The translations under genes were made by a program, and so were the position numbers. A stretch of 41,642 nucleotides of DNA from an uncultured Methanosarcinales archaeon (lineage in GTDB: Archaea > Nanobdellota > Nanobdellia > Woesearchaeales > CAZOXR01), in contig CAZMIO010000010.1 in NCBI GenBank assembly GCA_964566535.1, positions 1 through 41,642 on the forward strand, read 5' to 3'. Within the stretch, counting starts at the first letter, position 1. Every line of letters starts with the position of its first letter. Positions 1 to 41,642 of this stretch are shown one piece after another. The notes under the pieces are model-generated. The model ran no database searches. It saw only the letters and a program-made list of their open reading frames with translations, and was not told the origin of the DNA.

Positions 1-1
1 T

Positions 2-256
2 TCTGATGTTGAAGATGATCCAATGATGACGGAAGAGGGTGAAGAACTTGGTCCTACTATGGCTATTGGTTTACATGGAGGAGTTTCATATGAGCTTGCT
101 CCTGGAATTACAGTAGACTTAGTTGCAGCTGGTATGTTTGGTGGTGAACGTACTGATGGATCGTATACATCTTATAGTGGAAAGAGACAAACTAGATACG
201 ACAGTGACCTTATTGCTAGAATTGCTGCTGAATTCGGCGTTAAAGTTGAGTTTTAG
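2..256 (+). CDS. 5'-truncated hypothetical protein with beta-strand-like C-terminus ending in Phe
   Basis: Frame is open from the window edge. Alternating hydrophobic segments (GLHGGVSYEL, ITVDLVA, AAEFGVKVEF*). Confidence 0.6.
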   Translation, partial: SDVEDDPMMTEEGEELGPTMAIGLHGGVSYELAPGITVDLVAAGMFGGERTDGSYTSYSGKRQTRYDSDLIARIAAEFGVKVEF

Positions 257-412
257 GTAAATTTATTTTTTTCTTTTAATTTGTTTTAATATTAATTCTA
301 TTGAATATTATGATTACGTTAACAAAATTCGCAAACTTTATATATCATAACTTCATCCTTTTTGTATGGAGAGAGAAGAAATGGGAGTTACTGTCTTCTC
401 ATTGAAATAAGA

Positions 413-778
413 ATGGTTAAACGGAAATTAAAGTCAATAATGCCAAGTTTAAGAGAAAAGAAACGTTATCTGGCATTTGAAGTTATGTCGAAGAGCTCTA
501 TAAATGGGTCTCATGTATATGATGCTATCCATGTTTCTTTGATTGAATTAATGGGTAATATGGAATCTGCTAAATCTAATATGAAGTTTATTGAAGAAAA
601 ATGGGATTCTAATAAACAGAAAGGGATAATTAGAGTTAATCACAAATATGTTGATCATCTTAAGGCTTCTTTAGCTTTGATTGACAATATTAATAAAGAA
701 GAAGTTATAGTAAGATCATTAGGAGTAAGTGGGATATTGAAGAAGGCCACTAATAAGTATGTCAGAGAAGCTTCTTAG
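413..778 (+). CDS. rnp2: Ribonuclease P protein component 2 (Pop5/Rpp14)
   Basis: PSLREKKRYLAFEV, GIIRVNH and RSLGVSGILKK motifs; upstream of psmA; ATG at 413 preferred. Confidence 0.92.
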   Translation: MVKRKLKSIMPSLREKKRYLAFEVMSKSSINGSHVYDAIHVSLIELMGNMESAKSNMKFIEEKWDSNKQKGIIRVNHKYVDHLKASLALIDNINKEEVIVRSLGVSGILKKATNKYVREAS

Positions 779-793
779 CTTATCTGAACATGA

Positions 794-814
794 TCAAAAA
801 TCTTCGATTTTTGA
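794..814. repeat. Short palindromic element TCAAAAATC-TTC-GATTTTTGA
   Basis: Perfect 9-bp inverted repeat; same family as 7804-7822, 10057-10073, 22075-22240 and 23667-23897. Confidence 0.8.
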
Positions 815-853
815 CATATAGCTAGTTAAAAAGAAGAGAGGAGGAAAATTAAA

Positions 854-1615
854 ATGCAACAACCAATGCCACATCAATTAATGGGATATGATAGAGCAAT
901 TACTATGTTCAGTCCTGATGGAAGACTGTTACAAGTTGAGTATGCAAAGAAAACAGTTAGACAAGGTTCTACTGCAATCGGATTTGCATGCAGTGATGGT
1001 GTACTATTAGTTACTGACAAAAGGATAGTTGATAGTTTAGTGGTTCCTGCTTCTGTTGAGAAGATTTTTCAGATAGATGATCATATTGGAGCATCTGCTT
1101 CAGGAATTTTGTCTGATGCTAGAGTTCTTATTGAAAGAGCTCAAGTTAAGGCACAACAACACAGAGTTACTTATGACAGTCCTATTGATACATTAACAGT
1201 TGTTAAGGATATATGCGATTTGAAACAAGTATGCACTCAATCTGGTGGGTTAAGACCTTTTGGAGTTTCAATTTTAGTTGCTGGTGTTGATAACGGCACT
1301 CCAAAATTGTTTGAAACTGATCCTACTGGAATTTTCTTTCAGTATAAGGCTACAGTAATAGGTGAAGGAGAAGTTGAGGTTGAGGAGATGTTACATAAAG
1401 AGTATAACGAGAACATGACAATTGACGAATGTTTGAAGTTAGCGCTAAAGGCTCTTAAGAAGTTTTTGGGAGATAACTTTAGCATTGAGCGAATAGATTC
1501 AGCTTATATCAGAAAAGGAGAAAGGAAATTTAAGAAATTTACTCCTGACGAAATATCTAAAGTAGGTTCTGGTGTAAAAGTTCCTGCTGGTAAAAAAGAT
1601 AAAAAAAAGAAGTAA
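854..1615 (+). CDS. psmA: Proteasome subunit alpha
   Basis: GYDRAITMFSPDGRLLQVEYA signature; RPFGVS. Confidence 0.98.
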   Translation: MQQPMPHQLMGYDRAITMFSPDGRLLQVEYAKKTVRQGSTAIGFACSDGVLLVTDKRIVDSLVVPASVEKIFQIDDHIGASASGILSDARVLIERAQVKAQQHRVTYDSPIDTLTVVKDICDLKQVCTQSGGLRPFGVSILVAGVDNGTPKLFETDPTGIFFQYKATVIGEGEVEVEEMLHKEYNENMTIDECLKLALKALKKFLGDNFSIERIDSAYIRKGERKFKKFTPDEISKVGSGVKVPAGKKDKKKK

Positions 1616-1624
1616 AAAAACAAA

Positions 1625-2326
1625 ATGACAAATGTCGATGAAGCAAGCATCGCAAAATTAAAGACACATGGTCAAAATTTTGAGATACTTGTTGACTCAG
1701 ATGCGGCTATTGCGTTGAAGGGGGGGCAGGCTATCGATATAGCAGACGTACTTGCTGTTCAGACAATTTACTCAGATGCAAAAAAAGGGTTGGAAGCACC
1801 TGAGGCTTCGATGAATCAGGTGTTTAAAACATCTGATCCGTTAGAGGTTGCAAAGATAATCATCCAAAAGGGAGATGTTCCGTTAACAACAGAGTACAAA
1901 GAAAAATTAAGAGAGACAAAAAAGAGACAGATCATAGATATGATAAGGAGAAATGCGGTTGATCCTAAAACGCACATTCCTCATCCAGCTACAAGAATTG
2001 AAGCTGCATTAGAGGAGGCGAAGTTTAGGGTTGATGAGTTTACTCCGTTGCCTAAACAAGTTGAAGAGGCAATAAAAAGCTTGAGGCCAATATTGGCAAT
2101 TAAGTTTGAAGTGAAGGAAATTGCTGTTAAAATCCCTGGGGATTTTGCGGCTAAATCATATTCAGTTTTAGCAAAGTTCGGAAAAAAATTGAGAGAAGAG
2201 TGGCAGAAAGACGGCAGCTATGTTGCAGTACTGGAAATGCCTGGTGGTCTTGAAGAAGACTTTCACACCCAGATGAATGCATTATGCCATGGAGATTGTG
2301 AAACAAAAGTATTGAAAACGAAGTGA
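1625..2326 (+). CDS. sdo1: Ribosome maturation protein SBDS/Sdo1
   Basis: NFEILVD, IYSDAKKG, PHPATRIEAAL; canonical position between psmA and rrp4. Confidence 0.95.
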   Translation: MTNVDEASIAKLKTHGQNFEILVDSDAAIALKGGQAIDIADVLAVQTIYSDAKKGLEAPEASMNQVFKTSDPLEVAKIIIQKGDVPLTTEYKEKLRETKKRQIIDMIRRNAVDPKTHIPHPATRIEAALEEAKFRVDEFTPLPKQVEEAIKSLRPILAIKFEVKEIAVKIPGDFAAKSYSVLAKFGKKLREEWQKDGSYVAVLEMPGGLEEDFHTQMNALCHGDCETKVLKTK

Positions 2327-2362
2327 AACTAAAGATTTACATTCGTCATAGGAGGTTATGAA

Positions 2363-3055
2363 ATGACAAACGAAGTATTAGTAAAAGACAAGGACATTGT
2401 TGTTCCTGGGGAATTATTAGCCGAAGGTATGGGCAATCTTCCTGGACAAGGTACGTATAGAGATGGAGAAAAGATTCTTGCAGCAAGGTTAGGATTAGTT
2501 CAAGTAGATGGAAGAACTATAAAGCTTAAACAATTAGCTGGAAGATATTTGCCTAAAACAGGAGATACAATAATCTGTAAGGTTTTTGAGGTTAATTTTA
2601 GTGGTTGGAGAGTTGAGACAAATTCTGCTTATCCTGCTATGTTATCGCTTAAAGATGCTACATCTAGCTTTATTCAGAGAGGAGCAGATCTTACACAATT
2701 TTATGATATTGGAGACAATGTTGTGTGTCAGGTAACAAATGTGACTTCTCAGAACTTAGTGGATGTTTCAATGAAGGGCCCTGGCCTTAGGAAGCTTGCT
2801 GGTGGTAGAATAATTGAAGTTAACACAAACAAAGTGCCTAGGATAATTGGGAAACAAGGCTCAATGATTCAAATGATTAAGGAAGCTACAAAATGTAATA
2901 TCACTGTTGGTCAGAACGGATTAGTTTGGATTGATGGAGATATTGATGGTGAGATAGTTGCTGTTGATGTGATTAAGAAAATAGAAGAAGAAGCACATCA
3001 GAGTGGACTTACTGACAGGATAAAAGAGTATTTATCAAAGGTCAAGGTGAAATAA
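2363..3055 (+). CDS. rrp4: Exosome RNA-binding subunit Rrp4 (S1+KH)
   Basis: IVVPGELL, KVPRIIGKQGSM (KH), GQNGLVWI. Confidence 0.96.
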   Translation: MTNEVLVKDKDIVVPGELLAEGMGNLPGQGTYRDGEKILAARLGLVQVDGRTIKLKQLAGRYLPKTGDTIICKVFEVNFSGWRVETNSAYPAMLSLKDATSSFIQRGADLTQFYDIGDNVVCQVTNVTSQNLVDVSMKGPGLRKLAGGRIIEVNTNKVPRIIGKQGSMIQMIKEATKCNITVGQNGLVWIDGDIDGEIVAVDVIKKIEEEAHQSGLTDRIKEYLSKVKVK

Positions 3056-3056
3056 A

Positions 3057-3770
3057 ATGGGTTATGATAAAAGAATAGACGATAGGAAAGTTGATGAGTA
3101 CAGAAAGGTTGAAGCTAAAGTTGGCGTGATAAAACGTGCTGATGGTTCTGCGTATTTTAAGATAGGAAATACGTGGGCTTATGCTGCTGTATATGGACCA
3201 AGGAATTTGTACCCTAAGTTCTTACAGAATCCTGAGAAAGGAATTTTGAGATGTCATTATAACATGATGCCTTTTTCATCTGGTGGAGACAGAGTAAGAC
3301 CAGGTGGATCAAGAAGGTCTAAGGAGATCTCGATGGTTACTAAGAATTCGTTGTTGCCGGTTTTGGACTTGAGTGAGTATCCAAATTCAGTTGTTGATGT
3401 TTTTATTGAACTGCCACAAACAGAGGCTGGTTCAAGATGTGCAGGTATAACTGCAGCTTCAATGGCTCTGGCAGATGCAGGATTACTTATGAAGGATTTA
3501 ATTTCTTCAGTATCTGTTGGAAGGGTTGATGACAAATTAGTTGTTGATTTAGATTATTATGAGGAGTCATATCCTGACGGGCCAGTTGCTGATGTTCCAT
3601 TGGCAATAATGCCAGGTACAGGTGAGATAACTTTACTTCAGATGGATGGAGAAGTTGAGAAGGATGACCTTAAGAAGCTACTTGACTTAGGAAAGAAAGC
3701 TTGTATGGAAATCTATGAAGTTCAAAAAAAAGCTCTTAAAGAAAGATATGAGCAAAAACAGGGTCGATAA
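3057..3770 (+). CDS. rrp41: Exosome subunit Rrp41 (RNase PH-like)
   Basis: RADGSAY, AVYGPR, SRRSKEIS, AGSR, LLQMDG. Confidence 0.96.
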   Translation: MGYDKRIDDRKVDEYRKVEAKVGVIKRADGSAYFKIGNTWAYAAVYGPRNLYPKFLQNPEKGILRCHYNMMPFSSGGDRVRPGGSRRSKEISMVTKNSLLPVLDLSEYPNSVVDVFIELPQTEAGSRCAGITAASMALADAGLLMKDLISSVSVGRVDDKLVVDLDYYEESYPDGPVADVPLAIMPGTGEITLLQMDGEVEKDDLKKLLDLGKKACMEIYEVQKKALKERYEQKQGR

Positions 3771-3772
3771 AA

Positions 3773-4552
3773 ATGATGAACAAAAACTTATACGGACACA
3801 TTTTAAAGGTTCTTAAATCAGGAAAGAGATTTGATGGCAGAGGCCTTACTGATTATAGGAAGATTAGTGTTGAGACTGGTGTTACAAAAACAGCGGAAGG
3901 TTCAGCTTTGGTTAGAATTGGAGAAACTGAAGTTATGGCTGGAGTTAAGTTGGAAGTTAGTAAACCATATCCTGACACACCAGACAAAGGTACTATAATT
4001 GTTGGAGCTGAACTATTGCCCTTGTCAAGTCCAGAATTTGAAACTGGACCGCCTGGAATTAAGGCTATTGAATTAGCTAGGGTTGTTGATAGAGGAGTTA
4101 GGGAGAGTGGCTTTTTAGATTTTAAGAAGATGTGCATTGAGGAAGGAGAAAAAGTATGGACAGCCTTAATTGATGTTTGTAGTATGAATGATGCTGGTAA
4201 TCTTATGGATGCATGTTACTTAGCTGCTTTTGCTGCTTTGAAGGATGTTAGATTACCTAAGTTTGATGGAGAGAAGCTTGATTATAAGGAAAAGACTAGC
4301 AAGAAGTTGCCTTTGTCTGCAGATGATCCTATATCAGTAACTGTTGTTAAGATTGGGGAACATATTTTAATCGATCCTACAATTGAAGAAGGGAAGGTTA
4401 TTGATGCAAGGATTACAGTAAACTCCAAGAAGGATGGCACACTATGCGCGCTACAGAAAGGAGAAGAGACTCCTTTGATGCCTGAAGAGATTGTTGAGAT
4501 GGTTGATTTGGCTGTTGAAAAGTCAAAAGAGCTAAGGGGGGCCATAAAATGA
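3773..4552 (+). CDS. rrp42: Exosome subunit Rrp42
   Basis: RFDGRGLTDYR, AEGSA, FETGPP, ELARVVDRGVRES. Confidence 0.96.
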   Translation: MMNKNLYGHILKVLKSGKRFDGRGLTDYRKISVETGVTKTAEGSALVRIGETEVMAGVKLEVSKPYPDTPDKGTIIVGAELLPLSSPEFETGPPGIKAIELARVVDRGVRESGFLDFKKMCIEEGEKVWTALIDVCSMNDAGNLMDACYLAAFAALKDVRLPKFDGEKLDYKEKTSKKLPLSADDPISVTVVKIGEHILIDPTIEEGKVIDARITVNSKKDGTLCALQKGEETPLMPEEIVEMVDLAVEKSKELRGAIK

Positions 4553-4767
4553 GCGAAGAAGTATACTCTAAGTTTGAGAAAGCGCGGATAATTGGTGCAA
4601 GGTCATTGCAGATTTCAATGGGCGCTCCTTTTATGATTAAGCTTGATGATAAGGATTTGAAGAATATTAAGTATAATCCAGTTGAGATTGCTAAACTTGA
4701 GTTTAAGGAAGGAATCGTTCCTATAACTGTTAAAAGGCCAATGCCTGGAAAGAGTAAAGAAAAGTAA
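4549..4767 (+). CDS. rpoK: DNA-directed RNA polymerase subunit K (Rpo6)
   Basis: FEKARIIGARSLQISMGAP signature. Confidence 0.96.
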   Translation: MSEEVYSKFEKARIIGARSLQISMGAPFMIKLDDKDLKNIKYNPVEIAKLEFKEGIVPITVKRPMPGKSKEK

Positions 4768-4775
4768 TTTTAACG

Positions 4776-5063
4776 ATGAATAAGATCACTGATGAGAAGC
4801 TTGATAAATATTTCTCTGTTACAGGTAGAGCTTTGAAGAAGGTTAAGATTACTAGATCTGGGAAGATTGATTGGGTTGCTTCTGCTGAAGATTTCTTAGA
4901 TATGGCGACTAGATACTATAAAGATGCTGAGTATTACAAAGAGAAAGGCGATATTGTAACTGCTTTTGCTTCTCTTAATTATGCTCATGGTTGGTTGGAT
5001 GCTGGTGCTAGGTTAGGTTTGTTTGATGTTGGTGGGGATAATAAGTTGTTTACTGTTGATTAG
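4776..5063 (+). CDS. DUF357 family protein
   Basis: YYKDAEYY...AFASLNYAHGWLDAGARLGLFDV. Confidence 0.9.
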   Translation: MNKITDEKLDKYFSVTGRALKKVKITRSGKIDWVASAEDFLDMATRYYKDAEYYKEKGDIVTAFASLNYAHGWLDAGARLGLFDVGGDNKLFTVD

Positions 5064-5171
5064 AATTCTAGATTTTCTTAATACGATTTAGTTTTGTTTT
5101 TCCTTATAAACCGAAACATTACTCACTACGTTCGTAACTTTCTATTTCTCGTTCCTCCAAATCGAAAGCTT

Positions 5172-5196
5172 TATATAGTGTATTAGCCACTATATA
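5172..5196. promoter_or_regulatory. Inverted repeat TATATAGTG-N7-CACTATATA overlapping the TATA box of the 5216 gene (candidate operator)
   Basis: Perfect 9-bp arms; preceded by a BRE-like CGAAAG and TTTATATA. Confidence 0.55.
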
Positions 5197-5215
5197 GTAG
5201 TAATAATTAGGTAAA

Positions 5216-6262
5216 ATGGCAAGCGATAATTTATACAGGCCAGTGGCACAGGATAAGGTAGATGCAGCTATAATTGCCAGAGATACGCTTATGACTGAAG
5301 AGGCATGGCATAATACTTATGACTTGTGTATGGCGGATAAGGAGCTGCCATGGGAGACTTCTGATGATAATGCGATTCAGCCGGCAATTTCTATGGTTCC
5401 TCCGAACCATACAATTGGTTATTTAGAGGAAGCTGTTGATCATTATGTTAGAGAGGGTTCAGCGGATAAATATGTTAAGGATGAGGTTGTAGATGGGCAT
5501 TTTAATGATGTTGGGAAGATGAGGTCTCATGTTGAGGAAGTGAGACAAGCTGTTGGTAATTATTTAACTTCTAGTGACTTTGAGAATGCTGATGCTTTTA
5601 TGAGGGGTAAAGGTTATGAACCGGTGACTGAGATCAACTTTTTCGGATACGGGTTTATGGAAGATGAAGCAGTTGCTGGTGTTAACAGTGAAACTGGTTT
5701 GTTTGTGTTTAATAAAGATTTTGCTGCTAAGATTGCTGCTGAGATGGAGAAGTATCATAAGCAAGGAGTTTACATTACATTTGAGGAGATGATTGAGGCT
5801 ACAGTTGAGCATGAGTTAGTTGTTCATCTGTATGGTGTTAAGAGCGAAAAGAAGTTAGAGGCATTGCTTATTGAGTTTTATGAGAAGCACGGAGATAGAG
5901 ATAATCCAAAGTATGAAAGGAAAAGGAAAGTTTCTGAAGATAGGCTTAGTAGGGTGGATGAACTTTATTCACCTAGTGAACGGATGAGTTTGGAGAGTGT
6001 GGTTGAAGAGTATAGGGCAGCTGCTGAAGAATTGGGTTTAGAAGGTAAGGATGCTGATAATTATATTGCTAAGAAGGTTGGAGAATATAAAGGTAAGAGA
6101 GGAAAGAGTAAAATGAAATCAAGTTATAAAACTAACAGTGATGGAGGTAAGGACAATGATGGAGCGGAAACTACTGCAGATAGTGCGGACGCTGGCGAGG
6201 ATGGTGCTGGTGAAGAGGAAGATTCGGAAGGAGGAGAAGGTGGAGATGATGGTGAGGAGTAA
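5216..6262 (+). CDS. Hypothetical protein with HELVVH (HExxxH-like) motif and basic-then-acidic tail
   Basis: 348-aa ORF with its own promoter; D/E/G-rich C-terminus. Confidence 0.7.
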   Translation: MASDNLYRPVAQDKVDAAIIARDTLMTEEAWHNTYDLCMADKELPWETSDDNAIQPAISMVPPNHTIGYLEEAVDHYVREGSADKYVKDEVVDGHFNDVGKMRSHVEEVRQAVGNYLTSSDFENADAFMRGKGYEPVTEINFFGYGFMEDEAVAGVNSETGLFVFNKDFAAKIAAEMEKYHKQGVYITFEEMIEATVEHELVVHLYGVKSEKKLEALLIEFYEKHGDRDNPKYERKRKVSEDRLSRVDELYSPSERMSLESVVEEYRAAAEELGLEGKDADNYIAKKVGEYKGKRGKSKMKSSYKTNSDGGKDNDGAETTADSADAGEDGAGEEEDSEGGEGGDDGEE

Positions 6263-6386
6263 GTGAACTATGTTTATTTTGAATTATAGTTATTTTGTTA
6301 TTACTTCTTAGAAATTATAGTGGTAAGGTTTTTAAATCCTTCTGAATAGATAAAAGCTTAAATATTAGTTTTACTTTAGTTCTTTT

Positions 6387-7256
6387 ATGAGCTTTATTAG
6401 TAAGAAAGATTTGAAGTTGGTTAAAAGGGATCCTAAAGGACATAAAGGTGATAATGGTCGTGTTCTTGTTATTGGTGGATCTCGGGATTATGTTGGAGCT
6501 TTAGTTCTTGCTGGGCTTGCTGCTTTGCGTTGCGGTGTTGATTGGGTTACTGTTGCTGCACCTTCTAAGGTTGGTTGGGCTGTTAGTGCACTTTCTGCTG
6601 ATTTGGTAGTTAAGAAGTATAAAGGTGAAGAGTTTAATGTTTCTCAGGCAAAAGATGTTTTGAAGTTTTCTTCTGGTTTTGATGCAGTTTTGATTGGTAA
6701 TGGGATTGGGATTAAATCTAAATCTTTTGTTAAGAAGTTTGTTAAAAAGAATAAAAAATTGATGGTTATTGATGCTGATGGGATTAAACCTGTTGGACTT
6801 AATGATGTTGATAATGTGATAATTACTCCTCATTTGAAGGAATTGGAGATGTTCTTAGAAAATTCTAAAATTGATGAAAAAATAATTAAAAAAATAACCA
6901 ATAAAAAATTACCAATAAATAAAAAATCAATAATTATTAGAAATATTTTGAAAAAATTAAATAAAAAAATTGTGGTGTTGTTGAAGGGACCTGTTGATGC
7001 TGTTATTTCTGGGGATAGGATTAAGTTGAATATGACTGGTAATGCCGGGATGACTAAGGCTGGGACTGGAGATGTTTTGGCTGGACTTTGTTTGGGATAT
7101 TTGGGGCAGACAGGGGATTTATTTCAGTCGGCTGTTAATGCTGCTTATATTAGTGGAGTGATTGGGGATATTTTGCTTAAGAAGAAAAAAGGGTTTAGTT
7201 ATATTGCTTCTGATATGGTTGAGGAGATTGAGAATATTAAGAAAAAATTAAATTAA
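6387..7256 (+). CDS. nnrD: ADP-dependent NAD(P)H-hydrate dehydratase (YjeF C-terminal domain)
   Basis: HKGDNGRVLVIGGS, VIDADG, ITPHLKE, AGTGDVLAG. Confidence 0.93.
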   Translation: MSFISKKDLKLVKRDPKGHKGDNGRVLVIGGSRDYVGALVLAGLAALRCGVDWVTVAAPSKVGWAVSALSADLVVKKYKGEEFNVSQAKDVLKFSSGFDAVLIGNGIGIKSKSFVKKFVKKNKKLMVIDADGIKPVGLNDVDNVIITPHLKELEMFLENSKIDEKIIKKITNKKLPINKKSIIIRNILKKLNKKIVVLLKGPVDAVISGDRIKLNMTGNAGMTKAGTGDVLAGLCLGYLGQTGDLFQSAVNAAYISGVIGDILLKKKKGFSYIASDMVEEIENIKKKLN

Positions 7257-7774
7257 CCTTTCTGCATTGGAGCAGTAGGACGCGCTTCAACAGCTTTTGG
7301 AGCTGATGCTTGTTTTGGAGCGTGAACTTTTGGTTTTTCTTTTTGAATCTCTTTTAATTCTTCTTTTTGAACTTCTTTTGCTTTTTCTTGTTTTTCGTCT
7401 TTTGGTTTTTCTGTTTTTTCTTCGATTTTTGCCTCCGGTGTTGTTTCTTTCTTCTTTCCTTTCTTATCTTCCTTTGGCTTTTCTACTGGTGCTCCTACGA
7501 TTTCAACTCTTGTTACATCTTTGTCGTCTTTTTTACACTCAACTTTAACGTGATGAGGGGGATTTTTTATTCCGTGTTTCCATAATTCTAAGTTTAGGTA
7601 CTTTCCTAATCTGACATCATCTGATTTCATGTGTTTGGAAATGAATTTTTTTACAGCTGAAACTGCTTTTTTTGTCCTGTTCCATTTAGGAGCTTTAAGG
7701 AACTCCCTTCTAAGTGGGACATTATAGGTTCTTTCCAATACAATTTTTTTCTCTTCTTTCTTTTTGTCAGCCAT
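7253..7774 (-). CDS. rpl31e: 50S ribosomal protein L31e with K/E-rich extension
   Basis: ERTYNVPLR, RTKKAV, LNLELWKHGIKNPP. Confidence 0.96.
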   Translation of the reverse strand: MADKKKEEKKIVLERTYNVPLRREFLKAPKWNRTKKAVSAVKKFISKHMKSDDVRLGKYLNLELWKHGIKNPPHHVKVECKKDDKDVTRVEIVGAPVEKPKEDKKGKKKETTPEAKIEEKTEKPKDEKQEKAKEVQKEELKEIQKEKPKVHAPKQASAPKAVEARPTAPMQKG

Positions 7775-7826
7775 GCTTAAAAATCTCCTTGATTTTTTGC
7801 ACCCAGAAATCTTCGATTTCTGTGGT
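7775..7826. repeat. Pair of palindromic elements between rpl39e and rpl31e
   Basis: AAAAATC-TCCTT-GATTTTT and CAGAAATC-TTC-GATTTCTG (7804-7822). Confidence 0.75.
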
Positions 7827-7833
7827 TTTTTAA

Positions 7834-8007
7834 TTATGCTTTAGTATTACTTCTTCTCCAGCTTCTCTTTACTGAAGTATGTCTACCCGGATGGACTCTT
7901 CTAGTTTTGCCGTATATCTTTGGAACTGTCCAAAAAGGGGCCCACCTAGTTTGTCTTCCTCTCTTCACTAGTCTTTGTTTTCGACTTGGGTGTATGTATC
8001 GTGCCAT
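7834..8007 (-). CDS. rpl39e: 50S ribosomal protein L39e (not in the ORF track)
   Basis: Manual translation MARYIHPSRKQRLVKRGRQTRWAPFWTVPKIYGKTRRVHPGRHTSVKRSWRRSNTKA; canonical position upstream of L31e. Confidence 0.9.
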   Translation of the reverse strand: MARYIHPSRKQRLVKRGRQTRWAPFWTVPKIYGKTRRVHPGRHTSVKRSWRRSNTKA

Positions 8008-8008
8008 T

Positions 8009-8326
8009 TTATTTTCTTGTTATCTTGAATTCTTTCTTTTCTGGTGTTAATCTTGTCAATAATTCTTTGAATTGTGTATCGTCAATCTTTGTTATTTGAC
8101 CTGAACTTATTGCCTGGCCTAAAATTGCCAACACTTGAACTGCTTTGTCTGGATGGGCAGTTTTTAAGTTGCCGTATCTTTCCAATGCTTCTTTTGTGAA
8201 TGCTTGTTTGACAATTCCTTCGAGTTGGTGAATTTGTTGTTGAACTTCTTCGTCTTGCTGGCCTGATCCTTGTTGTTGTTTTAGTTCTTCCAGCTTTCTT
8301 TTTTTTATTTCCTCTAACTCATCCAT
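8009..8326 (-). CDS. PDCD5/TFAR19-like DNA-binding protein
   Basis: MDELEEIKKRKLEEL, EALERYGNLKTAHPDKA, ITDD-like IDD; canonical neighbour of S19e. Confidence 0.92.
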   Translation of the reverse strand: MDELEEIKKRKLEELKQQQGSGQQDEEVQQQIHQLEGIVKQAFTKEALERYGNLKTAHPDKAVQVLAILGQAISSGQITKIDDTQFKELLTRLTPEKKEFKITRK

Positions 8327-8327
8327 T

Positions 8328-9005
8328 TTACTGTTTTTCTTCTGCCTTTTTTGCTTCTTTCTCAACTGGTTTAGCTTGAGGTTGTGATTCCTTTTTTACT
8401 TCTGGTCTTTGAGAAGATTTGGTCTTCTCTAACCCTTTCTCGTTTTCACTCGAAAGTTTTTGAGGAACCTTTGGCTTTTCTGATCCCTTTTCGTTTTCAC
8501 TTGAAGGTTTTTTTGGAGCCGCCTTTTTTACTTCTGGCTTTTTCTCTTCCACCTTAGGCTCTTCTTTCTTTACTGGTCTGCCTTTAACTATTTTTGTAGC
8601 TATTTTGTCTAATAATGATTTTCCTTTTGGTGATATTAATCGTCCTCTTCTAAGTGATTTAACATCTTTTTTTAGTAATTCTGCCTTTTCAAGTTGTTGA
8701 AGGACTTTTCTTATGATATTACCAGATGCTTTGTAGAAGTGGTGTTTTTTATGACCTCTGTTAGCTTTTCCGCCATAATGTTTTCTTAATTTAGAAACTC
8801 CAATTGGACCTACTCTGTAAGCTTTTCTTAGAATTGAGGCTGCTCTAAAGTACCACCAGTCCTCATCTACTGGAGGCCTTTCTTTGTGCATACCAGTTTT
8901 AACATAACTAGCCCATTCTGGGGGCTTTAGGTGCTCAATTTTCTTTAGCTCTTCAGCTGCTAGTTCTATTAGTTCGCTTGGATCTACGTCGTATATGTTT
9001 GCCAT
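8328..9005 (-). CDS. rps19e: 30S ribosomal protein S19e with C-terminal extension
   Basis: PPEWASYVKTGMHKERPP, DWWYFRAASILRK, SGNIIRKVLQQLE. Confidence 0.97.
   Translation of the reverse strand: MANIYDVDPSELIELAAEELKKIEHLKPPEWASYVKTGMHKERPPVDEDWWYFRAASILRKAYRVGPIGVSKLRKHYGGKANRGHKKHHFYKASGNIIRKVLQQLEKAELLKKDVKSLRRGRLISPKGKSLLDKIATKIVKGRPVKKEEPKVEEKKPEVKKAAPKKPSSENEKGSEKPKVPQKLSSENEKGLEKTKSSQRPEVKKESQPQAKPVEKEAKKAEEKQ
8408..8509. repeat. 51-bp (17-aa) tandem duplication in the S19e tail
   Basis: SSENEKGSEKPKVPQKL / SSENEKGLEKTKSSQRP; contains the GAGAAGA-N5-TCTTCTC hairpin. Confidence 0.8.
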
Positions 9006-9125
9006 TTTTATCGTGATTTACTGTATATTAGTTCGTGCCTTGCGGCACTAGATTTGCTAAATTGAATTAGCTTGTGTATTGGGTATAAGGTAGCATTTAT
9101 AAATCTTTCTTTGTTTCTTGGTTGG

Positions 9126-12035
9126 GTGGTAAAATTCAAGGATAAACCGAATACAGATGATGAACTATACAACATTCTTAACCCTATCGTTAAGAAGTGG
9201 TTCAAGAGTAAGTTTGAGACATTTGCTCTGCCTCAGAAATATTCAGTGATGGATATTCATTCTAGGGAGAACATACTAGTTTCGGCTCCCACTGGTTCTG
9301 GAAAGACTTTGACTGCTTTTCTTTCTATTTTGAATGAGCTTATTGATTCATCTGAGAAGGAGATTTTGGAGAATAGGATTTATTGTGTTTATATCTCGCC
9401 ACTTAAGGCACTTAATAATGATATTCAGAAGAATTTAGTTGAGCCTTTGAAAGAGATGGAGGAAATGGCTGGGAAGGAGCTAGGTGTTAGGGTAGGAGTT
9501 AGGACTGGAGATACAACTCCTAAAGAAAAGGCTGCAATGCTTAAGAAGCCTCCACACATTTTGATAACAACTCCTGAATCATTGGCAATTATGTTGTCAT
9601 CTATTAAGTTTGTTGAGCACTTAAAGAATGTTGAATGGTGTGTAGTAGATGAAGTACATGCTTTGGCTGAGAATAAGAGAGGGGTTCATCTGTCACTTTC
9701 TTTGGAGAGGTTGGGGAATTTGAGTTCTCATATGGCTAGAGTTGGTTTGAGTGCAACGATTAGTCCACTTGAGGAGATTGCTAAGTTTTTGGTTGGTTAT
9801 GACAATGGTGAGGAGAGGCCATGTAAGTTAGTTGATGTTCAGTATATGAAAGAGTTGGATATGAAAGTTCTTAGTCCTGTACCTGACTTAATTGACATGG
9901 AGCATGGAGCTATGCACAATGCAATGTATTCTTTGATGGATAAGCTGATACAGGATCATAAGACTACTTTGATATTTACGAATACTCGGGCTGCTACTGA
10001 AAGAGTTGTTCATCATCTTAAGGATAAGTTTCCTAAAAGTTATACTGAGAATGCTGAGAAATCTGAGATTTCTGGCACCTCGGCCAAAGGCCAAGGTATA
10101 GGAGCTCATCATGGCTCTTTGTCTAAGACACATAGGTTGGATATTGAGACTCGGTTACGGGAGGGTAAGTTAAAGGTGGTAGTGTGTTCTACCAGTTTGG
10201 AGTTAGGTATTGATATTGGGTTTATTGATTTAGTTATATTGCTTAGTTCTCCTAAGAGTGTTGCAAGGTGTTTACAGAGAGTTGGTAGATCGGGGCATAA
10301 ATTGCATGAGAAGGCTAAAGGTCGGATAATTGTTTTGGATAGGGATGATTTGGTTGAATGTGCGGTGTTACTGAAGTCTGCTGTTGAGAAGAAGATAGAT
10401 AGTATTCACATTCCTACTAATTGTTTGGATGTTTTGGCTCAGCAGATAGATGGTATTGCAATTGATAGTAAGATTCATGTTAATGAATTGTTTAAATTGG
10501 TTAAGCAGTCTTATTGCTATAAGGATTTAGTTAGGAAGGATTTTAACGAGGTAATTGATTATCTTGCTGGGAAGTTTATTTCGCTTGAAGACAGATATAT
10601 TTATGCGAAGATATGGCATGATGAAGAAACTGGGATGATTGGGAGGAGGGGGAAGATGGGGCGGGTTATTTACATGACTAATATTGGGACGATTCCTGAC
10701 CAAACTTCTGTTAGGGTGAAGGTTGGAGAGCAGACAGTTGGAACTATTGAAGAGGCTTTCCTTGAGAGGTTGAAACCAGGAGATGTTTTTGTACTTGGAG
10801 GACAGGTTTATCAGTTTAAGTTTTCTAGGGGAATGGTTGCTCAGGTTAGTTCTTCTGCTAATCGGCCACCGACTGTGCCGTCATGGTTTTCTGAGATGTT
10901 ACCTTTGAGTTTTGATTTGGCTGTTGATATTGGAAAGTTTAGGAGATCTTTAGGGGAGCAGTTTTGTTTGGGTAAGAAAAAGAAAGAGATAATTAAATTT
11001 ATCAATGATTATCTCTATGTTGATGATAATGGGGCAGAGTCCCTTTACAGATATTTCTTTGAACAGTTTAATTATGCACAGATTCCGTCGTCTACTAGAA
11101 TTATTATTGAGCATTATAAGGATGATACTGGAAATTATGTTTTATTCCATACCCTTTTTGGCAGACGAGTGAACGATTGTCTTAGTAGGGCAGTAGGGTA
11201 TGCAATTGGGAAGACGCAGCACAGAGATGTTGAGATTGGAATAAATGATAATGGGTTTTACATCAGGTCAATTAAGAAAGTAAATGTTATGGCTGCTTTT
11301 AAGATGGTAAAGGCTAAGGAGCTTCGTAAAGTGATGGAGATGGCTATTGATAAGTCTGAGGTTTTGAAAAGAAGGTTTAGGCATTGTGCAGGAAGGTCAC
11401 TTATGATTCTTCGTAATTATAAGGGCAGGACTAAAAGGGTTGGTAGACAAGCTGTATCTTCTATGATATTGATGAATGCTGTGAAGCGGATAAGTAATGA
11501 TTTTTGCATTTTGAAGGAGGCTAGGCGTGAGGTTTTAGAGGATTTGATGGATATTGAGAATACAGAGAAGGTTATTGAGGGGATTGAGAAGAAGAAAATT
11601 AAGGTTGAGGAGATTAGAACTACTATACCTAGTCCTTTTGCGTTTAATCTGTTTGCGATGGGAATAACTGATATTATGAGGATAGAGGATAGGATTGATT
11701 TCATTCGTAGGATGCATAAGAATGTTCTTGTTAAAATTGGAACTAAGAAAGATGTTAATAAGGAAGAGCTGCAGGAGTTTAATTACTACAAACAGTGGAA
11801 GAAGACTGAGGAGGAGCTTTTGGAGAAGAAAGAGGATAAGCTTGAGAAGATGAAGGCGATGGCTTGGAATTTGAAAAGAGTTCCAATGTTTGCAAAAAGG
11901 CAGATTGTTGAGATGCTTGATGGTAAATCAGAGATTCGTCAGGATTTTATTGATGCTGTTCATAAGTATAAGAAAGAGATTGAGAAGGACTGGCCGAAAG
12001 AGATTAAGGAATTTGTTTTTAAGAAAGTGTTTTGA
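9126..12035 (+). CDS. lhr: Lhr-family ATP-dependent SF2 helicase
   Basis: APTGSGKT, TTPESL, DEVH, GLSAT, HHGSLS, SLELGIDIG, QRVGRSGH, SWFSE; GTG at 9126 taken as start. Confidence 0.95.
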   Translation: MVKFKDKPNTDDELYNILNPIVKKWFKSKFETFALPQKYSVMDIHSRENILVSAPTGSGKTLTAFLSILNELIDSSEKEILENRIYCVYISPLKALNNDIQKNLVEPLKEMEEMAGKELGVRVGVRTGDTTPKEKAAMLKKPPHILITTPESLAIMLSSIKFVEHLKNVEWCVVDEVHALAENKRGVHLSLSLERLGNLSSHMARVGLSATISPLEEIAKFLVGYDNGEERPCKLVDVQYMKELDMKVLSPVPDLIDMEHGAMHNAMYSLMDKLIQDHKTTLIFTNTRAATERVVHHLKDKFPKSYTENAEKSEISGTSAKGQGIGAHHGSLSKTHRLDIETRLREGKLKVVVCSTSLELGIDIGFIDLVILLSSPKSVARCLQRVGRSGHKLHEKAKGRIIVLDRDDLVECAVLLKSAVEKKIDSIHIPTNCLDVLAQQIDGIAIDSKIHVNELFKLVKQSYCYKDLVRKDFNEVIDYLAGKFISLEDRYIYAKIWHDEETGMIGRRGKMGRVIYMTNIGTIPDQTSVRVKVGEQTVGTIEEAFLERLKPGDVFVLGGQVYQFKFSRGMVAQVSSSANRPPTVPSWFSEMLPLSFDLAVDIGKFRRSLGEQFCLGKKKKEIIKFINDYLYVDDNGAESLYRYFFEQFNYAQIPSSTRIIIEHYKDDTGNYVLFHTLFGRRVNDCLSRAVGYAIGKTQHRDVEIGINDNGFYIRSIKKVNVMAAFKMVKAKELRKVMEMAIDKSEVLKRRFRHCAGRSLMILRNYKGRTKRVGRQAVSSMILMNAVKRISNDFCILKEARREVLEDLMDIENTEKVIEGIEKKKIKVEEIRTTIPSPFAFNLFAMGITDIMRIEDRIDFIRRMHKNVLVKIGTKKDVNKEELQEFNYYKQWKKTEEELLEKKEDKLEKMKAMAWNLKRVPMFAKRQIVEMLDGKSEIRQDFIDAVHKYKKEIEKDWPKEIKEFVFKKVF

Positions 12036-12042
12036 TTGTTAG

Positions 12043-12471
12043 CTACATTGATATTGACATCATCTCATCTACTACTTCTTTGCTCCAACCTGCATTTGTT
12101 AGTATGTCTTTTATTTCTTCTTCATTGAGTCCTTGAGATAAGCAGGTTGAGATATATTCCTCTAGTTTTTGGTAGTGGGTGTTTGAGATTTGAGGGGCTG
12201 CTTGTTGTTGGGTCTCTTGTTGTGGCTGGAGTTGTTGTTGTGTTGGTTGTGGCTGACTTAGTTCGTATTCTATGTCTGTTGAGCCGTATATGTTGATCAT
12301 TGATACGACTAGAAGCGTTATTAGTATGATTGAGGCCCAGCTGAATGCAACTTTTTCGTTTGCTGTTGAGTAAACTGTGAATCCAGTTATGGATGGTTGG
12401 ACGAGTACTAAGAAAGCTACAAAATTAATGAAGACGATTAAGAATATTATTGCTTTGAATGCTCTTTTCAT
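12043..12471 (-). CDS. Two-TM membrane protein with Q-rich linker and small helical C-terminal domain
   Basis: Two hydrophobic helices; LEEYI...GLNEEEIKDILTNAGW tail. Confidence 0.75.
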   Translation of the reverse strand: MKRAFKAIIFLIVFINFVAFLVLVQPSITGFTVYSTANEKVAFSWASIILITLLVVSMINIYGSTDIEYELSQPQPTQQQLQPQQETQQQAAPQISNTHYQKLEEYISTCLSQGLNEEEIKDILTNAGWSKEVVDEMMSISM

Positions 12472-12528
12472 GTTGTTCTTAATTGATACAGTGGTATTTA
12501 AATATTACGGAAAAAAAGAAGAAAAAGT

Positions 12529-13041
12529 CTATTCTTCTACAACAACAAATCCTCTTTTCATGACCTTGCTGTAAAGGATATCTATATACCAGTACCTTTT
12601 TGCTTCTGTGAATGTGAATTCAAATTCATCTCCATAGTCCATGTATTGGCTTTTGTTGCCTAAAGGATAGATTCTGATTAGATGCTGTCTTTTTTCTTCT
12701 TGGGCCTTTTCGTCGATATGTTTCCAGATTACTGTTGTTCCAACTGGAACTGTTATTGTTTCTGGGACAAATGTTTTGTCGATGATTTCTATGACATTGG
12801 TTGCAGATTCATTAATTAGTTCTTCTGGCTCCTCAGGTTCTTCTTCTGGTTCTTCGATTACTATCTCTTCAGGCTCCTCTGGTTCAGTGGGTTCTTCAGG
12901 TTCTGCCTGAATAGTCTCTTCGAGTTGAATAACATTTCCTGATGCATCGACATCTTGTATGGTTATGATACTTCTTCCTGTAGGGGTGCCAATACAGCCG
13001 ATTATTAGAATTAATACTAAAAATAGTGGAAACAACCTCAT
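12529..13041 (-). CDS. Cupredoxin-fold lipoprotein lacking the Cu-binding Cys
   Basis: IIGC lipobox, P/E linker, FVPETITVPVGTTVIW. Confidence 0.8.
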   Translation of the reverse strand: MRLFPLFLVLILIIGCIGTPTGRSIITIQDVDASGNVIQLEETIQAEPEEPTEPEEPEEIVIEEPEEEPEEPEELINESATNVIEIIDKTFVPETITVPVGTTVIWKHIDEKAQEEKRQHLIRIYPLGNKSQYMDYGDEFEFTFTEAKRYWYIDILYSKVMKRGFVVVEE

Positions 13042-13141
13042 TTTATAATTAAGATAAGATACCTTTATTTAAATTTTGTTGTGGTTGACTACTATAAAGG
13101 AGAAAATAGCAAATAGTTAGGTGTAAATAATGAATATAAGT

Positions 13142-13702
13142 TTATTTCCTTTCCATACTTACAATAAAGGCCATTATTACTCCGATTAGGATTAGGAATG
13201 CTGCTCCTGCGAAGTTTGCTTCACCACTCCATTCAATTGCGTTACCTGTTATGGAGCTTGATCTTGACTCTACGATAATTGATCCAGTCATTGTGAAGAA
13301 GTTTATATCAGCGTAATTGAAGACTCCTTCATTTGTGAACGTGTATGAGTAAGTTTCTCCTGGTACTATCCTGTCACCATAAAACTCTCTGTTTGGAGGA
13401 TTGGCGGCTACCCTATGGGCCCTTCTATCGTTGTTTTCCCAGATTACTGTTGTTCCAACTGGAACTGTTATCTCTTCTGGGTCGAAATAGCCACCACCTA
13501 TCTCAATGACTACTTCTCTAATTGGAGGTTCCTCGATAATTGTTGTTGTTTTTACGATTGGAGGAGTTACATCATCTATTGGTTCAGTTACTTTTGGTTG
13601 TTCTTGAGAAGGTTCAATATTATCTAATGAGATCATAAAATAGGCTAAACTAAAAATTATGATGAGAATGATGATTGGGAATATAATGGATTTATTTTTC
13701 AT
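13142..13702 (-). CDS. Membrane-anchored cupredoxin-fold protein lacking the Cu-binding Cys
   Basis: FDPEEITVPVGTTVIWENND..AH, PGETYSYTF, MTGSIIVE; N- and C-terminal TMs. Confidence 0.82.
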   Translation of the reverse strand: MKNKSIIFPIIILIIIFSLAYFMISLDNIEPSQEQPKVTEPIDDVTPPIVKTTTIIEEPPIREVVIEIGGGYFDPEEITVPVGTTVIWENNDRRAHRVAANPPNREFYGDRIVPGETYSYTFTNEGVFNYADINFFTMTGSIIVESRSSSITGNAIEWSGEANFAGAAFLILIGVIMAFIVSMERK

Positions 13703-13742
13703 TTTTGTTTAAAATAAATTAAAGAAAAAAAAATAAAAAATT

Positions 13743-14171
13743 TTATTCAGTTGGTTCAGTCATTGCTTCTGGCATTTCTTCAACAACTTCAATATTCATT
13801 GTTTTCTTTGTGAAGATGTCAAAAATCCTTAGACTTCCCACTTCGTCAGCTACAACTTCTTGGCTTGTGTCTTCTTCAAGTGTTGGTTGCCCTTTGCCGT
13901 CTACAGTTAGTTTGTGCTTTCCTTGTATTGACTTGAATACAATTGTTGATCCCACTAAAACTGTTAGTTCACTTGGATCATATCCAGCATACATAACCTC
14001 AACTTCAACTGTTTCTGGTTCAGGAGGTTGTGGTTCAACAACTTCTGTAGGTTCTGGCGCTGCTGGTGGTGTGTCAACTGGTGGTGTCACTTCTGGAGTT
14101 TCTACCTCAGCTGGAGCACATGCACTAATCATCGCTATTACCAACAATGCTAAAAGATATCTTACTTTCAT
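13743..14171 (-). CDS. Divergent cupredoxin-fold lipoprotein
   Basis: ISAC lipobox, P-rich linker, YDPSELTVLVGSTIVF. Confidence 0.7.
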   Translation of the reverse strand: MKVRYLLALLVIAMISACAPAEVETPEVTPPVDTPPAAPEPTEVVEPQPPEPETVEVEVMYAGYDPSELTVLVGSTIVFKSIQGKHKLTVDGKGQPTLEEDTSQEVVADEVGSLRIFDIFTKKTMNIEVVEEMPEAMTEPTE

Positions 14172-14242
14172 GTTTTCACCTCTATCTTTGTATTAAAAAT
14201 TGCTTAGTTGATAAATTAGAGTTCTCATTTATATATTTTTCG

Positions 14243-15133
14243 TTACTTTAGGACGGATTCTAGGGATTTTATGGCTACTTCTATCTGTTTTCTTGTTGGT
14301 TCTTTAGTTGTTATCTTTTGGAGCCAGAGTCCTGGTAAGGTAACTGACCTTACAATTGGGTTGTTTTTGAACTTTGCACTGAGTTTTAGAAGTTCATAAG
14401 AGGCCCCAGCTATAATTGGAATTACTATTATTCTTGAGATAAATAGGAAAACTTTCTTTGTTATGAATGATAGGTCCTGGAATGATGGGAACAGTGAATT
14501 TAGGAAAATTGGTAGTATTGAGAATACTATAATGCTAATTATTAGTACTATCACTAAGAAGCTTGAACCGCATCTTGGATGTAATGTCGTGTATTTTTTT
14601 GCGTTTTCTACCGTTAATGGCTTTTTGTTTTCATGGCAGTAAATTGCTTTGTGTTCTGCTCCGTGATATTGGAATAATGTTTTTACTTCTTTCATTCTTG
14701 AAATGAATAAGATATATATTAGGAAAAATGATATTTTTATTAAGCCGTCAATGAAGTTAAAGACTATTGGATTGGATTCTTCTCTTGCTCCCACTAAGAA
14801 TGTTAAGAAGTAAGGTAGGGCTACGAAGAAGACTATTACAATTATTAAGGAGATGATAATTGTCCAAGTCAATTCTGTTTTTGAAAGTTTTTCTTCTTCT
14901 TTGTCTGTTGTTTGATTAGCTGACCATGTTAATGCTTTCATCCCTATGATTAACATTTCAATTAAGTTTACAATGCCTCTTATGAACGGAAGTTTTTGGA
15001 AACTAGGTTTTGGTTTTAGTCTTTGTTTTTTTATTGCTATCTTTCCATTTGGTTTTCTTACTGCTATTGCTAGTTTATCCTTGTTTTTCATCATTACTCC
15101 TTCGATTACTGCTTGTCCTCCGATGTCACTCAT
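14243..15133 (-). CDS. DUF1385 family membrane protein
   Basis: IGGQAVIEGVMM, YHGAEHK, HPRCGSSF, PGLWLQKITTKEP. Confidence 0.93.
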   Translation of the reverse strand: MSDIGGQAVIEGVMMKNKDKLAIAVRKPNGKIAIKKQRLKPKPSFQKLPFIRGIVNLIEMLIIGMKALTWSANQTTDKEEEKLSKTELTWTIIISLIIVIVFFVALPYFLTFLVGAREESNPIVFNFIDGLIKISFFLIYILFISRMKEVKTLFQYHGAEHKAIYCHENKKPLTVENAKKYTTLHPRCGSSFLVIVLIISIIVFSILPIFLNSLFPSFQDLSFITKKVFLFISRIIVIPIIAGASYELLKLSAKFKNNPIVRSVTLPGLWLQKITTKEPTRKQIEVAIKSLESVLK

Positions 15134-15160
15134 GTTTTTTTGACTCCTCCGTAATTTTTC

Positions 15161-15285
15161 CCAATACGATTAATTTGGTTATCCAATGGTTAAATTTTTT
15201 TAACTTTAAATAAAGACGGTGTAATGGTGGCAATTTTCCTTGCTCTAATTTGTGAATGGAAAATTGCAGATTACATCTCGTCTTT
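15161..15285. repeat. Bipartite dispersed repeat, copy 1, ending in a long imperfect hairpin
   Basis: 15161-15200 matches 20089-20128 (39/40); 15205-15236 matches 20187-20218 (30/32). Confidence 0.85.
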
Positions 15286-15341
15286 TTGATTTATTTTAAA
15301 AGTTGTTTAATGGTATTTTTTCAATGGCCGTCGTTTTTAAT

Positions 15342-15671
15342 TTATTGAAATTTATTGTTATTGTTTTTTTCGAATATTATGCCTGATACTAATGATTGTG
15401 GGATGCAACTGTTGCCTATGAGTTTTGTTGGGTATTGAATGCATATTTTTGGTCTTGCTTTGTAGATCTTGCAGGATGACTGGGATTTTCCTTTTTTTAG
15501 GAATGTACACCATCCGTTTTTTTCTTTTATGTATGTAACGCCTCTGAAATCAGTTATTAGGAAATCTTGTTCTTTGTGTCCCGCTTTTATTATATTTTTT
15601 ATGTCTTCTTTGTAGAGCCTTGGACTGTGGCAGCACAGACCACATCTGTTGCATTTGAAGTCTTTGAGCAT
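15342..15671 (-). CDS. YkgJ-family Cys-cluster (Zn/Fe-chelating) protein
   Basis: FKCNRCGLCC, WCTFL, CKIYKARPKICIQYP. Confidence 0.88.
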   Translation of the reverse strand: MLKDFKCNRCGLCCHSPRLYKEDIKNIIKAGHKEQDFLITDFRGVTYIKEKNGWCTFLKKGKSQSSCKIYKARPKICIQYPTKLIGNSCIPQSLVSGIIFEKNNNNKFQ

Positions 15672-15738
15672 CAAAGGATGACAATGTTAGTAATATTTAA
15701 GTGTTTGGATTTAAATAATTGTTAGAATTTGGCTATAG

Positions 15739-16254
15739 TTATGTACACATGCATTGTTTGAATGTTTGGCCACAATAAGCGCTGCCTATATCGTCTCCTG
15801 ATTCTCCGCCGCATATTCCTGTTTGGTATCCTGATTTTTTACATTGTTGAGAACATCCAGGAAACATACACCCTTCACTTGCACAGATGAAATGTATGTT
15901 GTATTGTAAACAATCATTATCTTCCTTACATGGCTGAGGACTACATACACACATGGAATTATCTTCGCAGTATCTGCGTCCTGCTGGGTCACCTAGTTCT
16001 GCGCCACATTCCCCTGTGGTGCTTGATGTACTTTGACAGAAATCCATGCATGTTGGTGCACAAACACAAGAGGTTGAAGGATCTTCGCAAGATTCTCTTC
16101 CTAATTCATGGTCTATTGTTGATAATGGTTCTGTTCTGCAACGTCCTTTTGGAAATCCATCTTCCTTGCAGAGATCATCACATGATTTTTCGCATCCAGA
16201 GACAATTACAATTAATGCAGCTAACGATAAAAGCAGAAGGAATCTTTTTTTCAT
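15739..16254 (-). CDS. Cys-rich secreted lipoprotein with three defensin-like repeats
   Basis: VSGC lipobox; three CxxxC-x7-GxC...C...CxC units. Confidence 0.75.
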   Translation of the reverse strand: MKKRFLLLLSLAALIVIVSGCEKSCDDLCKEDGFPKGRCRTEPLSTIDHELGRESCEDPSTSCVCAPTCMDFCQSTSSTTGECGAELGDPAGRRYCEDNSMCVCSPQPCKEDNDCLQYNIHFICASEGCMFPGCSQQCKKSGYQTGICGGESGDDIGSAYCGQTFKQCMCT

Positions 16255-16334
16255 CTTAAGGTGTTTCTTGTGTTTAGATTATATAAATGTTCCTTTTAGT
16301 AAAGTTATTAAACTGTTGTTGTTTAATTTTTTTA

Positions 16335-16991
16335 ATGGTAAAAGATGTTGCTAAGGTTATTGGAATATTGAAGAAAGAGTCTAAGAAATTTAAAAAACCT
16401 TTTGTTTCTGATTGGGCCGAGATTGTTAAGAGTCCGTATACTACGCTTATTTCTTGTTTGTTGAGTTTGAGGACAAAGGATGATGTTACTGCTAAGGCTT
16501 CACTTCGGTTGCTTAAGGGTAATAGGACCCCTGAGAAAGTTTTGAAACTGTCGGTTAAGAAGATTGAGAAGTTGATTTATCCTGTTGGTTTTTATCGGAC
16601 TAAGGCTAGGAGGATAAAGGAGATTTCCAAGGTTTTGATTGATAAATATAAGAGTAAGGTTCCAAAAGATTTTGACGAACTAATGAAACTCAAGGGCGTG
16701 GGGAAGAAGACGGCTGCAATAACTATGGTTTATGGGCACCAAAAAGCTGATTTTATACCAGTTGATGTTCATGTGCATGTGATTGCGAATAGATTAAATT
16801 GGGTTAAAACCAAAACTCCTGATGAAACCATGGATGATCTTATGAAAGTTGTTCCTAAGAGATATTGGTATGACCTAAATGATTTATTTGTACAATTTGG
16901 TCAAAATGTATGCGTAACTATCTCCCCTAAATGTTCAATTTGTCCAATAAATGAATTATGTCCAAAAGTTAATGTTACGAATAGGAGATAG
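16335..16991 (+). CDS. nth: Endonuclease III (HhH-GPD DNA glycosylase with 4Fe-4S)
   Basis: LLSLRTKD, YPVGFYRTKA, LKGVGKKTA (HhH), VDVHV, C-x6-C-x2-C-x5-C. Confidence 0.95.
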   Translation: MVKDVAKVIGILKKESKKFKKPFVSDWAEIVKSPYTTLISCLLSLRTKDDVTAKASLRLLKGNRTPEKVLKLSVKKIEKLIYPVGFYRTKARRIKEISKVLIDKYKSKVPKDFDELMKLKGVGKKTAAITMVYGHQKADFIPVDVHVHVIANRLNWVKTKTPDETMDDLMKVVPKRYWYDLNDLFVQFGQNVCVTISPKCSICPINELCPKVNVTNRR

Positions 16992-17004
16992 GTTGTATAG
17001 CAAA

Positions 17005-18180
17005 TTAAGTTATAAGGCTATATTCTCCAAATTTAAGGTTTTCTATTTTATTATTTATTCTGAGTGATTTTAAAAGGTAGTACATTCTATCTTCGTTAAT
17101 ATTTAGTTCTCTTGCTAGATCCCCTAATATGATTGTTTTTCTTTTACTTAAAATCTCAATTATCTTATTTCTAAAATATTCTGCTTCTTTTTTTTGTTTT
17201 ATTACTAAGGTATCTATAGATCTTATCTTATCATCAAATTCTTTATCTTTATGCCAAAAACCTAGTAATTTGTCGTTATATCTGGCTATGCAATTTTTAA
17301 CATCTTTATTAAAACTTAGGGCCCCTTCCGACCATAGTAAAACCTCATATACATCTGTTTCACGATACTTACCGAAGCAATAACCTTTCCATCTTTTATG
17401 GTTAACTTTACCTCTTTTGTAGCCTAAACTGTCTATTATCTTAGCTATAGCTTCTATAATTTTTCTATCAACCATCCTAATACTTTTAGTTGATATGGCT
17501 CCTTCATCTACATATAAAGCAACTAAAGCTTGGATTCTATACTCTTTTGGAAGAACCAATAATTTTTCTAAAAAAAGTTCTGAATTTATCTCTTGTATAT
17601 TTATATTAAGACAAAAAGCCACAACTTTTACAAAAATCATTGGCACCCTTATATCTTGAAAAAATTCATATTTTCCTCTTCTAAACCTGTGGTAGTCTTT
17701 AATTGTTAGGTCTCCGTTTGGTTTTATCAGAGATAGAATAAGGGAATTCATACATTGAACACCTGCTTTTTGACCATATCTGTATCCACTATCACAAATA
17801 CTTCCATCCCCTATTACATGTGAAACAATTCTTATTATCTTAGGGTCGATGGTTAGAGGGAAAATATTTTGATAAGTTCGATTGTATGCTCCTGTTTTGG
17901 AGTCTCTGAATAGTTCAATATGTTCTTCGATATAATTTTTTTCTAAATTAAGATGATTTGTTAATTCTATTATTTTTAAAATATTACTGAATCCACCTTT
18001 ACAAAGTGCAGATATAGATTTTCTTCCTAGTGAGACTTTACTTTGAAAGTTGTTAAAAGATTTATACTTTCTTATGATCAGTTTGGTGATTTCCCCTCTA
18101 ATCTCTTTATCTAATTTAACATATATATTTATGTCCCAAGCATGGACTATCATGTTTTGAAAATAAACCTCTTTTTTCAT
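17005..18180 (-). CDS. Free-standing double-motif LAGLIDADG endonuclease-like protein with C-terminal wHTH
   Basis: IVSHVIGDGS and ALVALYVDEG helices; C-terminal LGDLARELNI...YYLLKSL HTH. Start 18180 is 28 nt from a TATA box; an alternative start at 18273 has a GGAGG RBS. Confidence 0.75.
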   Translation of the reverse strand: MKKEVYFQNMIVHAWDINIYVKLDKEIRGEITKLIIRKYKSFNNFQSKVSLGRKSISALCKGGFSNILKIIELTNHLNLEKNYIEEHIELFRDSKTGAYNRTYQNIFPLTIDPKIIRIVSHVIGDGSICDSGYRYGQKAGVQCMNSLILSLIKPNGDLTIKDYHRFRRGKYEFFQDIRVPMIFVKVVAFCLNINIQEINSELFLEKLLVLPKEYRIQALVALYVDEGAISTKSIRMVDRKIIEAIAKIIDSLGYKRGKVNHKRWKGYCFGKYRETDVYEVLLWSEGALSFNKDVKNCIARYNDKLLGFWHKDKEFDDKIRSIDTLVIKQKKEAEYFRNKIIEILSKRKTIILGDLARELNINEDRMYYLLKSLRINNKIENLKFGEYSLIT

Positions 18181-18216
18181 ATTTCTTGAGATAGTATCCT
18201 TATTTAAATACCTTTC

Positions 18217-18243
18217 GAGGGTGTTTGTCCAGTGGGTCGTGGT
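18217..18243 (-). promoter_or_regulatory. Conserved motif (ACCACGACCCACTGGACAAACACCCTC) upstream of TATA, copy 1
   Basis: 26/27 identical to 41503-41529; TTTAAA begins at 18208 on the minus strand. Confidence 0.7.
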
Positions 18244-18419
18244 TAATTTTTTGTTATTTTTCTCTAATTTCATTTAAATTACCTCCAAAATATTTAAAAT
18301 TTTCATGTGTTTTACTTGTAGTGGAGTTCTCTTATTTCTTTTAGTTTCCTAAACAAAAGAATTAAGTTGGAATGAAGCGTTAAGAAGGAAAATTTTGTTT
18401 TTGGAAGTAACAATTGAAG

Positions 18420-18515
18420 TTTGGTCAGAATGTTTGTGTTCCTGTTAGTCCGTTTTGCTCTAAGTGCCCTATTTTTAAGTTTTGTAAGGGGGTGGGGGTT
18501 GAACGGAGTAGGTAG
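18420..18515 (+). pseudogene. nth: Displaced 3' fragment of endonuclease III
   Basis: Manual translation FGQNVCVPVSPFCSKCPIFKFCKGVGVERSR*; no start codon and an in-frame TAA at 18408. Confidence 0.85.
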
Positions 18516-19254
18516 TTTTTGATAACTGGTTACATACAGAGTTTGCTATTGTTTTTAGATTTATTATGTCTTCTTCATTGTATTCTACTAAGAGGTTTAT
18601 GTAGTGGTCGTCCCCAGTTGATTTGTACATTTTCCAGAGGGTAACTGCGTCTCCTCCGTGGAAGCTGTCTACTAGGTCTCTTCTTTTTATGTCGAATTGT
18701 TTTTCTATATTTTTTAATCCGCCGGTTAGGTTTAATTTTTTGCATGCATGCCTTAGGTCTAGGTGGGGGATGTCTGGGAGAATGTCTGGGTGTCTTTTTC
18801 TGATGAATGGTAGGTCGAATGAGGCTCCGTTGAATGTAACCATTAGTTTGTATTTTTGAAGTTCTTGTTTTAGCGCTTCCGGGTTAAGGTTAATTCCTTG
18901 TATCATTGTTTTTGTTGTGATGCCGTCGTAAAGTCCGACTACTGTTATGTCATCGTATGAGGAGAGGCCTGTTGTTTCTATGTCTAGGAAGACTGCGTCT
19001 TCTTTGAAGTAGTTGTATAGTCTCCATGTTTCTGTTGATGGGAGAATGTTTTTGAAGTGAGCTGAGTTTTGTTGATATAATGCTGCCCTTGCTTTTAGAA
19101 TTTGTCTGTCGTAGTAGGGCTTTCTTTGTTTTGAGATTCTTTTTATGTTGTCTGTTTGTAGGAATGAATCCCAGTCGGTAATTCCCTGATTCCAGATGTG
19201 TTGTTCTGTTTTTTTGTTGACTTTTTCTAAGAAGATGTATGAGTTTCTGATCAT
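18475..19254 (-). CDS. YprB-like RNase H-fold (DEDD) 3'-5' exonuclease
   Basis: FLDIETTG, TFNGASFDLP, HLDL, GGLKNIE, YNEED. Confidence 0.9.
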   Translation of the reverse strand: MIRNSYIFLEKVNKKTEQHIWNQGITDWDSFLQTDNIKRISKQRKPYYDRQILKARAALYQQNSAHFKNILPSTETWRLYNYFKEDAVFLDIETTGLSSYDDITVVGLYDGITTKTMIQGINLNPEALKQELQKYKLMVTFNGASFDLPFIRKRHPDILPDIPHLDLRHACKKLNLTGGLKNIEKQFDIKRRDLVDSFHGGDAVTLWKMYKSTGDDHYINLLVEYNEEDIINLKTIANSVCNQLSKTTYSVQPPPPYKT

Positions 19255-19293
19255 CAATTCTTTTTTGATGAATTGGTTTAAATATTTGTTGGT

Positions 19294-19312
19294 GGTGTTT
19301 GTCCAGTGGGTT
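19294..19312 (-). promoter_or_regulatory. Conserved motif AACCCACTGGACAAACACC upstream of TATA, copy 2
   Basis: 19/19 identical to 41506-41524; TTTAAA begins at 19282; overlaps the hisF stop. Confidence 0.7.
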
Positions 19313-20066
19313 ATTCCCTAACACAAACTTTTTGTTTTTTTAGGAAATCCTTTACGTCTTTGACTGTGTGTTTGTTGTAATGGAAGATTGAGGCTGCTAG
19401 TGCGGCATCTGCTTTTCCTTTTTTGAAGCCGTCTTCGAAATGTTTTAAGTTTCCAACTCCTCCTGATGCTATTACTGGTACGTTGACTGCTTCTGAGATT
19501 GTTTTTGTTAGGTTTAGTTCGAAACCAATTTTTGTTCCGTCTCTGTCCATTGAAGTTAATAGGATTTCTCCTGCGCCTAGCCTTACTGCTTTTTTTGCCC
19601 ACTCGACTGCATCAATTCCTGTTGCTTTTCTTCCGCCGTAAGTATAGACTTCCCATGAATTACCTTTCTTTTTTGCATCGATTGCTAGAACTATGCATTG
19701 AGAGCCGAACTTTTTTGAGGCTTCTTTGAGAAGGTCTGGGTTTTCTACAGCTGCTGTGTTTATGCTTACCTTGTCTGCTCCTGCGTTTAATGTGTCTCTG
19801 ATGTCCTTTAAGTTTCTTATCCCTCCTCCGACTGTGAATGGGATGAATATTTGTTTAGCTACATTTTTTATTATGTCAATCATTGACTTTCTTTTGTCGG
19901 ATGATGCGGTTATGTCTAAGAAAACTAATTCGTCAGCTCCTTGTTTGTTGTATTCTTTGGCTAACTCTACTGGGTCTCCTGCGTCTTTTATGTTGACGAA
20001 CTTTTCTCCTTTTACAACTCGTCCTTTGTCGACGTCCATGCATGGTATAATTCTTTTTGATAACAT
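19311..20066 (-). CDS. hisF: Imidazole glycerol phosphate synthase cyclase subunit
   Basis: [50 protein letters not shown]. Confidence 0.97.
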
Positions 20067-20088
20067 TTTATTTTGGTTTTTGTTTTCT

Positions 20089-20234
20089 CCAATACGATTA
20101 ATTTGGTTTTCCAATGGTTAAATTTTTTGTAAATATTTTTTATCAATACGTTATTAATTGTTTTCCATTAGTTATTCTCTTTTTATTTTAAATAAAGACG
20201 GTGTAATGTTTGCAATTTCTTTACAGAAATTGCA
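20089..20234. repeat. Bipartite dispersed repeat, copy 2
   Basis: Matches 15161-15236; has a degenerate internal copy at about 20144-20174 and a TGCAATTTCT-TTAC-AGAAATTGCA hairpin over the HAD stop. Confidence 0.85.
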
Positions 20235-20829
20235 TTAATTCCTTTAAGTCTTTAATCTTTTTGTTTCCACCGTTGACATTTAATCCAATTGTGAATATTT
20301 CTGCGTTTTTTCCGGCTGAAATGTCGGTTTTAGTATCTCCTATGAAGATTGCGTTCTCTTTTTCTATGTTTAGGTCTTTTAGTGCTTTGAAGATGATGTC
20401 TGGTTCCGGTTTTCCTACTTCTACGTCGTCTGCACAGGCAAACGTATTAAAGTATTTGTGAAGTTTTATTTTTTTAAGTGTTTCTTCTGCTTGTTCATGG
20501 TAAGTGTTTGTTACGACTGCTGTTTTGATCTTTTTTTCTTTTAGTTTTTTTAGTGTTTGTTCTACATTTGGAAGTATTTTGATGTGTTTATCAAACTCAA
20601 GGAAATTTTCTTGATAGTAATCTGCTACTTCGTTTATGTCTATCTCTGGGAAGTATTTTGGGATGATAATTGATGAATCAATTGCCCAGCAGTTTTTTAT
20701 GAATTCTTTCTTTGTTACTGTTTTGAAATTGAAATTTGCTAGTGCTCCATTGAATACATGGAACCATGCTTCGAATGAGTCTATTAATACTCCGTCCATG
20801 TCGAATAATACTGCTTTGATGTTGTTCAT
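20221..20829 (-). CDS. HAD-superfamily phosphatase
   Basis: FDMDGVLID, VVTN, KPEPD, FIGDTKTD. Confidence 0.93.
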   Translation of the reverse strand: MNNIKAVLFDMDGVLIDSFEAWFHVFNGALANFNFKTVTKKEFIKNCWAIDSSIIIPKYFPEIDINEVADYYQENFLEFDKHIKILPNVEQTLKKLKEKKIKTAVVTNTYHEQAEETLKKIKLHKYFNTFACADDVEVGKPEPDIIFKALKDLNIEKENAIFIGDTKTDISAGKNAEIFTIGLNVNGGNKKIKDLKELMQFL

Positions 20830-20854
20830 TTTTGTCTCTTGTTGTCTATTCTTT

Positions 20855-21454
20855 TTATTTTATGTTAACGAAGTTCTTTAATACTTTTAATCCGAGTTCT
20901 CCGCTTCTTTCTGGGTGGAATTGGACTGCGAAGATGTTGTCATGCTCAATCCCGCTTGTGAAGTCAATTCCGTAATCTGTTTTTGTTAGGATGATTGAAT
21001 TGTCCTCTGGTTGGACGTAATAGGAGTGTACGAAGTAGAAATAGGAGTTGTCTTTTATTCCTTTTAATAGTTTTGAGCTGTCTTTTTGGATTTTGATTGA
21101 ATTCCAGCCTATTTGGGGAATTTTTAGTTTGGTGAACTTCTTTACTTCCCCTTTGAATATGTTTAATCCTGAAATTCCTTTGTTCTCTTCACTTTTTTCG
21201 AATAGGGCTTGAAGTCCTAGGCAGATGCCTAGGTATGGTTTTTGGGTTAATGACTCTTTTATTGCTTTGTTTAGGCTGTTTTTTTCTAAAGAAGTCATCA
21301 TATCTCCAAAGGAACCGACTCCTGGGAAGATTATTTTTTCAGCTGATTCTATGTCTTCTGGTTTGTTTGTTATTTTACTGTCTACTTTTAGAAAATCTAG
21401 TGCGTTTTTTACTGATTTTAGGTTTCCTGCCCCATAATCAATTATTGCTATCAT
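20855..21454 (-). CDS. hisH: Imidazole glycerol phosphate synthase glutaminase subunit
   Basis: IDYGAGNLKSV, PGVGSF, GICLG, YFVHSY, QFHPE. Confidence 0.97.
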   Translation of the reverse strand: MIAIIDYGAGNLKSVKNALDFLKVDSKITNKPEDIESAEKIIFPGVGSFGDMMTSLEKNSLNKAIKESLTQKPYLGICLGLQALFEKSEENKGISGLNIFKGEVKKFTKLKIPQIGWNSIKIQKDSSKLLKGIKDNSYFYFVHSYYVQPEDNSIILTKTDYGIDFTSGIEHDNIFAVQFHPERSGELGLKVLKNFVNIK

Positions 21455-21611
21455 GTATTGTAATGTGCTGTATAACTTTATTTAAAGGTTGCTCTTTAGA
21501 AAATGGAATAGAATAAAAATTGTCAGAATCTTCCATGGCTGGTAACTGGTGGTTTGGACCAATATTCGCCTTTAGGTAATTTCTGACATATTATTGGAAA
21601 TTTGTAAGATA

Positions 21612-21884
21612 TTAAGTTTTGGTTTCCATTCCGTGCTTAATTGACATGATTTGTAATAGTTTTAGAGCGTTAACTTCTTTTTTTAGATCATCTATGTGGT
21701 CTTTAAGTTCGTGGATAAGTTCGTAATTGTGCTGAACATTATTGGCATTTTCTTCGACTATTGTAGAAACATCGGTAATTTGGGAGAATTCTGACCTAAT
21801 CTGCTTTATCCAAGCATCAACATTTTCTTTGAAATCAAACATATCTTTTTCCATTTTTTTTGTGAAAATTGAGGGGACAGTCAT
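21612..21884 (-). CDS. Small coiled-coil hypothetical protein (start at 21884, 21854 or 21842)
   Basis: Heptad pattern in NVQHNYELIHELKDHIDDLKKEVNALK. Confidence 0.75.
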   Translation of the reverse strand: MTVPSIFTKKMEKDMFDFKENVDAWIKQIRSEFSQITDVSTIVEENANNVQHNYELIHELKDHIDDLKKEVNALKLLQIMSIKHGMETKT

Positions 21885-22063
21885 TAATTGGCATATTACA
21901 GAGGTTAACTATGGTTTGTAGGTTGTCCTCACCTATGCCATGACTGTCCCTTTCAAATGTGATTTATGTGTGAAAGGGAGAGACAGTCAAAATCGATGGC
22001 ATATTACAGAGGTTAACTATGGTTTGTAGGTTGTCCTCACCTATGCCTTTTGACTGTCTCTTT
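21869..22063. ncRNA. Two tandem structured elements (51-bp identical core in covarying outer stems); candidate cis-regulatory RNA
   Basis: 21889-21939 = 21997-22047; nested stems GACAGTCA/TGACTGTC, GGCATA/TATGCC, GAGG/CCTC. Confidence 0.6.
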
Positions 22064-22074
22064 AATGTCATATA

Positions 22075-22240
22075 ATCAGAAGTGTTCAACACTCCTGAGT
22101 ATGCTCAAAAACATTTAGATTCTTTTGTCATATCCAAGATTTTTGACCTTGGGTAGGCTCAAAAACACTAAAACGTTTTTGACATATCAGAAACAAAAGT
22201 GGTTTCTGACTATGCTCAAAAACAATATTGTTTTTGACAT
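22075..22240. repeat. BIME-like array of alternating short palindromes (three A-B doublets)
   Basis: A = ATCAGAA..TCTGA; B = ATGCTCAAAAAC..TTTTTGACAT. Confidence 0.8.
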
Positions 22241-22655
22241 ATTAGTATAGTTATTAGTATATTAGTAGTATATAAAGGTTTCTATTATACACCACTCTGT
22301 AATATATATTTTGTAGTGTAGTGGTTTTTAGGTAAAAAATGTTTTAATTTGCGATATTTAATGGAATCACGTCGAGGAATTGGGGATGAGGGTTATGTTT
22401 TTTTGGTTGTTGGCGGTGTTTTTTTGGCCCTAAACTTGGTTGAGAAGGAATGGATTTTGGTTGATTTTGGTGGGTTTAGAGGGTCTTGTTTGGATTGGTT
22501 TAGGTAATAGCAAGAATGTTTGAGGTAGTTAATTTGGTTGATGTTGGTTGTAATCTGTTTTTGAGTTGTTTTGTGGTCGGTAATTGAGAAATCATAGAAA
22601 CATTTAAATAAAAAGTTCTCAAGAGTTAAAGATGTAATTATATTGTTATGATTAG

Positions 22656-22800
22656 TGTCAAAAACCACTCTGCTAAATCATGGTGGCATGTGAATTATGC
22701 CACTAACATGTTAAGTGGTTTTTGAGCATGCTCAGAATACCACTTATTATTTGTGGTTTACAGAGTAAACCACCATTCTTAAGATGGTGGTATTCCGACA
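22656..22800 (+). repeat. Composite palindromic element, copy in the parA 5' leader
   Basis: TGTCAAAAACCAC...GTGGTTTTTGAGCATGCTCAGAAT...ATTCCGACA; inverted relative to the 23620 and 33499 copies. Confidence 0.8.
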
Positions 22801-22819
22801 TATTAAAAAAGAGGCCAAA

Positions 22820-23590
22820 ATGACGCATACAATTGCATTTGCGCACTTCAAAGGAGGGACGGGTAAAACTACTTCTTGCCTGAGTATTGCAGGGTATCTT
22901 GCGAAGAACGGTGCGAAGGTTTTGGCGGTTGACCTTGATCCTCAATCTAATTTGACGAGTGGTTTAGGAGTTGATCAGTCTAATCTTAAAAATTCTACAT
23001 TCCATATTATGTCGAGGAGAAAGAGAGCAAGAGCAGTAATTGTGCCGACAAAGATTGAGAATTTAGATATTGCGCCTGCAACTCCTTATTTGGTTCATGC
23101 AACTTTGAGGAAGTATGAAAGGAAGGATGATGCGATGATTCTGCGGAATGCAATAAAGAGGATTAAAAGTATCTATGATTATATTTTGGTAGATACGCCT
23201 ACGTCGAATGGGCATTTTATTGTGAACGGAGTTACTGCTTCTGATTCTGTTGTGATGGTTCTTGATGAAGGTACTTTTTCATTGAAAGGGATAGACTCAT
23301 TCAAGAAAGTTTTTAATTCATATTGTGGGAAGTTAGGATTGAGGTTAAATATTGCAATGGCTTTGGTTTCGAAGTGTGATAAGTCTTTGTTGAACTTTGG
23401 GAAGAAAAGGTATCGGGAAGTTAAGAAAGCTGCAGAAGAGATTTTAGGTACTACCGTTCATACAATTCCTTATTCAGACCATATCCATGAGTCACAAAAG
23501 CTTTCTGTTCCTATTTCACATTATAAGCCCAATAGTCGAGTGGGTAAGGCTTATATGAATGTGATTGGAAGTATCATCGATTTGAAATAG
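22820..23590 (+). CDS. ParA/Soj-family ATPase
   Basis: KGGTGKTT (deviant Walker A), DLDPQSNLT, YDYILVDTP; GAGG RBS before ATG 22820. Confidence 0.92.
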   Translation: MTHTIAFAHFKGGTGKTTSCLSIAGYLAKNGAKVLAVDLDPQSNLTSGLGVDQSNLKNSTFHIMSRRKRARAVIVPTKIENLDIAPATPYLVHATLRKYERKDDAMILRNAIKRIKSIYDYILVDTPTSNGHFIVNGVTASDSVVMVLDEGTFSLKGIDSFKKVFNSYCGKLGLRLNIAMALVSKCDKSLLNFGKKRYREVKKAAEEILGTTVHTIPYSDHIHESQKLSVPISHYKPNSRVGKAYMNVIGSIIDLK

Positions 23591-23619
23591 ATTGTTAGGT
23601 AGGGTCGAATCAATTTTAA

Positions 23620-23897
23620 TGTCGGAATTCCACCAATCGATTGGTGGTTTAGGGTGGAATTCTGAGTGTTTGAAATGCAAGGCATTTCTAACATGCTCAG
23701 AAATGTTCCATTTCTGACACATGATCAAATGTCAGAAATAGACATTTCTGAGCACACTCCAAAATCTTTGATTTTGGATGAACCACCTAAATGAGGTTAG
23801 CTATGCTACAAATATGCCACCCATCTGTGATGTGTCGGAAATCGAAGATTTCTGAGCATCTCAAAAATCAGAGATTTTTAAGAGGTGGTTTTTGACA
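23620..23897 (-). repeat. Composite palindromic element, copy expanded by additional short palindromes
   Basis: Same termini as the 33499-33624 copy, with about six extra hairpin units inside. Confidence 0.85.
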
Positions 23898-23898
23898 G

Positions 23899-25365
23899 AT
23901 GGTGAAAAGAAGAGGGGAGTTTGTAATAATTGTATTTGTAATTATATTATTATTTTCTATATTTAGTAATGCAGATGAAGAGGAGATTTTCTCTGGGACA
24001 GTTGAGTCAGGAGTTCCTATCAATGTTAGTGGTGATTTCTATAGTTTTAGTATTAGTAGTGATAATTCGAGGATAAGTTCTACACTGCCAGATGGATTAG
24101 GTCTGATTGTTGTAAATGGTACTTGCGAGTCTAGGGGGAACTATATAGTTTGTTTTAGTGGTTCAGAATATTAGTATCATAACTATACAACTGATAAAGA
24201 ATACTATAAGGCCCAAGTTAGCATCAGTAATATTGTAGCAGATGTTGATTTGGTAAGGGCTGAAGGGGATGTTGAGCTGTTGATTGGGGAGAAAACAGAG
24301 ATTGAAATGACTTTGAAGAATGGTAATGATAGGGAAGCTTTGGATATTGTTTATTCTGATCCAGTTTCTACTTCGTTTTCTATAGTTGAGGTTGATGGTT
24401 GTGTTGTTGAGGAAACTAATAGTTCTTTTAATACTATTAAATGGAGTGGTGATTTGGTAAAGGGGGCGGAGAGAGGATGTTCATATGTAATAATGGCACT
24501 TTGGAAAACTGAGTTTGAGTCTGTTGGGCAGTTAAAATACTTTAATGGAGCTAGCGTTTTTGAGGTTGAGTCTGAAGAGTTAGATATTGATGTTGAAGAT
24601 TATCAGCTTAATGTAACTTTTGAATTAGCTGAAGATGAGATTGAGTTTGGAGATGAAACTGAGCTTAGGATTAATCTGTCTAATGTTAACGAGGATAGCT
24701 ATATCAAGATAGATTTGTTTGAGACTTTAATTCCAGTTGGGCTTAAAATTGTGACACCTCCAAAATATTTGGGAATGCAATGGAGAAAGCTCTTTTGGTC
24801 TGGTTCTGTTGAGAAAGATGATAGTAGGTTATTTTCTATAAAATTGAATGGAGAGGATATTGGGGATTATCATTTTAATCTTAAAATAGGATATATCATT
24901 GATGGTGTAAGAAAAGATTTTGAGAAGACAGCTGACCTTAAAGTTAAAGGAGATGTGCTTACGATACTTTCTGATGTCGTTGATGCTTTGGATGAAGGGA
25001 TGGAGTCGACATTGAAGGTGAAGGTTAAAAATCCAAGTGGGAAGTATCAGTATAAAGATATTGAGCTTAAGGTAAGTAGTACATTGCCCGGATTTAATGA
25101 AAATGAACATAAGTTAGGGAGGTTGGATCCTTTAGGGGAAGTTGAAGTGATAGAGGATTTTATAATTCCTGAGGCTGAGGAGGAGAAGGATCATGTTATG
25201 ATTTTGGATTTGGTCTATGAAACTGAGTATGGCCAGATTTTGAAGATTCATGAGGAGAAAGTTATTAGTTCATCGGTTGAGGAAGTAGAGGTTGCCAAGG
25301 AAGTTGCTGAAGAGATTGAACAAGTTGCTGAAGGCGGAGATGAAGAGGGGGAGCAATCTTTTTGA
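23899..25365 (+). pseudogene. Secreted Ig-like/S-layer (COG1361-like) protein with internal TAG and probable 3' truncation
   Basis: ORFs 23899-24174 and 24250-25365 are in the same frame and separated by one TAG; signal peptide; no C-terminal TM. Confidence 0.7.
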
Positions 25366-25618
25366 ATGGACACATAAAAAATTAAATGGAAAAGATTTTC
25401 CTGCAACTGTTTTATTGAGTAGGATTGAATTAAAAGGTAAAAAGTTTCTTCAAGCAACTGTAAGGGGTATTACAGAAAAAAAGAAAGTCGAAGAAGAATT
25501 AAAAGGACCACTGAAAGCATATGAAAAAGCACTTAAGAAATTATCTTCAAAGTACAAAGATATGCCTTCGCGGAAGGAGTTGGAAGAGGTTTTTGGGAAG
25601 AAGAAAGAAGGTAAATGA
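25337..25618 (+). pseudogene. 5'-truncated PAS/PAC sensor fragment with conserved C-terminal tail
   Basis: FEWTHKKLNGKDFPATVLLSRIELKGKKFLQATVRGITEKK is the second half of a PAS domain; tail homologous to the 26673 gene. Confidence 0.7.
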
Positions 25619-25651
25619 TTGTTATTTGATTAAAGATAAAAAGGTGAAAAA

Positions 25652-26650
25652 ATGAAGATTAAAAAAACATTAATTATTGGATTTTTAATATTGTTAGTAT
25701 CGATCACAGGATGTGTTGAGGAACAACCAGGGGAAACTGTGAGGCTTGTAGATAAGGTTACTATTGCAGATGCAAAATCATTAGTTGCAGCTCATGTGTA
25801 TGTTGCACTCGAGAATGGATATTTTGAAGAAGAAGGATTAGATGTAACTCTTGATCAAACCTACACTCACGGGAGAGATATGATAAATGGAGTATTAGAT
25901 GGAAGGGCAGATTTTGCAACTGGATCAGAAACACCATTTATGCACTCTGGTTTAAATAATGAAAATATTTACATCATTGCAACAACAGTTAAACCACAAA
26001 AAAATATAGTGCTTGTTGCTAGAAAAGAAAAAATTAAGACATTTGATGACCTTAAAGAGAAGAAAATTGGAGTAACTTTTGGTTCTAATGCAGAATTCCT
26101 TTTGGATTTATTATTACAATTAAATGAAATGGAGAAAGAAGATGTAGAGCTTGTCAATTTAAGGCCTGGTCAGATGGTAGAAAGTTTGACAAATGATGAT
26201 GTAGATGCAATTATATCTTGGTATCCCCATTGGCAGAATGCTAAAGATGCTTTAGGTAGTGAGGTGACGATATTTTCTGAAGATAGATATACTCCCCATT
26301 TTGTTTTAGGAGCAAGAAAGGACTTTGTAAACAATAATCCAGATCTGATTAAAAAATTCTTAAATGCTATTAAAAAATCAGATAATTTTATTGATAATGA
26401 TTTGGATGAGGCAGCCTCTATTTTTTCAAAATATATGGGTACAGAAAAAGAATTTTTGGGTGATTTGGATGAACAATATGTATTTTATTTATCTCTTAAG
26501 CAGTCGCTTATACTAATCTTAGAAGACCAAGCAAGATGGGCAATTAAAAACAATTTAACTGATGCAACAAAGGTTCCAAACTATCTAGATTATATCTATT
26601 TTGATGCTCTAGAAGAGGTAAAACCAGAAGTTGTAACAATCATCCACTAA
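25652..26650 (+). CDS. NMT1/THI5/SsuA-like substrate-binding lipoprotein
   Basis: ITGC lipobox, VALENGYFEEEGLDV, DLKEKKIGV, VDAIISWYP, LEDQARWAI...PNYLDYI. Confidence 0.88.
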   Translation: MKIKKTLIIGFLILLVSITGCVEEQPGETVRLVDKVTIADAKSLVAAHVYVALENGYFEEEGLDVTLDQTYTHGRDMINGVLDGRADFATGSETPFMHSGLNNENIYIIATTVKPQKNIVLVARKEKIKTFDDLKEKKIGVTFGSNAEFLLDLLLQLNEMEKEDVELVNLRPGQMVESLTNDDVDAIISWYPHWQNAKDALGSEVTIFSEDRYTPHFVLGARKDFVNNNPDLIKKFLNAIKKSDNFIDNDLDEAASIFSKYMGTEKEFLGDLDEQYVFYLSLKQSLILILEDQARWAIKNNLTDATKVPNYLDYIYFDALEEVKPEVVTIIH

Positions 26651-26672
26651 GATAAGTAAAATAAACCAAAAG

Positions 26673-28277
26673 ATGAGAATAAGAAACATACTTTTAATTG
26701 GATCTGTAATTTCAATTATATTAGTTCTTATATTTTCTATTGTGGTTTATATAAGCTTTAACAGAATAGCAGAAGAAAATGAAAGAGAATTAATAGCAAA
26801 CGGGGTTCATACAAGTGTTTCGGAGCTAACAATACTTATGAATGATTATTTGGCAGGAAGGACAGACAGAAGCATACAGCAATGGAACGCACGATATACT
26901 ACCTCAGCAGAGATCATTGAACCAAGAAGGGAAAAAGAATTAGAAACAATAAAATCAAGTTATGCAGATTTAAAACCTTTGTTTTTGCAGATAACTGATG
27001 GTAGGGCAGGATCAGAACTAGAAAGAAGACTTGTAGCTCAAGTATTAATAAAATCTCAGGCAATAATTACTGACTCTTCTCTTATAAGCAATGATGCGTA
27101 TAACAAAGCAATAGAAGCCCAAAAAACAGCAAACAATTCAATGATTATTGGTCTTATTATTCTTGTTATTGTTTTAATAGGTTTGTCATACTTTACTGCA
27201 AGAAGGATTGGCAAGCCAATTGGAAAGATAACAAAAGAAGTTCATGAGATAACAAAAGGTAATCTGGATATCCAGTTGGAAAAAAGCAATGTTACTGAGG
27301 TTCAGAACTTGACAAATTCACTCAATAGGATTTTAGCAAGTATGAAATTATCTATCTTGAGGACAGGTGCTTCAGGCTCTGATATTGGTTTAGGAGATGC
27401 AATCAAGGCTAAAGAAGAGTTTGAGAGGAAGTATAATATTTTATTTCAAGGTATTAGGGACCCTATCGTACTGGCGGATAGGGATACAAGGAACATTGTG
27501 AATGTTAATAAGGCTGCAGAACACGTTTTGGGTTATTCTAAGAAAGAATTGTTGTCAATGAAAATAGAACAGATACACCCAAAGGACTTTACTAAAAAAG
27601 TTATTCCGATGTTTAATGCATTTGCTGATGGTAAAGTAAAGGGGGTTGTACATCTTGATTTTTTAACTAAAAATAATAAGATAATCCCTGTCTCGGGAAA
27701 TATTGGTAAAGTTGAGATTGGGGATAAGGAGTACATACAAGGAATATTTAGGGATGTGTCTAAGGATAAGATAGTAGAAGAAACACTTAAGCAAGAGAAA
27801 GAGTTTTCACAGAGTGTTATGGATACAATTCCGTTTGGAATGGATATTGTTGATGAGGGATTTAACCTACTTTATGTAAATAAGATTTTTTCAAAATTGT
27901 TTGGTGATAAGTTATTAGGGAAAAAATGTTTTGAAGTATACAGAGATAATAAGAAACAGTGTAAGGATTGTCCAATGAGGAAAAAAGTCAAGGTTGGTGA
28001 AACAATGTCACTGATAACATCTGGAGTTGCTGGTGGGAGGACATTCAGGATAACTCATACTGGGTTCGTGCTGCCTGATGGAAGGAAAGCTATACTTGAG
28101 TTCTTTCAGGAGTTAACTGGAACTGATAAGGATAAGAAAGTTGGGAAGGAGATTGATAAGTTGGTTAAGAAGAAGGATTTTGAGAAAGCTGTTGAGAGAT
28201 TGCTTACGAGGTATAATGATATGCCTACTCAGAAAGAGATAGAAGAGGTTTTTGGTAAGGGGAAGGGTAAGAAATAG
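26673..28277 (+). CDS. Membrane sensor: TM-extracellular helical domain-TM-HAMP-PAS-PAS, with no kinase domain
   Basis: HAMP IGKPIGKIT...GNLD...EVQNLTNSLNRI; PAS VNKAAEHVLGYSKKELL...IFRDVS; second PAS GKKCFEV...CKDCP. Confidence 0.85.
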   Translation: MRIRNILLIGSVISIILVLIFSIVVYISFNRIAEENERELIANGVHTSVSELTILMNDYLAGRTDRSIQQWNARYTTSAEIIEPRREKELETIKSSYADLKPLFLQITDGRAGSELERRLVAQVLIKSQAIITDSSLISNDAYNKAIEAQKTANNSMIIGLIILVIVLIGLSYFTARRIGKPIGKITKEVHEITKGNLDIQLEKSNVTEVQNLTNSLNRILASMKLSILRTGASGSDIGLGDAIKAKEEFERKYNILFQGIRDPIVLADRDTRNIVNVNKAAEHVLGYSKKELLSMKIEQIHPKDFTKKVIPMFNAFADGKVKGVVHLDFLTKNNKIIPVSGNIGKVEIGDKEYIQGIFRDVSKDKIVEETLKQEKEFSQSVMDTIPFGMDIVDEGFNLLYVNKIFSKLFGDKLLGKKCFEVYRDNKKQCKDCPMRKKVKVGETMSLITSGVAGGRTFRITHTGFVLPDGRKAILEFFQELTGTDKDKKVGKEIDKLVKKKDFEKAVERLLTRYNDMPTQKEIEEVFGKGKGKK

Positions 28278-28319
28278 AAATATTTATATATAACCTTTAT
28301 ATATGTTATTATAACCTAA

Positions 28320-28922
28320 ATGGTGGTTATTTTGACTTTGAAGAAATTTTTAAAAAACAATAAGGATGCGAGAAAGATATTTGGAGAGAAAGAACTAAAG
28401 ATAGTGTTCAAGCAATTGGAAGGGATTACATTGACTCAGTCAGAAAAGAATAGATTGAGTAGGGATGTAAGGCCTAAATTGGAATTTATTAGGGAGATAA
28501 ATGAGTTTAGGGATGAGTTTAAACTGAAAAAAGATCAAGATAATAAAAAGATGATTGATAAAGCTGTTGAATTGATATTGGAGGATGAATTGAAGGATAA
28601 AGTTAGAGCAGTGCTTTTGTTTGGGTCGCATTCAAGAGGTATTGTTACTCCAAGATCTGATGTGGATGTTTGTGTTGTGTTTGATAATATTGAAAGAAGC
28701 GAATCTGGAAGGTTTAGATTAAGAATTTTAAGTGACCTTCCTGATAAATTTGATATTCAAACTTTTAATACTTTGCCTCAAAAGATTAAAAGGGATATTG
28801 CAAGGAATCATAAGGTTTTGTTTAAGGGTAATGATTTTGATAATACTGATTTTACGATACAATATCTTAAGGATGAAGATTATTTTTTGAGGATGAAGAG
28901 AATTTTTGGTGAAGCTGCGTGA
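28320..28922 (+). CDS. mntA: MNT nucleotidyltransferase antitoxin with N-terminal helical domain
   Basis: LFGSHSRGIVTPRSDVDV (GS-x10-DxD); overlaps the HEPN gene by GTGA. Confidence 0.88.
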   Translation: MVVILTLKKFLKNNKDARKIFGEKELKIVFKQLEGITLTQSEKNRLSRDVRPKLEFIREINEFRDEFKLKKDQDNKKMIDKAVELILEDELKDKVRAVLLFGSHSRGIVTPRSDVDVCVVFDNIERSESGRFRLRILSDLPDKFDIQTFNTLPQKIKRDIARNHKVLFKGNDFDNTDFTIQYLKDEDYFLRMKRIFGEAA

Positions 28923-29323
28923 GTAGGACAAATGATAAAATAGATGAGATTGTTAGGTATTTGGGTGAGTTGGGTGATATTGCTCCGGATACATTTAATA
29001 AGTATAAAAATAATTTAGAGAAAAAGGCGGCATGTGAACGGTATTTTGAAAAGATTGTTGAGTCGGTGACTGATCTGGCTTTTAGTGTGATTACAACTAA
29101 AAAGTTTGAGATTCCGGAAGATGATATTGGTGCATTTGATATCTTACTGAAGAATAAGGTTATCAAGGAAGAATTAGCCAGTAAGTTGAAGAATGCTAAG
29201 GGAATGAGGAATATTATTTCCCATCAATATGGGAAAGTTGACGATGAGATTGTTTTTGAGGCGATTACAAAAGAATTGGATGGTGATGTAAAGAAATTTG
29301 TTAAAATTGTTAAAAATATTTAA
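28919..29323 (+). CDS. hepT: HEPN (DUF86) RNase toxin
   Basis: MRNIISHQY (R-x4-H-x-Y). Confidence 0.9.
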   Translation: MSRTNDKIDEIVRYLGELGDIAPDTFNKYKNNLEKKAACERYFEKIVESVTDLAFSVITTKKFEIPEDDIGAFDILLKNKVIKEELASKLKNAKGMRNIISHQYGKVDDEIVFEAITKELDGDVKKFVKIVKNI

Positions 29324-29332
29324 GGTGAAAAA

Positions 29333-29743
29333 ATGGTATTCATGGAATGGAAGGAAAAGTATAGCGTTAAGGTAAAGAAGATTGATGATCAACATAAGAA
29401 ATTGTTTAAGTTGATTAATTGCTTTCATGATGCTGAAGCTGAATGTAAGGGTAGGAAGGGGTCAATGGATGCTATTAATGCCATGCTTGAGTATGCTCGT
29501 GTTCATTTTAGTACTGAGGAAGGATATTTTGAGAAATTTATTTTTCCTGGGGCTAAGGCGCATATTAAAGAACATGAAGCGTTTACAAAGAAGGCAATTA
29601 GGCTTTATGATAATTTTAAGGGGACGAAAGGAGATGTATCAAAAGAAATGTTGGATTATCTTAAGGAGTGGTGGACAAATCATGTTACTAAGGTTGACCG
29701 AGGGTATATGAAGTGTTTTAGTGATAATGCATTGAAGAGATAG
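29333..29743 (+). CDS. Bacteriohemerythrin
   Basis: IDDQH, HFSTEE, HIKEH, WWTNHVTKVD iron ligands. Confidence 0.92.
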   Translation: MVFMEWKEKYSVKVKKIDDQHKKLFKLINCFHDAEAECKGRKGSMDAINAMLEYARVHFSTEEGYFEKFIFPGAKAHIKEHEAFTKKAIRLYDNFKGTKGDVSKEMLDYLKEWWTNHVTKVDRGYMKCFSDNALKR

Positions 29744-29925
29744 TCGTATTCTTCTGGATCTGTATCTAGTTTTTTTGTGTAATCTGAATAGGACTTCGAG
29801 TTAGTTTCATGAAGTCTGAGGTTTATCCTTCTATCAACAAAGTTGTCTTTGTATTGGTATAGATCAAGACCACGTTCTTTCTTTACCTTGTCTTTGATTA
29901 TCTTCAGTTCTCTTGGGTTGATCAT
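29680..29925 (-). pseudogene. Truncated CheR-like methyltransferase (N-terminal helical domain only)
   Basis: GLDLYQYKDNFVDRRINLRL...EEYDYLFNALS, then no T-x-FFR motif or SAM domain; runs antisense into the hemerythrin gene. Confidence 0.75.
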
Positions 29926-30032
29926 AAGCTAATTTTAAGTGTAATCATATTAAAATGTTGTTATAATCTAAATGAATCTGTAAAATAGAATAATTTATAT
30001 ATAAACTGTCTCAGTAGTGATATAGTATAAAA

Positions 30033-30959
30033 ATGCCGCCAAAAAAGAGTGATACTGGTTTTGACATGAGTAAGATCAAGGCCGAAATAGCTAAAGAGAT
30101 AAAGACTGGTAAGATTGAAAAGCATGAAGGCCAGATTAAAGAGCAGAGGGCCCCTGTAGAGCATTCTTTCTTGAAAGATGGGGCAAAAACTGTTAAGAAA
30201 GGTATTAAGGGCAAAAAAGAAAAAGCTCATATTCTAACTGGCGTTCCTGGATTTGATGATCTGTTTGATAAAGGCGTTCCGAAGGGGTATGCTGTTCTTG
30301 TAGCAGGTGGTGCTGGTTCTGGGAAAACTATTTTATGTTTACAAACGCTTAATTATCATGCATCTCGTGGAGAAAAATGCTTTTATATGAGCTTTGAAGA
30401 GTCTGAGAAGAGATTAAAAGAGCATATGGAAGAGTTTGGGTGGGATGCAGATTCGATGATTAAAGATGGTAACTTAGCTGTAAAAAGGATGAGTCCTTTT
30501 GAGATGACTAGGAATGTTGAAGGTATGCTTGAGAAGGAGAAGGGGGAGTTGCTAATAGATATACAGCCAGTTATTCTGCCAGAAGGGTTTAAACCTGATT
30601 TTATCGTTGTTGATTCATTGACTGCTATTGCATCTGCTTTTACTGGAAGAACAGAGAGCTATAGAATCTATATTGAGCAGTTATTCAGATTTTTTGAGAA
30701 ATTGGGTGCGACTGCTTTTTTAATAACAGAGACAAAGCAGATTCCTGAGATATTCTCTACAACTGGTGTTGAGGAATTTTTAGCTGATGGAGTAATTGTT
30801 CTTTATAATATTAAGAGGGGAGATGTTAGAGAGAATGCCATTGAAGTGTTGAAGATGAGGGGGGAGAAACATCAGAAAAAGATAGTTGCAATGCAGATTA
30901 CTGATGAAGGTGTTGTCGTTTATCCAGAACAGGAAGTTTTTGGCGGTCTTGGAGACTAA
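30033..30959 (+). CDS. KaiC/GvpD/RAD55-family RecA-like ATPase (single domain)
   Basis: TGVPGFDDL, GGAGSGKT, SFEES, VVDS, EEFLADG, KMRG. Confidence 0.92.
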   Translation: MPPKKSDTGFDMSKIKAEIAKEIKTGKIEKHEGQIKEQRAPVEHSFLKDGAKTVKKGIKGKKEKAHILTGVPGFDDLFDKGVPKGYAVLVAGGAGSGKTILCLQTLNYHASRGEKCFYMSFEESEKRLKEHMEEFGWDADSMIKDGNLAVKRMSPFEMTRNVEGMLEKEKGELLIDIQPVILPEGFKPDFIVVDSLTAIASAFTGRTESYRIYIEQLFRFFEKLGATAFLITETKQIPEIFSTTGVEEFLADGVIVLYNIKRGDVRENAIEVLKMRGEKHQKKIVAMQITDEGVVVYPEQEVFGGLGD

Positions 30960-30986
30960 GTTAGTTCTTAAGGTTTATTTGGTTGT

Positions 30987-31544
30987 TTAAACAGTATATT
31001 CAAATCTAATTAAGAGTTTATTTCCTTTTATATTATACCAGATTAGGAATGTTGCTACAGCACCTACTATGCCTATGATAAACGAAAGTAGTGAGAAGTT
31101 GAAGATAGAGGTTATTATATTGTCTGATGCTTGGCTTATGAAGAATATTGTGAATGGGATTGAGGACATTGCGAATGCTGCTCCAACCACTATGTCCAAT
31201 GGGATGTTTTTTATCTCTTTATTTAGGAATATGTAGAATAGTTCGAATATTATCCCTGCTATAGTAAAAATAATTACTTTGTTCCAACCTGTACTAAGAA
31301 GGAAATTTGATTGGACTGCAATTGTTGAGCCCACTAAGCAGAATAGGGTAACTGCTCCTGCTTTTTTAATTAGGAATGCAGTGAAGACAATAAATACTGT
31401 TGTAATGAATAATGAGAAGAGGAACCCTAACTCACTATCTGAGTTTGTCGATACTGATGTGATTATGACCCATAGGATAGCTAAAATTATTATTGCTATG
31501 TAATCAATTCTTCTAAATGGCTTGAAGTTCTCAATTGGTTTCAT
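30987..31544 (-). CDS. Multi-pass (about 6 TM) membrane protein
   Basis: Hydrophobic helices throughout. Confidence 0.75.
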   Translation of the reverse strand: MKPIENFKPFRRIDYIAIIILAILWVIITSVSTNSDSELGFLFSLFITTVFIVFTAFLIKKAGAVTLFCLVGSTIAVQSNFLLSTGWNKVIIFTIAGIIFELFYIFLNKEIKNIPLDIVVGAAFAMSSIPFTIFFISQASDNIITSIFNFSLLSFIIGIVGAVATFLIWYNIKGNKLLIRFEYTV

Positions 31545-31565
31545 CTTAAGGCTATCAGATTGTTT

Positions 31566-32648
31566 CTAGATGATTCTCTTCATCTTTTCTATTTTATCTA
31601 ATCTGGCTTGAACTACTGGTAGTTGACGTTTAATCTGAAGTTTCTTTTCTTTATAATTGGCCATCTTGGCTTCATAAGTTTGCTTGGCTATAGTTCCTGT
31701 TGAGTATCTATCTGATTGTGCTTTTTTCATTAAATCAGTTAGGACTTCTTGTTCGACTTTTAGGTCGTCTAATTTTCTTTGCAAGACATTTACCATTATT
31801 CTGTTGTAAGATAGCAAGAGGATAATTGTGAAGATTACTAAACCTATTATTATGCCAATGTAGTGTTCTTTTATGAAATTGATAGTTGTTTCTTTTCCAG
31901 CTCTGTAAATTGTTTTTACTAGAGTATTTTCTGATTCGATATCCTCTATAAGTGGTTCTATCTCATTTAGCATAATAAGTGCAGTATCATATCTTTCTTC
32001 ATCGAATTCTGTCTTTGCGTTAGCAAGCTTCTCAGTAACGAGAGTGGCGTTAATATCTGATTCTTCGAACTTTTTGACTGTTGTTCCGGCTATGCTAATC
32101 AAATCTATTATTTCGAAAGCTTCAATTTTTCTATTGTTTATTGCTTTTGTTTTTTCTAAAACGATCTCATAGTCAACAGGGATTCCAATCTTTCTTTGGG
32201 CCTCTAGTAATAGTTCTCTTGCTTTTTCTCTACTCTGCCTGTCTCTTATTTTATCTATATCGTCTAATAAAGCTGTATAGTCTTCTCCTTCGAAATGTTT
32301 CCTAGCTTCTATTAATGCGTCTTGTACCCATGTTACTCCAAATCCTGCTTCAAACATCTCCTGCATATCTCTTTGCGCTTGTAAGATTGCATTCTGGGCT
32401 AATTCTTTTGAAACGTTTATATAAGAGATAGAATCATAATCAATGATTACCACTGGTTCATCTCCGACTATGGTTGGTTCTAGAACAACAGCTCCTGTAA
32501 TGGATGCTTCGAATACTTGTGTTTGAGATGTGTCTGATAAAAGTAGTATTGAGACTAGGCCGACGATTATTATGCTGAAACAAATGGCATACATCTCTTT
32601 TTCTTTTTCTATATCTGTTTTGTTATCTCTTTTGTTTTTTTTACTCAT
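31566..32648 (-). CDS. Two-TM helical/coiled-coil membrane protein
   Basis: N-terminal TM, helical region, second TM, cytoplasmic coiled coil homologous to that of the 957-aa protein. Confidence 0.75.
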   Translation of the reverse strand: MSKKNKRDNKTDIEKEKEMYAICFSIIIVGLVSILLLSDTSQTQVFEASITGAVVLEPTIVGDEPVVIIDYDSISYINVSKELAQNAILQAQRDMQEMFEAGFGVTWVQDALIEARKHFEGEDYTALLDDIDKIRDRQSREKARELLLEAQRKIGIPVDYEIVLEKTKAINNRKIEAFEIIDLISIAGTTVKKFEESDINATLVTEKLANAKTEFDEERYDTALIMLNEIEPLIEDIESENTLVKTIYRAGKETTINFIKEHYIGIIIGLVIFTIILLLSYNRIMVNVLQRKLDDLKVEQEVLTDLMKKAQSDRYSTGTIAKQTYEAKMANYKEKKLQIKRQLPVVQARLDKIEKMKRII

Positions 32649-32661
32649 TTTTTTCGATACC

Positions 32662-33465
32662 TTATTCGTTCTTTATCAACAGCCTATTCATATTATCACG
32701 GGGAATGTCCTTTTTAAAGATTCCTTTTAATCTATGCCAAAATCTGGGATCTTTGAATTCTTTTCCAATTAGACTGCCTGCTAATTTTCTGTATTCTACT
32801 GCAGCATTTGCTTTAGGTTTGTATAATGCAACTGGTGTTGTCTTAAAAATAGATTCTGGAACTTTGAAGTCATGTGGTATGACTGAAAGTACTGGAAGTC
32901 CTGACGCTTTTTCTACATCATCAACACTTAACTCATATTTCTTGTTTCTAACTCTGGTTAGGACCATCCCTGTAATTGGTGTTTTCTTCTGTTTTGCTAA
33001 TCTTACTGCTCTTAGTGTTGTGCTTAATGTAGGGTAGTCTGGCGAAGAGATTATTAGTAATTCGTCTGCTGCTGTCATTGTTGCTAAAATTTCTTTATTT
33101 AAGTTAGGACTCGAATCGATTAATATTATATCATGGTGGTCCTTTAGATGAGTAATCTTTTTCTTTAGTTTGAAGGGATTTATCTTCTTTGACACATATG
33201 CAGAAGGTATTACATGGAATCCTGCTTCATGGTTGTAGATAGCGTCGTTTACTTCTGCTCTTTCCCTTAACACTTCATGTATAGTTATCTCTGGATCAAT
33301 CAGTCCAAGATGCAATGCAAGATTTGGTGCTGTGAAGTTTGCATCTATTACTAATACTTTTTTGTTGAAGTCTTTTGTCAGACTTGCGCCTAAATTAGCT
33401 ACAGTTGTTGTCTTGCCAACTCCCCCTTTTAATGATATAATACCAATGATTTTTCCTTTTCCCAT
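32662..33465 (-). CDS. MinD/ParA-family ATPase
   Basis: KGGVGKTT, IDANFTAPNL, IILIDSSP; GAGGTG RBS. Confidence 0.92.
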   Translation of the reverse strand: MGKGKIIGIISLKGGVGKTTTVANLGASLTKDFNKKVLVIDANFTAPNLALHLGLIDPEITIHEVLRERAEVNDAIYNHEAGFHVIPSAYVSKKINPFKLKKKITHLKDHHDIILIDSSPNLNKEILATMTAADELLIISSPDYPTLSTTLRAVRLAKQKKTPITGMVLTRVRNKKYELSVDDVEKASGLPVLSVIPHDFKVPESIFKTTPVALYKPKANAAVEYRKLAGSLIGKEFKDPRFWHRLKGIFKKDIPRDNMNRLLIKNE

Positions 33466-33498
33466 TTTTTATACACCTCACGTTTATTTTTGTTTAAA

Positions 33499-33624
33499 TG
33501 TCGGAATTCCACCAATCTATGATTGGTGGTCAGGGTGGAATTCTGAGCATGCTCAAAAACCACCTGAATCAGGTTAGCTACGCTACACGCATGCCGCCCA
33601 TTTATTGATGGGTGGTTTTTGACA
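33499..33624 (-). repeat. Composite palindromic element, copy upstream of minD
   Basis: Homologous to 22656-22800 and 23620-23897; encodes the last codons and stop of the 957-aa gene. Confidence 0.85.
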
Positions 33625-36475
33625 ATTTATTTTTTTCGGAGCTATTTTTGTCAAATGCCCCTTTGAGACCATTTAGTATATCTCCTTTTTGTTGAGCTTT
33701 AGATTTAGGAATTATTTTGTTAACTTTTATTTCTGGCTTAAGATTTGGTAACGGTTGCATGTTGGTTGGTTCTATTATTTCACTTGTTTCTTTTTTTAGG
33801 ATTCTTGGTTCATTTGTTAAAAATCTGTTTCTTATTGGTAGTCCGGTTTTTAGCGGGTTTAAGTCGTCATCGTTGTGGATAGGTTTGGATAAGATACTTG
33901 GTTCAGTTTTCTTTTCTACATCATCTATTTTCATCTCTCTTCGTAAACTGTTTAGAATTGTTCCTTTATTTGACGATATGGTGACTGGTTTGGGGACTAT
34001 TGTTTTCTCCCTTTGTTCTTTTAATCTTTTAGTTTCCCTGTGCTCAATTATCCTTTCTTTTAATGTTTTTATTGAGGATTTAGGTGGGTTTATTGGTCTT
34101 GGTTTAATCTTAATTTCTTTTGGCCCTAACTCTTTTCTAATGATGTCATTTTGTAAGCTGTCTAGTACTGTTGCTTTGTCTTTGGCTGGAGCAAATTCCT
34201 TGAACCTTTCTTCTCTCAGTCTTTCTGCTCTTTGTTTGTATCTGTTTAATTGTTGTGTTGTGCTTTCTTTATTTAGGTCTTTTTTGATGATGTCATTTTG
34301 TAAGCTGCTGAGCACAGAATCTTTAGGTTGTGATTTGGCAATTACTCTTAGATTCTCTCTGCTAGGGCTAATTGTTTTTACTGGTTTTCTTATAGTTGGT
34401 TTTTGTTGTGTTGTGCTTTCAGTTACTGCCCTTAATTGTTCTCCTAAAGTTCTCTTTCTTCTTGTTTCCCTTATCTCTTCTATGTCTCTTATTCTTTCTT
34501 CTCTGCTCTTTTCCTCTAGGATTCTTTTTGGTCTTAATTTAAATTCTTTCTTTTTCTCTTCTAATTTTCTTTCCTGTCTTACTGAGTCTACATTAAATTC
34601 CCTTTGTAAGCTAGTAAGTACTGTGTCTTTCTTTTGAGATTGGGCGAATGTTTTTGTTTGTTTGACTAAATCGTTGACAGTTGTAGGCGTCCTTCTTTCT
34701 GATTCTTGAACTCTTTTGTCAATTTGGTCTACTTGGTATCTCTCTAATTTCTCAAGTTCTTTTCTTTTTTCATAAAGTTCTTTTATTAGGTCGTGAGTTC
34801 TGGTTTTGTTTTCCGGGGAGAGTTTGTTGTAGGTGTTGAGGACATCTTTATAGACTGTTCGTGCTCTTTGGAAGTTAGAATCTGAGAGGGCTTCTTTTGC
34901 GTCAATTATTCTTTGCTTTATGAATTCTACATTATTTACGTCATGCCTTGCTTTTTGGACTAACTTTTCTTGTCCAGGGATTGGTTTTATTTCTTTGTTT
35001 AGCCTTGCTATAACATCTTCTGATAAAGGTGATTTATCAGCAGATTCTCTGATTTTTTCTTCAATCTGGTCCAACTGAGTCTTTGATAGTCTTCCTGTTT
35101 GTATGTCTTGTTGGTAGTCTTCCCTATCTTTTTGTTTCTCTGATTTTTCTCCTTCTTTTTGTTCTTTGCCCTCTTCTTCTTTTCTCTTCCTTTCCTCTTC
35201 TTTTCTCCTTTTGTCCTCTTCTTTTTTCTTCCCTTCTAGTTCTTCCCTTCTCTTCTTTACTATGTCTCTGTCTCCTTTTTCTTTGCTTTCTAGTTCTTTT
35301 CTTTTATCATAGATCTCTTTTACTGCTGCATGAGTCTTTCTTTTATCTTCTGGTGGAAGGCTGGTATAAACCTCAAGGACATCGTCGTAGATATCTTTGG
35401 CTTTTTCTAGATCATATTTTGAGAGTGCTTCTTTTGCATCTTCTATTCTTTTGTTGATGAACTCTACTTTATCTGCTCCAGGTGCAGGTTTGGTTTGTAG
35501 TGTTTTAGGTTGTAGTATTCTGGCTTGTATTTTTCTTGAAGTGGTCTTGATGGCTTCGATAATTTTGCCTATTTTGTTCTTTGGTTTAAGCCCTTCTTTC
35601 TTAGAACTGGTTTCTTTTAACTCCTCTAATTTTTCTTTTTTAGCTAATTTAGTTTCAAGTACAACAATTGATTTTTCTATCTCAGTTCTTCTTATCTTGT
35701 ATTCATTATTTCTTCTTTCATACTGTCTTTTAGTTAGGTTTTGTTTATTGTAATATGAATCTTGTAACGCCTTTGTCTTTTCTACAACGTTTCCATCTTC
35801 TTTCTTAAGAATCTCAATTTCATTAGCGGTTTTGATTATTCCTGCTCTCCTACTTCTTAACCTTGTTCTTGATTGACCTATGTTACTTAACCGCTTCTCA
35901 TAACTGGCCATTTGCTTATGATACTCTGGAACAGAGAGCTCTTTTTTCTTGTACGTTTTTTCTTGTAGTTCTATGATTAGCTTGTTAATTGTCGAATCTT
36001 CTTTGTCTAGATCTTCTATTTTCCTTTCTATAAGAGTTAGTGCTAATTTTTTGTATACTATTGATCCTCCTGCTGAGAGCAATAGTAGGACTATCAGAAC
36101 TGCCCACCAGTACGTTTTTAAGAACCATAATATGTTGAATTTGCCTTTTGAAATTAGTAAGTAAGTTAGTTGTGCATCTTGGGCTCTTTTTAGCGCGGTT
36201 TCGAAGTCTTCTCTTTCGAAAGCGGCAACGGCTAAGTTTAGGAATCTTTCTGCTTCGTCTACGTTAATTCCTCTTTCTTTTGATTTTCTGATTCCTTCTT
36301 TTATTTCATTTATGAGTTTGTTGGCTTCGAAAGCAGCAGCTTTCATCCTTATGATCTTATCACTTAGCTCTTTTGCTTTGTTGAAATCTCGGTCTTCAAA
36401 TGCTTGCTTTGCATCATTTAGATATTGGGTTGCCTTGACCATTGCCCTTCCCACTTTATCTTTTGATAATCTCAT
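33602..36475 (-). CDS. Large single-TM charged coiled-coil protein with internal repeats
   Basis: TM YWWAVLIVLLLLSAGG; two ~60-aa helical repeats; five K-x-x-[VI]-L-x-[SG]-L motifs. Confidence 0.75.
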   Translation of the reverse strand: MRLSKDKVGRAMVKATQYLNDAKQAFEDRDFNKAKELSDKIIRMKAAAFEANKLINEIKEGIRKSKERGINVDEAERFLNLAVAAFEREDFETALKRAQDAQLTYLLISKGKFNILWFLKTYWWAVLIVLLLLSAGGSIVYKKLALTLIERKIEDLDKEDSTINKLIIELQEKTYKKKELSVPEYHKQMASYEKRLSNIGQSRTRLRSRRAGIIKTANEIEILKKEDGNVVEKTKALQDSYYNKQNLTKRQYERRNNEYKIRRTEIEKSIVVLETKLAKKEKLEELKETSSKKEGLKPKNKIGKIIEAIKTTSRKIQARILQPKTLQTKPAPGADKVEFINKRIEDAKEALSKYDLEKAKDIYDDVLEVYTSLPPEDKRKTHAAVKEIYDKRKELESKEKGDRDIVKKRREELEGKKKEEDKRRKEEERKRKEEEGKEQKEGEKSEKQKDREDYQQDIQTGRLSKTQLDQIEEKIRESADKSPLSEDVIARLNKEIKPIPGQEKLVQKARHDVNNVEFIKQRIIDAKEALSDSNFQRARTVYKDVLNTYNKLSPENKTRTHDLIKELYEKRKELEKLERYQVDQIDKRVQESERRTPTTVNDLVKQTKTFAQSQKKDTVLTSLQREFNVDSVRQERKLEEKKKEFKLRPKRILEEKSREERIRDIEEIRETRRKRTLGEQLRAVTESTTQQKPTIRKPVKTISPSRENLRVIAKSQPKDSVLSSLQNDIIKKDLNKESTTQQLNRYKQRAERLREERFKEFAPAKDKATVLDSLQNDIIRKELGPKEIKIKPRPINPPKSSIKTLKERIIEHRETKRLKEQREKTIVPKPVTISSNKGTILNSLRREMKIDDVEKKTEPSILSKPIHNDDDLNPLKTGLPIRNRFLTNEPRILKKETSEIIEPTNMQPLPNLKPEIKVNKIIPKSKAQQKGDILNGLKGAFDKNSSEKNKLSKTTHQ

Positions 36476-36624
36476 CTAGTCTTTCCTCTCTTCTTTAGCT
36501 CATTCTCCATGAATTTTTCGATTTGCTTGCTTAGAACTAGGCCTTCTTCTTCACAAATCTCTTTATACAAATCTTTAATATTCTTATTTACAGAAAGTGT
36601 TAACTTATCGTTGCCTTTTTTCAT
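36472..36624 (-). CDS. Ribbon-helix-helix transcriptional regulator (not in the ORF track)
   Basis: Manual translation MKKGNDKLTLSVNKNIKDLYKEICEEEGLVLSKQIEKFMENELKKRGKTR; ATGA overlap with the 957-aa gene. Confidence 0.75.
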   Translation of the reverse strand: MKKGNDKLTLSVNKNIKDLYKEICEEEGLVLSKQIEKFMENELKKRGKTR

Positions 36625-36626
36625 AT

Positions 36627-36683
36627 TGTACGTACGTAAACATTTTAAGCTGTCTATGTACGTACAGCTTTATAAAGGTTTCG
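36627..36683 (-). promoter_or_regulatory. BRE/TATA plus two GTACGTAC palindromes (candidate RHH operator)
   Basis: TGTACGTAC at 36627 and 36657 (30 bp apart), between TTTATAAA and the ATG. Confidence 0.6.
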
Positions 36684-36756
36684 GTTAAATAGGTTACGTT
36701 GGACATTCTTATTACAATAGAAATATTTATAAGGATTTAATCAAAAAGTGACTTGT

Positions 36757-37194
36757 ATGAAAAAAAGAGGGCAAGGTAGTTCTGAGTATTTGATCATATT
36801 AGGAGTTATTATCTTGATTGCAGGCATTATTCCTTTTTCGATGAAGGGCCAATCTGGAGAGTGGGCTTCTTCTTCATTCTGGGGGTTAGCTGATATATCA
36901 GTAACTAGCTATTCTCTTTCTGCTGGAACTGATGAGTTTAAGGCGAATATTGGGAATAATATAGGGCATAGTATTTCTTCTTTGGCTGTTACAATTGGTG
37001 ATGCTCCGTTTGATTGTGAGGAAACTACATTGTCTGCTGGGCAGAAAACATCATGTACCGGACGGCTTTCCTGCGAAAGTAAGGGGGAGAAATATAGTTT
37101 TGATGTGGATATTGAATATAGTGATGATGATACTGGAAATGTGAGAGATTATACTGGAGAAAGGTATAGATTAGAAGGTAAGTGTGTTAAGTGA
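36757..37194 (+). CDS. Archaeal type IV pilin-like protein (class III signal peptide)
   Basis: MKKRG/QGSSEYLIILGVIILIA. Confidence 0.85.
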   Translation: MKKRGQGSSEYLIILGVIILIAGIIPFSMKGQSGEWASSSFWGLADISVTSYSLSAGTDEFKANIGNNIGHSISSLAVTIGDAPFDCEETTLSAGQKTSCTGRLSCESKGEKYSFDVDIEYSDDDTGNVRDYTGERYRLEGKCVK

Positions 37195-37249
37195 ATATTT
37201 TCTTTTTTAGTAATGTTTTTAATGATATTTGGGTTTCTCAGCTGATAAT

Positions 37250-37855
37250 ATGGATCCGGTCGAAGTCGTAAGTAAGTATCAACAATATAAATATAGGTCT
37301 AGGTTTCTTAAATTGGGAGATCATGCAGATCAATTTCTGGAACTTGCTCAGGCTGGCGTATTTGTGGGATTTGCTGATTCTTTTCAATATAAGGATGGGG
37401 GGTATGTTCTGGTAGGAGATCATGAGGTAGGAAAATCTAGGACAAATGGTAAGTTTGTTAGCTGGTATAACAGATATAGTAGGAGATTATCTATGGATGA
37501 TACTTTATTTTGTTATGATGGGAATCAATTACTTGTTCATGAAACTCCACTTGGCCTAATAGATTTTTCTCCAGTTATTGAAAGAAGAGAGGGCATTCCT
37601 GTAAAGTCTTTTTTTTATCTAACACACCATCGTATCCCTGTTGAAGTGGAGTTAGATTTGGTTCTTGAGCGTATGTTTAGGTTTCCAAGTGATCCAAAGT
37701 GGGAAGATGTAGATCCTAGAATAAAGGAAGCATGTTATGGGGCATTTAGTGATATCCCCCTTATTCAATTACCTCATGAAGAGACTCTTGATATAAGGAC
37801 TAGAAATCTTAAAAGAATAATAGATGATGAATTAGGAGTTAGGGATTCTCAATAA
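37250..37855 (+). CDS. Hypothetical P-loop protein, HPr-kinase-like
   Basis: VLVGDHEVGKS followed by LSMDD. Confidence 0.5.
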   Translation: MDPVEVVSKYQQYKYRSRFLKLGDHADQFLELAQAGVFVGFADSFQYKDGGYVLVGDHEVGKSRTNGKFVSWYNRYSRRLSMDDTLFCYDGNQLLVHETPLGLIDFSPVIERREGIPVKSFFYLTHHRIPVEVELDLVLERMFRFPSDPKWEDVDPRIKEACYGAFSDIPLIQLPHEETLDIRTRNLKRIIDDELGVRDSQ

Positions 37856-37897
37856 AAACTCCAAACATTTAAATATTATCTAGTTTAATTATTTCTT

Positions 37898-38872
37898 ATG
37901 AAGAAAGTTGGAATTATTGGAGCATCTGGATATACGGGCTATGAGTTAGTTAAACTGCTAACTGAGCATTCTAAGGTAGATTTGATGGTGCTGAACAGTA
38001 GATCTTATGCTGGGAAGAAGGTTAAGGAGCTTTATCCTTACTTTGATGAGGATATTAAGTTTACTGGCTATAGTATTGATGAAATTAATAGTTTGAATCT
38101 TGATTTGTTGTTTTTGGCTTTGCCACATGGAGAATCTATGAAAATAGTGCCTAAGCTTAAGAAACGGATGAAAATTGTTGATTTGGGTGCTGATTATAGA
38201 TTTAAGAAGTTTGAAAAGTTTGAGGAAGTTTATGGTATTTCACATTCAGATAAGGGTAGAAAGGCAGTTTTTGGGCTTCCTGAGCTGTTCCGCGAGAAGA
38301 TAAAGAAGGCTAAATTGGTTGCAAATCCTGGTTGTTATGTTACTGCTAGTGTTCTTGCTGGTTTGCCTATACAGAAATTTGCTAAATATATTGTTTTTGA
38401 CTGTAAATCTGGTTGGAGTGGGGCTGGGAAGGAATCAGTTTATGCAAAGGATGAGGATGTGATTAAGGACAATATACAAGCATATAAATTGGTGAAGCAT
38501 AGACACAAATATGAGATTGAGCAGTTTGTTAAGACTAAGATGAGCTTTACACCACATGTTATTAATACTTATAGAGGTCTTATGTGTACGATGCATGCTG
38601 TTTTAAGAGATGGGCTTAGTCGGGAAGAAATTTTGAAGTTGTATAAAGAATACTATAAGGGAGAAGGTTTTGTTAAGGTAATGAACGAGGTTCCGGATTT
38701 GCACAAGGTTCAAGAGACTAATGAATGTTCTATTGGTGGGTTTGAGATTGATGAGAATAACCAATTGGTCGTTGTTAGTGTTATTGACAATTTGATTAAA
38801 GGGGCTTCTGGGCAGGCTGTTCAGAATATGAACTTAATGTTGGGTTTCTTGGAAAACGAGGGGTTAAAATGA
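37898..38872 (+). CDS. argC: N-acetyl-gamma-glutamyl-phosphate reductase
   Basis: GASGYTG, LALPHG, DLGADYR, ANPGCY, SGWSGAG, IDNLIKGASGQAVQNMN. Confidence 0.96.
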   Translation: MKKVGIIGASGYTGYELVKLLTEHSKVDLMVLNSRSYAGKKVKELYPYFDEDIKFTGYSIDEINSLNLDLLFLALPHGESMKIVPKLKKRMKIVDLGADYRFKKFEKFEEVYGISHSDKGRKAVFGLPELFREKIKKAKLVANPGCYVTASVLAGLPIQKFAKYIVFDCKSGWSGAGKESVYAKDEDVIKDNIQAYKLVKHRHKYEIEQFVKTKMSFTPHVINTYRGLMCTMHAVLRDGLSREEILKLYKEYYKGEGFVKVMNEVPDLHKVQETNECSIGGFEIDENNQLVVVSVIDNLIKGASGQAVQNMNLMLGFLENEGLK

Positions 38873-39729
38873 AACACTTACGGAACTTGGATGATTTTTC
38901 GAAGGATGAGCTGAATGATATAATTGATAGGGCTATTGATATTAAGGAAGAGCCTGAGAAGTATTATGAAATTTTGAAGAATAAGACGCTTGCTATGTTG
39001 TTTCAGAAAACTTCTACTAGAACAAGGATGAGTTTTGAGGCTGGAATGACTCAGTTAGGCGGACATGCGATATTTTTGGATTGGAAGACTACGAACTTGA
39101 CATTAGGTAGTTTGAAGGATGAGATTAAGTGTATTGCACGGTATTCTGATATTATAATGGCAAGGGTTTTTGCTCACAAAGATATTGAGACGATTGCAGA
39201 GGCATCTTCTGTTCCCATTATTAATGGTTTGAGTGATGATTACCATCCATGCCAGGCAATTGCTGATTTGATGACTATTAAAGAGAAGTTTAAGAAGTTC
39301 AAGGGTGTTAAACTAGCTTATGTTGGAGATGGTAATAATGTTTGTAATTCACTTATATTGGCTTGTGGTAAATTAGGGGTTGAGTTGAGAGTTGCTACGC
39401 CAAAAGGTTATGGGCCGAAGGAGAAGGGTGTTAAGGTTGTTAGTGACCCTAAGGTGGCTGTTAAAGGTGCCCATGTAGTTTATACTGATACTTGGGTTTC
39501 AATGGGTCAGGAAAAGGAGAAGGCTAAGAGAGTAAAGGCTTTTAAGGGATTTATTGTTGATAAGAAATTGTTAGGCAAGGCGCTTTTTATGCATTGTTTG
39601 CCTGCTCATAGAGGTTATGAGGTTAGTGATGATGTTATTGATTCTAAGCAGAGTATCGTGTTTGATCAGGCTGAGAACAGAATGCATGCTCAGAAAGCTA
39701 TTATTCTGAAGTTGTTGGGTAAGGTTTAG
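38869..39729 (+). CDS. argF: Ornithine carbamoyltransferase
   Basis: STRTR, HPCQ, DTWVSMG, HCLP, QAENR. Confidence 0.97.
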   Translation: MKHLRNLDDFSKDELNDIIDRAIDIKEEPEKYYEILKNKTLAMLFQKTSTRTRMSFEAGMTQLGGHAIFLDWKTTNLTLGSLKDEIKCIARYSDIIMARVFAHKDIETIAEASSVPIINGLSDDYHPCQAIADLMTIKEKFKKFKGVKLAYVGDGNNVCNSLILACGKLGVELRVATPKGYGPKEKGVKVVSDPKVAVKGAHVVYTDTWVSMGQEKEKAKRVKAFKGFIVDKKLLGKALFMHCLPAHRGYEVSDDVIDSKQSIVFDQAENRMHAQKAIILKLLGKV

Positions 39730-39792
39730 TTAACTACTTATTAGTGGTTAATAATGGAAAGGTTTATAAAGGGTAATCTCTTCTATTGTGCT

Positions 39793-40590
39793 ATGGGAAT
39801 TAATAGAGTTGTTGGCGGAACGCTTTTGATAGCAAGTTTAGCTAGTGTTGTTAGTGGATGTAAGGAACCTGAAGGTTTGATATCTAGAACAGAAAAGGAA
39901 TTTAAGCTTCCTGAGAGATCTGGTGAAGTAAGTTTTCTTGACACTATTGGGTATAGTGATCCACCGACAGCTGTTGAATCCACTACTCCTTATAGTGATT
40001 CTGATAACTCAACTTCAAATGAACCTGATAACTCGACACCGCCTGAAGAATTACCTTCAGATTTAGACGATGGGATCGATTTTCCAACTGATTATGGATC
40101 TTTATTGAATATGGTCCAAGATGTTGTTAGTGATGGGGTTGCGAAGTATCCTTATCTTGCTACAGATAGGCCAAATTGTTCTATTGTATCGGGAGACTGG
40201 GCTTTTAAGTTAAGAGATTATTCTGCTGAAAAGATTCTTGCAGCTTCTAAATATATTAGGTATGAAGGCCTTTATCAGATTTCAAGAGTACATTATTTTG
40301 CTATTGTTCCAACTGATACAGAATCAATCATTGTGGATGGTACTTATCGTCAGTTCTTAGTGGGGGGAGATGAAAATCCAGATAATGAGGCATTAAGAGC
40401 AGCTTTACCTGATATTTATGTAGGAAATTTAGAAGGATTGCATGAGTTATTTAGGGCTAATAAGGCATTATTAGCACCTCATGTTAGGGATAATATTATG
40501 GAAGTTGAGGGAACAAATGAAGTTACTGATGGGCATGTGCGTAAATTGGTGGATGCTGTGTATGGTGAAGTTGAGAGTAGGATGTCTTAA
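39793..40590 (+). CDS. Lipoprotein with transglutaminase/papain-like C-H-D triad
   Basis: VSGC lipobox, S/P/D linker, PNCSIVS...HYFAIV...IIVDGTYRQF. Confidence 0.6.
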   Translation: MGINRVVGGTLLIASLASVVSGCKEPEGLISRTEKEFKLPERSGEVSFLDTIGYSDPPTAVESTTPYSDSDNSTSNEPDNSTPPEELPSDLDDGIDFPTDYGSLLNMVQDVVSDGVAKYPYLATDRPNCSIVSGDWAFKLRDYSAEKILAASKYIRYEGLYQISRVHYFAIVPTDTESIIVDGTYRQFLVGGDENPDNEALRAALPDIYVGNLEGLHELFRANKALLAPHVRDNIMEVEGTNEVTDGHVRKLVDAVYGEVESRMS

Positions 40591-40635
40591 TAAACATAGA
40601 ATTTCTTTCTATAACCACAATATTTTAAGTTTTTA

Positions 40636-41448
40636 TTAACAATCCATCGGACTGATAACTTCTTTAATGTCATTGGTTTTTTGTCTGTTATATCCTAGAG
40701 TTGTTGAAGTTCTTGAGTGACCTAATATTTTTTGAATTTTATGTACTGGAACTTCATTTTCTAGTAAATGTGTTGTAAAGCTGGCTCTTAGAAGATGAGG
40801 GTATACTCTCTTATTTATTCCTGCTTTTTTTGCTGCATTTTTGATTATTTCTTCTGCTGTTCTTACAGAGATGTGGCTGCCTCTAATGCTGTCAAAGAGA
40901 TATGTTGAATCATTATCTCTTTTTCTTAAATAAAAATTCATTTCTCTTAAGAACCGCTCAGAGGTTATTATATATCTGTCTTTTTTTCCTTTTCCGCTCT
41001 TGATGAAGATAATCTTTTGTTTAACATCAATATCATTTAGTTTAATCTTTACTGTTTCTTCTATTCTGGTTCCAGAAGAGTAAAGAAATGTAATGAGGAG
41101 CTTATGTTTAGGGTTAGTTGTGTTGTGAATCATTGAGTAAATTTCGTCTTTGCTTAGAATTCTTGGTAAATCTTTTTCAATCTTTGTTCTTTTAACCCTC
41201 TTAAATAGTTGCTTGTTCATAAAATCAGAATAATAGAATTTTAATGCACTGTGTGCTAAATTAGTGGTTCTTGGTCTGGCTTTCTTATTTACGAGATAAG
41301 TTAAATATTTCTTTATGTCATCTGAATTGATATCTCTTGGGCTTTTCTGAATGAATTCAATGAACTTTTCATTAAAATACAAATAATTCTTAATTGATTT
41401 TTCGCTATAGCCCCTTAATTTTAATTCATTAACTAGATTACCGAACAT
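40636..41448 (-). CDS. XerA-like tyrosine recombinase
   Basis: LKLRGYSEKSIKNY N-terminal SAM-like domain; SSGTR, GKGKKDR, HLLR, LGH, TTLGY catalytic set; GAGGTG RBS before ATG 41448. Confidence 0.93.
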   Translation of the reverse strand: MFGNLVNELKLRGYSEKSIKNYLYFNEKFIEFIQKSPRDINSDDIKKYLTYLVNKKARPRTTNLAHSALKFYYSDFMNKQLFKRVKRTKIEKDLPRILSKDEIYSMIHNTTNPKHKLLITFLYSSGTRIEETVKIKLNDIDVKQKIIFIKSGKGKKDRYIITSERFLREMNFYLRKRDNDSTYLFDSIRGSHISVRTAEEIIKNAAKKAGINKRVYPHLLRASFTTHLLENEVPVHKIQKILGHSRTSTTLGYNRQKTNDIKEVISPMDC

Positions 41449-41502
41449 TAAAACCACCTCTTTTCTAAACTGTTAGGAAGCTTTCTAGTTTATATGTTTT
41501 TT

Positions 41503-41529
41503 GAGGGTGTTTGTCCAGTGGGTTGTGGT
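41503..41529 (-). promoter_or_regulatory. Conserved motif upstream of TATA, copy 3 (recombinase promoter)
   Basis: 26/27 identical to 18217-18243; TATAAA begins at 41494; partial inverted copy CCACTGGACA at 41581-41590. Confidence 0.7.
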
Positions 41530-41642
41530 CCATTAGAATAGTCTATAAACCTTGAATTTATCACTTTTAGCCCCTATAATCCACTGGACACAAAGATCCG
41601 GATTTTATTTGAGAACAATTAGACTGCGTCTAATAGTTGTTA

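Follow-up and report, generated by a model that had tools for sequence, protein, structure and literature searches.

The window, which is the whole stretch of 41,642 nucleotides analysed, belongs to a tiny marine archaeon. Its intact nth gene (endonuclease III) is followed by an open reading frame (ORF) on the opposite strand and then, again on the nth strand, by a second copy of the nth 3' end that runs into a YprB-like gene (Table 1). The mechanically delimited nth ORF covers 16287-16991, with a likely start at 16335 that yields a protein of 218 residues. Besides the domain matches given in Table 1, it scores 20.1 bits against the Pfam EndIII_4Fe-2S model, for which the cut-off is 20.5. The C-terminal 32-codon tail of nth (16896-16991) reads FGQNVCVTISPKCSICPINELCPKVNVTNRR up to its stop codon, and the second tail, which is of equal length and lies 1524 bp downstream, reads FGQNVCVPVSPFCSKCPIFKFCKGVGVERSR up to its own. 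All four Cys are kept in the second tail with the spacing C-X6-C-X2-C-X5-C; it has neither a start codon nor upstream nth sequence. The antisense ORF (422 residues; alternative start at M32, position 18180) is the sole long ORF between the two tails.

Table 1. Features of the nth locus, with positions counted from the first letter of the window.
Feature	Position	Strand	Basis
nth (endonuclease III), intact and chimeric	16335..16991	+	Pfam HhH-GPD E 3.1e-24, HHH 5.5e-07
Apparent recipient-lineage 5' part of nth, residues 1 to about 99	16335..16631	+	P0020-like, G/T-ending codons
Apparent donor-lineage 3' part of nth, co-converted, including tail 16896-16991	16632..16991	+	Left limit approximate (16630-16650)
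Free-standing two-motif LAGLIDADG homing endonuclease gene (predicted)	17005..18273	-	AF2 and VIA fold, conserved acidic residues
AT-rich spacer upstream of endonuclease gene, right end of inserted block	18274..18419	-	GC 0.26
Original nth 3' end, stranded, 31 codons and stop	18420..18515	+	P0020 tail 29/31, host codon style
YprB-like RNase_H_2 gene	18475..19257	-	Pfam PF13482 E 1.3e-37

The similarity between the two tails begins abruptly at 16896/18420. There is zero similarity in the 60 nt upstream of these positions, the first 14 nt match at 13 positions, and the likeness then declines, so that 52 of the 96 nucleotides are identical overall. At the codon level, 6 of the 32 positions are the same, 13 carry synonymous differences and 13 non-synonymous ones. 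When the flanks of the antisense ORF are compared in six frames, the score is 106, and 20 shuffles reach 48 at most. The genome contains one full nth gene and the 18420-18515 fragment, and no second nth paralogue was found in it. As to the two tails and their coordinates, strand, length and four Cys, the sequence agrees with the preliminary description of this DNA, and the lack of a second full paralogue favours its interpretation over the paralogue decay that it named as a refuting condition.

Judging from the coordinates, the final 41 nt of the YprB-like gene overlap the stranded tail. This overlap suggests that nth and the YprB-like gene were formerly convergent with overlapping ends, and it probably places a constraint on the final 13 codons of that tail. 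It had been expected that the nth of relatives would likewise be convergent on a YprB gene; this expectation was disappointed, as the genes downstream of nth in the relatives G001 and G038 are unrelated to it. The differing gene order after nth in these two genomes makes synteny unusable as a test.

The history of the two tails has been probed by comparison with nth proteins from elsewhere. An intact 218-residue nth product from another metagenome (P0020) matches the stranded tail at 29 of 31 positions and the attached tail at 17. The same direction is found in the same-family genome G001 (21 of 31 positions for the stranded tail versus 18 for the attached one) and in G038 (23 versus 16). The SPKCS signature of the attached tail is also present in the proteins P0014 and P0015, in which 23 and 22 of the 31 positions match, respectively. 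By these affinities the stranded tail is the ancestral nth end, in line with the earlier prediction that the nth of relatives would end like 18420-18515.

Codon usage separates the tails in the same manner. A-ending codons number 12 among the 31 of the attached tail but only 1 among the 31 of the stranded one (Fisher p 0.0011), so that a contrast originally drawn by eye holds on counting. In the 5' part of nth, A occupies 13 and G 37 of 99 third positions, which is the G/T-ending style of the host, and the codon usage of the stranded tail agrees with it. A-ending codons are more frequent in the 3' part of nth (35 of 119) than in the 5' part (13 of 99; p 0.005), and the attached 3' part is thus foreign to the host in codon style.

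The change of affinity lies well inside nth. In successive blocks of 31 residues, the window protein has 26, 28, 27, 20, 19, 19 and 17 identities to P0020, versus 18, 26, 23, 26, 26, 25 and 23 to P0014. Informative sites in the 5' part side with P0020 (16 of 18 and 20 of 25), while those in the 3' part side with P0014 (29 of 33) and P0015 (29 of 33). A breakpoint test gives maximum chi-square values of 28.8 and 27.0, which were equalled in 0 of 2000 permutations, and places the breakpoint between residues 92-99 and 104-107, at approximately 16630-16650. The nth gene is, on this comparison, a chimera in which residues 1 to about 99 are P0020-like and residues from about 104 to 218 derive from another lineage. 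This chimerism suggests that about 1.8 kb, comprising the nth 3' half and the endonuclease gene, was gained by gene conversion. The preliminary description had proposed that the nth 3' end was replaced, which stands; its limitation of the replacement to the last 32 codons does not, as the tract takes in roughly the 3' 55% of the gene. The sampled "parents" are themselves distant, as P0020 is 87% identical over the 5' part and P0014 about 80% over the 3' part, indicating that the actual donor and recipient are unsampled. The closest nth among 401 species-representative genomes of the order, a sample that excludes the source genomes of P0014, P0015 and P0020, is 68% identical.

The product of the antisense ORF has been examined through its predicted structure. 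The AF2 model (pLDDT 84.3, pTM 0.78) has WhiA as its first Foldseek match (E 2.7e-05), and the other top matches are I-DmoI, PI-SceI and the bI3 maturase. In VIA comparisons, residues 141-354 align with PI-PfuI at a Z of 15.6 (174 residues, rmsd 2.7) and with I-DmoI at a Z of 15.4 (167 of 192 residues), whereas the scores against WhiA, at 11.2-13.5, are lower. The predicted structure contains helices at 144-154 and 243-257, each followed by beta hairpins. The corresponding motifs end in HVIGDGS and LYVDEGA, with D156 conserved in at least 90% and D256/E257 in 12 of 12 sequences of alignment A1. A PDB profile search returns I-DmoI as the best match (E 0.05) and aligns E117 of I-DmoI with E257, while D156 probably corresponds to D21 of I-DmoI. 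Residues 360-422 match winged-helix domains at a Z of 11 in VIA, and the N-terminal region is modelled as short, HTH-like helices, with an HTH_3 domain present in one homologue. The model is therefore predicted to represent a two-motif monomeric LAGLIDADG endonuclease with a C-terminal winged helix, and the enzyme is presumed to be active. The initial assignment of the antisense ORF as a LAGLIDADG protein with a winged helix-turn-helix accords with this fold. Searched at E<=0.1, Pfam yields only two unrelated sub-threshold matches to the ORF, with no LAGLIDADG model and no Hint or zinc-finger family among them, and NCBIfam yields no relevant match.

No sign of an intron or intein was found around this gene, again as first described. 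The ORF is antisense to nth and lies beyond the nth stop codon, so that it is neither intron- nor intein-encoded. Rfam, scanned over 16000-19000 at E<=1, gave a pair of chance matches far below threshold and no intron family, and no tRNA was detected by ARAGORN anywhere in the window. The GC content of the ORF is 0.288, compared with 0.352 for the window, and along the sequence GC drops to 0.24-0.33 over 17000-18350. In the spacer, GGAGGT lies 8 nt ahead of the ATG at 18273 and a TTTAAATA-like box is found farther upstream; the spacer at 18274-18419 presumably holds the promoter of the endonuclease gene.

Taken as a block, approximately 16632-18419 very probably constitutes a homing element that dispenses with both intron and intein, and that consists of a LAGLIDADG endonuclease gene, the spacer and a replacement nth 3' part predicted to be cut-resistant. 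First, the endonuclease would cut nth alleles that lack the element, close to the conserved FGQN(V/I)C codons with which the iron-sulfur loop begins. Next, the break would be repaired from an element-bearing chromosome. On one side, repair would proceed by recombination within nth, here with a crossover near codon 100, and on the other side the broken end would pair with the nth fragment beyond the endonuclease gene. The outcome would be a working chimeric nth, made of the recipient's own 5' part and the donor's 3' part, together with the endonuclease gene and the recipient's own old tail stranded at 18420-18515. The attached tail should resist cutting; because 13 of the first 14 nt are kept at the attached junction, the resistance must sit further 3', or the site must be asymmetric.

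The arrangement has also been sought in independent data. A second record (L042) is 100% identical over 7165 bases, and in a run from a different study (X4) contigs covering 16687-17031 and 17037-18719 show 0 differences; both junctions are bridged by these sequences, which answers the concern, raised at the outset, that the assembly might be chimeric. The stretch is present in 20 runs from 15 studies. In contigs of relatives (runs X4, X15 and X18), nth 5' sequence is linked to sequence matching 18422-18442 and continues in frame as PISPFCSKCS, with only 21 matching letters on one side. A joint from 16895 to 18420 at high identity was not found in the contigs of four runs (X4, X14, X15 and X18), but contigs drop rare variants, so that this has no bearing on whether such an allele is absent; in X14, X15 and X18 parts of the stretch are without cover, and these gaps carry no information.

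Related ORFs are numerous and unannotated, with 559 clusters at 50% identity at E<=0.001 and 267 at E<=1e-10. Their spread is patchy, as family members occur in 38 of the 401 genomes of the order and in 34 of 258 genera. At 37 loci of the family the two flanks of the endonuclease gene were scored against shuffles, and a duplicated gene end was detected at six of them, namely the window and five others. Two of these lie in the same genome as the window, at the genes for an ArsP permease (L002, score 169 versus 44) and Nre (L088, 66 versus 47), and the remaining three at Nre (L068, 136 versus 44), rpL15e (L043, 96 versus 45) and the 5' end of glmS, which is fused in frame to the endonuclease ORF (L077, 100 versus 55). 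The 33 shared codons of the ArsP permease ends carry 21 synonymous differences and 1 non-synonymous difference. At 31 of the 37 loci a duplicate was not detected above shuffles. One locus (L063) was not counted, as its score of 120 is set against shuffles reaching 109 in low-complexity sequence, and three more (L045, L054 and L076) were left out because a contig end cuts the endonuclease gene or its flank. A Pfam search for in-frame host fusions like that of glmS, in 11 representatives with long N-termini and two close homologues, returned only HTH_3 in one and a weak DUF6262 match in another, which lends no support to further fusions of this kind.

In the endonuclease tree, labels for the adjacent target gene change 15 times, compared with a mean of 26.0 after shuffling, and this number was equalled in 0 of 200 shuffles. 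The window endonuclease clusters with that of L039, which is also convergent on nth, with support of 98/92. By this measure, the endonuclease clades follow the adjacent target gene across host families. It is probable, though with less assurance than for the window itself, that the element belongs to a large family of LAGLIDADG homing elements that swap gene ends in Woesearchaeota-type (DPANN) archaea, a family that is unannotated and comprises at least 559 clusters at 50% identity. Each clade would specialise in a single conserved gene, at either its 3' or its 5' end, with nth, Nre, rpL15e, an Obg-like GTPase, glmS, class I tRNA synthetases, UDP-glucose dehydrogenase, EndA and the ArsP permease as the targets.

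The alternative that fares best differs in the present state of the element and not in its origin. The element could have arrived as described and now be a fixed relic heading to decay, whose endonuclease no longer homes because it is inactive or finds no sensitive alleles. The population data are compatible with this reading, as the element-free allele of the strain is not among the contigs of the four runs and the element-bearing form occurs in runs of many studies. Decay is also visible elsewhere in the family, in three frameshifted members (L040, L044 and L047) and in a copy of the window's own genome (C4) that is in pieces, and the 31 of 37 loci would have lost any duplicate. The ORF of the window, however, is intact at 422 residues with both catalytic acidic residues and all domains, its close homologues (63-67% identity) are full length as well, and the 31-codon frame of the stranded tail remains open and in host codon style; a relic is accordingly considered unlikely.

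It is far less likely that the ORF encodes a domesticated regulator adjoining nth, with the tail duplicated by an unrelated local event. WhiA is a non-catalytic regulator that combines LAGLIDADG and HTH domains, and a regulator of this type could account for the first place of WhiA among the Foldseek matches, the C-terminal domain of helix-turn-helix type found in both proteins and the failure of the Pfam LAGLIDADG endonuclease models to match. Against this stand the conservation of both catalytic acidic positions and the higher VIA scores for true endonucleases. The patchy distribution, the duplicated ends around family members at five other, unrelated genes and the match of clades to target genes across host families likewise speak for a homing element, and the nth chimerism reaches exactly to the ORF. 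Ordinary decay, in which a tandem duplicate or second nth paralogue shrank to 32 codons with an unrelated gene inserted between, is more improbable still. Replication errors do yield partial gene duplicates and the fragment is short, but the boundary of similarity is abrupt with upstream nth sequence absent, the relative-like tail is the fragment and not the attached one, the attached 3' half is foreign in both codon style and phylogenetic affinity, and the genome lacks a second nth. Finally, bacterial integrative elements carrying a replacement gene end are known and contigs of metagenome-assembled genomes can be chimeric, but an integrase-type (prophage-like) element inserted at the 3' end with a substitute end, or an assembly chimera, has next to no probability given a block of about 1.8 kb with one ORF and no integrase or transposase family found, the recovery of both junctions from contigs of an independent study as well as from a second record, and the occurrence of the stretch across 15 studies.

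A homing element that swaps a gene end has counterparts outside the archaea. Fungal mitochondrial genes were rightly cited as precedents in the preliminary description, which was incomplete in that the nuclear WHO elements of Torulaspora and Lachancea yeasts, as described by Coughlan et al., are precedents too. Like the window element, WHO elements home without intron or intein splicing and combine an endonuclease gene with a resistance-conferring replacement 3' part (resistance being predicted in the window). In both, the target gene is chimeric with discordant 5' and 3' histories, the old 3' end is left beyond the endonuclease gene and the leftover fragment is proposed to act as a homology arm in repair. 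WHO proteins are intein-zinc finger fusions according to Coughlan et al., whereas the window protein is HTH-like in its N-terminal region and carries a winged helix, with no Pfam-detectable Hint or zinc-finger domain; the window element is consequently regarded as analogous to WHO in mechanism and not as a member of the WHO family. Further differences are that the host is a DPANN-type archaeon and not a diploid yeast, that the endonuclease gene is antisense to its target and that many genes are targeted within the family, one of them at its 5' end (glmS, L077). Additionally, cleavage of FBA1 by WHO6 was demonstrated, as reported by Coughlan et al., whereas the window element is known from its sequence and predicted fold.

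In fungal mitochondria, mobile ORFs (mORFs) are described as making "gene hybrids" of atp6, atp9, cox2 and nad3 in Glomus, with atp6 of Allomyces macrogynus cited in the same account (Beaudet et al. 2013, PMC3630166), and Endoconidiophora resinifera is described as having partial C-terminal duplications of atp6 and cob together with homing endonuclease ORFs (PMC6279837). As far as these accounts go, the inserted endonuclease ORF is accompanied by a coding segment for a foreign C-terminus, the native one lies downstream and is nearer to close relatives than the inserted one, and the inserted end is considered horizontally transferred, all of which resembles the window. The mORFs are, in the same accounts, organellar and often in phase with the host gene, whereas the window ORF runs antisense to nth and has an upstream region of its own. 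The window element resides in a DNA-repair gene of a cellular archaeal chromosome, and its converted tract begins some 260 nt ahead of the duplicated part.

With intron-encoded I-DmoI and intein-encoded PI-PfuI, the window protein has in common a predicted two-domain LAGLIDADG core (Z 15.4-15.6, rmsd 2.7-3.1, 167-174 residues) and the single acidic residue that ends each motif. In contrast to these enzymes, the window gene lies outside any intron or intein, its product has extra DNA-binding-type domains at the N- and C-termini and no Pfam LAGLIDADG model matches it. Phages too have free-standing homing endonucleases, which are of the GIY-YIG or HNH type and not of the LAGLIDADG type; they lie between genes and are not known to carry a duplicate replacement gene end. 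They are comparable in that a free-standing endonuclease gene and its flanking DNA spread by gene conversion after the cutting of element-less genomes, which is termed "intronless homing" in an account that includes T4 SegF and mobE (PMC2790892).

No description of an end-replacing free-standing homing element in archaea was found in the literature searched. Archaeal homing endonuclease genes are known from rRNA and tRNA introns and from inteins. If the family reading is true, these elements would be the first chromosomal prokaryotic counterpart of the yeast WHO elements and a recurrent source of chimeric housekeeping genes. They would account for short "orphan" gene-end fragments and unannotated ORFs of 320-450 residues in DPANN genomes, and may provide many new long-target nucleases of predicted activity, whose approximate targets could be read from genome layout. 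For genes such as nth, Nre, L15e and glmS, single-gene trees in DPANN lineages could then be chimeric, and since ribosomal proteins like L15e are used in marker sets, such chimerism would be relevant to phylogenomics. Homing requires donor and recipient DNA in one cell, and the elements would therefore mark, as natural tracers, the exchange of DNA among uncultured lineages of archaea. They would constitute direct evidence that lineages 20-25% apart in protein sequence recombine chromosomal DNA, which is otherwise hard to show for uncultured symbiotic archaea.

The nth gene of the window encodes endonuclease III, and the iron-sulfur segment of its product scores just below the Pfam cut-off. The same strand carries a second, start-less copy of the nth 3' end, exactly 1524 bp further downstream. 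The preliminary description had claimed this second end, of the same length and with all four cysteines, and both the sequence and the coordinates are as claimed. The end of the present gene is referred to here as the attached tail and the second copy as the stranded tail. Comparison of both copies at the DNA level reveals an abrupt onset of similarity at 16896/18420, with 13 of the first 14 nt identical, and no similarity in the 60 nt before these points. Overall, the tails are identical at 52/96 nt, and the 32 codons compared comprise 6 identical codons, 13 synonymous differences and 13 non-synonymous differences. A six-frame comparison of the flanks of the endonuclease ORF gave a score of 106 (at most 48 in 20 shuffles). 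A search of the window's own genome, G000 (1.45 Mb, 37 contigs, 91% complete), recovered one full nth and the fragment, and no second nth. The overlap of the stranded tail with the YprB-like gene implies that nth and this gene formerly had overlapping convergent ends, and it probably helps to preserve that stretch of the tail.

Coordinates of the window element, neighbouring features and related loci (positions within L-loci are local)
Feature	Position	Strand	Remarks
nth (endonuclease III) ORF	16287-16991	+	likely start 16335, 218 aa; Pfam HhH-GPD E 3.1e-24
Attached tail	16896-16991	+	FGQNVCVTISPKCSICPINELCPKVNVTNRR, then stop
Endonuclease ORF	17005-18273	-	422 aa; sole long ORF between the tails
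Spacer	18274-18419
Stranded tail	18420-18515	+	FGQNVCVPVSPFCSKCPIFKFCKGVGVERSR, then stop; length and four cysteines equal attached tail
YprB-like gene	18475-19257	-	3' end overlaps last 41 nt of stranded tail
Cysteine-rich ORF	15739-16254	-	171 aa
Direct repeats	21889-21966, 21997-22074		78 nt each
39-nt repeat units	22096-22245		three copies
L002 (G000:C3:172911-176669), permease	181-1320	+
L002, endonuclease paralogue	1312-2274	-	320 aa
L002, stranded permease tail	~2377-2481	+
L088 (G000:C2:112500-118000), Nre	3049-4296	-
L088, endonuclease gene	1764-2909	-	381 aa
L088, stranded Nre tail	~1680-1751	-
L089 (G000:C4:25500-30500), family member in pieces	2140-2592, 1463-1900	-
L077 (G078:C13:43950-47477), endonuclease ORF	967-2136	+	score 100 vs 55
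L077, glmS	from 2133	+

Two other features of the window were also recorded. The cysteine-rich ORF has a signal or lipoprotein-like N-terminus and a local GC of 0.42, and no Pfam family above threshold was found for it. An intergenic repeat cluster (21889-22245) consists of the two direct copies, identical over their first 51 nt, followed by the 39-nt units spaced 54-57 nt apart.

For practical purposes, the data rule out an assembly chimera: over its 7165 bases, L042, another public record, matches window 15554-22718 at 100% identity, and contigs from X4, a metagenome run of a different study, cover 16687-17031 and 17037-18719 with 0 differences each, so that the junctions at 16896 and 18420 are both bridged independently and the first reading survives this check. 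The segment 16300-19000 is present, in part or more, in 20 listed runs from 15 studies, all of them seawater, marine or hydrothermal-vent metagenomes, three of which possibly represent the source sample. In X4 and two further runs, X15 and X18 (depth 46.5 in X18), contigs from a related organism align to the nth 5' sequence until 16626 or 16822. The alignment resumes at 18422-18442, where the stranded and not the attached tail starts, with 21 letters matching on one side of the joint, and the contigs then stay in frame (..PISPFCSKCS..). These apparent joints fit a stranded-tail ancestry, as supporting evidence and not as proof. Contig depth also spikes in 4/4 runs (up to 137 in X4) at 19426-19576, a short conserved part of a hisF-like gene; the spikes most likely reflect contigs recruited from other organisms and not a feature of G000.

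The identity of the endonuclease ORF has been probed by profile and structure comparison. Scans of Pfam and NCBIfam gave no relevant match, and no LAGLIDADG Pfam family was found in the 10 homologues recovered, beyond the ORF itself, from a 5.8-billion-protein collection (five at 63-67% identity). A family profile search identified 559 clusters (50% identity) at E<=0.001, 267 of them at E<=1e-10. Two motifs are conserved in the family alignment, R-I-V-x-H-x-I-G-D-G-S and Q-A-L-x-A-L-x-V-D-E-G; D256 and E257 do not vary in it, and D156 hardly does. The AlphaFold2 model built from this alignment has a mean pLDDT of 84.3 and a pTM of 0.78, with disorder confined to residues 1-38. Foldseek matched it in the PDB to WhiA, many I-DmoI entries, PI-SceI, bI3 maturase and I-SceI. 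In VIA-align, residues 141-354 superimpose on PI-PfuI (Z 15.6, 174 residues, rmsd 2.7) and I-DmoI (Z 15.4, 167/192, rmsd 3.1), and residues 360-422 on winged-helix domains (Z ~11, rmsd 1.1-1.4). The best match in a PDB-sequence profile search is I-DmoI, although weak (E 0.05); its alignment pairs E257 with I-DmoI residue 117, which is mutated in 5a0w ('I-DmoI E117A'). Based on the model, the product is predicted to be a LAGLIDADG enzyme of the two-motif, monomeric type that retains an acidic residue at both catalytic positions, in agreement with the two LAGLIDADG-like helices and wHTH originally proposed for this antisense gene. The proposed lack of intron and intein features also holds: the ORF lies past the nth stop in antisense orientation, and an Rfam scan found no intron in the region, so that it is neither intron- nor intein-borne. 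There are two candidate starts, the ATG at 18273, which has GGAGGT 8 nt ahead, and M32, at whose counterpart the homologues start.

If the stranded tail is the ancestral one, the nth genes of relatives should end like 18420-18515, and most of the relatives compared fit this expectation. The nearest genomes compared are distant; all relatives of the first search belong to other families except G001, whose nth is cut by a contig end and whose tail matches the stranded copy at 21/31 and the attached copy at 18/31. The corresponding values for G038, which has the closest full-length nth among the genomes compared (67% identity), are 23/31 and 16/31. An intact 218-aa nth, P0020, ends FGQNICVPVSPFCSKCPIFKFCKRVGVERSR and is identical to the stranded tail at 29/31 positions. 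Of the 120 best nth homologues in the protein collection, 73 have an end nearer the stranded tail and 35 one nearer the attached tail (3 of them the window's own protein or its fragments), while 9 are ties and 3 are without the motif. The closest overall nth homologues, P0014 and P0015 (77% identity), share the unusual SPKCS of the attached tail and match that tail at 23/31 and 22/31.

In successive 31-residue blocks, the window nth shares 26, 28, 27, 20, 19, 19 and 17 identities with P0020 and 18, 26, 23, 26, 26, 25 and 23 with P0014. Informative sites are those at which the window residue agrees with exactly one of two compared proteins. For P0020 and P0014, the first 18 such sites are 16:2 for P0020 and the remaining 33 are 29:4 for P0014; for P0020 and P0015, the first 25 are 20:5 for P0020 and the remaining 33 are 29:4 for P0015. 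The best breakpoint falls between residues 92-99 and 104-107 (window ~16630-16650), with maximum chi-square values of 28.8 (P0014) and 27.0 (P0015) that were equalled in 0/2000 permutations. Judged from these sequence comparisons, nth is a chimera of 5' and 3' parts of different affinity.

Codon style independently points to the same answer. Codons of the + strand genes of this region end in G or T. A-ending codons rise from 13/99 in nth 16335-16631 to 35/119 in 16632-16988 (p 0.005), while G-ending codons fall from 37/99 to 22/119 (p 0.002). The host-like style of the stranded tail and the A-richer attached tail, earlier judged by eye, are confirmed by counts of 1/31 and 12/31 A-ending codons (p 0.0011), with 10/31 and 2/31 ending in G. 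GC is 0.288 in the endonuclease gene and 0.26 in the spacer, compared with 0.352 in the whole window. In window 16335-20114, third codon positions are strongly asymmetric between the strands (83% G/T in the + strand nth 5' part, ~80% A/C in - strand genes); the + strand is thus G+T-rich whichever strand codes, which makes a foreign tract easily visible.

The arrangement recurs in the same genome. At L002, a paralogue with 25% identity converges on an ArsP-type permease gene whose last 33 codons are duplicated beyond the paralogue (score 169 vs 44 for shuffles). The two permease tails have ~21 synonymous differences and 1 amino-acid change, indicating that these ends diverged in separate lineages, both under selection. 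At L088, a family member lies just downstream of its target, archaeal Nre, in the same orientation, and the stranded Nre tail is weaker yet above shuffles (66 vs 47). L089 is probably a decaying copy, with an N-terminal piece of 150 aa (profile match E 1.6e-8) and a second of 145 aa that resembles the C-terminal part.

In other genomes, the 3' ends of Nre (L068, 136 vs 44) and ribosomal protein L15e (L043, 96 vs 45) are duplicated. L077 is a mirror image, in which the endonuclease ORF carries the old first ~75 glmS codons as an in-frame fusion and the complete glmS that comes after it has a new 5' end, indicating that the family swaps 5' ends too. A duplicated gene end was thus found at 6/37 loci tested (the window, L002, L088, L068, L043 and L077); L045, L054 and L076 are outside these 37 owing to contig ends, and L063 was left out as a further duplicate, since its shuffles scored equally high. 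By Pfam assignment of neighbours, family members nearly always adjoin an end of a conserved gene: the 3' ends of Nre (6 loci, including L051 of the unpublished genome G315), nth (4 loci: the window, L039, L087 and L073), L15e (3 distinct elements) and EndA (2 loci), the 5' ends of an Obg-like GTPase (5), class I tRNA synthetase (3), UDP-glucose dehydrogenase (2) and glmS (2), and M48 peptidase (3). In a maximum-likelihood tree, the 42 family proteins included group by target gene rather than host family, with 15 target-label changes (shuffled mean 26.0; equalled in 0/200 shuffles); labels come from adjacency and are shared by kin, so this test shows clustering and not rates. The window protein groups with the endonucleases P0002, P0005 and P0006 and then with L039, also on nth (support 98/92).

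These results suggest a mechanism in which the predicted enzyme would cut nth copies that lack the element, close to their FGQN(V/I)C codons at the conserved start of the iron-sulfur loop. Break repair would then copy the donor nth 3' part together with the endonuclease gene and spacer, with one crossover inside nth, here near codon 100, and the other with the nth fragment past the endonuclease gene serving as homology arm, and the recipient's own tail would end up stranded. With 44/96 nt differences, the replacement tail would escape recognition; retention of 13 of the first 14 nt would mean that the critical positions are further 3' or that the site is asymmetric.

The feature in the window is real, and its first reading, as an intronless LAGLIDADG element that replaced the nth 3' end, is upheld. 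The closest described mechanism is that of the WHO elements of Torulaspora and Lachancea yeasts. WHO proteins are described by Coughlan et al. as intein-zinc finger fusions, whereas the window protein has no intein or zinc-finger parts by Pfam and lies outside that family. Two reports on fungal mitochondrial mobile ORFs (PMC3630166; PMC6279837) describe 'gene hybrids' in which a C-terminus has been inserted and the native one lies downstream, a second precedent for the layout. A full-text literature search with few subscription journals in its coverage found no archaeal description of such an element. By analogy, the window element is an archaeal, chromosomal and predicted LAGLIDADG-based counterpart of both. 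On sequence evidence, it is one member of a sizeable, unannotated family whose targets are the ends of many genes and which is present in 38/401 sampled genomes of the order (a tally that includes the unpublished G315 and G182) and 34/258 genera, with frameshifted copies at L040, L044 and L047. This patchy spread, the conserved targets and the decaying copies are what a homing endonuclease gene is expected to show over its life cycle.

Follow-up and report, generated by a model that had tools for sequence, protein, structure and literature searches.

Tandem covarying hairpins in the leader of a coiled-coil gene of a Woesearchaeota archaeon: a candidate regulatory RNA

The locus considered here raises a simple question: why should two long hairpins with the same core stand one behind the other in the leader of a small archaeal gene? 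It lies in a 41.6-kb stretch of DNA (the window) from a marine DPANN (Woesearchaeota) archaeon, whose genome (1.45 Mb, 91% complete) is referred to below as G000; L numbers denote related loci. DPANN archaea are hard to grow, and next to nothing is known of how they regulate their genes. Known regulatory RNAs are scarce in archaea generally, and a literature search found none for the DPANN archaea. A first-pass annotation of the window had proposed a tandem riboswitch-like or protein-binding leader. The structured leader under selection is borne out below by position, covariation, restriction to one locus and constraint on the core, and tandem units are found elsewhere, but nothing points to a ligand.

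The leader and its two hairpin units

The features of the region are collected in Table 1. An exact search of the window confirmed that a 51-nt core is present in exactly two copies, 108 nt apart, as first annotated. There is no third copy with up to three mismatches anywhere in the 41.6 kb, and none of 100 shuffled sequences yielded two core matches. The distal unit has a closing stem, P1, of 14 bp; a bulge of 5 nt separates this from P2 (GGCAUA/UAUGCC), and an internal loop separates P2 from P3 (GAGG/CCUC), which carries a C/A-rich loop of 22 nt. The arms of its P1 (21979–21992 and 22048–22061) are complementary at 14 of 14 positions. The closing stem of the proximal unit is GGGACAGTCAT / ATGACTGTCCC, and the GACAGTCA / TGACTGTC that the two stems share is flanked on both sides by paired changes between the units, so that the compensatory differences originally described are indeed there. 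Each unit folds much better than its shuffled counterparts on either strand (z from −5.3 to −6.5). Kink-turns and bulge-helix-bulge motifs were considered for the internal loops and set aside as a misfit, judged by eye against their consensus. Misassembly does not account for the tandem, since contigs from three independent DNA runs bridge both cores at 100% identity and the identical leader is found on two metagenome contigs (L132 and L133). Tandem units also occur in other lineages (L049 and L172/L175).

Table 1. Features of the leader and the gene it precedes (positions in the window)
Feature	Position	Strand	Remarks
BRE/TATA, promoter of the coiled-coil gene	22269..22282	-	"gaaacctttatata"-type block before the homologous gene in relatives
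TATAC-repeat block, operator-like	22240..22268	-	Separates the TATA box from the predicted transcription start (about 22245)
Six small hairpins	22076..22239	-	Dispersed hairpin pattern; the neighbouring 55-bp repeats of the first-pass annotation
Distal leader unit	21979..22061	-	Fold; best R1 match in the window; P2 covariation
Distal core copy	21997..22047	-	P2, P3 and loop; exact repeat
Linker	21951..21978	-	With the edges of both units, 9-bp helix possible (21947-21955 / 21971-21979)
Proximal leader unit	21873..21950	-	Same core; P1 differs from the distal P1 by paired changes
Proximal core copy	21889..21939	-	Exact repeat
Gene for an 80-aa single-helix coiled-coil protein	21612..21854 (alternative start 21842, 76 aa)	-	Downstream of the leader

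The linker between the units had been described as switchable. The competing helix on which this was based does exist, but a fold that includes it comes to −64.0 kcal/mol, 3.1 above the minimum free energy of −67.1, its pair probabilities on the gene strand are just 0.15–0.18, and its effect on the stems is limited to trimming them. It is a minor conformer, without conservation among the relatives.

Upstream, the BRE/TATA placed at about 22269–22283 by the first-pass annotation is upheld by its conservation in relatives. Of 157 loci, 83 match a strict TATA plus palindrome pattern and 122 match on the palindrome alone; in relatives, the TATAC block is kept as TATAC-N6-GTATAC straight after the TATA box, and it may be bound by a regulator. 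From the conserved promoter to the coiled-coil gene the leader of G000 is about 390 nt long (about 370 nt had been given), while the median TATA-to-ATG distance over the 83 loci measured is 171 nt, and in compact forms the start codon follows the last closing helix at a distance of 2–20 nt. Some relatives have no hairpin, and five of the 83 measured leaders are no longer than 80 nt. The element is thus dispensable, and relatives without it have the same promoter directly on the gene. The G/T-rich stretch at 22340–22650 was considered as a decayed version of a small membrane-protein gene present in relatives, and showed no significant similarity to it.

The gene itself has homologues in 22 of 61 related genomes and on 99 GTDB and 227 metagenome stretches, with 358 protein clusters. 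The AlphaFold2 model is a single helix (residues 2–79, pLDDT 93). Searches of Pfam, NCBIfam, PDB profiles and the Atlas assigned the protein to no family and returned only coiled-coil noise, and neither the PDB profile search nor the predicted model suggests a known RNA-binding fold. The first possible ATG (21884) does lie within the proximal stem, as had been noted, but the true start is 21854 or 21842, outside the hairpin, because alignments with homologues set in at residue 8–13 and database gene calls are of the 76-aa form. In G000 no Shine-Dalgarno (SD) sequence lies 18 nt or less from the AUG, and SD-like words occur near the AUG at 56 of 157 loci. Between the proximal unit and AUG 21854 there is no SD-like word; GAGG words lie 60–200 nt upstream. 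In RNA thermometers of the fourU or ROSE type, the SD of the gene, a few nt before the AUG, is paired within a hairpin. Such a thermometer was rejected here, as the gene has no such SD in its hairpins. An upstream ORF within the unit was likewise rejected, since ATGs follow GAGGAC in only a few relatives and in differing frames (by eye).

Conservation, covariation and strand

Covariance models were used to look for homologous leaders, two types of which are referred to here as A and B. The first model, R1, rests on 14 rows of type A, two of them from L049 (a genome flagged as unpublished), with G000 left out. In the window its best match is the distal unit (20.1 bits, E = 0.009) and its second the proximal unit (18.7 bits, E = 0.021), both on the minus strand; over the whole 1.45-Mb genome the same two units rank first and second, at E-values of 0.32 and 0.75. 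For the G000 units these E-values are modest. An alignment (A5) sets the G000 cores against the "CAUA-N3/4-GAGGAC-A-rich" of 16 other units. Among two sets of 89 and 80 loci, R1 matched 14 and 15, respectively, and a second model, R2, matched 33 and 37. Together they account for 99 of 169 loci, always upstream of the gene and on the gene strand, and the position and orientation before the same gene are kept down to about 55% protein identity. Structural conservation in relatives, on which the first-pass proposal depended, is therefore found.

The long unit is present at one locus in G000. In ten other genomes it is also single: R1 matched nothing but the locus in five of five, and R2 matched once in five of five. 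With homologues at the same place, once per genome, the unit is not a chance repeat or a randomly dispersed MITE. It would appear, from these comparisons, to be an old, single-copy, lineage-wide feature of the Woesearchaeota. An order-wide search with each model (151 genomes each) gave nothing at E ≤ 0.001, under stricter filters and with no known-positive genome in the set, so that this blank carries no weight. Used as a DNA query against 60 relatives, the 195-nt tandem region gave only chance matches of up to 28 nt, and the one tandem match, in G034, is an unrelated repeat.

Constraint on the core is seen most directly against L134. The coding sequences differ at 21 of 243 nt (8.6%; 17 synonymous) and the downstream spacers are identical at 156 of 245 positions, while the 35 nt of core that are visible in L134 show no difference at all (0/35); the adjoining bulge does differ. 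L132, L133 and L134 all have the long unit, and L043 has it in a diverged form; it is just the small hairpins described below that vary among these relatives.

Covariation among the collected leaders, a check proposed in the first-pass annotation, is strong. Over the 19 pairs of the type-A alignment, 98.9% of cells are paired, against 40–53% in slid controls, and double changes are found in 10 of the 19 pairs against 3.1 in shuffles, a value that none of 500 shuffles reached. For P2, across 18 units including both from G000, the figures are 93.3% paired against 76% when shuffled, and 22 double-change cells against 6.2 (again 0/500).

The same alignments bear on the strand. As G·U pairs exceed A·C (22 to 2 in type-A cells; 26 to 3 in type B, where one G·U is invariant), the RNA is most likely that of the gene strand, the minus strand of the window. 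It had been cautioned that G-U pairing favours folding of the plus strand, leaving room for an antisense RNA or a single-stranded DNA structure. With an orphan ParA gene 700 bp away, the latter could be imagined as an origin or centromere element. The plus strand does fold slightly better (−82.5 vs. −67.1 kcal/mol for 236 nt), because the stem extensions form G·U pairs on it. The comparative counts nevertheless favour the gene strand, where R1 and R2 score 60–100 bits against 20–39 on the opposite one, a gap that comes partly from the way the models were constructed. The element also follows the coiled-coil gene, not ParA, for which a search of 60 relatives at E ≤ 1e-20 gave no homologue, and Orc1/Cdc6 is on another contig. 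A functional plus strand is accordingly considered highly improbable. A replication origin or centromere was rejected on several of the same grounds: Orc1/Cdc6 lies on contig C4, the GC skew simply follows the coding strand, the palindromes are dispersed hairpins, and ParA lacks homologues.

The sole RNA-library contig on the 2.2-kb stretch is 154 nt long and lies within the leader (22056–22209). It does not reach the units, its depth is low and DNA carry-over is possible, so that it is a weak hint that the leader is transcribed.

Dispersed hairpins in the same leader

Between the promoter and the units are six small hairpins, three of the form TGTCA-A-run...T-run-TGAGC (22214–22239, 22157–22184 and 22101–22131) and three in the spacers (22187–22209, 22134–22152 and 22076–22098). 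The three upstream 55-bp repeats, or "iterons", belong to a separate, genome-wide hairpin family, which the first-pass annotation missed. The pattern has 37 matches throughout G000, two of them in 22076–22239, and TGAGCATGCTCA junctions number 28, against none in the reversed control. These hairpins are often arranged in head-to-head pairs and occur in all kinds of intergenic spacers. The nearest relative, L043, has none of the six in its leader, and a 95%-identical relative has an additional hairpin of the dispersed type inserted before the ATG, so that small hairpins are gained and lost in the leader between close relatives. The family is probably mobile.

The closing helix of the long units and the dispersed family have a stem base in common (UCA-A-run ... 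U-run-UGA), and three family members lie within this one leader. It might accordingly be supposed that the units too are selfish palindromic DNA, of the REP/BIME or PATE/MITE kind, in a permissive leader, and that their structure is a property of the DNA with no function as RNA. The insertion before the ATG in the 95%-identical relative would fit this, and the paired differences between the G000 stems could also stem from templated correction within a DNA palindrome. REP, BIME and REPIN elements of bacteria and the PATEs of haloarchaea resemble the present hairpins in their conserved stem base, and the neighbouring small hairpins in being dispersed as well. Many dispersed copies, typical of all these elements and of MITEs, are a property of the small hairpins (37 matches) and not of the long unit, which occurs once in G000 and once in each of 10 other genomes tested, and is syntenic and fixed in orientation before proteins down to about 55% identity. 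Its core is unchanged (0/35) where neutral sequence has strongly diverged, and a strand-specific excess of G·U (22:2 and 26:3) is not explained by DNA cruciforms. No match to the RAYT or IS200-IS605 type Y1 transposase (PF01797) was found in G000 (91% complete), though 6 of 14 control genomes were positive. The evidence against a selfish origin of the units is already strong, and this explanation is regarded as very unlikely. The case shows how a conserved leader can be told apart from the mobile hairpin repeats that mimic it in these genomes.

Possible roles of the element

Homologous, fixed in position and strand, covarying, single-copy and constrained in core sequence, the two hairpins are read here, with somewhat more confidence than doubt, as tandem copies of a structured 5'-leader RNA element of the coiled-coil gene, acting on the gene strand and probably bound by a trans-acting factor. 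In the general layout, a single long hairpin or a pair of them comes after a conserved promoter and before the start codon. In each hairpin the 5' strand of P1 is rich in purines and its 3' strand in pyrimidines or U, and the middle helix, P2, covaries. The apical part hardly varies: it runs from GAGG(A)C through a C/A-rich loop to CCUC/U, and its GAGG/CCUC reproduces the organism's own Shine-Dalgarno/anti-Shine-Dalgarno pair. We infer that this apical part is what the factor recognises; the factor would most likely be a protein, perhaps the coiled-coil protein that the gene itself encodes, and with the units repeated it would have two sites. Binding could hold the very stable helices closed beside a start codon without an SD and so set translation or mRNA stability, or read-through in those relatives that have a U6 tract. 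In G000 the unit has been duplicated, and a block of six small dispersed hairpins, unrelated to it, has been inserted on its promoter side.

Some known leaders offer partial parallels. Candidates for autoregulatory protein-binding mRNA leaders are listed in PMC7247131. Leaders of this kind, such as the ribosomal-protein leaders of bacteria and archaea, are similar in having a short, highly expressed gene after a conserved hairpin whose loop and junctions contain invariant nucleotides, and in mimicking a ribosomal interaction (here SD/anti-SD) within the structure; they differ in that the protein downstream here is non-ribosomal and has no known RNA-binding fold. Attenuators and 5' stabiliser hairpins share the long perfect helix between promoter and start, with an A-run in the 5' strand and a U-run in the 3' strand, and type-B relatives, with U6 directly after P1 in 12 of 14 rows, resemble intrinsic-terminator attenuators. 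In G000, however, the units are followed only by U3 and U4, and a plain hairpin has no need of an invariant apical sequence. A terminator-type attenuator was rejected for this genome, as there is no run of five or more U after the hairpins. To our knowledge, a dependence of archaeal termination on hairpins is not established.

A true tandem riboswitch would be more specific than the first-pass proposal: each unit would be an aptamer binding an ion or a small molecule, and the pair would give a cooperative or sharper response that controls the gene by opening or closing P1. The glycine riboswitch (Rfam RF00504) is the familiar example of two aptamers in tandem. The present leader is like such riboswitches in having two similar, covarying sense-strand domains in series in a 5' leader, once per genome and before one gene; tandem units recur, nucleotides in loops and junctions are invariant, the core is constrained beyond what pairing needs, the U6 after P1 in type B resembles a terminator-type platform, and an alternative linker helix exists. 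Its architecture in G000 is nevertheless one of simple stacked hairpins without a multi-helix junction, recently duplicated or homogenised and not co-evolved docking aptamers, and the linker helix is neither dominant nor conserved. No U-tract longer than four follows the G000 units, and there is no SD near the AUG to sequester. In place of genes with one metabolic or transport theme, the only gene associated with the element is that of the coiled-coil protein, which has no such role and so suggests no ligand. The Infernal comparison with Rfam that had been recommended returned no family: the whole window gave no match to Rfam 15 at the gathering threshold, positions 21500–22800 gave 14 sub-threshold matches at E ≤ 10, all far below gathering, and in 12 related loci the only match was to a tRNA, a class with no member in the window. 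No paper was found to combine Woesearchaeota with riboswitches, and papers on DPANN archaea and riboswitches, like those on motif discovery, contained no description of the element at the level of abstracts. A small-molecule riboswitch is thus considered unlikely.

The promoter might alternatively serve chiefly to make a non-coding RNA, small and stable, that would consist of one or two P1-closed hairpins with a U-rich 3' end and act in trans or in an RNP, with the gene expressed only by read-through. The very strong conservation of the promoter is in keeping with this, as is the pairing of both ends of the element by P1, which would favour stability. A U6 tract is a good archaeal termination signal, and type-B elements end in one; the RNA-library contig, moreover, covers the leader and not the gene, on evidence too thin for levels to be compared. 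In every case, though, the element stands immediately before the same gene, often 10–25 nt from the ATG, and leaves no space for a second promoter, relatives without it use the same promoter directly on the gene, and the G000 units have no U-tract of five or more. This explanation seems quite improbable.

The leader element favoured here might, as a tentative extension, be a sensor hairpin with an internal SD/anti-SD mimic and a C/A loop, bound by a ligand or by the coiled-coil protein, its tandem units tuning the response, and it would then be the first DPANN-specific class of cis-regulatory RNA. Were the partner a small ligand, this would be a true archaeal tandem riboswitch; were it the protein, a new kind of RNA-binding autoregulator. 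In either event it is a new candidate regulatory RNA, a structured, single-copy leader before one widespread gene (358 protein clusters), and it could offer a first way into post-transcriptional control in this lineage and into what the coiled-coil protein does. Roughly a hundred natural variants (99 of 169 loci), in one-unit and two-unit forms, make the leader directly testable in vitro.

The tandem hairpins and their gene

The hairpins occupy a 900-bp spacer that separates a small minus-strand ORF (21612-21884) from a plus-strand gene for a ParA-type ATPase, in a window that is a complete contig of a 1.45-Mb genome (G000, 91% complete); the organism's DNA is present in seawater metagenomes. 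No homologue of the ParA gene was found at E≤1e-20 among 60 relatives, so it is not the gene that the element accompanies. The small ORF has a homologue in 22 of 61 related genomes, and a relative of its coiled-coil product is encoded in 99 of 148 candidate GTDB stretches and 227 of 493 metagenome stretches; the protein is represented by 358 protein clusters. It is predicted as a single long helix (pLDDT 93), with no family match beyond coiled-coil noise. Because homologue alignments begin at residues 8-13 of the 90-aa reading and database gene calls are 76 aa long, the true start is ATG 21854 (80 aa) or 21842; ATG 21884, named in the first-pass annotation as the first possible start and as buried in the proximal stem, does lie inside that stem but is not the real one. 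Homologues at three metagenome loci (L137, L146, L202) sit amid dense coding sequence, with neither promoter nor leader. In the protein Atlas, virus-labelled clusters come next in similarity (score 0.88, no more than a lead), and viruses of these archaea may also carry the protein.

The 51-bp core, described earlier as occurring twice 108 bp apart, was recovered by exact repeat search; two matches were seen in 0 of 100 shuffles, and no third copy was present in the window at ≤3 mismatches. A long closing stem surrounds each core, and the compensatory changes reported there are present on both sides of a common 8 bp (G-C versus A-T on one side, T-A versus A-T on the other). Single units fold with z of -5.3 to -6.5 on either strand, and the whole 206 nt with z of about -6.3. 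Contigs of three independent DNA runs cover the core-to-core span at 100% identity, and in two metagenome contigs (L132, L133) the leader is base-for-base as in G000, so the tandem arrangement is not an assembly error. Tandem duplication has also arisen independently elsewhere (L049; L172/L175).

The BRE/TATA block predicted upstream of the hairpins is conserved before the gene in relatives, with a TATAC-N6-GTATAC palindrome after it. Strict patterns recover the palindrome at 122 of 157 loci, 83 of which also have a TATA box immediately ahead of it. In these 83 the TATA box and the ATG are a median of 171 nt apart (range 44-372) and only five leaders are ≤80 nt, so a long leader is the rule for this gene; that of G000 is ~390 nt. 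In the short leaders the promoter is directly followed by a AAGAGGUG-type Shine-Dalgarno (SD) sequence and ATG.

Features of the leader and its surroundings in the window
Feature	Position	Strand	Remarks
Coiled-coil gene	21612-21854	minus	
Proximal unit	21873-21950	minus	closing stem 11 bp
Proximal core	21889-21939	minus	
Distal unit	21979-22061	minus	
Distal stem arms	21979-21992 / 22048-22061	minus	14/14 complementary
Distal core	21997-22047	minus	
Metatranscriptome contig	22056-22209		154 nt
Three "55-bp iterons"	22096-22245		each a small TGTCA-A-run...T-run-TGAGC hairpin plus a spacer hairpin
BRE/TATA	22269-22283	minus	
G/T-rich stretch	22340-22650		
ParA/MinD-type ATPase gene	22784-23590	plus	likely start 22820
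Dispersed hairpin family	22076-22239, 22656-22800, 23695-23753, 33544-33624		
TT(C/T)TGACATATTA	21580-21593, 22231-22244, 22793-22805		outer flank of dispersed hairpins

Conservation, covariation and strand

Most long leaders contain a large hairpin on the gene strand (the window's minus strand), in two main forms. Type A, recognized by the model R1, was found in 14 of 89 genome loci (15 units) and 15 of 80 metagenome loci (17 units), and type B, recognized by R2, in 33 of 89 and 37 of 80, respectively; other variants occur within the order of G000 (G001, G015, G038, G045, and G050). All share one plan: a closing helix (P1) with an A/G-rich 5' strand and a C/U-rich 3' strand, a middle helix (P2), and an apex (P3) of GAGG(A)C, a C/A-rich loop, and CCUC/U. 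The model R1, made from 14 type A rows with the G000 sequence excluded, ranked the two G000 units first (20.1 bits, E 0.009) and second (18.7 bits, E 0.021) in the window, both on the minus strand, and did so again over the whole G000 genome. When 18 units of mixed forms were aligned with MAFFT, the G000 cores lined up with the central "CAUA-N3/4-GAGGAC-A-rich" stretch of the other units. L043, the relative with the closest protein (74% identical), has one unit, with the GACAGUC / GACUGUC outer stem of G000. Many type B leaders (L057, L060, L071, L075, L086, L087, L089, L093, L099, L108, L110, L115, and L118) have, downstream of the type B hairpin and ahead of the ATG, another conserved hairpin unlike it, beginning GAGGCAGCGGCAAAAC and ending GUUUUGCC...CCCCUC; two-element leaders are thus common in this gene family.

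In the leaders collected from homologues, pairs covary beyond shuffles. The structure-blind type A alignment has 19 pairs with 98.9% of cells paired and double-sided changes at 10 pairs (3.1 in shuffles; observed values reached by 0 of 500), figures that, like R1, rest partly on two of the 14 rows from L049, whose genome is flagged as unpublished. Pairing fell to 40-53% when partners were slid. In P2, over the 18 mixed units, which include the two of G000, 93.3% of cells are paired versus 76% in shuffles, with 22 double-change cells versus 6.2 (0 of 500 as high).

Type A has 22 G·U pairs against 2 A·C, and type B has 26 against 3, one of its G·U pairs being invariant. Since an A·C would be a G·U on the opposite strand, the structure under selection belongs to the gene strand, which speaks against a DNA cruciform; the G·U excess also contradicts the earlier caveat that G-U pairs favour folding of the plus strand, as antisense RNA or single-stranded DNA. 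The core stems of G000 are all Watson-Crick, and the plus strand is favoured by the outermost extensions only. Judged from these comparisons, selection acts on RNA of the gene strand.

Sequence is constrained as well. L134 encodes a protein 95% identical to that of G000, with 21 of 243 coding bases different (17 synonymous); the downstream spacer aligns at only 156 of 245 positions, and the core is identical over the 35 nt visible before the contig ends, with a difference in the bulge adjoining it. That selection holds the core accounts for its identity in the two G000 units, whose junctions with P1 differ, and the duplication therefore need not be very recent. The constraint on letters of the loop and junctions suggests that a partner recognises them.

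The 195-nt stretch is found at one place in G000, where R1 gave nothing further above noise. In five type A genomes R1 matched in the leader only (two units in one genome), and R2 gave exactly one match in each of five type B genomes, within the fetched locus. This is not the pattern of the randomly dispersed MITE that the first-pass annotation had named as a refuting outcome. Likeness to REP/PATE elements is limited to the stem base; those are defined by many dispersed copies, which the long G000 unit does not have. No Rfam family matched the whole window, the region around the element or, apart from a tRNA, 12 related loci; in the literature searched, no paper joining Woesearchaeota with riboswitches and no description of such an element was found. 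It would work like cis-regulatory leaders of the riboswitch or protein-binding type and is assigned to no named class; the leader hairpin is a new family. The first-pass reading of a tandem riboswitch-like or protein-binding leader was largely right as to a leader, on the gene strand, but its riboswitch label is unsupported, although the element may be a metabolite riboswitch.

Linker, transcription and possible mode of action

The linker between the units had been proposed as switchable, and its competing helix can form. On the gene strand this fold has -64.0 kcal/mol versus -67.1 for the two-hairpin MFE and pair probabilities of 0.15-0.18 (≤0.005 on the plus strand); the helix trims both P1 helices without breaking them, and the linker is present in no other genome. 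A switch is possible but unsupported. One metatranscriptome run yielded a single contig inside the leader (100% identity) and, at low depth, no other from the rest of the 2.2-kb stretch. This is a weak hint of leader transcription, as the contig gives neither strand nor ends and could be DNA carry-over. The element may also be a separate small RNA.

The comparisons establish a single-copy, strand-specific, covarying, sequence-constrained hairpin between a conserved promoter and one gene. The 16S rRNA of G000 ends in GAUCACCUCCU, so the invariant GAGG/CCUC of P3 and, in G000, the preceding AGGUGA would copy an SD/anti-SD pair. In most relatives P1 has AAGAGG as its 5' strand, and this is the real SD word of relatives without the hairpin. 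The start codon lies 2-20 nt beyond the last closing helix in compact leaders (20 nt in G000) and is usually without its own SD; 56 of 157 loci have SD-like words close to the ATG. A very stable helix so near the AUG would limit ribosome access, and a factor on the invariant apical part could set how tightly it stays closed. A protein is favoured, the obvious candidate, as a guess, being the gene's own oligomerising coiled-coil product. In type B, an invariant U6 after P1 could add premature termination. Alternatively, the element may be a mere stabilising 5' hairpin.

Dispersed small hairpins and neighbouring sequences

A family of small hairpins, TGTCA-RAAA...TTTY-TGAGC, which includes those of the three "55-bp iterons", has 37 pattern matches in G000. 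Its members often form head-to-head pairs about the palindrome TGAGCATGCTCA, and there is a long form of 72 nt, present ~12 times. Stem sequences vary with complementarity kept. The palindrome has 28 sites in G000 versus none for its reversed control (9 in divergent, 12 in tandem, and 5 in convergent spacers, 2 at contig ends), and shows a patchy enrichment among relatives (in 19 of 61 genomes; G038 28, G058 23, G027 10, G050 9). No Y1 transposase was found in the 91% of the genome recovered. These small hairpins are absent from the L043 leader, and in L134 a different one is inserted directly before the ATG, so they are gained and lost quickly. P1 of the conserved leader and these repeats are alike at the base of the stem (UCA-A-run ... 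U-run-UGA in P1), and R1 weakly matches two of the repeats; common origin or a common binding protein may account for this.

The word TT(C/T)TGACATATTA occurs three times, at ParA just before the SD and start codon. The ParA gene is flanked on both sides by dispersed hairpin pairs and may be an acquired gene or belong to a mobile island; downstream of it, a ParB/SegB-like partner gene is not evident. The G/T-rich stretch is C-poor, with GC skew up to 0.89 and no convincing ORF on either strand; it could be the remnant of a gene, or an RNA that has escaped recognition. At its position L043, L026, and L139 have a divergent gene for a 79-aa membrane protein, a homologue of which was found nowhere in G000; this gene has its own conserved TATA, ~30 nt from the leader promoter.
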